A stretch of DNA of 64,000 nt, from the UHGV virus genome UHGV-0060833. One strand, written 5' to 3'. Source of the DNA: a virus. Of this stretch, positions 1-64,000 are shown piece by piece. The translations under genes and the position numbers were made by a program. The notes under the pieces were generated by a model. That model saw nothing but the letters and a program-made list of their open reading frames with translations. It was not told the DNA's origin and made no database searches. The stretch's first letter is position 1, and each line of letters begins with the position of its first letter.

Positions 1-1969
1 TCTGATTACCTGCTTTATTCACGCCCGGCAGGTCGATATTGGCACTACCATCGAACGACACTCCGCCGATTGTGCGTGCTGTTTGCAGTTTTGTGGCGGT
101 GGATGCATTACCTGTCAAAGATCCACTAAGAGCCACGGCACTAAGAGACTTAACACTTACATCCTGACCCCATCCGGAAACAACAACCTGACTCCACGCT
201 GCCCAGCTTCCATTAACAACAAAGCGAACGTATATACGTTTTGTGTCGTTGCTGATCAGCGTTTGCATGTTCGCATAATCCGAAGCAGAAACTTTGCGAG
301 TCGACTCTACACGGAGCAAAAAGTTACCGTTTACGCCGTCAGGCTTGTTGGTGATATTTGCACCACCTCCAAAGGTTGGACAATAATAATATTTAATTGC
401 CCCGACATCTGAGCTGATGGTCAGGTTGTTAAGATCAACCGTCTGGTCGCCAATTTTTTCCGGCTCGATGGCTCCTGCTATCCCGGCACTGAATGTAGCA
501 GCAGCTGAAAACGCTGTCTTACCTTTGAAAGTCTGTTGAGAACTCCAGGTATTAGCTGTGCTCAACAGGGGGATCTTTTCGCCGCTGGTTCCGATTTCTC
601 TTAAACCAAGGTATTGGATAACAGCCAGTGTGCTTGTTTTAGCCAGGATATCGCGACCGACTGACGTTAAATCAGTCTGGGAAACAGTGTCTGTACCGGT
701 AAAGTACGGCAATTTATTTGCGCCTGTCGCAAGACCAGCAAGCGCGGTTAAAGTTGCATCCAGAGGCTGTTTGCCTGCCAGCGCATTTGTCATTGTTGTC
801 GCAAAGTTCGGGTCATTGCCCAGTGCTGCTGCAAGCTCATTCAGGGTATCAAGAGCTTCAGGTGATGAGCCGACCAATGCAGAGATAGCAGCTCTTACAT
901 AAGCGGTCGTAGCAATCTGCGTGTTATTCGTACCCTGTGCAGCGGTAGGCGCAGTAGGTATTCCCGTTAATGCAGGACTTGCTAAAGGAGCTTTAAGAGC
1001 CAGAGCATTGTTGATAGTTGTGCTGAAATTCGGGTCGTTATTGATCGCAGCAGCTATTTCTTTAAGCGTATCCAGAGTGCCAGGTGCACCGTTGATAAGT
1101 GCCGTTATAGCTGCCTTAACAAAGGCTGTATTTGCGATCTGCGTGCTGTTTGTACCTTGCGCTGCCGTCGGCGCGGTTGGCGTTCCTGTCAGACTCGGGC
1201 TTTCTATTGGCGCTTTGGTATCAGCCAGCTCTTTTACAGACTTAACGGCTTTAGGGGTAGCCGCCATTGTTTCGCTGTCGCTGTTAGTTGCGCTACTGAG
1301 CTGAACTAATCCCTTTTGTGTTGTGCTTGCATCCTGCGCCGTATACTTGCTTTTAGCCAGATCGTAGGCTTTTTTAACCGCCAGCGAACTTGCAGCGACA
1401 TCACTTCTGGTACTGGTTACAGAGTCGGAAATTTCAATGCCTATCGCGAGATCGATGCGGTCGGATACATCTATCATTTCCTTAGTAATAGCAGATACGC
1501 CAGCAGGGATATTCACCGTACAAACAAGCAGTTCTCCATCTCCTAACTGATATGAATCGGTATAGGTTCTGGCAACAAATTCAGCCGCATGAATATGTGA
1601 CGCGGTATTAACCTGATAAGAATCTTCTCCAAGGAGGTATCTTCCCTTCAGCACAATTGCATATTTCTTACCTGCGCTAAGTGCAAGAGAAATATCCTTA
1701 CGCTGCTGAATAGTTACCTGGTAGAATTCACCAATATTCACTGACGCCGCGCCAGCGGTTTTATCACCATCCACTGAGGTGATTAACAGGTTCATCCCAC
1801 CGCCAGGCTTAGGAAAAAAACCGGCATAAAATCCAGGGTCAACAATTCCCCTGAATTTTCGGTTTAGCGCGGCTGACAGATATGGTTCGTGGTATTGCAC
1901 ATCAGCCACCAGAGCCAACGACTCGGGTGATGGGTAAGTAACCGATGTGACAACTGTAACGTCATTCAT
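1..1969 (-). CDS. S: Tail fibre protein, N-terminal part (P1 S-like); 3' end lies beyond the window start
   Basis: Minus-strand frame from ATG at 1969 stays open to position 1. Translation (MNDVTVVTSVTYPSPESL...) has two copies of a fibre-type repeat (TG.PTAPTAAQGTN.TQIA.TA.V...LDTL.E.AAA..NDPNF). Plus-strand ORFs 83-1546 are antisense artefacts. Confidence 0.75.
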   Translation of the reverse strand, partial: MNDVTVVTSVTYPSPESLALVADVQYHEPYLSAALNRKFRGIVDPGFYAGFFPKPGGGMNLLITSVDGDKTAGAASVNIGEFYQVTIQQRKDISLALSAGKKYAIVLKGRYLLGEDSYQVNTASHIHAAEFVARTYTDSYQLGDGELLVCTVNIPAGVSAITKEMIDVSDRIDLAIGIEISDSVTSTRSDVAASSLAVKKAYDLAKSKYTAQDASTTQKGLVQLSSATNSDSETMAATPKAVKSVKELADTKAPIESPSLTGTPTAPTAAQGTNSTQIANTAFVKAAITALINGAPGTLDTLKEIAAAINNDPNFSTTINNALALKAPLASPALTGIPTAPTAAQGTNNTQIATTAYVRAAISALVGSSPEALDTLNELAAALGNDPNFATTMTNALAGKQPLDATLTALAGLATGANKLPYFTGTDTVSQTDLTSVGRDILAKTSTLAVIQYLGLREIGTSGEKIPLLSTANTWSSQQTFKGKTAFSAAATFSAGIAGAIEPEKIGDQTVDLNNLTISSDVGAIKYYYCPTFGGGANITNKPDGVNGNFLLRVESTRKVSASDYANMQTLISNDTKRIYVRFVVNGSWAAWSQVVVSGWGQDVSVKSLSAVALSGSLTGNASTATKLQTARTIGGVSFDGSANIDLPGVNKAGNQ

Positions 1970-1980
1970 CAAGCATATCC

Positions 1981-2415
1981 TTATGCTGTAGTCGTGTTTA
2001 TGGCCATAACTGCGGTATATGTTTTGCCCACATACAGCGAGTCTTCCTGGACACAAATAATGGCGATTGGCTTGTTCTCGTTATCCAGAACAACCAGAGT
2101 GTTGAATGGGTAGTTTTTCCCTTTCTGCAACTGGCTTTGATCAAGGTCCATTCGGACAGTAATTATCCCGCCTGAGTAGGTTGGGACGAGGTTGATGGTG
2201 CAAAATTTACTGGTCAGTTCTGCCAGCTCGAAAGCCTTTGGCAGTTCTCCAATCTCATAAGTGCCATCTCCTTTCTTAGTAACCAGTGAACTGGTACCGA
2301 AAACGGCCTTGCTGATTAAAAATCGAGAGCCTTTGTTAATGGACGATTCAGCGCGCCGCTGATAGTAATAGTCCAACAACTGACTCTTATAGAGGTTTGT
2401 TGAGACGTCAGACAT
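1981..2415 (-). CDS. Tail-fibre-associated protein (P1 R-like by position)
   Basis: 144-aa ORF ending 12 nt upstream of the fibre gene start; same operon and strand. Confidence 0.5.
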   Translation of the reverse strand: MSDVSTNLYKSQLLDYYYQRRAESSINKGSRFLISKAVFGTSSLVTKKGDGTYEIGELPKAFELAELTSKFCTINLVPTYSGGIITVRMDLDQSQLQKGKNYPFNTLVVLDNENKPIAIICVQEDSLYVGKTYTAVMAINTTTA

Positions 2416-2493
2416 GATTTTCCCTAATCAATGTTGTGAAGCCTCATTGTAAGAGAAGTAACTTGTCACCCCGCCCTGCGGACGGGGTGATTG

Positions 2494-3333
2494 TCAGGCG
2501 TCGCTATCCAGCAACAAATCATCTGCGCGTGTGCGATCAAACGTAGGTGTCGCTTTCACAATAGTGCCACCAGGCGTTGCGGTGATCGGGGCGCTAATCG
2601 ACGTAACTCCAGTAAGCGAAGTTGTATCCGAAGTTTCAAACCAGCAGTACGCTTTTTCGGTATCAGAAATCTCGTTCAAAGTGATCATGTCGGCCTGTTC
2701 ATTCACAACAACCGACAAATAGAGCGTAAGCCCATCAAACACTATATGCAGTGGCAGTAGAGGCTTTACGAACTGATTAAACTTTCTGAGAATTTCTTCT
2801 GTAATTGCGGACTGATCTATCGTGCCAGTAATACCCATTGTCCGGGCCAGGTCGTTTATGGGAATACTGATCATCCCTCTGGAAGTCAGAAACATCTCAC
2901 CGAATGTGCCGCCGGTAGTTTCCAGTGTGCTTTCTGGTATTAGAACTGTGCCATAGGGATGACGTTCAAGGTCCACCGGTGCATATATCGGATCCCATAA
3001 AACAGAAATACCATTAAATTCGCGGTAAATTGTCTGGTTTATAGGGCGTTCAGTCCCCTTAAAGTGAATCTCATCAAGCCGCTGTTGTAACAACATCGGA
3101 ACGGAAGATGAGTTTGAGGTTCTGATAGTAAAGAACTGGCCAAGTTCATTTGTCCTGGTCTCCAGATCCTCCTTGCTCATGGAAAAAATAGACTTCCGGT
3201 TGGTAATTCGCTCCAACCATGGGTCAACAAAGGTATCCATCATTGACTGAACCAAATCAGCCAATGATTTATAGAGCAATGACTTTTGCTTAGCTGATGT
3301 AAGCCGGTTATTAAACCAGGAACGCTGCATCAC
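2494..3333 (-). CDS. Baseplate/tail protein (P1 gene 16-like by position)
   Basis: 279-aa ORF; 4-nt overlap with the upstream gene; minus-strand late operon. Confidence 0.5.
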   Translation of the reverse strand: MMQRSWFNNRLTSAKQKSLLYKSLADLVQSMMDTFVDPWLERITNRKSIFSMSKEDLETRTNELGQFFTIRTSNSSSVPMLLQQRLDEIHFKGTERPINQTIYREFNGISVLWDPIYAPVDLERHPYGTVLIPESTLETTGGTFGEMFLTSRGMISIPINDLARTMGITGTIDQSAITEEILRKFNQFVKPLLPLHIVFDGLTLYLSVVVNEQADMITLNEISDTEKAYCWFETSDTTSLTGVTSISAPITATPGGTIVKATPTFDRTRADDLLLDSDA

Positions 3334-4763
3334 TCCTCCTCATACGAAATATTAAAGGTGGAGTTTTCTGTATCCAGATAAACGAAATCGTAAAAGCCGT
3401 TGGACTCATTCCACTCGACAAATTCCAGATAAAAGTCGCGGAAATAACCCAGCGTTTCGATAAATGCCCAAACGTCTTTTTTCTTGATCAGGATGTACTT
3501 GCCGACACCGTTCGGATCAAAGAAATTTGAGTCGCGCCCAAATTTTGTTTCCAGCGCCGACTTCAGCTCATCAGTCACGTTCTCAATGGTCAGGCTTGCC
3601 GATATCCGCCCGGTGATGGTGATCTTAAAGGGTAGTTTTCTGACCTCTTTATACGAGAATTTCTTGTTCAACTCATTCGGCACCTTCTTAAAGGCAGCCA
3701 GGATCATTTCTTCAAGCTCTGACTGGCTTTTGTTTGGATGCCATCCTGAAATAAATATCTTATTGATATTCCGGACATTATAAGCACCATCTAATTTCTC
3801 TTGCTGGCCTTCGCCCCATGCCTTTACCCAGGACAGTCCCGGGATGTTACGCACCAGAAAATACGTATAGTCCCCGCCCCATACGACCTGATCATCATAG
3901 GCAAGGTAATATTGTGCACGATTACGTGTGATCTCCGTTGTTTCGGCATCGGTACCTGCGGTTATGGGTGTCGTTGTCTTAACTGAAATCAAATTAGCTA
4001 AATTAGCCGCAGAATCGACAGGCGTCAGATTTTGGCCAGCAACCAAGGTTATATCTCCGTTGGTGCACCATACCTTAAGTGTAATGGTCGAGCCTTCTGG
4101 CGGTATTTGCCCAATTAGCCCATCACCGAATCGAACCCCCAACTGCTCGGATGGTTTATAAAACTCAACGTAGACCTGGCTTTTACTACCGGCTAACCGG
4201 AACATAGTGCTGGAAGACCACTGCGTGGTCTTACCATCGGTCGTCACGAATACTTCCAGCTTATAGCAGACAGCAGTGAGAGCCTTTGATAACACGACTT
4301 CCAGAAATTCTTTGGCTGCCGTAACGGTATATGTCACCTCCTGGATTTCCAACTGTGCCACTTCTACCGTACCGGTGCCGTCAACCAACCTGCATACATC
4401 CATAGTCATGTAAGGGTACTGGTCGTCAGATATTAAAGGCATGTTTTTGGGGATTACCGCTGGGGCATCTTCACTTGTGGCGGTGATCTCAATCATCCCC
4501 GATGACGGTGTTGGCTTGGTACCAACGTAACTATTCGTTTCTGCCGCTGCCAAGATAGAGGAACGCCGCGTCGCGGTCGATATAAAGCCTTCAGCCAGCG
4601 CCGCATCGGCATACTGAAAGCACCTGTAGACAATCTGGGTAATAAACAATGTCAGCATCGAGACAAATTGAGAGCCGACAAACTTCGACCAGAATGAATC
4701 TTTCTCGACAAGCTCTTCAAACTCTGCACGAATACTGTCTTTAGTCGGTGTTGTTTTACTCAT
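3330..4763 (-). CDS. Baseplate protein (P1 BplA-like by position)
   Basis: 477-aa ORF; stop/start overlaps with both neighbours. Confidence 0.5.
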   Translation of the reverse strand: MSKTTPTKDSIRAEFEELVEKDSFWSKFVGSQFVSMLTLFITQIVYRCFQYADAALAEGFISTATRRSSILAAAETNSYVGTKPTPSSGMIEITATSEDAPAVIPKNMPLISDDQYPYMTMDVCRLVDGTGTVEVAQLEIQEVTYTVTAAKEFLEVVLSKALTAVCYKLEVFVTTDGKTTQWSSSTMFRLAGSKSQVYVEFYKPSEQLGVRFGDGLIGQIPPEGSTITLKVWCTNGDITLVAGQNLTPVDSAANLANLISVKTTTPITAGTDAETTEITRNRAQYYLAYDDQVVWGGDYTYFLVRNIPGLSWVKAWGEGQQEKLDGAYNVRNINKIFISGWHPNKSQSELEEMILAAFKKVPNELNKKFSYKEVRKLPFKITITGRISASLTIENVTDELKSALETKFGRDSNFFDPNGVGKYILIKKKDVWAFIETLGYFRDFYLEFVEWNESNGFYDFVYLDTENSTFNISYEEE

Positions 4764-5119
4764 AGCACCACGTCCTGTGTGATAGTTATATCCCTGATAC
4801 GAATGGATATTTTCAACTTATCAAAAGCATCTCCCTCGGCTACTGACAAGCCAGAAATCGGTATGTCAGATAAATCTACCGTCAGTTTTTGCAACAGCAT
4901 TGCCTCAACCGCAATTTGAACATGCGACAAGTTGGTCGGTTCGTGTTTAAACTGCGGTAAAACATTGCCCCATGACGGATCTCCGTATACCTCACCCTGA
5001 TAAGTGTTTAGCCACTCATATAAACGAGCGCCCCAGGCCTCCTCCTGGGACTCATACGTTTTTACGCCGGATAACTCCAGCGTCAGCAAAGGATCAATTT
5101 CGTTATTGTTGGCCATCAA
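4760..5119 (-). CDS. Small structural/morphogenetic protein (P1 PmgA-like by position)
   Basis: 119-aa ORF overlapping neighbours by 4 nt on each side. Confidence 0.45.
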   Translation of the reverse strand: MMANNNEIDPLLTLELSGVKTYESQEEAWGARLYEWLNTYQGEVYGDPSWGNVLPQFKHEPTNLSHVQIAVEAMLLQKLTVDLSDIPISGLSVAEGDAFDKLKISIRIRDITITQDVVL

Positions 5120-8100
5120 TCAACTCTCGCGTAGTCATTCATCAACGGATCATCAATTGACAGTGGTACCGTGCGCATAACGCCCGGCTGAGGCGTGCTG
5201 ACCTTTACGACAGTTCCCTGGCCTTTCGCCGAGTCTTTGGTGTGCTCTTCAATCCTGGCAAGTAATGAGGTCATCTGCGCAAACAGCCGCTTCGTTTCAC
5301 CATCAAGTGAAACGGTATTATCAGCCAACTGCATTGTCGGCTTGGCACCGGAACCACCAAGGTCACTAATAACCTGTCCGTCTATCTGCATACGACCGGT
5401 TGGTTGCTGCAAATCGTTGGCGGCAGTCGTCACCTGGGACGTGGAGGCTGGTTCAGGCGCATTATTTTTCCGCATCCCCGGCGAGTTGCGGAGTTTATCG
5501 AATAGTCCATCAATCCCCATTTGTGCGCCGAGTTGGTCAAAGTAACTTGAGTTGCTGGTCACCGGACGCGCCTCTTCAACTGGCATCGGAGTATCAACAT
5601 ACACATTGCCAGCTGCTGTTGCGGTCCCCTTCCCTCGTGCACGTTCTTCGAGCGTTCCCTGAACGACTTCCCGACGCATACCCCGGCCATTCATGAATTT
5701 GTTGACCAGATCGTTAACGCCAACAGCATTGCCGATTTTGTCTACCAGACCGCCTTTCTCAAACGGGCTATCACCAGGGGTAAACGCCAGGCCAGTAGAC
5801 TGATCGATAACAGCGTTATCAGGCAGTGGTCCCCTCACTCCATATTGCGCCCCACCCTGTGCTCCTGCTCCAGGTGTATAGATTTCACCACCTAAATAGC
5901 GAGCACGATGAGTATTGACCTTGATCGCGTACTCACGGTTTTCTTTCGATAAGTCACCTGTGCCTTTTTTCCACTTATTGATAGTGCCAAACCCAGCGTT
6001 ATATGCAGTGATGGCCTCGTTTAAGTCTCCATTGGCTTGCTTCAGATACTTGCTCATGAGAAGAGCCGCAGCTTCTGCCGATTTCACAGGATCAAACGAT
6101 TCACCTTCAGCTAAGCCAGTCTCTTCACGAGCAATCCCCGTGAACTGAAACATTCCCAGAGCACCGGTTTGGGATTTTGCATACGGATTACCACCAGATT
6201 CAGTTGCAGCAATCGCGTAAAGAGTGCCTTCTGGAAGACCATATTTATTCTCTAGTTCAGCAAAATACGGAGCCAACTTATCGAGATTTGCCTTACCTTC
6301 AGATCCAAGACTTCCGACTTTTACATCCAAGCGGCCATTGTTGTAGGTATCCGCAGCTTTCTGAATGTCATTCCTGGTGCCAGTGGTATTAAGCGACGAT
6401 GATGACGAGCTATTTTGACCAATAGCTTTATCAATTTTCTGCAACGCGCTATTGCCCGTTTCTGCGGCATTTGCATTGATAATCTGATTCGCAGTTTCTT
6501 TAACTGTTTTATTGCTATCTTTCGCCGTGTCCAGTGCCGCATTTATCACGCGGGTAACAATATTAGTCTGTTTGGCATCGGATTCAGTTTTAGAATCAGA
6601 TGTCTCCTGGTGGCTATTAACCGGAGCTTTTAACTCTGGAGCGATTTCTTTCGCATTAGCCTCGCTATTAACCGGAGCTTTTAACTCTGGAGCGATTTCT
6701 TTCGCATTAGCCTCGCCGATCGGATTGGGTATTTTTGATACAATCATTGCCGCAGGGGTATTTTTAACGGCATCAACCGCTGCATCTAATGCTTTACCAG
6801 GTAAATTTTTAACCCCATCCCAAATATTACCAGCCGCCTCTTTAATGTGTTTCCCTGGGTTCTTAATGAAATCAATTGCACTATCAATTGCATCACTGAA
6901 AACCTGTTTCAGGTTATCAACAGTAAAGAAGTCTTTGATGGCATCCAGCTTTTCAAGCAGCTTATTAGATGTATCGCTAAACCATGCTGAAACAGCATCA
7001 CCAATCTTTGCTGTGTAATCTTCGAACTTGGTAGAAATGGTGTCGCCAAGGTTAGAAATATATGTTTCTAAGTTGGTAATCCCACTATCAATGGCCTGGG
7101 CAATACTTTCCGTCGAAAATGATTGCAACATATTGCCGATATCCTCAAATCCAAGTGATTTGAGAACCTCACCAATGGCGCTGCTAATACCAGATACCAG
7201 TCCCCCCATATCAAGAACATTGGCTAACGTATAAGCGGCTTTTTGCTGGAATGATGGATCTTGTCCTGATTTAAGCCCAAACGCTCGACGTTGCGCTTCT
7301 GTATCATTCCAACCGGTTACCGCATCATAAATACCTCCAGCCACTGTGCCGACTAAGGGAATTGCGCGTAACGCCCCTTTACCAACTGCCTTTAATCCAA
7401 GTTTACCTGCTGCCCGGGCAGCCAAATCTCCACCTTCATGGGCGATAGTCTTCTTGCCACCACCGCGTAGCATTCCTACAAGTTTCTTTGCCCCCAGAGC
7501 GCCAAAAGCGAGTGCTCCAGCTTTTTTCAGCATGCCACGCCCCATTAACAACGACGCGACGCCACCGGCCCCCTTCCCTAACAGGCTAAATAGTTTGGAC
7601 AGCAAGCCGCCCTTCTTTTTCCCGGTGTTTTTGGCTATCTGATCAAGGGCGCTGAGAATCTTGTCATTGCCCTCTTTAATTTCGCTGGTCTGCTCCTGAA
7701 GTTCCTGAACTGTCCGTTTTTGGGTGTTAACCTGAACGACATCGGCACTATTTTGCGATTTACGCCTAAAAAAACCTTTTCTACGGCTGTTATCGTCATT
7801 GCCACGAATCACATCGGCAATAGACTTTCTGGCACCATTAAGCGATCCACCAACTTCTTTTGATATCCCGCCAAGCTCCTTCCCTGCTGCCCACAATGGA
7901 CCAGCAACGGCATAACCTAACGCATCAACGGCACGAGTCTCTGAAGGGTTACCTATGCCTTCAGCTACTTTTGACAGTTTTTTTAATAAACCTGATTCAG
8001 CATTTAGACGCTCATCATCCTCTTTGCGCCTGGCCTTTTCAGCACGTTCAGCACGGGCATCTTCCGCTGCGGCCTTACTCCCTGACTTTCCAATAAAACG

Positions 8101-8856
8101 ACCACGCGCATCGCGTTGGTTTTGGCTTTTTTGCGCACCGCCTTTTTGATCGAACATTTCGCGAGCGTGTTCGGCTGCTTCGGTCCGTTGCGCCTTTACA
8201 TCTTCTGTTATAGCCTTCTTGCGTCGTTTTTTACCCTTTCGCGTAGTTGATTTGGCCTGCGGTTCCTGTAGAGCAACATCCTCCTGAACTACACGAGAAA
8301 CGTCCCCTAAATTAAGCCGTTTCATTGCCTCAACAATAGGGTCCACTGATGGCGCATTGGCCACAAAGTCTGGCCGGGAATTTTCGATTGTTCGATTTAA
8401 TGCCGACACACTGCGAGATACTGGGTCAACCGTTGCAACGCGTTCCCCTTTCAAATCACGAGCGAGTTTGACCGTTTCTAACCGCTGTGCTTTAACATCC
8501 TCTGTTATTGCCTCTCTTCGTCTATTTGGGGGATTGTGCGCTGTTGGTGCAGCCTGCTGTTCACGGTTAGTGACTTTGTCCTCCCGTATACGAGAAACGT
8601 CCCCTAAATTAAGCCGTTTTATTGCGTCAACAATAGGGTCCACTGATGGCGCATTGGTCACAAAGTCAGGACGTGAATTTTCGATTGTGCGATTTAATGC
8701 CGACACACTGCGAGATACTGGGTCAACAGTTGCAACGCGTTCCCCTTTCAAATCTTCAACAGCTTCCCGAATACCTGCAAGCTCTTCCAGCTCTTTCGCG
8801 CTGGCGGTTTCAACTGTCCTTATAACATCGTCAATATTGGCGTTTTTTCTTTCCAT
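5116..8856 (-). CDS. sit: Sit-like virion transglycosylase with soluble lytic transglycosylase domain
   Basis: 1246-aa ORF; SLT motif AIAATESGGNPYAKSQTGALGMFQF; Gly/Ala/Lys-rich central region; internal repeats. Confidence 0.8.
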   Translation of the reverse strand: MERKNANIDDVIRTVETASAKELEELAGIREAVEDLKGERVATVDPVSRSVSALNRTIENSRPDFVTNAPSVDPIVDAIKRLNLGDVSRIREDKVTNREQQAAPTAHNPPNRRREAITEDVKAQRLETVKLARDLKGERVATVDPVSRSVSALNRTIENSRPDFVANAPSVDPIVEAMKRLNLGDVSRVVQEDVALQEPQAKSTTRKGKKRRKKAITEDVKAQRTEAAEHAREMFDQKGGAQKSQNQRDARGRFIGKSGSKAAAEDARAERAEKARRKEDDERLNAESGLLKKLSKVAEGIGNPSETRAVDALGYAVAGPLWAAGKELGGISKEVGGSLNGARKSIADVIRGNDDNSRRKGFFRRKSQNSADVVQVNTQKRTVQELQEQTSEIKEGNDKILSALDQIAKNTGKKKGGLLSKLFSLLGKGAGGVASLLMGRGMLKKAGALAFGALGAKKLVGMLRGGGKKTIAHEGGDLAARAAGKLGLKAVGKGALRAIPLVGTVAGGIYDAVTGWNDTEAQRRAFGLKSGQDPSFQQKAAYTLANVLDMGGLVSGISSAIGEVLKSLGFEDIGNMLQSFSTESIAQAIDSGITNLETYISNLGDTISTKFEDYTAKIGDAVSAWFSDTSNKLLEKLDAIKDFFTVDNLKQVFSDAIDSAIDFIKNPGKHIKEAAGNIWDGVKNLPGKALDAAVDAVKNTPAAMIVSKIPNPIGEANAKEIAPELKAPVNSEANAKEIAPELKAPVNSHQETSDSKTESDAKQTNIVTRVINAALDTAKDSNKTVKETANQIINANAAETGNSALQKIDKAIGQNSSSSSSLNTTGTRNDIQKAADTYNNGRLDVKVGSLGSEGKANLDKLAPYFAELENKYGLPEGTLYAIAATESGGNPYAKSQTGALGMFQFTGIAREETGLAEGESFDPVKSAEAAALLMSKYLKQANGDLNEAITAYNAGFGTINKWKKGTGDLSKENREYAIKVNTHRARYLGGEIYTPGAGAQGGAQYGVRGPLPDNAVIDQSTGLAFTPGDSPFEKGGLVDKIGNAVGVNDLVNKFMNGRGMRREVVQGTLEERARGKGTATAAGNVYVDTPMPVEEARPVTSNSSYFDQLGAQMGIDGLFDKLRNSPGMRKNNAPEPASTSQVTTAANDLQQPTGRMQIDGQVISDLGGSGAKPTMQLADNTVSLDGETKRLFAQMTSLLARIEEHTKDSAKGQGTVVKVSTPQPGVMRTVPLSIDDPLMNDYARVD
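6616..6717. repeat. Perfect-looking 51-bp tandem duplication inside sit
   Basis: attaaccggagcttttaactctggagcgatttctttcgcattagcctcgc occurs twice back to back; encodes a duplicated 17-aa unit (NAKEIAPELKAPVNSEA). Confidence 0.8.
8292..8753. repeat. Two copies of a ~165-bp direct repeat inside sit (8292-8455 and 8590-8753)
   Basis: Near-identical DNA blocks about 298 bp apart; protein shows ...KGERVATVDPVSRSVSALNRTIENSRPDFV.NAPSVDPIV.A.KRLNLGDVSR... twice. Confidence 0.75.
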
Positions 8857-8937
8857 GATCTTATCGCCTACCGTTTCGGTTTAAGTTTTTCTTCCAGTTT
8901 CTCCAACAGGAAAAACGCATAGGATTCAGTAAGCCTT

Positions 8938-9819
8938 TCAGCGTCCTGAATCGGTATACCCCCATACAAAACCAGGTTGGACACTAAGGTCTGATAGCTT
9001 TTCAATCCCCACCTGTGGAATGAAGTCGGTAGCCCGAAAGGGCACCCACAGACGGGTATATGCACCCTCTGTGGACTCCTTTTTATCCTGATTTGGGCAT
9101 TTATGCGGCGGGAGACGAAGACGCATTTCACCTTTATCGATGTAGCACGGTAAACCATGTTCGAGCTTTTCATGAGCCAGTCGGATGTGTGCCGCCAGCT
9201 TCATAAATTCAGTATCAATGGCCATCCGTTTAATCGTTTCATAACGACGCTCAGCCTGATCTTCACGAGTACCGCTAACATCGTTATAAAGCTCACACTG
9301 ATAAGCGAATTCCCAAAAACGCAAATCAACGATCGCTTCTTTGAATTCCGCGTCGTCTTCAGGTGGCAATGCTGCACGGCGCATCTCCAGCATTTCCATT
9401 GCCCAACCATCAAGCGGCACGATACGCCATTGATAAGGTACTCCCTCTACAGACACCTCAATATCGTCAATGAAAGGTTCCACTTCCAGGACCTGGATAT
9501 CTTCAGCCAGAGCATTCATATCGCAATCGTAATAATGCTCTTTACCGCAATGTTTACAGGTGTAGGTGAATGTCTCGACCGGTGTTTCACGGGAGCCGGT
9601 AAATATCCACCATAACGCGGTAATCCGGTCCTGCGCCGTCCATGTCAGGGGATCATGTTTCGCGGGTTCAGCCAGCAAGGCTTTTAAATACGCCGTTGTC
9701 TGTTGTTCTTGTTCCTCCGGTGTTATCGAGTTGAAACGCATCGCATCAGCAATATTTGGCTGACGGAACTGGATCAATTCAGTTGGCCGCGATGGTAGCG
9801 GGAAAAGAGGTAAAAGCAT
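8938..9819 (-). CDS. Hypothetical late protein (P1 PmgB-like by position)
   Basis: 293-aa ORF immediately upstream of sit, same strand; CxxC motif (CKHCGKEHYYDCD). Confidence 0.5.
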   Translation of the reverse strand: MLLPLFPLPSRPTELIQFRQPNIADAMRFNSITPEEQEQQTTAYLKALLAEPAKHDPLTWTAQDRITALWWIFTGSRETPVETFTYTCKHCGKEHYYDCDMNALAEDIQVLEVEPFIDDIEVSVEGVPYQWRIVPLDGWAMEMLEMRRAALPPEDDAEFKEAIVDLRFWEFAYQCELYNDVSGTREDQAERRYETIKRMAIDTEFMKLAAHIRLAHEKLEHGLPCYIDKGEMRLRLPPHKCPNQDKKESTEGAYTRLWVPFRATDFIPQVGIEKLSDLSVQPGFVWGYTDSGR

Positions 9820-9833
9820 CCTTGCTCCTTAAT

Positions 9834-10445
9834 TCAAAGAGAAAAGCTAAAGCCCAGAAGGGAAGCCAAAGAACTTGAGGATTGGTTAAACGTGCTGTGC
9901 AATGCGAAGGTCATTGGGAATGACTTAAATTCAGTAACCTGATCTCGCGCATAGGTGACATCGCCGGTAGTGACCGGGAATACCGTCATCTCATTTTCCA
10001 GTTTGGTTAAGCCGGAAGACAGCAACCGATAAATACGCACATTGAGCAAATATTTAGACGGTATATTCCCGGTACCGTCCGGATTGATCACCCGACTTTT
10101 TGCCGTCTTAAACCAGTCCAAAACGAGGCCATCAACGGTATCCCTGACCATCATTGTTATCTGCCCAGGCGAACGCTCCGTTGGTTGAAGGATATTCCCT
10201 CCGCCGATTTTAATCGTTTCATATTCGATGCTGTAATCGTGGTAGGTAATATCTTTGGCAAAGAAGTCTGCCCCCTCCAGTCCATCAACTTCGACAGAGA
10301 ACTGCCATCCTTGCGCGAACAGCATTTTGTTCATGATGATTGACGTCAGCTTACCAACTTCCCGTTCACCAACGCCGGAGCCAAATAATGTCGTCGTTAA
10401 TGCCGAAGATACATAAGACTTTACTGAAGCAACATTAAACCCCAT
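9834..10445 (-). CDS. Hypothetical structural protein
   Basis: 203-aa ORF, tightly packed in the late operon. Confidence 0.5.
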   Translation of the reverse strand: MGFNVASVKSYVSSALTTTLFGSGVGEREVGKLTSIIMNKMLFAQGWQFSVEVDGLEGADFFAKDITYHDYSIEYETIKIGGGNILQPTERSPGQITMMVRDTVDGLVLDWFKTAKSRVINPDGTGNIPSKYLLNVRIYRLLSSGLTKLENEMTVFPVTTGDVTYARDQVTEFKSFPMTFALHSTFNQSSSSLASLLGFSFSL

Positions 10446-10455
10446 ATCAGCCCTC

Positions 10456-11046
<591 letters not shown>

Positions 11047-11102
11047 TTAACAGATTCTACGAGTTGTCATTTGTGACAGTATGCTCGCAATCGTAGTGAT
11101 TA

Positions 11103-11642
11103 CTACCACCAACTGCTAGCTTTCTTCTCTCTAGCTTTTCCTTCGCTTTGCAGTAAATCTTTACTTCCTGTAGAAATATTTCTATTTGCATCAGCCTCAG
11201 ACTGAATTACATCTGTCTTAGCTGCTCTCTCCTTCAACTCCTGCTCTATAAAATCGTTTTCTCGCTGGACACGAGCCGCTTTTGCTTGCAGTTCGAGTTT
11301 CATGCTTTCGAGTTGCAGCTTGCGAAGCTCATCCTCATAAGCTTGATCTCGCTTCTTGTCATTTGCTAGCTCGGCTTCTCGTTTCGCTCTACGTTCATTT
11401 TCTGCAGCAACACGCTGTTTTTCGCGTGCAGCAGCGGCAGATGCTGCTTTTTCTCTTCTAATACGTTCAGCTTGTGCTTGTTGGCGAATAAGTTCTTTTC
11501 TGGCATCCTCAGCTTGCTGCTCTTTAGCTCGCCCTTCATTTTCCGCTTGAGCAATAGCAGCAATTTGACTTTGCAACGAGTTAGCCAAGGCAGTGCCTAC
11601 ACTAAACGTAGAAAAGATTAGAAATAAAATAATTTTATTCAT
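11103..11642 (-). CDS. Secreted coiled-coil protein (signal peptide plus Ala/Glu/Arg/Lys-rich helix)
   Basis: 179 aa; N-terminus MNKIILFLIFSTFSVGTALA resembles a signal peptide; rest is highly charged and helical; AT-rich codon usage. Confidence 0.55.
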   Translation of the reverse strand: MNKIILFLIFSTFSVGTALANSLQSQIAAIAQAENEGRAKEQQAEDARKELIRQQAQAERIRREKAASAAAAREKQRVAAENERRAKREAELANDKKRDQAYEDELRKLQLESMKLELQAKAARVQRENDFIEQELKERAAKTDVIQSEADANRNISTGSKDLLQSEGKAREKKASSWW

Positions 11643-11645
11643 AAA

Positions 11646-12167
11646 TTATTTCTTTTCTGGACAAGTAGCATTTGGCTGAATTCGAGTTTCATTATCTTTA
11701 GTTGAAATAAGCACAGCAAGCCCCGTTGTAAACTGGCATGCTTTACCAACTTGAGTTGAAGTGAACACCTTAGTTCCTTCTTTATAAGTCAGTGAAACAC
11801 CTTCAACAATTGTTTTATCACTAACCAAAGAACCAGCCGCTGCACCAAGAGCCGCACCACCAGTACCGCCAGCTACAGCACCCAGTGTCGATGTGCCTTT
11901 AACATTATAACCGGCAACGCCCCCAGCAACAGCTCCCAGTACCGCACCAAATGTCTGTGCCGCTTCTTTATTAGCTTTATTATCAACTTTCACTTTAGCT
12001 GGAAGCACAGAGATAATATTGACTGTCTTTGTTTCCTGCTTCGAATTCAATTGAGCGGTATCATAAACATCGGCAGCATAATCAGCACCGCTAGATTGAC
12101 ACCCAGAAAGAAGAATTGCAGATACAACAAGAGCGCATAAAGTATACTTTTTAGACATAAGAATCAT
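11646..12167 (-). CDS. Lipoprotein with glycine-zipper segments
   Basis: 173 aa; lipobox LLSGC; GAVLGAVAGGVAG / GAVAGGTGGAALGAAAG glycine-zipper stretches; 3-nt gap to the downstream gene. Confidence 0.55.
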   Translation of the reverse strand: MILMSKKYTLCALVVSAILLSGCQSSGADYAADVYDTAQLNSKQETKTVNIISVLPAKVKVDNKANKEAAQTFGAVLGAVAGGVAGYNVKGTSTLGAVAGGTGGAALGAAAGSLVSDKTIVEGVSLTYKEGTKVFTSTQVGKACQFTTGLAVLISTKDNETRIQPNATCPEKK

Positions 12168-12448
12168 CCCAGAAAAACAAAAACCGGCGAGAAGTTACCA
12201 CGAGAACGGAAAGTAAACAAGAATACTCCCATTGACTTATATCAATTAATCAACTTTTTATAAGCTATCCCTAACTTATTGTGTATAGCTGAAAAGTCAG
12301 AGACAAGTTCACCATCTGCATTATTTCTTAAGTTAATAGTTTATTGCTAACTTAATTTATGTATCGACTATTGATATCCATCTTAAAGTTACAATATCCA
12401 TCTGCATTATTTTTCATCACAAATAATATATCTATTGCACGACACTAA

Positions 12449-12465
12449 TCTGCTCTAATAAATTT
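12449..12465 (+). promoter_or_regulatory. C1 repressor operator-like site (immunity-I region, Op51-like)
   Basis: tctgctctaataaattt matches ATTGCTCTAATAAATTT at 15/17; lies upstream of the c4/icd/ant region. Confidence 0.65.
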
Positions 12466-12644
12466 GTATTTTTAAGTCGCGAATGCTATCTTTTTGCATC
12501 ATATTGACCTTTTAATCGTTCAGGCTTATAGTTTCGCCGTCGTAGCAAATTCTGCGACCGGGTTTAGCAGCCTGAATACTTACGCGGACAACCGCAGATT
12601 TCCGATATTGCGGTATTTTTGTGTCCGTAAACCACGTTACGCCC

Positions 12645-12725
12645 GAATTATGGTGGGGCGTGATGGGGAGGCTTCGGCCTGCTGGTTTCGTAAGTGCCAG
12701 TCTGCTAACCCCGTCACGTCCTGCC
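12645..12725 (+). ncRNA. c4: c4-like antisense repressor RNA (approximate bounds)
   Basis: Non-coding stretch upstream of icd with a UUCG-loop hairpin (gaggcttcggcctg). Motif ctgctaaccc (12693-12703) is complementary to gtttagcag at 12563-12571 and 12733-12741; cggcct (12673-12678) is complementary to the icd ribosome-binding region aggccg (~12766). Confidence 0.4.
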
Positions 12726-12777
12726 ACCTGTTTAGCAGCGGGTCGCAGGTTGTTTATCAACTTACGAGGCCGTAACT

Positions 12778-12999
12778 ATGGTTAATGCCAATCCTTGCGC
12801 ACGCCAAGAATTCATCTGGCGTTTCTATTCCTGCAAAAAACACCACTATCACTTCGTCATCGCAGCAACAGAAGACGAAGCACGCTCTCAATTGCCTGAT
12901 GGCCCCTGCATTTTTACTGCCCGTTTTTCAACTAACTCGCGCAATTCACTTAGTTACTGGAACCTCCCCTTCTCTGCCGACGTTCAGGGGGTTTTATGA
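12778..12999 (+). CDS. icd: Icd-like small protein
   Basis: 73-aa ORF immediately upstream of and overlapping (ATGA) the antirepressor gene; matches the P1 icd-ant arrangement. Confidence 0.7.
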   Translation: MVNANPCARQEFIWRFYSCKKHHYHFVIAATEDEARSQLPDGPCIFTARFSTNSRNSLSYWNLPFSADVQGVL

Positions 13000-14039
13000 A
13001 AAAACCTCTCGTCACCCGTAATGACATAGCCGAAGCGATCGCCCTGCATACTGCCTGTATGCCGACACGGGAGATCCCCGGCGCAATTGCCAACTATTTC
13101 ATGATAACCAGACGTTTTTATACCCGAACAGATAAGGCTGTGATCAACAGGCTACTGATAGCCGAGATCAGGGATTATTTGATTGAACAAGGACGTCTAC
13201 GTTACGCAACGGTGGCAGCAGAAATGAGAAAGGAGGCACATAGAATGACCAGTAATAATTTGAATGTTAAAAAACCAGCATCTGTTGCTTCAGCTACGCC
13301 ATCACCAGCTGTGAATGTTATCTCCAACACTGGAGACACAATCGACAGCCAGACGCTGTTAAAGATGGTCAATGAAGCGCGTAAGTTATGTGGGGAACCA
13401 GAGGTTCGGAACAACAAATTCATCAAAAAAATACTCGACGAATTAGAAGGTGAGGACGGTTACACAAAAAGTGCAACCGTGCCGCCAGGTGGCGGTACGC
13501 CTATGGTTGTCATAACCATGACCTACAAACAAGCCCTGCGAGTCGCCGCGCGCGAGTCAAAAGCAGTCCGCCGTTCGCTGATCGACAAACTGGAAGAATT
13601 GCAGCAGGCAAACTCCCCTGCCCCATCGATCCCCCAGACATTACCAGAAGCCCTACGCCTGGCTGCCGAGTTAGCAGAACAGAAAATGCAGTTGGAACAA
13701 CAGCTGGTGGCCGCAGCCCCTAAAGTCGATTTTGCCGACCGGGTATCAGTGGCCAATGGAATCCTGATCGGGAACTTTGCAAAGGTCGTTGGACTTAAGC
13801 AAAACGCCCTTTTCTCATGGTTGCGCCAGAACGGCATTCTCATGGCTTTTGGTGCGCGCAAAAACGTACCGCGCCAACAGTACATCAACGCCGGGTATTT
13901 CACAGTGAAAGAAGTGGTGCTGGATGATGAAAATGGCTACCAGATACGGCTGACGCCCCAATTAACGGGTAAAGGCCAGCAGTGGTTAACTCGCAAGCTA
14001 CTTGATGCTGGTTTGTTAAAACCAGTAGCAATAGGTTAA
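12996..14039 (+). CDS. ant1: Antirepressor Ant1 (an in-frame Ant2 start may lie inside)
   Basis: 347 aa; C-terminal ~135 aa is clearly homologous to the KilA C-terminus (PQTLPEALRLAAELAEQK...GKGQQWL..LLDAG). Confidence 0.75.
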   Translation: MKKPLVTRNDIAEAIALHTACMPTREIPGAIANYFMITRRFYTRTDKAVINRLLIAEIRDYLIEQGRLRYATVAAEMRKEAHRMTSNNLNVKKPASVASATPSPAVNVISNTGDTIDSQTLLKMVNEARKLCGEPEVRNNKFIKKILDELEGEDGYTKSATVPPGGGTPMVVITMTYKQALRVAARESKAVRRSLIDKLEELQQANSPAPSIPQTLPEALRLAAELAEQKMQLEQQLVAAAPKVDFADRVSVANGILIGNFAKVVGLKQNALFSWLRQNGILMAFGARKNVPRQQYINAGYFTVKEVVLDDENGYQIRLTPQLTGKGQQWLTRKLLDAGLLKPVAIG

Positions 14040-14117
14040 CAAAAGAAAAAAACCTGCCAGCAAACTGGCAGGTTTCTGAGCAGATCGTCCAACCCGATCT
14101 GGATCGAGTCAGAAAAA

Positions 14118-14134
14118 TTTGCTCTAATAAATTT
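14118..14134 (+). promoter_or_regulatory. C1 operator-like site upstream of kilA-repL (Op53-like)
   Basis: tttgctctaataaattt, 16/17 match to the operator consensus. Confidence 0.7.
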
Positions 14135-14203
14135 CGTTTTCTAAGTGCAAAGAATCACCATTTCGAGCTGGTGATTGAAGGTTGATGCAAATTTGGAGAA
14201 AAA

Positions 14204-15004
14204 ATGCAACAAACATTCAATGCGGATATGAATATATCAAACCTTCATCAAAATGTCGATCCTTCAACCACTCTGCCTGTTATTTGTGGTGTTGAAATTA
14301 CGACCGACCGCGCTGGCCGTTACAACCTTAATGCTCTACACAGAGCGAGCGGACTCGGTGCCCATAAAGCGCCAGCTCAATGGCTAAGAACGCTGTCAGC
14401 CAAACAGCTCATTGAAGAGCTTGAAAAAGAAACTATGCAGAATTGCATAGTTTCGTTCGAAGGCCGTGGCGGCGGCACTTTTGCACATGAATTGCTCGCA
14501 GTGGAGTACGCAGGTTGGATTTCTCCCGCGTTTCGGCTGAAGGTAAACCAGACATTTATCGACTATCGAGCTGGAAGATTACAACCTGCTATTCCGCAGA
14601 GCCTCCCAGAAGCTCTCCGTTTGGCTGCTGACCTGGCAGAGCAAAAGCAACGGCTGGAGCAAAAAATGCTGATGGATGCACCTAAAGTCGAATTCGCCGA
14701 ACGCGTTGCTACCGCCAGCGGGGTTCTAATCGGCAACTATGCCAAAGTGCTCGGCCTGGGCCAAAACTATCTCTTCACCTGGTTGCGTGATAACGGAATT
14801 CTGATCGCAACCGGTGAACGCAGGAACGTCCCCAAACAAGAATACATATCCCGTGGGTATTTCACCCTTAAAGAAACCGTGATCGATACAAGCAATGGAA
14901 GCAGGATTTCTTTCACGACTCGTATAACCGGCAAAGGTCAGCAGTGGCTGATGAAGCGATTGCTTGATGCTGGTGTGCTGGTACCTGTCGCGGCAACGCG
15001 CTAA
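14204..15004 (+). CDS. kilA: KilA (KilA-N domain plus Ant-type C-terminal domain)
   Basis: 266 aa; C-terminus paralogous to Ant1; sits between the operator and repL. Confidence 0.75.
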   Translation: MQQTFNADMNISNLHQNVDPSTTLPVICGVEITTDRAGRYNLNALHRASGLGAHKAPAQWLRTLSAKQLIEELEKETMQNCIVSFEGRGGGTFAHELLAVEYAGWISPAFRLKVNQTFIDYRAGRLQPAIPQSLPEALRLAADLAEQKQRLEQKMLMDAPKVEFAERVATASGVLIGNYAKVLGLGQNYLFTWLRDNGILIATGERRNVPKQEYISRGYFTLKETVIDTSNGSRISFTTRITGKGQQWLMKRLLDAGVLVPVAATR

Positions 15005-15033
15005 CAGACGTAGTAAGAACCACCAGCATTGTA

Positions 15034-15879
15034 ATGCTGGCTAAAGTCACTTTCCTGAGCTGTATAACGATGAGCGATTTTACTTTTTCTGGCTATGAAT
15101 TGGCTTGCTTTGTAACACACTCCGGTCTATCCCGTAGCGCCGGGCATATCCTGTCGCAATGTGCAAATCTCGCGGCAACAACCAGTGAATACTTCATTCA
15201 CAAGCCTCACCGCTTGATCGCGGCAGAAACTGGTTATAGCCAATCAACCGTCGTTCGTGCATTCCGTGAAGCTGTAAACAAAGGAATCCTGTCTGTAGAG
15301 ATTGTTATCGGCGATCACCGTGAACGTCGCGCTAACCTGTACCGGTTTACACCATCCTTTTTGGCCTACGCACAACAAGCCAAAAATGCGCTGATTGAAA
15401 GCAAATTAAAGATCTCTTCAGCCGCAACCAAGGTTAAAGCTGTTCTCGCTAAGACATTGGCTTTATTTAATTTTTTATCCACACCCCCATGTCAAAATGA
15501 TACCCCCTCCCCCTGTCAGGATGACGTGGCAATAAAGAATAAGAAGTCACAAGTTAAAAAAACAAAAAGATCAGTTTCCGGCGGTGCCGGAACGACCAGA
15601 CTCAAAAAATTGACTTCATGGATCGCTGAGGCAAAAGCAAAGGCTGACAATCTGCGGTTATCCAAAAAACGCGCTCAAAAACATGAGTTCAAGCAGAAAG
15701 TAGAGGCGGCAGCGCGGAAATATGCTTACCTGAAGAACAAGCGTTCTCCTGATATTGACGGGGTATCAAACTTCGATAATTTGCCGCATTGCATGACGGT
15801 AAACGAAGCTCTTAATGCGGTTTTAGCCAAAAATAAAGATAACGAACAATGGGGTATACCGGCAGGATTCAGAGGGTAA
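15034..15879 (+). CDS. repL: RepL lytic replication initiator (oriL expected inside the gene)
   Basis: 281-aa ORF directly downstream of kilA; N-terminal HTH-like segment; basic C-terminus. Confidence 0.75.
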   Translation: MLAKVTFLSCITMSDFTFSGYELACFVTHSGLSRSAGHILSQCANLAATTSEYFIHKPHRLIAAETGYSQSTVVRAFREAVNKGILSVEIVIGDHRERRANLYRFTPSFLAYAQQAKNALIESKLKISSAATKVKAVLAKTLALFNFLSTPPCQNDTPSPCQDDVAIKNKKSQVKKTKRSVSGGAGTTRLKKLTSWIAEAKAKADNLRLSKKRAQKHEFKQKVEAAARKYAYLKNKRSPDIDGVSNFDNLPHCMTVNEALNAVLAKNKDNEQWGIPAGFRG

Positions 15880-16047
15880 TGAATTGTTCTAATTATAACC
15901 ATGCATACTTTCAACGCCTCTAGTTTGCCATGAGGCAAACTCATAGGCGTCCTGGTAAGAGGGCACTGTTGCCAAAACTGGACGTCCCATTATTGCAATT
16001 AATAAACAACTAACGGACAATTCTACCTAACAATAAGTGGAGTTAAC

Positions 16048-16752
16048 ATGTTGAACCGAAGAACATTTAATGTATTCTGCGATGAATCCTGTCACCTACT
16101 AAATGATCATAATAAAGTCATGGTATTGGGTGCGCTTTGGTGCCCTGGCACTATCACAAAAAAAATTGCTAGAGACATCAAGGAATTAAAATTAAAACAC
16201 AATCTAAAACCTGATTTCGAAATCAAGTGGACTAAAGTATCTGCGTCCAAGGTTGAATTTTACTTAGATGTCGTAGATTACTTCTTCAGCAACCCAGCAT
16301 TGCGCTTTAGAGGTGTTGTTGTTCCTGATAAAGAGCAACTGGACCATGCTCGATTCCATCAAGATCATAATACTTTCTATTATAAGATGTTTTTTTATGT
16401 CTTAAAAAACATAATAGAAAGTAACAACACATACAATATCTACCTAGATATAAAAGATACTTTAGGTATTGAAAAAATTGAGAAATTAAGAGGAGTTCTT
16501 CACAATGATCGCTATGATTACAATCATGAGTCGATAAACAGAATTCAACATATACGATCTCATGAAGTGCAACAATTGCAGCTAACGGATCTTTTCATTG
16601 GTGCGTTAGGCTACGTTCATCGAGGAATGAATAGCAACGCGGGAAAAATCCAAGTCATAAACAGGATAAAATCACATACAAACAGGGATTTACTAAAAAG
16701 CACTCTTCCAACAGAAAGTAAATTTAATATTTTCGTGTGGGAGGCTCGCTGA
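16048..16752 (+). CDS. DUF3800-like protein (function unknown)
   Basis: 234 aa; N-terminal VFCDESCH and C-terminal QLQLTDLFIGALG motifs that I recognise as DUF3800-type; strongly AT-rich; good ribosome-binding site (aagtggag). Confidence 0.55.
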   Translation: MLNRRTFNVFCDESCHLLNDHNKVMVLGALWCPGTITKKIARDIKELKLKHNLKPDFEIKWTKVSASKVEFYLDVVDYFFSNPALRFRGVVVPDKEQLDHARFHQDHNTFYYKMFFYVLKNIIESNNTYNIYLDIKDTLGIEKIEKLRGVLHNDRYDYNHESINRIQHIRSHEVQQLQLTDLFIGALGYVHRGMNSNAGKIQVINRIKSHTNRDLLKSTLPTESKFNIFVWEAR

Positions 16753-17216
16753 TGCTTCAAATGCCAGATTTATTGTACTTCAATGGAAGTTGGCAAGAGT
16801 ATATAGACGATGTATATTATGTTGTCAGAGAAGACATTTTAATCTCTAATATAACGTTTAAGGGTCTCCCTGTTCGGTTACGTTATTCACCGGAATATGA
16901 TGGGAAAGAGTTCGGATTTTGGCATTTAGTATCAGAGGGAAAAATAGAAGAAGAACGAATACCTGATCTTGAACGGTGTAAGCGGATCCGCTGGATCGCG
17001 CATATGATAAGGAATTATAACCATTCCGATATATCATGTTGGTCTGAAAGACGAGGACCAACTGAAGAATGGGTAATCTGGAACGAGTGTGAAAACTACG
17101 TTGTTGTGCTATCCGCACGTAGAGACTATTGGCTTCTTAAAACAGCCTATGTTGTAACCTATAACAGTAAAATCAGAACACTCAAACAAAGCAGAAAAAG
17201 AGCGCTTGGGACATAA
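16752..17216 (+). CDS. Hypothetical protein, translationally coupled to the upstream gene
   Basis: TGATG stop/start overlap with 16048-16752; 154 aa from ATG 16752; AT-rich; hairpin at 17224-17253 follows. Confidence 0.5.
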   Translation: MLQMPDLLYFNGSWQEYIDDVYYVVREDILISNITFKGLPVRLRYSPEYDGKEFGFWHLVSEGKIEEERIPDLERCKRIRWIAHMIRNYNHSDISCWSERRGPTEEWVIWNECENYVVVLSARRDYWLLKTAYVVTYNSKIRTLKQSRKRALGT

Positions 17217-17382
17217 AAAAGCTGAACCCGACACATATTGCTATGTATCGGGTTCGATCGCTCTTTCTACACATGGTAGATGAGTAAGGCAAATCTAACC
17301 GATCTACTTTAGCTTTTCAATAGCTAGCTATAACTTTCCGCACATATTCTTCTGATAATTCCAGTATGGCTGTTGGGTTTTC

Positions 17383-17679
17383 TTATGCTTTTCTGCGCAG
17401 AGGTGCACATTTATTCAGCAACAATAAATGTAATTCTTTGTTATTCCTAAGTATTTCGACACACCAATATCGTAACGTGTTCACTTCAAGTGTAGCCAGC
17501 ACCTTATGTCGAAGTCCTCCCTCCCCTGCACATAACGATGACCGACATTCTGCTAAGGCACATAACCATGTATTGGCATCATAGAGAATCCAATAATGCT
17601 CCTCTGAAATAGTTTTGCATCCAATTATTTCGAATCTTCGTTCTATCGTTTCAGGAGAGTATGAAAAATCAATTTCCAT
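17383..17679 (-). CDS. Hypothetical small Cys-containing protein
   Basis: 98-aa ORF convergent with the two preceding genes; weak ribosome-binding site; terminator immediately upstream. Confidence 0.35.
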   Translation of the reverse strand: MEIDFSYSPETIERRFEIIGCKTISEEHYWILYDANTWLCALAECRSSLCAGEGGLRHKVLATLEVNTLRYWCVEILRNNKELHLLLLNKCAPLRRKA

Positions 17680-17716
17680 AATATGCTCAAAATTTCGCTA
17701 TACCAGCATAATTTAA

Positions 17717-17747
17717 GCACAAAAAAAGCTCCCGCAGGAGCTTTAAA
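17717..17747 (-). terminator. Intrinsic terminator (bidirectional shape) ending the structural operon
   Basis: aaaaaaagctcccgcaggagctttaaaa: GC hairpin flanked by an A-run and a T-rich run. Confidence 0.55.
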
Positions 17748-17763
17748 ATACAAGGGATGACTC

Positions 17764-18273
17764 TTAATCCCACTCAATCCAGTTGTAAACGATACGAAGT
17801 GACGGGCGCACAGCGGCAGTCACATCTTCGGTACTAAAGTCGATTGCATCACTGTAGATTTTGCAGTCCAACATTTCAATTGTTGTAGCAGCTTTTGTCA
17901 CAGCGTTAACCCCGGAAGATTTGGATTCAGGGGTCGCAGCCATCGTGATATCAACATAGTCCTTCGCCGCAATGCGATCTTTAATGAACTGAAGAATATC
18001 GCCTTCGATAGTCTCCACGCACTGGACCTGGATTTCCCCGGAGTTACGGATTGGACCGTGCTGGTTGAACTTCACACCATTCGGACCATAGTCCTCCACA
18101 TCCTCGCGGGTCATTTCAGGAATTTGCGACGTGCGAACCAGTACGCTGATATCTTCATGGCCTGCAAAAGTGAGCTGGAATTCAGAAGATACCAGTCGTT
18201 CGCCTTTGGCCGCGTTGGCAGTATAGCGGCCCTTAATAAATTTACGGTTTCCCTTAGTGTTATTGTGCCCCAT
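17764..18273 (-). CDS. Tail structural protein (tube or baseplate candidate)
   Basis: 169-aa ORF at the end of the structural operon, followed by the terminator. Confidence 0.45.
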   Translation of the reverse strand: MGHNNTKGNRKFIKGRYTANAAKGERLVSSEFQLTFAGHEDISVLVRTSQIPEMTREDVEDYGPNGVKFNQHGPIRNSGEIQVQCVETIEGDILQFIKDRIAAKDYVDITMAATPESKSSGVNAVTKAATTIEMLDCKIYSDAIDFSTEDVTAAVRPSLRIVYNWIEWD

Positions 18274-18284
18274 ATAAAATCCTT

Positions 18285-18866
18285 TTACTGGAACGCCCGA
18301 ACAATATCGGAGCTGTTATATATCGAAGAACCGGTCAACTGGAGGTTGACGGTGTTTTTCAGGAAATGCCCATTGCTGTCCCTGGGCGCATCGAGATCGA
18401 AACTTATGTCCTGGATAGCGACATCAATGATGTTGATCCGGCGACCAATGTTTAGCGTCACACGCTCCGGGATTCGACCACCAATACTGGCATCTTTAAG
18501 TTCCGGGCTAATCATCGCTGACAATGCGGCGATAGCTCCTGAAACCTCCGTGAATGGGTCAAACAAAGCGATGAAAGTTACTGGCAGCGTGAAAGTCGGC
18601 GGTGTTCCCCCTTCCCAAACCATTAAGCTGTTCCAACGGGCAACCGACGTTGTTTCAGTACCAACCTGCGCAAAACCACTGAAGGCACCAGCAACAGATC
18701 CCATGGACATACCGGTAAACGGCGCTTCCCAATTCTGGGCCATGTTCATTGCCGCTCCCTGGCTGATATATCCGGTAACCTGGTACTGAGAGTTCGTTAA
18801 AGTAACTTTCAGATATGGCGATACACCGTCAGCCTGGCTGTAAACCCCATAAGGTATAGGTGCCAT
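18285..18866 (-). CDS. Tail structural protein (tube candidate)
   Basis: 193 aa; composition consistent with a small beta-rich virion protein; downstream of the sheath-like gene. Confidence 0.45.
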   Translation of the reverse strand: MAPIPYGVYSQADGVSPYLKVTLTNSQYQVTGYISQGAAMNMAQNWEAPFTGMSMGSVAGAFSGFAQVGTETTSVARWNSLMVWEGGTPPTFTLPVTFIALFDPFTEVSGAIAALSAMISPELKDASIGGRIPERVTLNIGRRINIIDVAIQDISFDLDAPRDSNGHFLKNTVNLQLTGSSIYNSSDIVRAFQ

Positions 18867-18901
18867 TCAAGTTAAAGGCCGGAGTTCTCCGGCCTCCTCC
18901 T

Positions 18902-19717
18902 TTAGCCAAGGCGCTTACGGCGCAGTTTCATTGACTTTTTGCGGGCAAGTTTTGCCGCGCCGGTCTGGGCTTTTCGACGCGCTTTTTTCAGCGCCGATTT
19001 TTGAGCCGCAGTCAGACGTTTTTTACGCAGGCGTTTACGGATGAGTTTGATCTCACCGTTACGAACAACCTTCTTAAATGCTTCAGTCAGCATTTCATCA
19101 GAAGTGCCAGCAACAACAAACGCCGCTTCCAGTTCGTCGCGGTCGTCGCTATCTAAACCAGCGATAGAGGCACCAACATCAGCAGCAGCGTCGTCGTCTT
19201 CATCGTCAGCCAGTGCTTCGATCAGGTCATCATCTACACCGCATGCTGCGAGGAAGTCAGCAACATTTGCCCATGCTTCGTTATAGGCATCGTCCTGTTC
19301 TTCTGTAACTTCGGAGTCGTCGTCATCAGAGATACCAGCGATAGCCTGAACGAAACCATCAAGGGAGTCGAAAGTCAGATCACCGCTATCAGCCCAGGCG
19401 AAAACGGCGTCGGCCGCATCACTCAACGCATTCTGCATAGCACTTCGATTTGCAGCTTCCAGAATCATCTGGTGCGCCTGTTCGACGGTCCATTCTTTAC
19501 CGTCTTTCCCTTCCAGGATTTGCTCAGGAGCCGGGGCAGATGGAACGTTATCGTTAGTCTGTGCCGCCGGTTCCGGATTATTATTAATAACCGGATCTGT
19601 TGGCGGTTCGGCGCTTGCTCGGGCAGACTCCATCAGCTGCACAGGATCAGAGTTCAAAGCGAAACGGGACAGTCCATTCCCCAAAAATGCCCCGGATTGA
19701 AAAAAGTTTTTGCTCAT
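18902..19717 (-). CDS. Acidic protein with a basic C-terminal tail (scaffold or internal-protein candidate)
   Basis: 271 aa; long Asp/Glu-rich stretches and a C-terminal KKRLRKKRLTAAQK... basic segment. Confidence 0.45.
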   Translation of the reverse strand: MSKNFFQSGAFLGNGLSRFALNSDPVQLMESARASAEPPTDPVINNNPEPAAQTNDNVPSAPAPEQILEGKDGKEWTVEQAHQMILEAANRSAMQNALSDAADAVFAWADSGDLTFDSLDGFVQAIAGISDDDDSEVTEEQDDAYNEAWANVADFLAACGVDDDLIEALADDEDDDAAADVGASIAGLDSDDRDELEAAFVVAGTSDEMLTEAFKKVVRNGEIKLIRKRLRKKRLTAAQKSALKKARRKAQTGAAKLARKKSMKLRRKRLG

Positions 19718-19726
19718 TGTATTCCC

Positions 19727-21316
19727 TTACTTAATAAGCAGCGGTACGCCCTGGATACGACGGGCTACGCCAGTCGGGCAGCAGGCCCAGACTACTTCCC
19801 ATTTATCGAATTCCGCCTGCGTAACTTTCAGCACATACGGTTCTGTACCGTCAGCATCAGGATCACGAGGAGCCACCAGAGCGCCGGAGGCGACAAAGCG
19901 ATCCAAAAGTTTGGTCATCCCTTTAGTCAGACCAGCGGCAGTAATACCGTCAGGGCTATGCTTCATCTGGCGGGCTAACTGGACAAAGAAACGGCTGATT
20001 GCATTCATCAGGGATGGGACGTGCTGGAAGTGCAGATAGTTATCCTGCGTGCAGCAAGTTAAAGCATCGTCGATGATCATCTGGCCAGAGGTGCCAACAG
20101 ATACTTTATTGAGGCGGCCCTTAACCATTGCTTCTTCGTCCGGGGTATCTTCCGGATACAGCGGTTGAATTGACGCACGAGCAATGACGGCACGTTCTTC
20201 ACCAGCCGGTGAGTAATGCCAACCGCCGACATCAGAGTTTTTCTTGACGCCACGAGCTTTCGCCGCATACGCCGCGCCAGACAGACCGAAGACCACACGG
20301 GATTGGGTCCATTTGTCTTTGCAGGAGAACGGGAAGTGATAGACAGAACAGCTTACATAATCGGTACCAAGTAAACCGGTGCCCTCAACAGCTGTTAGTG
20401 CTTCTGCGTACCTTAATGTCGGTTTGACATCAAAGAAGCCATCAATCAGGCGATCTGCACAGATTTTACCTAATGCGGTGATAGCCGCATTGTCATAGCA
20501 GCCCAGGCCAAGAACAGCGGTGTACATGTACGGCGCATTGTTCAGCACCTTAACCGCACGCAGGTACGCAGCGGTTGAGATTTTCGACTGATCACCGTTG
20601 GTACCACCAGTGAACGCCAACGATTTTTTGTTTGTTACTTTCGCTGTAGAAATCAGATCTTCATTAACAACCGCGCGCAGATATTTAGAACGAGCTTCCA
20701 GAGCCGTAGGCAGATAACACAAGCGGCCCATGTCATCTTTCGCTTCTTCCGCCAAAGACACAGTGTGTGTCTCCAGGGTCGTTACCACACCAAGCGAAGT
20801 CGTCTGGGTCAGTTTTAAGATGAAGCGTTCATTACTCGCGCTGTCCGCTGTTGCAGTTTCGATGGTTAACTCACGGGTAGGTGAAATACACGGATCACCA
20901 TCATCAACGTAGATAGCAAAGGCTTCGCCGCTATCAAGTTCAATTTCAGAACCGTATGGCAACGCACTGTAAGCCGGTTCGCCTGATTCATCGAACATAA
21001 TAATCGGGAACTTCGCATCATCCGGAACAGCACGGACAACATAACCAGACGTTTGCTGAATAGCTTCGTACACATGGCGAATTGGTTCGAACTGTGAGCC
21101 GGTAGACGGCTTCAGCGGTTCGCCGAGAACATCTTCGTAATTGGATTCAGTAACCGCAAGAACAGTAAACGGCTTGCCACGCGCAAATACGCCAATACCA
21201 GCCCATAAGCTGCTATTTAATGCAACACCGGTAGATAACGTCGCATCGGCATTGATCGGGCTAACCGCGACGCCGGATGCATTACCTAATGACTGTTGAA
21301 TTGAATATTGAGACAT
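19727..21316 (-). CDS. Tail sheath-like protein (P1 gene 22-like by position and size)
   Basis: 529-aa ORF in the structural block. Confidence 0.5.
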   Translation of the reverse strand: MSQYSIQQSLGNASGVAVSPINADATLSTGVALNSSLWAGIGVFARGKPFTVLAVTESNYEDVLGEPLKPSTGSQFEPIRHVYEAIQQTSGYVVRAVPDDAKFPIIMFDESGEPAYSALPYGSEIELDSGEAFAIYVDDGDPCISPTRELTIETATADSASNERFILKLTQTTSLGVVTTLETHTVSLAEEAKDDMGRLCYLPTALEARSKYLRAVVNEDLISTAKVTNKKSLAFTGGTNGDQSKISTAAYLRAVKVLNNAPYMYTAVLGLGCYDNAAITALGKICADRLIDGFFDVKPTLRYAEALTAVEGTGLLGTDYVSCSVYHFPFSCKDKWTQSRVVFGLSGAAYAAKARGVKKNSDVGGWHYSPAGEERAVIARASIQPLYPEDTPDEEAMVKGRLNKVSVGTSGQMIIDDALTCCTQDNYLHFQHVPSLMNAISRFFVQLARQMKHSPDGITAAGLTKGMTKLLDRFVASGALVAPRDPDADGTEPYVLKVTQAEFDKWEVVWACCPTGVARRIQGVPLLIK

Positions 21317-21376
21317 AACTTTCCCTGTTATGCGCCCCGCACGGGGGCGCTATGTTAAACGGAGAACTTCCCGTGA

Positions 21377-23104
21377 TTACTCAGAGTCACCGGCATCAAT
21401 CATGTTACCGGTCAGGAAGTTAATTCCGCCATTTTTGGCCATAGTCAGAGTTACACGCGTGAAGTAGTCAGCGCCGTTACGTGGGTGCATATCGTTGATA
21501 GCCGAACCCCACAGAGTGGTTCGGTTAACTAGTGCCGGGGTGGTCGGATGCTGGAATGGGACAGCCGGGACTGCATCACCAGTTACGAAGCCCGCTTTGC
21601 CCGGATTTTCATCACGGACGTAGCACAGCACATCCATTGGGCTGAACTGGATACCGTCGGCGGTCAGGTTCGTACAAATACCTTCTGGTACTTCGAACAC
21701 TTTGACGTTGCCGAACAGATTGCCAATGTAGTGGACGTATGGGGTCTGGATGTAATCTTCTGCTGGCTGGAAGAAATCCTTCGGCAATTGTTTGAAGAAA
21801 GATGCCGCATCAGCACCGGCATACATCCCCATCGCACCAGAAGATTTAATACGCTCAATAATACCGCGATATACCGTCTGGAATTTGCCTCGAATGATGG
21901 TTGCCCACACATCAAAGGACTGGTTAGCTGGCAGTGCAATATCAAAGGAGTCGGTCGCAAGAGTTCGCCAAATCATGATACGAAGACGAAGCATATCTTG
22001 CTCATGGGACAGGTATTCCTTCAGGGTGCGGAACTGTAGGGAGCCAAGATCCAGACCAAATTCACGCTGTGCTTCATACGCCGCCTGTACCGTGTGCTCA
22101 GCCGCGATGACGAACTGGTTTGGGAACAGGGTGTAACTCTTCATTTCGTGGTTGATAAGTGGGATCAGCTCAGGAGCTGCTTCTATATTGATCTCCGCCT
22201 CAATGGCGATCTCTGTACCTTTATCTGGCGCTTTGGAGAACGACAGGACAATCTGACCAACGTTGTAATTCAAAGAGCAAGTAACAGTGATTTGTTCGCC
22301 TGCTTTGTTATTGAATGTGTGAAGCAGAGTGCCGGAGCCGTTATCAACAACAGACTTAATACGGTTAACGTAGATGTTTGTGCGACCTTTGCGAATCGGG
22401 ACATTCTGACCTTCGACATCTTCCATCTTGAAGGTTGCAGTTTTGCTGGTGCCGTCGGAGCTTGCAACCAGCACATAGCGGCGGCGCAACTGGCTGTACA
22501 CGCCAACGGATTGCATGTCCAGAACATCACCAATAGCATAAGAGCCAAAAGAAGAACCCGCTACGTTAAAGATTTCATAGATTTCGGACTTGTCACGCGT
22601 AACCGGAATGAATGTACACGCATCAGCGGTAGCTGCCCCCAACTGAACAGGCAGGATCATCGCCAGGAATAAAGGCAGACGCATAACCCCGTCAGAAACA
22701 CTCATCATCTCTGCCGCGACTGATTCCAGCATCGCTTTATTGGTGGCATCCATGCTATTGCGGGTGGACTCAATCAGGCAGTTTTCCAGCGTCTGGTGGC
22801 AGGAGGCCAGAATTTCCGGACGTGGCATAGATTTATGTGTTGCGGCGTAGTCAGCCAGTGCACTTGCCCACGCTGTAGCGATTTGAGCGGTGGCATTATC
22901 AGAGATACCCGCAAAAATTGGGTCTTTACGTGCAGCTTCAAGGATAGATGCGGCACGCGCGGCATCATCTTTAATGAATTGGTTATCAGTACCGAACTGC
23001 GCAGTGCTTGCCCAGCCAAGCACAGCTTTAGAGCGTTTTGCGATATCTGCAATACGATTCTGGTATTCGCGTAAGTTACTCAATTTACTCTTCCTTAAAC
23101 ACAA
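21377..23104 (-). CDS. Major head protein candidate (P1 gene 23-like by position and size)
   Basis: 575-aa ORF, first gene of the minus-strand structural operon, next to the par locus. Confidence 0.45.
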   Translation of the reverse strand: MCLRKSKLSNLREYQNRIADIAKRSKAVLGWASTAQFGTDNQFIKDDAARAASILEAARKDPIFAGISDNATAQIATAWASALADYAATHKSMPRPEILASCHQTLENCLIESTRNSMDATNKAMLESVAAEMMSVSDGVMRLPLFLAMILPVQLGAATADACTFIPVTRDKSEIYEIFNVAGSSFGSYAIGDVLDMQSVGVYSQLRRRYVLVASSDGTSKTATFKMEDVEGQNVPIRKGRTNIYVNRIKSVVDNGSGTLLHTFNNKAGEQITVTCSLNYNVGQIVLSFSKAPDKGTEIAIEAEINIEAAPELIPLINHEMKSYTLFPNQFVIAAEHTVQAAYEAQREFGLDLGSLQFRTLKEYLSHEQDMLRLRIMIWRTLATDSFDIALPANQSFDVWATIIRGKFQTVYRGIIERIKSSGAMGMYAGADAASFFKQLPKDFFQPAEDYIQTPYVHYIGNLFGNVKVFEVPEGICTNLTADGIQFSPMDVLCYVRDENPGKAGFVTGDAVPAVPFQHPTTPALVNRTTLWGSAINDMHPRNGADYFTRVTLTMAKNGGINFLTGNMIDAGDSE

Positions 23105-23109
23105 GGCAC

Positions 23110-23300
23110 TTGTGTGAATCCCTTTTCGGAAGAGATTTTATTGAAAGTCACTTGTTGACTTTCTCGCGAAAAGTAATTTTTTAAATTTTTTTGTGCGGGG
23201 AGGAGAACGAGTAATACAGGCGTTAAATTGTGGGAATTTCAGCCTGAAATCTTTCATGAATATTTATATATATCATGCACTTATACATGAAATCGGCGCG
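23110..23300. other. Candidate partition centromere (parS-like region)
   Basis: Downstream of parB: heptamer-like ATTTCAG/TGAAATC repeats, a palindrome gaaagtca-cttgt-tgactttc, and TGAAATCGGCGCG resembling ParB box A plus a box B variant. Confidence 0.35.
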
Positions 23301-23349
23301 GGACATTTTAGGCAGAGGAGGAGGCTAAAACCACCTCCCACCAGCTGGA

Positions 23350-24315
23350 TTATTCCCCAGCAGACATTTTCCCAATGATTTTTTTTATTGCTTCGTCAAT
23401 TTCAGTTTGCACTTCAGACGGGAGTCTGGAGAACTCGTAGGCGACTACCCGTTTTTTCGGATCAGACTTCTTTCTGGCGTATTGACGACGGTCAGAGAAG
23501 TCTCGCAGCTTCTCAACCACCACAGATTTAACCGGCGCGGGCTTCAGGCTTTTGCTTTCCGCTTTGAAGATAGCCAGTATCTTCGCTTTATCCTCTTTCG
23601 CGCCCTCAGTCTCTGCAATTCGTTCGCGCACCGTATCAACCAGCTCTTCAATAGGTACGCTTTTAGCGTTGGCATCCTCGGAGATCTGGAGCAGTAACTG
23701 GTAATCTGGCAGGGCGAGATCGCTGGCAACAGGGAAGACAGCAATCATCTCATCCGGCACCGCTGCCGCCTGGAACGCGCGCGTAACTTTAGCCTTTGAA
23801 ATGTTCTCAGCGCGGGCGATCTCTTCTTTGGTCATGCTCTTACCATACATAACCTCGAAGCGTTTACCCAGTTCGCGCAGGGTGTGTTCGCGGGCTGTCT
23901 GGATATCAATGGCCAGCTGGCGTGCATCCGCCAGGCTGATCTCATCTTTCGTCACCAGAATCTCAAATTTCGTTTCATTAAAGATACACGCAGCGCGGCG
24001 ACGTGATCCGTCCAATACCTCAATGCGCTCCCCAACCATACGACCGATAGCCGGGAAGAACTGTTGCAATTTAATGGTGCGGGAAATATCGCTTACCGAC
24101 TCAGGGGTGAGCAGAGACTGATCGCGGCCGTTAACTGCCGGGTCAACGAACGTGCGCGACTCAATCTCACCACTCAGCACAACGGTAAGCAAAAATTTAG
24201 CCTGGCGGCCAGATTTTAGGGTAAAGGTTTTGGTGCCTTCACTGCCTTCAAGCATGCGAGCAAACTCGGAGCTATTCTTGCCCAGCACTCGTCCACGGGA
24301 AACTATTTTTTTCAT
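23350..24315 (-). CDS. parB: ParB partition protein
   Basis: 321-aa ORF immediately downstream of parA with a 4-nt overlap. Confidence 0.8.
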   Translation of the reverse strand: MKKIVSRGRVLGKNSSEFARMLEGSEGTKTFTLKSGRQAKFLLTVVLSGEIESRTFVDPAVNGRDQSLLTPESVSDISRTIKLQQFFPAIGRMVGERIEVLDGSRRRAACIFNETKFEILVTKDEISLADARQLAIDIQTAREHTLRELGKRFEVMYGKSMTKEEIARAENISKAKVTRAFQAAAVPDEMIAVFPVASDLALPDYQLLLQISEDANAKSVPIEELVDTVRERIAETEGAKEDKAKILAIFKAESKSLKPAPVKSVVVEKLRDFSDRRQYARKKSDPKKRVVAYEFSRLPSEVQTEIDEAIKKIIGKMSAGE

Positions 24316-25523
24316 GCCGCCTCACCCCTAACAAACTCAATTCGATCAAACACAGCCTTAGTGAAACGCTCGGCCTCGGTTCGTGCCTTCTTCAGCGCCT
24401 CTGCGCTGCCTGGATACGATTGCGGGTTGGCACTGATTACGGTGTCGAAAGACTCGCCGCATCGCTCAAATCCATCCAGACGAGGCAGAGAAGAGTCCAG
24501 AATGTTGCTGGCGTAAACCTCACGCGCAAGGCTGTGTGATGTCTCGTGATCGCGCTTGCCGGTCATCTTCGACATAAAACCAATGCTGGCGCTTAAACGC
24601 GGTTCTACGCCTTCCTCCTCCAGTTGCTCCAGCATTTCTGGCAGACGGGTGAGATATTTCAGTGTTGAGTGGAAGTCAACCTGGGCTGGTGGGGTAGGGG
24701 TAAGCAGCAAATCGCTGGCCGCCAGACCGTTGAGCAGGAACGGATCCAGGTGTGGACCGGTATCAATAAAGATAAAGTCATAATCATCCGCAACACGATC
24801 AATGATATTGCGTCGAAGGATTTCGTACTGATTTTGTCCGGGAAGATGCTCTTCAACCAGCTCTTTCCATTGGCTGGCAACAAAGCCATCGTCGATAGAG
24901 GCTGGAATCACGTCTACGCCAGGAACGATGGTCGGACGAATCACCTCTTTGCGTAGCGTCTCCGCGTCCAGGTCGTTCAGCATCGCCTGCGCAGCGGTTT
25001 CCAGGATGGAACCAATACTGTGAGTATGGTCGAGGAACATTGTGCTGGATGCCTGAGGGTCAAGGTCAATTACCAGAATACGCAGATCGTGACGCAGTAA
25101 ATCCTGATGCACACGCAGAGCGTGCGCCAACGTGACTGTGGAAACCGTTTTGGATACGCCACCCTTCAGGTTTACGACAAAAATAACGTAAGGCGATTTG
25201 TGAATGTCGCGATATTTTGGGATCTTACGGTGGGCATAGATATCAATGACGTTCTGGATGGTCAGCGCGTACTGTTCAACGTTACCGACCTGTTTCTTGT
25301 TGAACTGGTACCCATTATCTTCCATCTCTTTGATGGCCTGCTCCACAATGCGGCGGCTCAGCTTCGGCAACTTTGCCACAGCGTTACGAGTGAACGTCTG
25401 ATAATACTCGGTCTGATTGAACTCTTTGCGCTGATCTTCAATATCCTGACTCATGGCCTTAAGTAATGCGCTTGCACGAAGAGCTATGGTGCCGACACCG
25501 CCGTAATCGCGTTTCATCATCAT
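24312..25523 (-). CDS. parA: ParA partition ATPase
   Basis: 403 aa; deviant Walker A NLKGGVSKTVSTVTLAH. Confidence 0.85.
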   Translation of the reverse strand: MMMKRDYGGVGTIALRASALLKAMSQDIEDQRKEFNQTEYYQTFTRNAVAKLPKLSRRIVEQAIKEMEDNGYQFNKKQVGNVEQYALTIQNVIDIYAHRKIPKYRDIHKSPYVIFVVNLKGGVSKTVSTVTLAHALRVHQDLLRHDLRILVIDLDPQASSTMFLDHTHSIGSILETAAQAMLNDLDAETLRKEVIRPTIVPGVDVIPASIDDGFVASQWKELVEEHLPGQNQYEILRRNIIDRVADDYDFIFIDTGPHLDPFLLNGLAASDLLLTPTPPAQVDFHSTLKYLTRLPEMLEQLEEEGVEPRLSASIGFMSKMTGKRDHETSHSLAREVYASNILDSSLPRLDGFERCGESFDTVISANPQSYPGSAEALKKARTEAERFTKAVFDRIEFVRGEAA

Positions 25524-25631
25524 CTCCTTATCATTTCGTATGAGTGAATTGTACGTTTGATTCTGCTACGTGCAACTTATTTTGATTTGTGCGTAAATTA
25601 TTGCACGTAAAAAATGGCGATGAGGCTATTA

Positions 25632-25915
25632 GATGTGTGCTGGAGGGATGATGCAGGACCAGAATGTGCGATAGAGGGAAGTCGCATTGAATTATGTGTT
25701 GTGGAGGGATCGCTGGTATCAAATATGTGCGCTGAAGGGAAAGATAGAAGATTAGATGTGCGCTGGAGGGAAACTTGGATGGTTAGATGTGTGCTGGAGG
25801 GAATGTCTGGGCAAACTGCGTGGCGCAACCCTCCAGCGCACACCAAAAACAGGAAAATGGGCAGGCATTCCCGGCAGCGCACATTTTTCAAATGCAGCTG
25901 CCCTCCAGCACACAC
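25632..25915. repeat. incA iteron array: 9 RepA-binding iterons
   Basis: Six forward copies of (G)ATGTGYGCTGGAGGGA at ~31-bp spacing (25632, 25663, 25694, 25724, 25755, 25786) and three inverted copies (25829, 25868, 25901). Confidence 0.85.
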
Positions 25916-26776
25916 TTATTCGGGAAGTTTCAGCTTTGGATTGCGAGAATGGACGATTACAAAACTTTCCCGGCCTTTCTTCTCAATTGAACAGTCGAGA
26001 TAGCCGATTGTTTTAAGCTGTTCTATCGCTTTCTTAATGATACGGTTTTGCTCGCCAACAGCTGACTGCAAAGCCAGGCGCTCACGGATTCGCGCGAACG
26101 ATAGCGGCAACGGGTTCTGCGGAAGGCTTTCGATGAAAGTGTAAATGGCTTGTGCAGCTTCTTTCTTCGGAAGGGCACGCAAGGCGTGGTGTTGCAACAG
26201 AACGCGATAATCAAGCTGGAACAGCTCCCAGAGCTTCGAATCGGCCTCCAGCTCTATCAGATCAAGGTCAGCATCAAAACGCCCGACCTTCAGCAGACCA
26301 GTCTGATAGCCGCCTTTAGCATCTTTTCCGCGCTTAAAAGCGATACCCTTGTTACGCAAGCGTCCAAGTGATTCATGAATGGTTAAACGCAGTTTCGCAT
26401 CCAGACGTTTTGAGGGGAAACCACAGGCTTTAGCGAACTCCTGAAACGATAACTGGATGGTGTTTGAAGACAAGCCGTATTTGCTGAACGCGTAGATGAC
26501 ACCGATCCACGTTTTGAAATCAGTATCCATATCGAGTCGAGGACCGGTGATTTTAATATCATCGTAACCCTCGGCTTTAGCTATCTCCAGCTGGGAAAAC
26601 GCTTTGGTGGCATCAATCTCTTTACTTTCTCCTTTGCTCTTTGATGGCTTCGGCACGAATACCCCCAAGCGCATCAACGCTACAGGCTGCACAGTGTTGT
26701 TTGAATTAACTGTTAGTTCTTTTGCCTTACTTTCAATGTCTGCGTAAAGAATATCGGAGATAAATGATTGATTCAT
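25916..26776 (-). CDS. repA: RepA plasmid replication initiator
   Basis: 286-aa ORF bracketed by iteron arrays of the P1 type. Confidence 0.85.
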   Translation of the reverse strand: MNQSFISDILYADIESKAKELTVNSNNTVQPVALMRLGVFVPKPSKSKGESKEIDATKAFSQLEIAKAEGYDDIKITGPRLDMDTDFKTWIGVIYAFSKYGLSSNTIQLSFQEFAKACGFPSKRLDAKLRLTIHESLGRLRNKGIAFKRGKDAKGGYQTGLLKVGRFDADLDLIELEADSKLWELFQLDYRVLLQHHALRALPKKEAAQAIYTFIESLPQNPLPLSFARIRERLALQSAVGEQNRIIKKAIEQLKTIGYLDCSIEKKGRESFVIVHSRNPKLKLPE

Positions 26777-26779
26777 ATT

Positions 26780-27056
26780 ACTTTTTCCGAATTATGTGGA
26801 TAGTTTTTATAAGTGGTGATAACTACCCAGGCTTTCCCGTCAGCACACATCCTATATCCCGCCAGCACACATTAGCAACCCGTCAGCACACATTTTTATC
26901 CCTCCAGCACACATCGTTTTCCCTCCAGCACACATCGCGATACACTTCTAAGCCAGACGTGGCGCGGCCTGCAACGATCAGGGATCTATATGGATCTAAT
27001 TGGGATCTGTATGGACCTAATTATTGGATCTACCCAGTGGATAATGTGGATAAGTG
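26780..27056. other. Plasmid origin oriR (iterons, GATC cluster, DnaA boxes)
   Basis: Five GATC sites between 26976 and 27030; DnaA-box matches tgtggataa (27045-27053), agtggataa (27036-27044) and tgtggatag (26795-26803). Confidence 0.7.
26834..26936. repeat. incC iteron array: 5 iterons in the origin
   Basis: Five copies of TCCC(T/G)(C/T)CAGCACACAT at ~21-bp spacing upstream of repA. Confidence 0.85.
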
Positions 27057-27093
27057 AAAAACCGGCCAACATAGCCGGTTGGAAGGAAGGGTA

Positions 27094-27486
27094 TTATTCT
27101 ACGCTTTCGATAAGAAGACCATGTTCATAACATTTAAGCTCATCGCCTTCGTACAGGAATTGGTATCCAATACCACCATTTTCATGGACATTAGGGAATA
27201 ACTCATAACTCACTGAAGAGCAAATCACACCAATGCAGCGATCAACGCCTTCTCGTCCTTCAGTGCTGAAAAAATCCTCTTCGGTAAGAACATGAGTACA
27301 TTGCTCATCAGCATAGGTCGGAAATACATGCTCGATGCAATCCGGGTGTTTTAAACCAAGCTGATCGGCAAGCTCGAAAGCATGACGGTATTGTTCAGAT
27401 CCTGGCTTGCCAACAGTGATGTGCTCAATTTTGTAGATTGAAGTCGCTTTGTTGATAGTTTGCTTTACTGTTACTTTATCAGACAT
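27094..27486 (-). CDS. Hypothetical protein
   Basis: 130-aa ORF, last gene of a minus-strand operon. Confidence 0.45.
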   Translation of the reverse strand: MSDKVTVKQTINKATSIYKIEHITVGKPGSEQYRHAFELADQLGLKHPDCIEHVFPTYADEQCTHVLTEEDFFSTEGREGVDRCIGVICSSVSYELFPNVHENGGIGYQFLYEGDELKCYEHGLLIESVE

Positions 27487-27497
27487 AAAAATCCCTT

Positions 27498-27830
27498 TTA
27501 GTTACCTCTGATAGCGCGGTTGTAATCATTAACGTTGCGATTCTTCCTGTTAATCCCCATCAGCATCGTTTCTGTATCGAGGATATACGCTGGCAGATCA
27601 TCAAAATATTCACTGCTAAACTCTGGCATCCTGCACATAAATGCACTTTTGGGGGCAGGGTGGTTAACCTTTGTCGGCGTCGGCGTTAAATTCGGTGATC
27701 GACTGCCGGAGCAACCGCTGAGTGTCAGCAGGAATGCGCTGGCGAACATTACCCGCCGCAACCAGTTGTTTCTGAACTTCAGCTTTTCGTTCCATTTGCC
27801 TGTCAGCATATTTGGCTTGTTCTGATTCAT
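27498..27830 (-). CDS. o-spanin-like outer-membrane lipoprotein
   Basis: Lipobox LTLSGC and Pro-rich segment PNLTPTPTKVNHPAPK; starts inside the upstream gene in another frame (start may be the internal Met at 27749). Confidence 0.45.
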   Translation of the reverse strand: MNQNKPNMLTGKWNEKLKFRNNWLRRVMFASAFLLTLSGCSGSRSPNLTPTPTKVNHPAPKSAFMCRMPEFSSEYFDDLPAYILDTETMLMGINRKNRNVNDYNRAIRGN

Positions 27831-28086
27831 TTTTCACTTCCTGGCTGTGAAAATGTTGCTCTGCTTTGTTCATCGTCTCAATGGTCTGGTTAAGATCCAT
27901 TATTGACTTATCACGTTCCTTAACAGCCTGATCAAGACTGCCAATTTTCTCCATGGCTTGCTTTAGCTGATGACGTTCCCATGCAAACCCAGCACCAACA
28001 AGTGTGCAAATCAGAACAAGAACACCAGTAGCAGCAAGTTTCTCCTTCAAAGACAAAGCTGTTTTTAACGTAGAAAAGAATGACAT
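27664..28086 (-). CDS. i-spanin-like membrane-anchored coiled-coil protein
   Basis: Strong ribosome-binding site (aggagg) before ATG 28086; N-terminal transmembrane segment ATGVLVLICTLVGAGFAW, then a charged helical region. Confidence 0.45.
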   Translation of the reverse strand: MSFFSTLKTALSLKEKLAATGVLVLICTLVGAGFAWERHQLKQAMEKIGSLDQAVKERDKSIMDLNQTIETMNKAEQHFHSQEVKNESEQAKYADRQMERKAEVQKQLVAAGNVRQRIPADTQRLLRQSITEFNADADKG

Positions 28087-28125
28087 GTCTTCCTCCTGAA
28101 GAAAAATTATCAATGAAGTCCTTTG

Positions 28126-28914
28126 TTACTGTGCCGCTTTGTTTAATTCATCAAGAACAGAATCAGGAACCAAAGCGGCAACTGCGCTGGCTGTGCTGAC
28201 CTTATTTGCTGATGCTTCCGCAAGCGCGGTACCGATAGCATGGTTATAAGCAGTTATGGCTACGTTGGCGCTTTCATTCGCTCGTTCATACTGCTGTTGT
28301 AACGCAGTTGTGGGCGCTGTTGTCTGGTTGAAAACAACCCCAAACTGTTCAGTTGCTACTTTCAGAGATTCAATTTGCTCTTCTGTTAGTGCTGGTGGGG
28401 GAGTGGCAGTGCCGCCGCCTGAACCAGAGCCTGACGAGCTTCCTGAGCCAGTGTTAAGGGTCTGGTTAATCTCCCCCATAGCAGCGACTAAACTTGATGT
28501 ATTAAGCGCGTTAACAGCGTCCTCAAGCGATTTAGTAATATTCACATCACCAATGGCAATAGAGATCGGCAGTTCTGAAACTTCTCGCTCATTAGCACGG
28601 CAGTAAACATCCCAACCAATATCGAGTTGAAGCAGCATTGACAGATCTGCATAACCAGCCAACAGGTCCGCGTGCTTAGTTGCCAGTTCTCCAATGTTCG
28701 TTAAGCCAGTTGTGGTTGTTCTGATCGTTGAAACATAGCTGGTAATAGTGTCGGGATAGACAATTGTATCCAGAATTAATCCGGTCAATTCTTCTGCAAG
28801 CAGTTTTGCTGTGTTAGCACTGTTTCGTGCCGATGTTATGGCACCAGGTGTTTTCATCCCACCGGCGGCGGCCAATTTTTTATATGCGGATAACTGGTAG
28901 TCTTTTTCCAGCAT
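28126..28914 (-). CDS. Hypothetical protein with Gly/Ser-rich linker
   Basis: Start set at ATG 28914 (aggag 8 nt upstream); contains SGSSSGSGSGGG linker. Confidence 0.45.
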   Translation of the reverse strand: MLEKDYQLSAYKKLAAAGGMKTPGAITSARNSANTAKLLAEELTGLILDTIVYPDTITSYVSTIRTTTTGLTNIGELATKHADLLAGYADLSMLLQLDIGWDVYCRANEREVSELPISIAIGDVNITKSLEDAVNALNTSSLVAAMGEINQTLNTGSGSSSGSGSGGGTATPPPALTEEQIESLKVATEQFGVVFNQTTAPTTALQQQYERANESANVAITAYNHAIGTALAEASANKVSTASAVAALVPDSVLDELNKAAQ

Positions 28915-28922
28915 GATATCTC

Positions 28923-29207
28923 CTAACTTACCTGAACCAGGCCGTCTCCGGACGCTACGGTAGATCCGCATGAAACAGGGTCACCAACGCATACGATCCC
29001 TTTACCATTGACGGTAAACCATGCCCTGGTTGATATAGCTTGCCCACCGTGCGTACTGTTTCCATCGGTATGCTGTGCATATTGCTTACCATCAACTAAC
29101 ACTTCGACTCCGTTGACTTTAAGTAGTGGTTCACTCTCTACAGGAGGCCTGGATGGGAATCCTCCGTGCCCCGAACAAATGCTGTCTTTTGTTGCAATAC
29201 TTGCCAC
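28923..29207 (-). CDS. Small PAAR-like protein (tentative)
   Basis: 94 aa with C.GHGG, HGG and VCVGDPVSCG motifs reminiscent of PAAR repeats. Confidence 0.35.
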   Translation of the reverse strand: MASIATKDSICSGHGGFPSRPPVESEPLLKVNGVEVLVDGKQYAQHTDGNSTHGGQAISTRAWFTVNGKGIVCVGDPVSCGSTVASGDGLVQVS

Positions 29208-29287
29208 GTCATCACCAATTATTTGCTCTGGTTTTCGTTATTTTAACTTAGGTTACTTGTGGTCTACATGGTGTTAACTATTAAATA

Positions 29288-29304
29288 ATTGCTCTAATAA
29301 ATAT
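29288..29304 (+). promoter_or_regulatory. C1 operator-like site in a divergent promoter region
   Basis: attgctctaataaatat, 16/17 match; between the minus-strand operon and the uhr-hrdC-dmt operon. Confidence 0.6.
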
Positions 29305-29375
29305 TGTTTTTTATGTCGTGTTTTCGGTACCATTCAGCCATCGCCCTTCAATGGGTATTTGTTTGGAGTCGTCAG

Positions 29376-29660
29376 ATGCAGATGGAGCTAATAAGCCGCA
29401 AAGAGTTCGATAGCCGTGTAACCAGCGGTGAACTCGACAACTTGCAGGCTATCAAGGTGAAAGAAGGCTTTTGCCTCATTGGGAATCAGAGCGGAACAAA
29501 TCGCGTTTTTATGCTTCGCCGTACGGATTTGAAGCCATTTGTCTGGAAGAACGAAATTGGTCCCAGCTCATACGCTCAAACTAGGGGGTGCCTCAACCTG
29601 GCCTTTTTCTACAAAAACGAGCTTTCTGTGGTTGATATTCAAGGGTTACAACATGTTTAA
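29376..29660 (+). CDS. Small protein upstream of hrdC (P1 uhr-like by position)
   Basis: ATG 29376 preceded by ggag; 94 aa; overlaps the hrdC start by 8 nt. Confidence 0.4.
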
Positions 29661-42994: not shown

Positions 42995-43573
42995 GTGTTG
43001 CGCTTTACTGAGGAAGAGTTTCAGGCTTTTAGTGAGCGCCGAAATAAGGGGCGGTCCAGGCCAAAAACCAAAAAGGATCCATTCTTATCGCTTGCGCCGG
43101 TAAAAGAAGTTTCTCCACATGCGAAGGCACTTGCAGCACTGGCAAAGAACCCAGACCTGCGCGACGGAAATTGCGAGCACTTCGAGCAGGTTTTCATTTT
43201 TGATTACTTCGAACGCAAGCACCCTGACATCTATGAGCTGTTGCATGCAACGCCTAACGGAGGGAAACGTTCAAAAGCAACCGCCGGGAAAATGAAGGCT
43301 GAAGGGCAGAAAAAAGGTTATCCGGACATGAGTCTCGATAAAGCATGCGGTATTTATCACGGCATGCGAATTGAGCTTAAAGAACCAAATGGTAAAGCCC
43401 CGACGAAAGAGCAGATCGCCTGGATGCGCAGGCTTAGAGAGGAAGGTTACTACGTCGTTCTTGCGTATGGTGCAGAACAAGCGATAACCGCCATCCTGGA
43501 ATACATGAGCCTTAAAAAGGGTGAGGCTATTGAGCATGTATTGAACGGTGACAAGTGGTTGTATGCTGCGTGA
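42995..43573 (+). CDS. VRR-NUC-like nuclease (PD-(D/E)xK fold)
   Basis: 192 aa; GYPDMSL...MRIELKEPNG core. Confidence 0.5.
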   Translation: MLRFTEEEFQAFSERRNKGRSRPKTKKDPFLSLAPVKEVSPHAKALAALAKNPDLRDGNCEHFEQVFIFDYFERKHPDIYELLHATPNGGKRSKATAGKMKAEGQKKGYPDMSLDKACGIYHGMRIELKEPNGKAPTKEQIAWMRRLREEGYYVVLAYGAEQAITAILEYMSLKKGEAIEHVLNGDKWLYAA

Positions 43574-43736
43574 AATAATAAATTAATTAGTGCATGTGTG
43601 CTCTTTGATATAGCGCACATTAACATCGGGAGAATAATCGTGTCATCCAAGGCTAATTATGAATCGCTGGCATCGATCATGCCGCGTAATGAACAGGAAA
43701 CAGATGCTGTAGTGGACCCTGTAATCGCTGAAATGA

Positions 43737-44399
43737 ATGCTCGCCTGGAGGCTGAATTTGCAGCTGAGAATGAACATACCACCCAGGGCGACTAGGACTG
43801 TTTTTTGTGTCGGTAGCGGTCCGTCACTCACTCGTGAGGACTGTGCTGCTATAGAAAAAACTGGCTGTTCAATCATCGCGGTTAACAATTCCTGGCAGAT
43901 GTTCGATGACATTTATGCCTTATACGCCGGTGATTTGTCATGGTGGAAGCAATACGGATCCACCATACCGGGAGGGAGATTCCGCAAAGTGACAGCCAAC
44001 CTGGCGGCGGCGAAATCATTTTCGTTGGAGTACAGGCGATATTGTGGACCGGCGGAAGGGGTAAATAGCGGCGCGCAGGCTATCAGTCTGGCTGCTGAAT
44101 CAGGGGCTGAAGTAGTGGTATTAGTCGGCTATGACTGTTCTCTGCAAAACGGCCTTCATTGGCATGGCGCGCACCCTCAAGCCCTACGGAATCCAACGCA
44201 GGTGTCTATTTCAAAATGGCAACAGCAGTTCCTGGATACCCGCAAAAAACACGCAGATTTACATATTTTGAATGCAAGTAGGAGCAGTGCAATTCAATGT
44301 TTCCCAAGAATAAATTTAGAGGCAGTGATCGCGTTATTATCGTCGGCAGTGGCCCAAGCGCCGCAAACTTTGTTGCGCCGCGCGGAGTGCCGATTATAG
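43737..44399 (+). CDS. GxGPS Rossmann-like protein, paralogue 1 (MAF/GT42-like, tentative; start uncertain)
   Basis: VFCVGSGPSL...IIAVNN...NSGAQAISLA...VVLVGYD; 3' end overlaps the next gene by ~100 nt in another frame. Confidence 0.4.
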   Translation: MLAWRLNLQLRMNIPPRATRTVFCVGSGPSLTREDCAAIEKTGCSIIAVNNSWQMFDDIYALYAGDLSWWKQYGSTIPGGRFRKVTANLAAAKSFSLEYRRYCGPAEGVNSGAQAISLAAESGAEVVVLVGYDCSLQNGLHWHGAHPQALRNPTQVSISKWQQQFLDTRKKHADLHILNASRSSAIQCFPRINLEAVIALLSSAVAQAPQTLLRRAECRL

Positions 44400-44923
44400 C
44401 GGTCAATGGGGCCATCGACTGGCTTAACCGCGCTTCTTATTTTTTCACACTTGATCCATCGTCAGACAATATGCGGCGCGTTGGTCGTGGCCGCCGTCGC
44501 CGTGGTGTTTGTTATTGCATGGCACTACCCGATGTTAAAGAACGTGAAGTCAGAGACGGCGTTCTGTGCTTCCGTCGTGTGGCTGAACGTGGCATGGAGC
44601 CAAAAAATACGAATTCTCCCGAGTGGTGGGCGTGGCGCTGGTCCGCACATTTCGGACTTTGCGAAGATGAGAATGAAATTGCCAGCGGCAATAGTGCATA
44701 TGGCGCTCTGAACCTGGCTTTCCATATCGGATTCAAACATGTCGCCCTGGTGGGCGTTGACGCTACACAAGAACCACGCGTTCACTCCGGCGGCACGCCA
44801 AAAAATCTAAGTCACCTGCCTTTGTTATTCCAGTCTGCGCGTGAACGGATTGACGTTGTTTCATGCGGGAAAATGGGAGGTATTCCGCAGATGACTCTTA
44901 AAGAATGGCTGAAGAATACATGA
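44297..44923 (+). CDS. GxGPS Rossmann-like protein, paralogue 2
   Basis: [10 protein letters not shown]...IIAVNG...[10 protein letters not shown]...VALVGVD, the same motif order as paralogue 1. Confidence 0.45.
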
Positions 44924-45597
44924 TGGCACCCACAATTTATCACCGTATCGACGGTACCAAATACAGGAATGTCTGGGTTGTTGGTGATCTGCATGGTTGC
45001 TACACCAGACTGATGTCCGAACTCCATCGTGTGGATTTTGACCCGGCGCAGGATTTACTGATATCGGTCGGCGACCTTATCGATCGCGGTACTGAAAATG
45101 TCGAATGTCTGGAACTATTGCAGATGCCCTGGTTCAGGGCAGTGATGGGGAACCATGAGCGGCTGATGATTGATGCGTTAAGTCCAGATGGCAACGTGAA
45201 TAACTGGCTAATGAATGGCGGACAATGGTTCTTCATGCTGGACACTGATCAGGAAATATTAGCCTGGGCGCTGGTGGAGCTGGTAAAGCGTCTGCCCTAT
45301 ATCATTGAGTTGAACACCGGGCAAGAAACTATCGTTATAGCCCATGCCGACTATCCGGATAATGAATACCAATTCGGTAAGGAGGTGCCGCTTTTCAACG
45401 TTGTCTGGGCGCGCGAGCGTATCAGTGATTCGATGGATGATATTGGTGGCGAAATTTCGGGCGCAGATCGTTTTATCTTTGGTCACACTCCGGTGAAAAG
45501 CCCGAAGACATTCTGGAATCAGCAGTATATCGACACTGGTGCCGTATTTTGCGGAAACCTGACATTGATGAAAGTGAAAGGTGATGGTGCAGCATGA
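44905..45597 (+). CDS. ppp: Ser/Thr protein phosphatase (calcineurin-like metallophosphatase)
   Basis: 230 aa; motifs GDLHG, GDLIDRG, GNHE. Confidence 0.8.
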
Positions 45598-46295
45598 AGA
45601 TTGCTTTAGTTTTTCGCTCTGGTGGTGACTATAACGCTTCCGATGTGCAGTGGCTGGTTAATCAACTGCCAAAAGGCTATGAAATTATTTGCCTGACAGA
45701 CCTGAAGCGTTTACATGTACCTGGCGTCAAAGTTGTCCCATTGATCAACCAGTGGCAAAAGTGCCGTGGCTGGTGGGCGAAAATCGAGTTGTTCCGACCG
45801 GATATAACCGATGATCTGTTCTATCTGGATTTGGACACGGTTATTGCCGGTGATATACGCCCAATCCTAGAGCATCCACCAACCAGCTTCACCATGCTTA
45901 GGGATTTTTACCATCCACAATATCGTGGCAGCGGTGCCCTGTGGATACCAAATAGTGTTAAAGCGCATATCTGGAGTTCATTCTGGCAAGATCCGGAAGG
46001 TTGGATTTCTCGTTGTGTCACTACTGAGTGTTGGGGTGACCAGGGGTTCTTACGAAAGGTTATGGGCGATGATACACCAGCATTTCAGGATCTGTATCCA
46101 GGATGGTTTGTAAGTTACAAGGCCGATGTTGTGGAACCTGGTTCAAAATATGCGAGCGCGCGTTACTCCAGGGGGAATGGGGCATTACCAAAAGACTGCC
46201 GAATAATCTTTTTCCACGGCAAACCGCGACCTCGCGAAGTGTCAGAGGATTGGCTTCCCCTTATCAGCTCATTTTTTGAGCGAGAATCAGAATAA
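45594..46295 (+). CDS. Glycosyltransferase-like protein (DxD-type, tentative)
   Basis: 233 aa; FYLDLDTV segment; coupled to ppp by a 4-nt overlap. Confidence 0.4.
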
Positions 46296-46296
46296 T

Positions 46297-46313
46297 ATTG
46301 CTCTAATAATTCC
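46297..46313 (+). promoter_or_regulatory. C1 operator-like site
   Basis: attgctctaataattcc, 14/17 match. Confidence 0.55.
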
Positions 46314-46321
46314 GTATTTTT

Positions 46322-46352
46322 AAAACGTGATGTACACTCATCACGTTTTTTA
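46322..46352. terminator. Bidirectional terminator flanked by two inverted operator copies
   Basis: aaaacgtgatg-tacact-catcacgtttttt. Confidence 0.65.
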
Positions 46353-46362
46353 TTAGAGCAAT
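46346..46362 (-). promoter_or_regulatory. C1 operator-like site (inverted)
   Basis: ttattagagcaat is the reverse complement of the ATTGCTCTAATAA core. Confidence 0.55.
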
Positions 46363-46376
46363 ATACAAGGTGCACT

Positions 46377-46595
46377 ATGTGGCCATTCCGACGGAAATAT
46401 CACTACTGGCTGATCGCCTTTGTTACGCCGACCGGCGGTATCAGGCATGTCATCACCAGGTATCGCAACAAGAGACTCACCTTAGCCAGAATTTTACAGG
46501 CTGCCATAGGTGAGGGACTGGATACAAATTGCGTAGTCCTTCCTCCTTCATACTTAGGAAAAATGACCGAAGCACAAGCTAATACGGAACTTTGA
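46377..46595 (+). CDS. Hypothetical small protein
   Basis: 72-aa ORF immediately before and coupled to the 420-aa gene. Confidence 0.4.
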   Translation: MWPFRRKYHYWLIAFVTPTGGIRHVITRYRNKRLTLARILQAAIGEGLDTNCVVLPPSYLGKMTEAQANTEL

Positions 46596-46596
46596 A

Positions 46597-47859
46597 ATGA
46601 TCACTTCAGCACAAAACCAATCAATCGAAAATGTATCTATCCCTGACGTCCTGAATGCCGGTATCCCGGCCATTATCCAGAACATCCGGGCCGCGCAACG
46701 CCGCGTTAGTTGTGATGACCTCACAGCGCGTTTTTTTGATAATGCGGTTCAGTCAGCGGAGATGCTTCACGCACAGCTTATTGATGTTTATAACGCAGAA
46801 GCTGATAGCCATAACTCCCTGGTAGATGCAGCTGAAAATATGCAGTTGGATCTCGGTCTGAAGGATAAAGAAATTGAAGAGCTTCAGCTGCAAATTGAAC
46901 ATTTGAAACGCCAGCAACAGGACGCGATCGACGATGCGACGCATGACGCCAACCAGCGTGCTGATAATGCCGAACGTATAAGCATTGAGCTGGAAACAAA
47001 ACTCAATGAAATGACCGCGATGCTTGAACTGCGGAACTCACAGATTTCAACGCTAAAATCTCAATATAAAGAGATCATGAAACTTGATCCTTTTAACCTT
47101 GAGAAACGCTATAACAAAGCTAAAAGCGAGCGACAGGAACTGCGTAAGCAGGTCGCCGACCTTAACCAACAGCTCAAAAAAACTATTAAAGATGCAAGCG
47201 AAGCGCGCGTGGCATTTGCTAATAAAAAAGCAGAGGTTACCGCGCTGGTTAATGAGAATGCCAAATTTGCGACGCTCAAGAAGGAAATGTATGGCATTAC
47301 TGAGCACCGTTTCCCTGCAAGCAAACTTCATCCGACGTTAGGGCAAATCTCCTTCTTCCCGCGTCTCCTGGCTTATGGGATCTCATCGCCTAAAGAGTTC
47401 AATAACGAGCGTCCTTATATCGTTTCTAAGCTGGACTTTGCTTATCAGTTCTGCTGCGACATGGGCTATGCCATTGATATCCGAATCAACGAATGGTTGA
47501 TGCCAAACTTCCAGCCGTTGGCAATTTTCCGCGAGTTCCAGCCGGAAGGTTGGGTAGAGTTCTTCCATGAATTGATCTGTAAAGAGATGGAAAGCCGCCG
47601 CCCGGAACTGGTCCGCCGTGTCGAGTGGGCGCAAGAGGTTATGTTGGCAGATGCAGAGCTGCCGTTCGAACCGGAATTCATTGATGATCTGGCAACTAAA
47701 GGGCTGCATACCCTGTTTGATGTGGTTACCCGCCGTCATGAGCAGTTGGTTGTCGAATTGGGTTTAGAGGAAACTGCGGCAAGAAGACTTCTCGATGTTT
47801 GCTATGCACGTAGCGATGCATGGGAAAAAGAGAACGGCGGCACTATTTACGTTCGCTGA
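46597..47859 (+). CDS. Coiled-coil protein with unknown C-terminal domain
   Basis: 420 aa; residues ~60-230 heptad-rich; terminator follows. Confidence 0.5.
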   Translation: MITSAQNQSIENVSIPDVLNAGIPAIIQNIRAAQRRVSCDDLTARFFDNAVQSAEMLHAQLIDVYNAEADSHNSLVDAAENMQLDLGLKDKEIEELQLQIEHLKRQQQDAIDDATHDANQRADNAERISIELETKLNEMTAMLELRNSQISTLKSQYKEIMKLDPFNLEKRYNKAKSERQELRKQVADLNQQLKKTIKDASEARVAFANKKAEVTALVNENAKFATLKKEMYGITEHRFPASKLHPTLGQISFFPRLLAYGISSPKEFNNERPYIVSKLDFAYQFCCDMGYAIDIRINEWLMPNFQPLAIFREFQPEGWVEFFHELICKEMESRRPELVRRVEWAQEVMLADAELPFEPEFIDDLATKGLHTLFDVVTRRHEQLVVELGLEETAARRLLDVCYARSDAWEKENGGTIYVR

Positions 47860-47881
47860 TAGTTACAGTGTCACTTTTAAT

Positions 47882-47913
47882 GCTGGTGGAGTGCGTCCCA
47901 CCAGCATTTTTTT
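47882..47913 (+). terminator. Intrinsic terminator
   Basis: gctggtgg-agtgcgtc-ccaccagc followed by attttttt. Confidence 0.7.
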
Positions 47914-47932
47914 CGTCCAATGAGGAGGGCAT

Positions 47933-48439
47933 TTGAGTATTTTCAATAAACACGCACACCAGGAACGTCCGTATATCGTCATAGTCGATATTGATGGAAC
48001 AATATCAGAGGCAACTGAAGACAGACTGCATTTGCTTCCGCCACCAGGTAAAGGTGCATTAACAAAGGACTGGAACGAGTTTAATCTCGCCTGTGACACC
48101 GATACTCCCATCACTCCAGTTATTGATATGGTGCGCCAGTTATTTAACGTTTACACGGTCTGGTTTGTAACCGGGCGCTGTGAGATCGCAAGGGATAAAA
48201 CACGAGCTTGGCTGCGGAAATACGTAACAAACGGGGCTGAGCCTTTGCTATCTATGCGTCCTGCCACCGATGACAGAAATGACGGCCCAGCAAAGATTGA
48301 TCTCCTTAAGAAAATTGGTCTAAGTAAAATCGCGTTCGCGCTGGAAGATAAGATTGAAGTGGCGCGTGTTTTCAGGAGTCACGGCGTACTTACGTTAATG
48401 GTCAGGGAGTATGAAAACGCGCTTCTCCATCAACAATAA
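47933..48439 (+). CDS. HAD-superfamily phosphatase-like protein
   Basis: TTG start after gaggag; IVDIDGT (DxDGT) nucleophile motif; 168 aa. Confidence 0.55.
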   Translation: MSIFNKHAHQERPYIVIVDIDGTISEATEDRLHLLPPPGKGALTKDWNEFNLACDTDTPITPVIDMVRQLFNVYTVWFVTGRCEIARDKTRAWLRKYVTNGAEPLLSMRPATDDRNDGPAKIDLLKKIGLSKIAFALEDKIEVARVFRSHGVLTLMVREYENALLHQQ

Positions 48440-48455
48440 TTGCTCTAATAAATCT
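48439..48455 (+). promoter_or_regulatory. C1 operator-like site overlapping the HAD gene stop
   Basis: attgctctaataaatct, 16/17 match. Confidence 0.6.
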
Positions 48456-48536
48456 TGATTTTTAAAACAGAGAAAGTGAAAATAAAAACATGCCGCAAGG
48501 CGCGGCATGTATCCAATCAATCACTGGAGCTGAAAA

Positions 48537-48626
48537 TATGAACACGGCATTCAAAATCATTATGGCCACGATCTATTTCTGGCTGTTCTCTATCACTTTT
48601 GGCGGCATCGTCGCGCATGGGTAAGG
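48537..48626 (+). CDS. 29-codon hydrophobic peptide (candidate small membrane protein)
   Basis: MNTAFKIIMATIYFWLFSITFGGIVAHG; ribosome-binding site ggag 8 nt upstream; 8-bp hairpin in the leader (48491-48511). Confidence 0.35.
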
Positions 48627-48703
48627 GGAGTATATTAGCCATTTGGAACCCCACGATCTCTTGCGGGTTTAATAAAGAACCCGCAAGAAAAACACGAATT
48701 GGG

Positions 48704-51700
48704 CTATATTTTTCCGCCTACCCCTTTAAACTTCTCAATAAACGAGACGATTTTCTGGAAAACTGCCTGTTTTTTCGTTTTATATTGCGGATTCAACGGA
48801 CTAAGTTTTGGTAATGTTTCGTTTAATTCTGTGCCATTTTCGGTGGCGTATTCGCGTTTTAAAGACGTGCGAATATAGCGTTTTGCTGCTTCTTCATTGA
48901 GATTTTCTTCTTTTATCAATGCTTCTGCCTCACGTTGCTGTTCGCGTTGAGCAAACGTAAAGAATGCGTCAATGATGCTGGCTTTGTCCGGTAAGTCATC
49001 CAGGTTCGTTTGCTGAATAAAGTCGATCACCAGGCCCTCTTTAGCACGGTTCCCCAGGCTTGAACGAATTAAGCGTTTGACCTCTTCGATCATTTCGCCT
49101 TTGCCTTTATTTTGTCTGTTGTGTTCGAAAATCAGTCCAAGGATATAATCCAGGTTTATTTCCTGAGACTTCAACAAATCGACCTCAAAAACTACGTCAT
49201 CCCAGTCAGTGGTTGATTTATCTTTTTTCTCAGCTTCTTTCTCACGGCGCTGCCAGTCACGAATATCGTTATAGGCAGAACGATAATCCTGAATCTTGCG
49301 TTCAGCAGGGAGACGAATCATTTGCAATTCAGCGAACTTTTCATCATCCACATAATGTTCTGCTTTGAATTTTTCTACCGCAACAGGATCGCTAAGATCG
49401 ATTTGTTGCAGGGCTTTCAGCGTGGCAAATTCATCATAGTTTTGCAGGATGTTCTCGGCACGCAGGTATTCACCAAACAGTTTAACGAAGTCTTTCTTCT
49501 CTTTTTCACTTTCAATACTGGCAGGGTCAGGGAACCGTTGTTCCAGTTCTGAAACTATTGCCATAAAGCCGCGCTTAGCTTCACCAGTGGCAGCATCAGT
49601 AAAGCCTTCCATATACTCTGCATAACTCTTTTCTAACACCACATTTTTGGTATTTTTATCACCAAACAGCGTTATGGCATCAATGGTTGAGCGTTCCAGA
49701 TCCCGGAAAGTGACGATGTTACCGAAGGTTTTAGTAGCGTCATAAATGCGGTTTGTGCGGGAGAATGCCTGCATCAGGCCGTGAAAACGCAAGTTTTTAT
49801 CGACGAATAGCGTGTTCAATGTTGGAGCGTCGAAGCCGGTTAAAAACATCCCAACGACAATTAACAGATCGATATCCTGATTTTTAACCCGTTGGGCTAA
49901 ATCACGATAGTAGTTCTGAAAACCGTTACTGTCGGTGCTGAAGTTAGTTTTAAAATAGCTGTTATACTCACGAATTGCAGCGTCAAGAAACTCTTTAGCA
50001 CTGCTGTCCATTGCGCTGGTATCAAAAGTTTCATCGGAAATTTCACCAATGGCATTTTGTTCTTCATTGGCGGCAAAGGAGAAGATTGTTGCAACACGCA
50101 GCGGTTTATAGGTAGCCGATTTATTAGCTGCTTCCTCTTGTAACCGTTTAAACGTCGCGTAATAGGCTTTCGCGGCATCCACGCTACTCACTGCCAGCAT
50201 GGCATTAAAGCCTTTGGAACCTGGGAAAGTACGGTGGGTCTTCTGGCGGAAGTTATTCAGAATATATTGCGTAATTTCCTGTATACGCATGGGATGAAGA
50301 AACGCCTGCTGATTTTCAGCCGCACTCAGTTTTTTCTCGTCAGTTTCTGTCTCTAAAGACTTAAACTGTGGCCGCACATCGTTGTAGTCCACCTTGAATT
50401 TGAGCACTTTTTCGTCACGAATCGCATCGGTAATTACATACGAATGCAATTCACGACCAAATACGCTGGCGGTTGTTTCTGAGCCTAAGGCGTTTTCCGG
50501 GAAAATAGGGGTGCCGGTAAAACCAAACTGATAATAGCGTTTGAATTTCTTCTTCAGGTTTTTCTGCGCTTCTCCAAACTGGCTGCGGTGGCATTCATCA
50601 AATATAAACACCACTTGCTGATTATATACAGGCAGGTCGCTTTCTGCTTTCATCAGGTTATTGAGTTTCTGAATAGTAGTGACGATAATTTTGTTATCGT
50701 CCTTATCCAGATTTCGTTTAAGGCCTGCGGTATTTTCCGAGCCGTTGACGCTGTCTGGCGAAAAACGCTGATATTCCTTCATGGTCTGGTAATCGAGGTC
50801 TTTCCTGTCGACCACGAAGAAGACTTTATCAATAAAGTCCAGCTCTGTTGCCAGACGCGCGGCTTTAAAGCTGGTCAGGGTTTTACCGGAACCCGTGGTG
50901 TGCCAGATATACCCACCGCTTTCCGGTTTTGACCAGTTCTTCGCTGTAAAGGAGCTCTTAATTTTCCACAGAATGCGCTCGGTGGCAGCAATCTGGTACG
51001 GTCGCATCACCAGTAGCGTCTGACTACTGTCAAAAACGCTGTAGTTCACCAGAACATTCAGCAGAGTATGTTTCTGGAAAAAGGTGGCGGTAAAGTCTTT
51101 GAGGTCTTTAATCAGCGTGTTGTCTGATTTCGCCCAATTCATGGTGAAGTCAAAACTGTTTTTATCGCGCTTTGTGGTGTTGGCAAAGTAACGGGTATCG
51201 GTGCCGTTAGAAATGACAAACAGTTGCAGATACTTAAACAGGGAATTTTCGCTGTTAAAACTCTCTTTGCTGTAACGATGTATCTGGTTGAAGGCCTCAC
51301 GAATCGCTACACCGCGTTTTTTCAATTCAATTTGTACCAGCGGCAGGCCATTGACCAGAATGGTGACATCGTAGCGATTGGCGTGAGAGCCTGCCTGTTC
51401 AAACTGCTGGATAATCTGCACTTTATTGCGCATGAGATTCTTTTTATCTATCAAATAGATGTTCTCAAGACGCCCGTCATCAAAAATAAAGTCGCAAATA
51501 TAATCGATATGGATTTTACGGGTCTTATCCAGAATACCATCACTCGGGTTGTCCAGATACTGCTCCGTGAAACGCCGCCACTCGCTGTCATTAAACACCA
51601 CACCATTGAGGTTCTGAAGCTGTTCCCGAACATTGGCCAGCATCGCTGACTGTGATTTTACGGATATAAATTCATAGCCCTGATTTCGCAGGTCCTGAAT

Positions 51701-51820
51701 CAGTTCCCGTTCCAGGTCCGATTCGCTCTGATAGCTGTCGCCTGTTTGCTCAGCTTTGATGTACTTATCAAGAACGATAAAGTTATTGGATTCAGCAATG
51801 GTGTGTGTTTGATGAGTCAT
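48704..51820 (-). CDS. hsdR: Type I restriction enzyme R subunit (EcoR124-like, type IC)
   Basis: 1038 aa; helicase motifs including DECHR ([11 protein letters not shown]); separate from hsdMS by a 121-bp gap, consistent with its own promoter. Confidence 0.9.
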
Positions 51821-51941
51821 AGCGCATCCTTTGTGCCGTCTGGCAAGGGCCGGAAGGGCGTTAATGGTGACTTCCAGCGTGTAAAAAATAGTCTATATAC
51901 TGACCGGGTGTTAAGGTGGCCCGGTCGGTAGCAATGGTCAA

Positions 51942-53146
<1,205 letters not shown>

Positions 53147-53150
<4 letters not shown>

Positions 53151-54709
53151 TTCTGCACCTCGCAGCCTTCAATTTCAGCCACAATCGCATCAATATCTTT
53201 GCGCAATTGGTCGATTTTGCTGACGGTGGTTTTCAGTTCGGCATTCAGTTCAGTGATATCTACAACTTCGCGGGTATCTTTGGCTTCCACATAGCTGCTT
53301 ACCGACAGGTTATAGTCATTCGCGACAACAGTCTCAAACGCAACAGATTTCGCCAGATGAGCAACATCTTCCTTGCTGGCAAATACCTGCATAATTTTTT
53401 CTATATGGGCATCGGTCAGGATATTGTTGTTAGTCTCTTTTTTGAACAGTTCGCTGGCGTCAATAAACTGAACGTTGGTATCCGTTTTATGTTTAGACAG
53501 AACCAGAATGTTTACGGCAATGGTGGTGCCAAAGAACAGGTTCGGTGCCAGTGAAATCACGGTTTCGACATAGTTATTGTCGACCAGATACTGACGGATT
53601 TTCTGCTCCGCGCCGCCACGGTAAAAAATGCCCGGGAAGCAGACAATCGCAGCACGACCTTTGGCAGAAAGATAGTTCAGCGCATGTAATACAAACGCAA
53701 AGTCAGCTTTGGATTTGGGGGCCAGAACGCCAGCCGGGGCAAAACGTTCATCGTTAATCAGCGTCGGGTCATCGCTGCCAATCCATTTCACCGAATACGG
53801 CGGGTTAGAAACGATGGCATCAAACGGTTTTTCATCTCTGAAGTGCGGCTCAGTCAGCGTATTGCCCAGCTTGATATCAAACTTGTCGTAGTTGATGTTG
53901 TGCAAAAACATGTTCATACGCGCCAGGTTATAGGTCGTATGGTTGATTTCCTGACCAAAAAAACCTTCTTCGATGATATGGTTATCAAACTGTTTTTTCG
54001 CCTGCAACAACAGCGAACCGGAACCTGCTGCCGGGTCGTAGATTTTGTTAACGTGGGCCTGGCCGTGCATTGCCAGTTGTGCAATCAGCTTAGAGACGTG
54101 CTGCGGTGTAAAGAACTCGCCGCCTGACTTACCGGCATTCGCGGCATAGTTAGAAATCAGGAACTCATAGGCATCGCCGAACAGGTCAATCTGATGTTCG
54201 TTAAAGTCGCCAAGCTTTAACCCTTCAACCCCTTTCAGAACCGCGGCCAGGCGGGCATTTTTATCCTTAACGGTGTTACCCAGGCGGTTACTGGTGGTAT
54301 CGAAATCAGCAAACAAACCTTTGATGTCAGCTTCTGAAGGGTAACCGTAAGCAGAACTTTCGATAGCAACGAAGATGCTGTTTAAATCCGCATTCAGTCT
54401 GTCATTGGTATTTGCTTTCGCAGCTACGTTGCAGAAAAGCTGACTGGGGTAGATGAAGTAGCCTTTAGTTTTGATGGCATCGTCTTTAATGTCATCAGTA
54501 ATTACGCTGTCATCCAGTTTCGCATAACAGATACTGTCATCACCGGCTTCCATATGGCTGGAAAAATTTTCGCTGATAAAACGGTAGAAAAGTGCGCCCA
54601 GAACGTATTGCTTAAAATCCCATCCATCGACCGAACCCCTGACATCGTTAGCAATTTGCCAGATTTGACGATGAAGCTCTGCACGTTGTTGAATACTTGT
54701 CATTTTCAT
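53147..54709 (-). CDS. hsdM: Type I N6-adenine DNA methyltransferase M subunit
   Basis: 520 aa; NPPY motif ([11 protein letters not shown]). Confidence 0.9.
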
Positions 54710-54854
54710 CCACTTATTTCAGGCTTATGTAATTGGCGGTGATTCTACAGCAACTTGGATGCTTTAGCAGTTCGGACATTAGGCTACGAATGATCTGCCT
54801 AGAGGTTTGTTAAGCCGCAAAGTGCTGGTGCTTTATGCCTGTGAAGTTTATAAT

Positions 54855-54878
54855 TGTGTACACATAACGAGTACACGA
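54855..54878 (+). promoter_or_regulatory. phd-doc operator/promoter palindromes
   Basis: tgtgtacaca and gagtacac palindromic half-sites immediately upstream of phd. Confidence 0.5.
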
Positions 54879-54885
54879 GGTGTTT

Positions 54886-55107
54886 ATGCAATCCATTAAC
54901 TTCCGTACCGCGCGCGGCAACCTTTCTGAAGTGCTCAACAATGTTGAAGCCGGGGAAGAGGTTGAAATCACCCGCAGAGGCCGTGAGCCAGCAGTAATTG
55001 TCAGCAAGGCTACTTTCGAAGCCTACAAAAAAGCGGCGCTGGATGCTGAATTTGCATCCCTGTTTGACACCCTGGACTCCACCAACAAGGAACTGGTTAA
55101 CCGATAA
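54886..55107 (+). CDS. phd: Phd antitoxin
   Basis: 73 aa, [49 protein letters not shown]..., recognised as P1 Phd. Confidence 0.9.
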
Positions 55108-55487
55108 TGAGGCATATATCACCGGAAGAACTTATTGCGCTTCATGATGCGAATATAAGCCGCTACGGCGGCCTGCCGGGAATGTCAGATCCGGGTAGGG
55201 CAGAGGCCATTATCGGGAGAGTTCAGGCCAGAGTTGCCTACGAAGAGATCACCGACCTTTTCGAAGTCTCCGCCACCTACCTGGTGGCTACAGCGAGAGG
55301 GCATATATTCAATGATGCCAATAAGCGTACTGCGCTAAACAGTGCGCTGCTATTTCTACGCCGTAACGGGGTGCAGGTATTTGATTCACCTGAACTGGCA
55401 GACCTTACTGTAGGCGCTGCAACTGGCGAGATATCTGTATCTTCTGTCGCCGACACGTTACGTAGATTGTATGGTTCTGCGGAGTAG
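55107..55487 (+). CDS. doc: Doc toxin (Fic-fold kinase)
   Basis: 126 aa; [11 protein letters not shown] Fic-type motif; ATG overlaps the phd stop. Confidence 0.9.
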
Positions 55488-55491
55488 ATTA

Positions 55492-55671
55492 ATGGCACGC
55501 AAATACAACAAATTGTCCCGTGAAGCGTTAAAGATGCTTCTTGATGGCGTGAGTCGCCGCAAGGTAAAGCAATACCTGGTTGGTAAGCAAATTGGTGCCA
55601 GGACCGCTATTGCTGTGTTATGCCGTCAGGAAATGGTTGTGCTTAAACAGAGAATGCCGGGCAGCAGATAA
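55492..55671 (+). CDS. Small basic protein after doc
   Basis: 59 aa from ATG 55492; Lys/Arg-rich. Confidence 0.35.
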   Translation: MARKYNKLSREALKMLLDGVSRRKVKQYLVGKQIGARTAIAVLCRQEMVVLKQRMPGSR

Positions 55672-55698
55672 AGCCCAATCAGTGATGAAAGGTGTGAT

Positions 55699-56742
55699 GT
55701 GAAAGCCGTAATTACTCCCTTTGTACAAAAAGAGCTTGGCGTCGCCACATTCAAAGTGGATCAGGAAGTCAGAAAGCTGGTGGAGGCTGGCCGTAAATTT
55801 ATTATGGAGCCGGTGCCGCGTGAGTTAATCGAGCACATGGACGACGGCCTCGTTGTTTCCGAGCAAACTATGGCAACAAATGAGGCGTTGCAGCCGTTTT
55901 TTAACAGCGATGAACTGTTTCGCCGTATTGGTGGAATTGACGCGCTGGTGGCGTGGTTGCGCAGGAAAGAGGGGCAATGCCAGGCCGCAGATCGTAGCTG
56001 GTGTGACAACCATATTGTCCACGCAGAACGAGACAATAGCGCGGTGTTGTTGTGCTGGCATCACGATAACCATTACCGGATGCGTGGTTTTAATGAGCTG
56101 AAAGTAACGCTGCATAATAATCGCGTTAACTGGATACTGGATGTCGCCCGTCAGGAAATGGGGCTTTCAGATGGCCATGATTTAAGTATTCAGGAACTGT
56201 GCTGGTGGGCTTTCATGCGCAACATGATGCACCTGATGCCGGAAGAAGTTTGCCGTATATCAATAAATAAGATGAAAGCCGCAACGCAGGATAGCGGGCC
56301 TCTGAAAGAGGCGGATATTCGCCCGTATGACGATCGCGCTACAGCATATGTTCAGATGATGGAAGAACGCGCCGCGCCGATGCGAGCAAAAGTATGCCCT
56401 GTGGATGTTGACTCCGACCCTGGCATGGCGCATTTCAAAATACCAAAACTGCAATCGCTAAAATTACCTGAGTACATGGACTTTGTTGCTTCCCGTCCAT
56501 GCTGTGGGTGTGGAGCTGCGGGAGCTGGCGCTCACATTACGCCTTATATCGTTCGTCATAGTCGATTATGCGCGCATGACATTTATGCGATTCCTCTGTG
56601 TCAGTCATGCCAGCGTGATATTGAGCGTGACCGCGATAATTGGGAGAAAACACACGGCAGGCTGGCGATGCATCAACGATTGTTCTTTGATTACGCGCTT
56701 GGAGTCGGCGCTATCACAAGTCATTCGTCGAGCGTTAGATAA
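55699..56742 (+). CDS. Cys-rich hypothetical protein
   Basis: 347 aa; GTG start; CCGCGAAGAG...CQSCQRD clusters. Confidence 0.45.
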
Positions 56743-56743
56743 A

Positions 56744-56760
56744 ATTGCTCTAATGTGTTG
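56744..56760 (+). promoter_or_regulatory. Partial C1 operator-like site upstream of the lpa-like gene
   Basis: attgctctaatgtgttg: first 11 nt match the operator core. Confidence 0.35.
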
Positions 56761-56830
56761 CTATTTCTTTAATCGAGGGTATTATATTCCACGTTGATTA
56801 GTTGACATGGGCTAATCAGTAGGTGACAGG

Positions 56831-57283
56831 ATGTTACTTAACTGGCAGGGACGCCACTTCATGGAAATAAACCACTCACGAATAACATCGTATGAGATTG
56901 CGGATTACATGATCCGCACTAAATCTCTTCTATCAGCGAAAGAACTCGCAGCAATTCTTGAAAAGGAATACCCGCATCTGGATGTCGATAAGCGCGATGT
57001 TTATCTGCGCTTAAAGGCTATCGCTGTGTCTAAGTATTCGTCTGTTTTGATTGATGACAGTACACGCCCACGTAGATTTCAGATCCACTCTCTGAATCCT
57101 GAATTCTTTCGCCGCAGCCGCGCTCCGCGCCGGTTTGATGAAAAACTCCAGAATGAACTCTATATGACGCAGGACGAAAAGGAACGCCGGGAGCACCAGC
57201 CTTGGGTAATGGCGCGTCAACTTTTCAATAAGGTGGCCCGTCAGCACCGTCATTACGGTAATGCCACATCCGCACGTATCTGA
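56831..57283 (+). CDS. lpa: Late-promoter-activator-like protein (by position; start may be ATG 56861)
   Basis: 150-aa ORF immediately upstream of pacA. Confidence 0.45.
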   Translation: MLLNWQGRHFMEINHSRITSYEIADYMIRTKSLLSAKELAAILEKEYPHLDVDKRDVYLRLKAIAVSKYSSVLIDDSTRPRRFQIHSLNPEFFRRSRAPRRFDEKLQNELYMTQDEKERREHQPWVMARQLFNKVARQHRHYGNATSARI

Positions 57284-57368
57284 TTGATTGCTTGCCCGTT
57301 CCGGGCCTTTTGACATGTGACTTTCGTTACCCTCGCGTCAAAAAGAGTTTTTACGAAAGGAAGCATAA

Positions 57369-58562
57369 GTGACCTGGGACGATCACAAGAAGAATTTTGC
57401 TCGCCTGGCGCGAGATGGTGGTTACACCATCGCACAGTATGCCGCCGAGTTTAATCTTAACCCTAATACCGCACGTCGTTATCTCCGTGCCTTCAAAGAA
57501 GACACCAGGACTGCGGACAGCCGCAAGCCAAATAAGCCAGTCAGGAAGCCACTAAAAAGCATGATCATTGATCACTCTAATGATCAACATGCAGGTGATC
57601 ATATTGCGGCTGAAATAGCGGAAAAACAAAGAGTTAATGCTGTTGTCAGTGCCGCAGTCGAGAACGCTAAGCGCCAAAATAAGCGCATAAATGATCGTTC
57701 AGATGATCATGACGTGATCACCCGTGCCCACCGGACCTTACGTGATCGCCTGGAACGCGACACCCTGGATGATGATGGTGAACGCTTTGAATTCGAAGCT
57801 GGCGATTACCTGATAGATAACGTTGAAGCGCGGAAGGCCGCGCGCGCTATGTTGCGTCGTTCCGGAGCTGATGTTCTGGAAACCACTCTTCTGGAAAAGT
57901 CTCTTTCTCATCTCCTTATGCTGGAGAACGCCCGGGATACGTGTATTCGCCTGGTGCAGGAAATGCGCGATCAGCAAAAAGACGATGATGAAGGTACTCC
58001 GCCTGAATACCGTATCGCGAGCATGCTAAACAGCTGTTCCGCGCAGATAAGCAGCCTGATCAACACCATTTACAGCATCCGGAATAACTATCGAAAAGAA
58101 AGCCGGGAGGCGGAAAAGCACGCTTTGTCTATGGGGCAAGCTGGCATTGTTAAGCTGGCATACGAACGAAAGCGTGAAAATAACTGGTCAGTGCTGGAAG
58201 CGGCTGAATTCATCGAGGCGCATGGAGGGAAAGTGCCGCCCCTGATGCTGGAGCAAATCAAAGCCGATCTGCGTGCTCCTAAGACAAATGCCGATGATGA
58301 GGAAAGGCAAACTGCCGTCGGTGGCCCTTCTCTTGAAGATCTGGACAAAGTTGCGCGAGAACGGGCCGCCAGCCGCCGCGCTGATGCCGCATTGTGGATT
58401 GAGCATCGTAGAGAAGAAATTGCCGATATCGTCGATACAGGTGGTTATGGTGATGTCGATGCGGAAGGCATATCAAACGAAGCATGGCTTGAACAGGAGC
58501 TGGACGAAGACGAGGAGGAAGACGAAGAAGTTACCCGCAAACTGTACGGGGATGATGATTAA
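57369..58562 (+). CDS. pacA: Terminase small subunit PacA (contains pac)
   Basis: 397 aa, GTG start; acidic C-terminus; pac-type GATC hexamer cluster inside the gene. Confidence 0.85.
57563..57721. other. pac packaging site
   Basis: Seven TGATC(A/G) hexamers: four at 57563-57602 and three at 57693-57721, flanking a ~90-bp core. Confidence 0.8.
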
Positions 58563-60046
58563 TGGCCAGAAGTTGCGTAACGGACCCACGTTGGCGCGAG
58601 CTGGTGGCGCTATATCGTTATGACTGGATTGCGGCCGCTGATGTGTTGTTTGGGAAGACACCAACCTGGCAGCAGGATGAGATCATTGAGTCCACGCAGC
58701 AGGACGGCAGTTGGACAAGTGTGACCTCCGGCCATGGTACTGGTAAATCGGATATGACGAGTATCATTGCAATACTCTTCATCATGTTTTTCCCCGGCGC
58801 TCGCGTCATTCTGGTCGCTAACAAAAGACAGCAAGTCCTTGATGGTATTTTCAAATACATAAAGAGCAATTGGGCTACTGCTGTTAGCAGATTCCCGTGG
58901 TTGTCGAAGTATTTCATTCTTACAGAAACGTCTTTTTTTGAGGTGACTGGCAAGGGTGTTTGGACAATATTGATAAAGTCCTGTCGCCCCGGAAATGAGG
59001 AGGCGTTGGCTGGTGAACACGCCGATCATCTCTTGTATATCATCGACGAAGCGTCGGGTGTGAGTGATAAAGCATTCAGTGTGATAACAGGTGCGCTGAC
59101 CGGTAAGGATAACCGTATTCTGCTTCTTTCCCAGCCTACGCGACCTTCAGGCTATTTCTACGATTCACACCACAGACTAGCTATTCGCCCGGGAAATCCT
59201 GATGGATTGTTTACTGCGATAATACTGAATAGTGAAGAATCTCCGCTTGTAGATGCAAAATTTATACGAGCAAAACTTGCGGAGTATGGCGGTCGTGATA
59301 ACCCCATGTACATGATCAAAGTACGTGGTGAATTTCCCAAATCTCAAGATGGCTTTCTTCTTGGTCGTGATGAGGTTGAGCGGGCGACGCGGCGAAAGGT
59401 CAAGATTGCCAAAGGATGGGGCTGGGTTGCATGTGTTGACGTTGCTGGTGGCACAGGACGAGATAAGTCCGTTATTAATATCATGATGGTGTCCGGCCAG
59501 CGAAATAAACGCCGTGTAATCAACTATCGTATGCTGGAATACACAGACGTTACAGAAACGCAGTTAGCCGCCAAGATTTTCGCAGAATGTAACCCAGAAC
59601 GGTTCCCGAACATAACCATAGCTATTGATGGCGATGGCTTGGGGAAATCGACGGCTGATCTAATGTACGAACGCTATGGCATTACCGTCCAGCGTATCCG
59701 CTGGGGTAAAAAGATGCACAGCCGTGAAGATAAAAGCCTTTATTTCGATATGCGCGCTTTCGCGAATATTCAGGCGGCAGAAGCTGTAAAATCAGGGCGT
59801 ATGCGGCTTGATAAGGGGGCTGCGACTATAGAGGAAGCATCAAAGATACCGGTAGGGATAAATTCCGCAGGTCAATGGAAGGTGATGTCAAAGGAAGATA
59901 TGAAGAAAAAACTCAACCTGCACTCACCGGACCATTGGGATACATATTGTTTCGCTATGTTGGCGAACTATGTTCCCCAAGATGAAGTGCTTAGCGTCGA
60001 AGACGAAGCGCAGGTTGATGAAGCTCTGGCATGGCTTAATGAATAA
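58562..60046 (+). CDS. pacB: Terminase large subunit PacB
   Basis: 494 aa; Walker A GHGTGKS; start overlaps the pacA stop. Confidence 0.9.
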
Positions 60047-60071
60047 CAATTTGACCATGCCGGATGGAAAA

Positions 60072-60923
60072 CTATTGCGCGCTTTCGGGGTTGCTGTTTA
60101 CTGGCTGCCCCTTCTTAGTTTTACGGCTGCGCGTAACTGATGCGGCTGATTTGACCTTTTTCTCTTCGCGAGTGATGGCAATTTGTTTTTTTACATTTTC
60201 AATATCTGCCAGGCGATATATTTTTGCCTGCGGCCAGCGGTCGCAGATGATCGGTTCTATAGAGTCATAAAGGCTAAATTTTGCTTTCTCGAATTCACCG
60301 TTGATGATGATTCCATCACGGAGAGTTTCATCGCAGATAAACACACCACACAGCGGCACATGGTAACTAACTGATTTACCATCATTGTAGTTAGGGCTAC
60401 TGGAAATGTAATGGACGCGCAACATTGTTTCGCTAAAGCCGTGTACACGCATACGGAATTTTTCATCCTCCGGGTACTGCTTCATTAGCTCTTTTGTTGC
60501 TTCCAGGTTCTCTATGTATTTCGCACTGTGCTCATTGATCCCCGCGCTTTTCTGGATGCGAATGTCCTTATCAATCAGATGAATAATGCGGCCAGCGGTC
60601 ATGTTGACGCTGTTCACAGCTTCTGTCTGATAAGTAGTAACCTTACGCACACCGCGAAGGATGTTAGGCACTGGATATAAAATAGTCTTTGGGATATTGA
60701 GGTCTGGGTACTGTTCCAGTTCCCGCGCCATTAAAGTCCATTTATCAATTTCAGCCTGAATGCTGTCCGTTTCTTTGAACGGCAGAACGACAACCGGGCG
60801 AACAGGACGACCGTCGCTGGCGGCATCAACGTGTTGGGCGCGTGCAACAGCTTTTTTTAGAAAGAGATCCCTGAAGCTGACGAACTCCTGGTACAGTTGT
60901 TCGCCGTAGACATAATTTATCAT
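60072..60923 (-). CDS. c1: C1 repressor of lytic functions
   Basis: 283 aa, MINYVYGEQLYQEFVSFRDLFLKK...; matching operator sites throughout the window. Confidence 0.9.
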   Translation of the reverse strand: MINYVYGEQLYQEFVSFRDLFLKKAVARAQHVDAASDGRPVRPVVVLPFKETDSIQAEIDKWTLMARELEQYPDLNIPKTILYPVPNILRGVRKVTTYQTEAVNSVNMTAGRIIHLIDKDIRIQKSAGINEHSAKYIENLEATKELMKQYPEDEKFRMRVHGFSETMLRVHYISSSPNYNDGKSVSYHVPLCGVFICDETLRDGIIINGEFEKAKFSLYDSIEPIICDRWPQAKIYRLADIENVKKQIAITREEKKVKSAASVTRSRKTKKGQPVNSNPESAQ

Positions 60924-61033
60924 TGATCCTCCTCCAGAATTGACATGGCCAACAACTCACAGCGGATTACACTGGGAGTTGTTGACCACCATTATAGAAG
61001 GATCCAACGAAAATAATAGATTTATTAGTGCAT

Positions 61034-61243
61034 TTATTGTGAGTCTGGCTGGTTAGTGGCCATGAGATATTCGATTGTGTCAGTGAGATCATCCAGGTCG
61101 TCTTGGGTGATGCGGTACTCCTGATTGGATATCTTTGAGTAGTGTTCAGCAATGGCGCGGGCAGCGTCGGTTTCGGCGGGGTCTACAGATAAAGCGTTAG
61201 AGCAATGTCTAACGTCGTCGATGGTTGGTGGAATGAAAGCCAT
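61034..61243 (-). CDS. coi: Coi (C1 inactivator)
   Basis: 69-aa acidic ORF immediately upstream of c1. Confidence 0.75.
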   Translation of the reverse strand: MAFIPPTIDDVRHCSNALSVDPAETDAARAIAEHYSKISNQEYRITQDDLDDLTDTIEYLMATNQPDSQ

Positions 61244-61481
61244 AATTATGCCTCACTGTATTGACAACACAGAGCCTGAAGCTCTGACCTACTGTTTCAC
61301 CCATGATCCATGCTGGGGTAATCTAACAACATTGCGCTGTGTGTAAGATGAGCAATGCATAGCTGTAATGCCGTTGTATAAGGTTTCCCTGTTTGCTCAT
61401 TTCCTTCTGAGCCGCTCTACAACGCTGAAGACACATTAAATAGTGAATCCAAAGTCGTATTACGAAACGGCGGCAAAACTA

Positions 61482-61498
61482 TAATTTATTAGAGCAAT
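61482..61498 (-). promoter_or_regulatory. C1 operator-like site (Op99-type) upstream of coi-c1
   Basis: taatttattagagcaat is the reverse complement of the operator consensus, 16/17. Confidence 0.6.
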
Positions 61499-61564
61499 TG
61501 TCAAACAACTATGAAAAACAATCCAGTTTTTGGCTGGTGGAGTGGGATTTTTCTCTCAAAATTT

Positions 61565-61581
61565 ATTGCTCTAATAATTCT
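61565..61581 (+). promoter_or_regulatory. C1 operator-like site (Op99-type)
   Basis: attgctctaataattct, 14/17 match. Confidence 0.55.
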
Positions 61582-61624
61582 TGATTTTTATGCGCAGCTG
61601 GACGTAAACTCCTCTTCAGACCTA

Positions 61625-61658
61625 ATAACTTCGTATAGCATACATTATACGAAGTTAT
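61625..61658. other. loxP: loxP recombination site
   Basis: Exact ATAACTTCGTATA-GCATACAT-TATACGAAGTTAT. Confidence 0.97.
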
Positions 61659-61846
61659 CTTAAGGGTTATTGAACATGATCAATTTACCTGTAAATCCAT
61701 ACAGTTCAATACATTACAGGTCAAATAGTGATCACTTGATCATTTGATCAAGGTTGCGCTACGTAAAATCTGCGAAATGTTGGCAGTGTTAGTGCTCCAG
61801 ATTTCGCGTAGCGCACTTAGCACCACCAATCAATCAGAGGTGAAAA

Positions 61847-62068
61847 ATGGGATATTCAGCTGCTAAAGTGTCCACTCATATTGAGCTTGAGAAAAACCGT
61901 GGTTACTGGCGGGCAAAAGGGTTTGATCGTGATAGTTGTCAACTGTCATTATCGCGCGGTGAAGAGAAAATAGAACGCACGCGCGGTCGCTGGCGTTTCT
62001 ATGACGAGAACCATAAACAGGTAAAGGCAGAGCCGATCCTGTACACTTTACTTAAAACCATTATCTGA
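61847..62068 (+). CDS. cra: Small protein upstream of cre (cra-like)
   Basis: 73-aa ORF ending 8 nt before the cre start. Confidence 0.55.
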   Translation: MGYSAAKVSTHIELEKNRGYWRAKGFDRDSCQLSLSRGEEKIERTRGRWRFYDENHKQVKAEPILYTLLKTII

Positions 62069-62075
62069 GTGTTAA

Positions 62076-63107
62076 ATGTCCAATTTACTGACCGTACACC
62101 AAAATTTGCCTGCATTACCGGTCGATGCAACGAGTGATGAGGTTCGCAAGAACCTGATGGACATGTTCAGGGATCGCCAGGCGTTTTCTGAGCATACCTG
62201 GAAAATGCTTCTGTCCGTTTGCCGGTCGTGGGCGGCATGGTGCAAGTTGAATAACCGGAAATGGTTTCCCGCAGAACCTGAAGATGTTCGCGATTATCTT
62301 CTATATCTTCAGGCGCGCGGTCTGGCAGTAAAAACTATCCAGCAACATTTGGGCCAGCTAAACATGCTTCATCGTCGGTCCGGGCTGCCACGACCAAGTG
62401 ACAGCAATGCTGTTTCACTGGTCATGCGGCGGATCCGAAAAGAAAACGTTGATGCCGGTGAACGTGCAAAACAGGCACTGGCGTTCGAACGCACTGATTT
62501 CGACCAGGTTCGTTCACTCATAGAAAATAGCGATCGCTGCCAGGATATACGTAATCTGGCATTTCTGGGGATTGCTTATAACACCCTGTTACGTATAGCC
62601 GAAATTGCCAGGATCAGGGTCAAAGATATCTCACGTACTGACGGTGGGAGAATGTTAATCCATATTGGCAGAACGAAAACGCTGGTTAGCACCGCAGGTG
62701 TAGAGAAGGCACTTAGCCTGGGGGTAACTAAACTGGTCGAGCGATGGATTTCTGTCTCTGGTGTAGCTGAGGATCCGAATAACTACCTGTTTTGCCGCGT
62801 CAGAAAAAATGGTGTTGCCTCGCCATCATCCACCAGCCAGCTATCAACTCGCGCCCTGGAAGGGATTTTTGAAGCAACTCACCGATTGATTTACGGAGCT
62901 AAGGATGACTCTGGCCAGAGGTACCTGGCCTGGTCTGGACACAGTGCCCGTGTCGGAGCCGCGCGAGATATGGCCCGCGCCGGAGTTTCAATACCGGAGA
63001 TCATGCAAGCTGGTGGCTGGACCAACGTAAATATTGTCATGAACTATATCCGTAACCTGGATAGTGAAACAGGGGCAATGGTGCGCCTGCTGGAAGATGG
63101 CGATTAG
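62076..63107 (+). CDS. cre: Cre site-specific tyrosine recombinase
   Basis: 343 aa, MSNLLTVHQNLPALPVDATSDEVRKNLMDMFRDRQAFSEHTWK..., recognised as Cre; loxP lies 420 bp upstream. Confidence 0.97.
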   Translation: MSNLLTVHQNLPALPVDATSDEVRKNLMDMFRDRQAFSEHTWKMLLSVCRSWAAWCKLNNRKWFPAEPEDVRDYLLYLQARGLAVKTIQQHLGQLNMLHRRSGLPRPSDSNAVSLVMRRIRKENVDAGERAKQALAFERTDFDQVRSLIENSDRCQDIRNLAFLGIAYNTLLRIAEIARIRVKDISRTDGGRMLIHIGRTKTLVSTAGVEKALSLGVTKLVERWISVSGVAEDPNNYLFCRVRKNGVASPSSTSQLSTRALEGIFEATHRLIYGAKDDSGQRYLAWSGHSARVGAARDMARAGVSIPEIMQAGGWTNVNIVMNYIRNLDSETGAMVRLLEDGD

Positions 63108-63125
63108 CCATTAACGCGTAAATGA

Positions 63126-63142
63126 TTGCTCTAATTCTTTGA
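63126..63142 (+). promoter_or_regulatory. Partial C1 operator-like site
   Basis: attgctctaattctttg, core 11/11 then diverges. Confidence 0.35.
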
Positions 63143-63157
63143 TATTTATGGCGACAT

Positions 63158-63469
63158 ATGAGAAAGAATTTCAACATCGACGGAAAATATGTAGTGCTGT
63201 CAGTGAGCACTAATATTCAGTCGCCAGCCGTCATTGTCACTGTAAAGCTGAGCGATAGAATGCCTGATATTGACTCAATATCCGTTGCGTTCCCTGTCAG
63301 AAGTATGCGTAGTGCTGAACATTTCGTGATGAATGCCACCGAGGAAGAAGCACGGCGCGGTTTTGCTAAAGTGATGTCTGAGTTTGGCGAATTTTTGGGG
63401 CACGTTGACAAAGCCCTCTCAATCAGTTCAGCAAGGTCCAAAGCATTAACAGCTTCCATGATGAAATAA
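63158..63469 (+). CDS. Hypothetical protein between cre and ref
   Basis: 103-aa ORF. Confidence 0.4.
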   Translation: MRKNFNIDGKYVVLSVSTNIQSPAVIVTVKLSDRMPDIDSISVAFPVRSMRSAEHFVMNATEEEARRGFAKVMSEFGEFLGHVDKALSISSARSKALTASMMK

Positions 63470-63600
63470 AAAAAGCCTGGCAAGGAGCCAGGCTGCACAA
63501 AAGAGCGGGTTTGTATTCCGCATCCAATCAATCAAGAAGGAGTATAGCACACAGGTACTGAAGTGAAAAAATGTGATTCGCGATAAACAAAATATCTACC

Positions 63601-63617
63601 ATTGCTCTAATTGATTG
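63601..63617 (+). promoter_or_regulatory. C1 operator-like site(s) upstream of ref
   Basis: attgctctaattgattg followed by an overlapping attgctataattg. Confidence 0.45.
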
Positions 63618-63715
63618 CTATAATTGAGCCGCAGTTTTTGTCAACTACGAAGACGTTGCCATTACTTAACTCCTTGACATCATTGGCGTCCATCAGGCCG
63701 CCTTTTTTTTGCCAT

Positions 63716-64000
63716 ATGAAAACAATCGAACAAAAAATTGAACAGCACCGTAAGTGGCAGAAGGCAGCCAGAGAACGAGCGATCGCTCGGCAACGGGAGA
63801 AGTTGGCTGATCCGGCCTGGCGAGAATCTCAATATCAGAAAATGCGGAATACTATCGACCGCCGTATCGCTAAACAGAAAGAGCGCCCACCAGCCAGCAA
63901 AACGTGGAAAAGCGCGGTAAAAATAAAATCTCGTGGCTTGAAGGGACGAACACCGACGGCGGAGGAGCGGCGCATAGCCAATGCTCTTGGCGCTCTCCCC
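63716..64000 (+). CDS. ref: Ref (recombination enhancement function, HNH-type), 5' part; runs off the window end
   Basis: MKTIEQKIEQHRKWQKAAREREIARQREKLADPAWRESQYQKMR..., recognised as P1 Ref N-terminus. Confidence 0.85.
   Translation, partial: MKTIEQKIEQHRKWQKAARERAIARQREKLADPAWRESQYQKMRNTIDRRIAKQKERPPASKTWKSAVKIKSRGLKGRTPTAEERRIANALGALP

Follow-up and report, generated by a model that had tools for sequence, protein, structure and literature searches.

A conserved 28-codon reading frame behind the C1 operator Op88 of P1-like phage-plasmids, possibly the head of the pmgT operon

Introduction

Bacteriophage P1 is a classic model phage, and resistance and defence genes often travel on P1-like phage-plasmids, in which the region downstream of pap is recognised as the cargo hotspot. 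Several described systems resemble parts of the locus analysed here. TisB/IstR-1, DinQ/AgrB and SymE/SymR are repressor-gated type I toxins under LexA control; KdpF, AcrZ, MgtS and PmrR are small single-pass membrane proteins of enterobacteria; and translational coupling by leader open reading frames (ORFs) is known from mok-hok, for example, and from overlapping stop/start junctions in phage operons.

The locus has its direct counterpart in the Op88/OpmgT operator and pmgT-pmgU-pmgV operon of P1 (NC_005856, 84293-85916), where the operator, predicted promoters, hairpin, Shine-Dalgarno sequence and short ORF (sORF) are orthologous to those described below and 97-98% identical. The stretch between pap and lxr / pmgT-humD is a known variable region in which type I restriction-modification replaces the pmg genes (PMC9603915; PMC6906374). 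As Tyndall et al. (1997, Mol Microbiol 23:729) are reported in PMC12707154, the type IC hsd loci EcoR124, EcoDXXI and EcoprrI are flanked by P1 DNA, and the P1 record itself flags 84263-84482 as homologous to DNA downstream of the EcoDXXI and R124/3 hsdR genes.

Results

A known C1 operator next to a type IC restriction cassette

The window, which is the whole 64,000-nt stretch of DNA analysed (UHGV-0060833), is a P1-like phage-plasmid. The genes and control sites that frame the locus are as follows.

47933-48439, plus strand: pap, HAD-family polynucleotide-phosphatase-like gene (Pfam HAD_PNKP, E = 7.8e-12)
48439-48455, plus strand: C1 operator Op88 (= OpmgT of P1), ATTGCTCTAATAAATCT, 16/17 against the consensus ATTGCTCTAATAAATTT
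48440-48468, plus strand: predicted sigma-70 promoter P2pmgT, -35 TTGCTC (48440-48445), -10 TAAAAC (48463-48468), P1 annotation transferred
48455-48483, plus strand: predicted sigma-70 promoter P1pmgT, -35 TTGATT (48455-48460), -10 GAAAAT (48478-48483), P1 annotation transferred
48704-54709, minus strand: type IC (EcoR124-family) hsdMSR cassette (hsdR 48704-51820, hsdS 51942-53150, hsdM 53147-54709)

The flanking genes are those named in an earlier sequence-only reading of this DNA: the upstream HAD phosphatase gene corresponds to pap, with 97-98% nucleotide identity to the annotated pap of P1 and P7, and the convergent downstream gene is hsdR, whose product carries an EcoR124_C domain. Together, pmgS and pap are the backbone genes upstream of the locus in P1 and the window alike, pap being the final conserved backbone gene ahead of the variable region. 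By its Pfam matches (EcoR124_C in HsdR, 1.5e-71; HSDR_N; Methylase_S; N6_Mtase) and its flanks of P1 phd-doc and Op88 DNA, the cassette is assigned to the type IC (EcoR124-family) restriction-modification systems, with HsdR, HsdS and HsdM. Its hsdR end converges with the sORF unit and phd-doc lies beyond its hsdM side, the right junction falling at the humD stop codon, immediately before the phd promoter.

The near-consensus C1 operator that had been read over the stop codon of the upstream gene is present, its first base being the last base of the pap stop TAA (48437-48439). The consensus describes a 17-bp asymmetric site, which the window matches 14 times with at most three mismatches against 0.3 matches expected by chance. 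The operator aligns to P1 84293-84309, a protein_bind feature annotated as 'monovalent C1-controlled operator OpmgT; former Op88', and the P1 allele is identical (position 16 = C); by this alignment, the site is the already known P1 operator Op88. Op88/OpmgT overlaps the -35 boxes of the predicted P1pmgT and P2pmgT promoters, whose positions were carried over from the P1 record by alignment and are predictions that score just 8/12; a 9/12 promoter scan missed both and picked ATGAAA-18-AATAAT at 48411-48440 instead. Transcription would start near 48490. The identity and placement of the operator support the C1 control proposed earlier and, as judged from sequence, the proposal that expression is restricted to times when C1 repression is lifted.

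The reading frame is present throughout P1-like elements

Downstream of the promoters lie the leader, the sORF and the junction with the cassette.

48488-48510, both strands: hairpin 1, ACATGCCGC-AAGGC-GCGGCATGT, on the plus strand a stem-loop at the predicted mRNA 5' end
48526-48529, plus strand: Shine-Dalgarno sequence GGAG, 8 nt upstream of the ATG at 48538, invariant in 101/101 haplotypes
48538-48624, plus strand: sORF, 28 sense codons and TAA, encoding MNTAFKIIMATIYFWLFSITFGGIVAHG
48622-48628, both strands: module junction, P1 homology ending past TAAGGGG
48659-48688, both strands: hairpin 2, a 12-bp stem in the hsdR 3' UTR, part of the hsd cassette and absent from P1

The ribosome-binding site and short ORF were thus read correctly, and P1 itself carries the sORF intact, unannotated in its reference record. 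Across 101 haplotypes aligned without gaps the ATG is invariant and the stop codon is TAA in 100 and TAG in one; of about 103 distinct haplotypes, all but one (L058/L162, an insertion) have the frame intact. When the same peptide was sought in relatives, all P1-like elements extending to this position had the sORF, irrespective of their cargo, and the full cassette was found in 564 of 5,426 complete E. coli genomes (about 10%). In IncF conjugative plasmids the sORF survives only as an IS1-truncated 84-nt remnant. A longer candidate, the 44-aa ORF from the ATG at 48490 that is annotated in phi456, in SJ46 and as WP_001312275.1, was rejected: 10 of 101 haplotypes change CAA to TAA in it, and leader indels break its frame.

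The peptide has T11 in the window and A11 in the consensus of its relatives, P1 included, and ends in ...IVAHG, without a charged tail. A transmembrane check by a simple Hessa-scale sum (-0.5 kcal/mol for the best 19 residues; GRAVY 1.2) predicts that it could form the single transmembrane helix proposed for it, which we take as a capability.

Searches with the 44-aa frame as query, covering 5.8 billion word-indexed proteins and, by full HMMER, 1.84 billion representatives, returned no peptide homologue outside P1-like elements, every match being at least 89% identical. Pfam, NCBIfam, PHROGs and PADLOC gave chance-level matches only at E <= 1-10, and a blastn 'distant' search of phages and plasmids found no DNA homologue below about 93% identity, so a covariation analysis would have been pointless. 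A Citrobacter plasmid with a 33%-identical Pap is not syntenic, and the PmgT homologues scattered among unrelated phages lack the sORF. The peptide sequence appears in no paper of the searchable literature, and the P1 RNA-seq papers report annotated genes and nothing further. The sORF is conserved yet never studied.

Cargo junctions spare the reading frame

The region remains 97-98% identical to P1/P7 until 4 nt beyond the sORF stop. In P1, the TAA lies within TAAGGGGGATGCATG, which constitutes the Shine-Dalgarno sequence and start of pmgT; in the window, comparison of the two sequences indicates that pmgT-humD is replaced by the convergent type IC hsdMSR, which orphans the promoter, leader and sORF. 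The sORF was originally seen as a separate gene wedged between two others, but it is instead a conserved frame that comes first in the pmgT operon of P1, stranded by the hsd replacement.

Other junctions respect the same boundary. Both cargo replacements (pmgT and hsd, which part from each other 4 nt later) leave all 28 sense codons in place, as do six deletion/fusion variants (L019, L250, L252, L253, L254 and L255), whose sequences depart at the stop-codon TA or immediately past it; other cargo types diverge straight after this TA. In three of these variants (L019, L252 and L254) the ORF, now shorter or longer, runs up to the start of the following gene or overlaps it, and several natural variants extend the peptide C-terminally by 9-37 residues.

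Since its TAA overlaps the pmgT ribosome-binding site in P1, we place the sORF at the head of the C1-repressed pmgT operon. Our preferred reading, to which we give slightly less than an even chance, is that an early, C1-repressed operon of P1-family phage-plasmids, that of pmgT, begins at this locus and that the sORF is a translated coupling device at the operon head, left in the window as a vestigial stub. According to the P1 annotation, C1 bound to Op88 would block the -35 boxes in a lysogen. Once C1 is inactive or absent, transcription would begin near the predicted start, the 5' hairpin may stabilise the mRNA, by analogy with 5' stem-loops in general, and ribosomes would load at GGAG/ATG, make a hydrophobic, single-pass peptide from the sORF and stop at its UAA, which overlaps the pmgT Shine-Dalgarno sequence in P1. 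Because of this overlap, the sORF would mainly hand ribosomes to the downstream cargo gene by translational coupling. With the cargo swapped for an inverted hsdMSR, the promoter, leader and sORF would therefore be an orphaned stub, whose transcription in the window would meet hsdR head-on.

The shared endpoints admit another view. All eight continuations (the two cargo replacements and the six deletions) start no more than four bases from a single nucleotide, the N directly following CATGGGTA, and TA is likewise the end of 5 of the 6 deletion partners. Together, the Op88 promoter, leader and sORF could form a conserved 'cargo-expression adaptor' at a P1-like recombination hotspot, where a mechanism of sequence-specific exchange or deletion, and not selection alone, could account for the endpoints, and where the 110-nt conserved block described below could be a dual-function RNA, serving as mRNA and as antisense target, by which the expression of cargo or hsdR is gated when C1 is lifted. 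We regard this scenario as quite improbable. A symmetric site-specific recombination site was considered and rejected, as the right hsd junction shares no motif with the left.

Nucleotide-level constraint extends from hairpin 1 to codon 20

Diversity among haplotypes defines one further feature.

48488-48598, both strands: nucleotide-level conserved block, comprising hairpin 1, the leader, the Shine-Dalgarno sequence, the ATG and codons 1-20

Variable sites make up 19% of this block versus 61-70% of the flanking non-coding DNA and sORF 3' end. At third codon positions, 2 of 19 are variable in codons 2-20 compared with 76 of 168 in pap (p = 0.003), and 6 of 8 in codons 21-28. The 90 nt at 48501-48590 are the diversity minimum within 2.1 kb (pi 0.0057; median 0.033). 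We ruled out hitch-hiking or a sweep as the source of this minimum because diversity is high right beside the junction (48599-48628) and low at greater distance.

Constraint of this kind raises the question of whether the frame matters at all. The selected feature could be the RNA or DNA from hairpin 1 to about 48598 (a structured 5' leader, a small RNA, or a minus-strand terminator with its upstream sequence), the ORF being fortuitous or its product irrelevant. Consistent with this, constraint is equal across codon positions (of the third positions in codons 2-20, 2/19 are variable, compared with a fraction of 0.45 in pap), the lowest-diversity stretch of the 2.1 kb falls here, the few changes in the block are mostly non-synonymous, several natural variants lengthen the peptide by the 9-37 residues noted above, and hairpin 1 reads as a textbook terminator on the minus strand. 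Nor is the synonymous excess in the sORF significant: there are 8 synonymous and 14 non-synonymous events (pN/pS about 0.4-0.5; binomial p = 0.09-0.24), and in a smaller, 59-haplotype set the sORF has a pN/pS of 0.38, compared with 0.73-0.99 in the alternative frames and 0.20 in pap. Selection at the peptide level is thus not demonstrable, while constraint at the nucleotide level is strong from hairpin 1 to codon 20.

Against a purely non-coding element, the invariant Shine-Dalgarno sequence is ideally spaced from an invariant ATG, and the 87-nt sORF is free of frameshift and nonsense changes, yet the adjacent leader tolerates indels (4 nt deleted, 2 nt inserted) and, in the in-frame extension upstream of the ORF, a nonsense change. 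The frequent sORF polymorphisms (48615, 48609, 48606) are synonymous, and the non-synonymous ones are for the most part rare, except for G23S, which 8 haplotypes carry; all junctions spare the last sense codon; and Rfam at a permissive threshold gave only sub-threshold chance matches, with GcvB on top at 16.5 bits versus a gathering score of 42. We consider the non-coding explanation doubtful.

Constraint is relaxed where the frame is orphaned

The consensus peptide is kept in 65 of 69 pmgT-type but only 17 of 31 hsd-type haplotypes (Fisher p = 8e-6), and operator variants occur in 6 of 69 and 10 of 31, respectively (p = 0.006); these tests are descriptive only, as the haplotypes lack phylogenetic independence. 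In pap, the two types have the same background diversity. Among hsd-type haplotypes 45% have an altered peptide, with G22D and G23D as changes inside the helix, and one pmgT-type haplotype has the helix change L16Q. The conserved block persists in hsd-type elements, where there is no downstream gene to couple.

These variants bear on whether the 28-aa peptide might act by itself, as an early membrane effector that upon derepression would, for instance, exclude superinfecting phages, modulate a host membrane protein or mildly depolarise the membrane. Its predicted capacity for a transmembrane helix, C1-gated early expression, presence in every P1-like element reaching the position with any cargo, and the 564 E. 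coli genomes with the full cassette would suit such a role. It is at odds with the frequent alteration of the peptide in hsd-type haplotypes, within the helix as well, with the tolerated C-terminal extensions and with the want of homologues beyond 89% identity in the protein sets searched. In addition, the neighbouring pmgT, pmgU and pmgV were non-essential in a P1 CRISPRi screen, which did not include the sORF itself (PMC10695390). An autonomous effector thus seems unlikely to us, and the enrichment of peptide and operator variants where the ORF is orphaned goes against the exclusion peptide, or autonomous toxin, once suggested.

Hairpins and a possible antisense partner

The leader hairpin is where it had been placed, at 48488-48510, but its stem has 9 bp, one more than first counted. 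In a 47-nt context it folds at -18.5 kcal/mol (z about -4.6 to -5). On the minus strand hairpin 1 is followed by TTTTTATTTT and forms a canonical intrinsic terminator that had been overlooked (span 48510-48478; 10 pairs, 6 of them G-C; tail TTTTATTTTC; T-tract 48487-48478) and is also conserved in P1; on the plus strand it does not combine a G+C-rich stem-loop with a U-tract, as a Rho-independent terminator would. Only 2 sites in hairpin 1 vary among the 101 haplotypes, and both changes, C48496T and C48503T, retain a G.U pair solely in plus-strand RNA. Hairpin 2, between the ORF and the convergent hsdR end, likewise exists as proposed. It is conserved among the 31 hsd-type haplotypes, with folding z of -4.3 on the plus and -4.6 on the minus strand and a stem that G.U pairs extend in minus-strand RNA only; having no U-tract on either strand, it is not a canonical terminator. 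Hairpin 1 is the sole canonical terminator after hsdR in the window and the only one that would be open to the hsdR transcript.

A type I toxin-antitoxin-like pair could make use of this arrangement, the sORF encoding a membrane toxin whose translation is blocked by a minus-strand cis-antisense RNA that covers the Shine-Dalgarno sequence and ATG and ends at hairpin 1, a role that the hsdR 3' UTR would take in hsd-type elements. The ORF has the size and hydrophobicity of such toxins (28 aa, where they have fewer than 60; GRAVY 1.2; a single helix that could cross a membrane), and the minus-strand terminator lies directly upstream of the Shine-Dalgarno sequence in P1 too. Nucleotide conservation of a two-strand-like kind is limited to the stretch that the RNA would cover, and a candidate minus-strand RNA of 73-85 nt folds as three stem-loops (z = -3.1). 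The terminator and the synonymous-site conservation to codon 20 are both in favour of an RNA-level partner.

However, the shared sequence has no recognisable sigma-70-like minus-strand promoter: consensus and relaxed weighted scans of the window and P1 gave none reaching 9/12, and the best candidate (CATAAT, 48564-48559) has a -35 box of 3/6 at non-optimal spacing. By the family libraries and protein sets searched, the peptide belongs to none of the known type I toxin families (Hok/Gef, Ldr, Ibs, ShoB, TisB, DinQ, Zor, Fst and others) and matches no Pfam or NCBIfam toxin family. Moreover, the Shine-Dalgarno sequence is unsequestered in the predicted mRNA fold, both G.U-compatible stem changes favour plus-strand pairing, operator-weakening variants are common, which would be unexpected if derepression freed a toxin, and the sORF is the first cistron of a multigene operon in P1. 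Of the features that define type I systems, to which the locus had been likened, only the small hydrophobic ORF is borne out, and we judge a toxin-antitoxin pair very unlikely.

The lysis peptide that had also been suggested does not fit an early, C1-controlled unit whose product has no charged tail, and no P1 late-promoter -22 box (AAGTTACTT, at most one mismatch) was found within 1 kb of the locus. The sORF is not demonstrable as a toxin-antitoxin or lysis gene, and the locus is not a new toxin system.

Discussion

Several observations support the reading of the sORF as a coupling device at the operon head: the invariant GGAG and ATG with an open frame next to an indel-tolerant leader, junctions that spare the ORF together with stop/start overlaps kept in variants, and the larger share of peptide and operator variants in the orphaned state, which indicates relaxed constraint. 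Conservation of synonymous sites in the leader and codons 2-20 is compatible with selection on the translation-initiation region. On the other hand, transcription and translation of the sORF are predicted from sequence, the pmgT promoters are predictions at only 8/12, and purifying selection on the peptide is not significant (8 versus 14 events). The non-synonymous majority in the conserved block means that constraint could be purely at the RNA or DNA level, conservation to codon 20 exceeds a typical initiation-region effect, and the block is still conserved in hsd-type elements that have no coupling partner downstream.

If the operon-head reading is true, a conserved translated ORF would explain how unrelated cargo genes inserted here are expressed only upon derepression, and the sORF would be one more phage small protein to add. 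The significance of the window itself is modest: what remains of an operon head, next to a type IC restriction cassette of a known kind.

Compared with the P1 pmgT operon, the window lacks the operon body, has the convergent hsdMSR in its place and encodes T11 instead of A11. It shares with the type IC hsd loci the EcoR124_C domain of HsdR, phd-doc upstream of hsdM and the Op88 region downstream of hsdR, and differs from them in that its cassette sits within an otherwise complete P1-like phage-plasmid. The sORF peptide is similar to KdpF, AcrZ, MgtS and PmrR in length, hydropathy and absence of a signal peptide, but is non-homologous to them, encoded by a phage-plasmid, repressor-gated and without a known partner protein.

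With TisB/IstR-1, DinQ/AgrB and SymE/SymR the sORF shares, by analogy, a short hydrophobic ORF (about 28 aa) behind a promoter that a DNA-binding repressor shuts, and an antisense-strand terminator placed so that a cis-RNA could cover its Shine-Dalgarno sequence and ATG. In contrast to those systems, to which it has no sequence similarity, it shows neither an identifiable antitoxin promoter nor the architecture of an untranslatable primary transcript; in P1 a longer operon begins with it, and its constraint is relaxed when it is isolated. Unlike coupling leader ORFs, it persists, largely conserved, even without a downstream gene, and its coupling is putative. It nevertheless resembles them in that its stop overlaps the Shine-Dalgarno sequence and start of the next gene, an overlap that natural deletions re-create with a new gene.

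Features of the locus and its neighbours

A 461-nt query centred on the locus matched P1, P7, SJ46, RCS47 and a further 874 plasmid records at 90-100% identity, and the surrounding DNA is that of a P1-like phage-plasmid. All of the features described in the sequence-only reading (operator, hairpin 1, ribosome-binding site, reading frame and hairpin 2) were located at 48439-48688.

Features of the locus, in order along the plus strand
upstream of the operator: pap, encoding a HAD_PNKP phosphatase
48439-48455: C1 operator ATTGCTCTAATAAATCT, matching the consensus at 16/17 positions
48488-48510: hairpin 1, a leader stem-loop
48526-48529: GGAG ribosome-binding site, 8 nt 5' of the ATG at 48538
48538-48624 (+): short reading frame (sORF) of 28 codons, ATG at 48538, TAA at 48622-48624
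48659-48688: hairpin 2, between the sORF and the end of hsdR
downstream, convergent with the sORF: EcoR124-type HsdR, then HsdS and HsdM

The near-consensus operator does overlap the upstream stop, its first base being the final base of the pap stop codon, and 14 operator-like sites were found in the window against 0.3 expected by chance. The repressor control proposed earlier agrees with the P1 reference record, where this operator is annotated as OpmgT (formerly Op88), with control over pmgT, pmgU and pmgV, and overlaps the -35 boxes of two predicted promoters (P1pmgT and P2pmgT).

Two neighbouring features deserve mention. The spacer between pmgS and pap contains, at 47879-47908 on the plus strand, a strong terminator-like hairpin with a T-tract, which suggests that pap is perhaps not simply co-transcribed with pmgR-pmgS from Op86. 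In the central region of HsdS, TAEL is repeated three times in tandem (ACCGCTGAGCTT x3; 52614-52649, minus strand). EcoR124I and EcoR124II differ in having two and three such repeats, respectively, which alters the length of the recognition-site spacer; with three repeats, the window allele is presumably EcoR124II-like.

The sORF is a conserved reading frame

P1 has a matching hairpin 1, ribosome-binding site and sORF, although the sORF is without annotation in its reference record; in the alignment the two peptides are one residue apart (A11 in P1, T11 in the window, the latter a rare allele). To the right, window-P1 homology ends 4 nt past the sORF stop, and beyond the hsd cassette P1 sequence resumes precisely at the stop codon of humD, just ahead of the phd promoter; pmgT-humD has thus been replaced in the window by an inverted hsdMSR cassette. 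We refer to related elements with the pmgT operon or a type IC hsdMSR cassette downstream of the sORF as pmgT-type and hsd-type.

A total of 248 related loci were gathered from IMG/VR, metagenomes and genomes, giving ~103 distinct 440-nt haplotypes; L247 was left out, as it comes from a Chloroflexia genome that matched the search pattern by chance. Several observations speak for translation. A single haplotype (L058/L162, which carries an insertion) lacks the open frame. Among the 101 haplotypes aligning without gaps, the Shine-Dalgarno sequence and ATG are invariant, and the frame ends with TAA in 100 and with TAG in 1; the adjacent leader accepts a 4-nt deletion and a 2-nt insertion.

A longer, 44-aa frame starting at ATG 48490, inside hairpin 1, was considered and rejected. 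It is annotated in phi456 (Orf75), SJ46 (J46_0098, 'membrane protein') and RefSeq (WP_001312275.1), under the labels 'hypothetical' or 'membrane protein'. Since its extension (48490-48537) has a CAA to TAA change in 10/101 haplotypes and is frameshifted by the leader indels, this start is probably wrong, and the 28-codon frame alone is conserved.

With 8 synonymous against 14 non-synonymous changes in the sORF (p = 0.09-0.24 for the transition biases assumed), peptide-level selection is not demonstrable across the ~103 haplotypes; the common polymorphisms are synonymous and the non-synonymous ones mostly rare. Searches of 5.8 billion and 1.84 billion proteins returned no relatives below 89% identity, and the family libraries gave no match to the peptide. 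A simple hydropathy calculation, run alongside comparison peptides, agrees with the earlier suggestion that the peptide can form one transmembrane helix. We conclude that this is a genuine and conserved reading frame, which the reference leaves unannotated and which is as yet uncharacterised.

Conservation is strongest at the nucleotide level

The strongest signal at the locus is nucleotide-level conservation. From hairpin 1 to codon 20 (48488-48598), 19% of sites vary, as compared with 61-70% in the final eight codons of the sORF, the spacer between pmgS and pap, and the operator-promoter region. Third positions of codons 2-20 vary at 2/19 sites; the corresponding figures are 76/168 for pap (p = 0.003) and 6/8 for codons 21-28 (p = 0.002). 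Diversity across 2.1 kb reaches its minimum in the 90-nt stretch 48501-48590 (pi 0.0057, median 0.033). Conservation of hairpin 1 is partly by construction, because some loci were retrieved with the hairpin sequence itself; a Pap-anchored set shows the same pattern past the hairpin. As a separate observation, 15/17 positions of Op88 differ in one haplotype or more, and diversity across the operator-promoter region (48439-48487) matches that of neutral-looking spacers.

Synonymous constraint at the 5' ends of genes is well established, and the pattern at 48488-48598 is compatible with selection on a translation-initiation region, and also with an RNA element overlapping the sORF; that the locus acts purely at the RNA level is a rather unlikely explanation in our judgement.

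Hairpins and transcription of both strands

On the plus strand, hairpin 1 lies at the predicted +1 of P1pmgT (-10 GAAAAT at 48478-48483) and would therefore form a 5'-terminal stem-loop, a classic mRNA stabiliser. The two stem substitutions observed, C48496T and C48503T, retain a G.U pair only in plus-strand RNA. Read on the minus strand, hairpin 1 followed by TTTTTATTTT (48478-48487) is a canonical intrinsic terminator in both the window and P1; P1 keeps it though it has no nearby minus-strand gene. As this is the sole canonical minus-strand terminator downstream of hsdR in the window, the hsdR transcript probably runs antisense over the entire sORF. Hairpin 2 is a component of the hsd cassette and lacks a U-tract on both strands; its stem gains length through G.U pairs in minus-strand RNA only, and we thus read it as a structure in the hsdR 3'-UTR.

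Such antisense transcription bears on the possibility of a type I toxin-antitoxin-like pair. The stretch common to the window and P1 yielded no sigma-70-like promoter on the minus strand, and no Rfam family matched the locus; we regard such a pair as quite improbable.

Constraint differs between pmgT-type and hsd-type elements

In a comparison that is descriptive only, because haplotypes are phylogenetically non-independent, the consensus peptide is retained in 65/69 pmgT-type and just 17/31 hsd-type haplotypes, and off-consensus operators occur in 6/69 and 10/31, respectively; the pap 3' end is equally diverse in the two groups. The greater frequency of peptide and operator variants in hsd-type elements argues that the value of the cassette would depend on the operon it heads. 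The direction of this difference speaks against a self-sufficient toxin or exclusion peptide, and an autonomous membrane effector seems unlikely.

Junctions fall at the sORF stop codon

All 28 sense codons are retained across every cargo type, and TAAGGGG is common to pmgT-type and hsd-type elements. Six more variants diverge directly after CATGGGTA, that is, after the TA of the sORF stop codon (48617-48628; L019, L250-L255).

Variants diverging within the sORF stop codon
L019: CATGGGTA then GTTCGG; TAG stop, then the GTG start of pmgU 4 nt on
L250/L251: CATGGGTA then TTCGAG
L252: CATGGGTA then CTGGGT; extended frame overlaps the next gene's start
L253: CATGGGTA then TACCGT; sole case with partner sequence not preceded by TA
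L254: CATGGGTA then CCCGAT; extended frame overlaps the next gene's start
L255: CATGGGTA then TCAGAA; deletion reaches just upstream of humD

The continuations are internal backbone or cargo sequences in other loci, normally preceded by ...TA in 5/6 cases, so the variants are deletions from the TA of the sORF stop to another TA. The six deletion or fusion variants are independent, and in three the sORF abuts or overlaps the next gene's start. This pattern would be the expected residue of selection for intact gene boundaries and translational coupling, yet the single-nucleotide precision is striking beyond what gene-boundary selection obviously explains. That the cassette serves as an adaptor for cargo expression, at a recombination hotspot precise to the nucleotide and perhaps with a dual-function RNA, strikes us as a long shot.

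A candidate first cistron of the pmgT operon

Our preferred reading, held tentatively and at somewhat under even confidence, is that the sORF would be the translated first cistron of the pmgT operon under C1 control, where it may serve as a coupling device, and that in the window it would be a vestigial stub. A strong phenotype is not expected, since pmgT, pmgU and pmgV are non-essential in P1 lytic growth (PMC10695390).

The cassette is highly prevalent: 564 of the 5,426 complete E. coli genomes contain it in full. In ~320 more genomes it is fragmentary, as a rule reduced to an 84-nt remnant, truncated by IS1, beside hsdR on IncF plasmids. This IS1-cut remnant next to a type IC hsdR is all that is present in some 280 IncF-type plasmids, conjugative or mobilisable, and in some chromosomes. 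It comprises sORF codons 3-28 plus TAAGGGG (window 48545-48628; for example L249, E. coli ST131 IncF plasmid p56), and is the same stretch for which the P1 record notes homology to R124/3.

Comparison with P1 and type IC hsd loci

The operator and the hsd swap are both already known. The P1 record notes that 84263-84482 is homologous to sequence lying downstream of hsdR in EcoDXXI and R124/3, the title of Tyndall et al. 1997, as it stands in the reference list of PMC12707154, places P1 DNA at the flanks of type IC hsd loci, and in two surveys the pap-lxr / pmgT-humD interval is named as a variable hotspot in which pmg genes are replaced by type I restriction-modification systems (PMC9603915; PMC6906374). 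Homologues of PmgT, ASCH-domain proteins annotated 'RNA-binding', occur widely in unrelated phages, including those of Pseudomonas, Vibrio and Salinibacter; the match is usually confined to residues 1-232, and annotation often splits these homologues into two genes. P1 pmgT (L001 3335-4264) may be a fusion, or may hold an internal gene junction near P1 84900 (TGAATG). In P1 the sORF TAA sits within TAAGGGGGATGCATG, which is the pmgT Shine-Dalgarno sequence and start.
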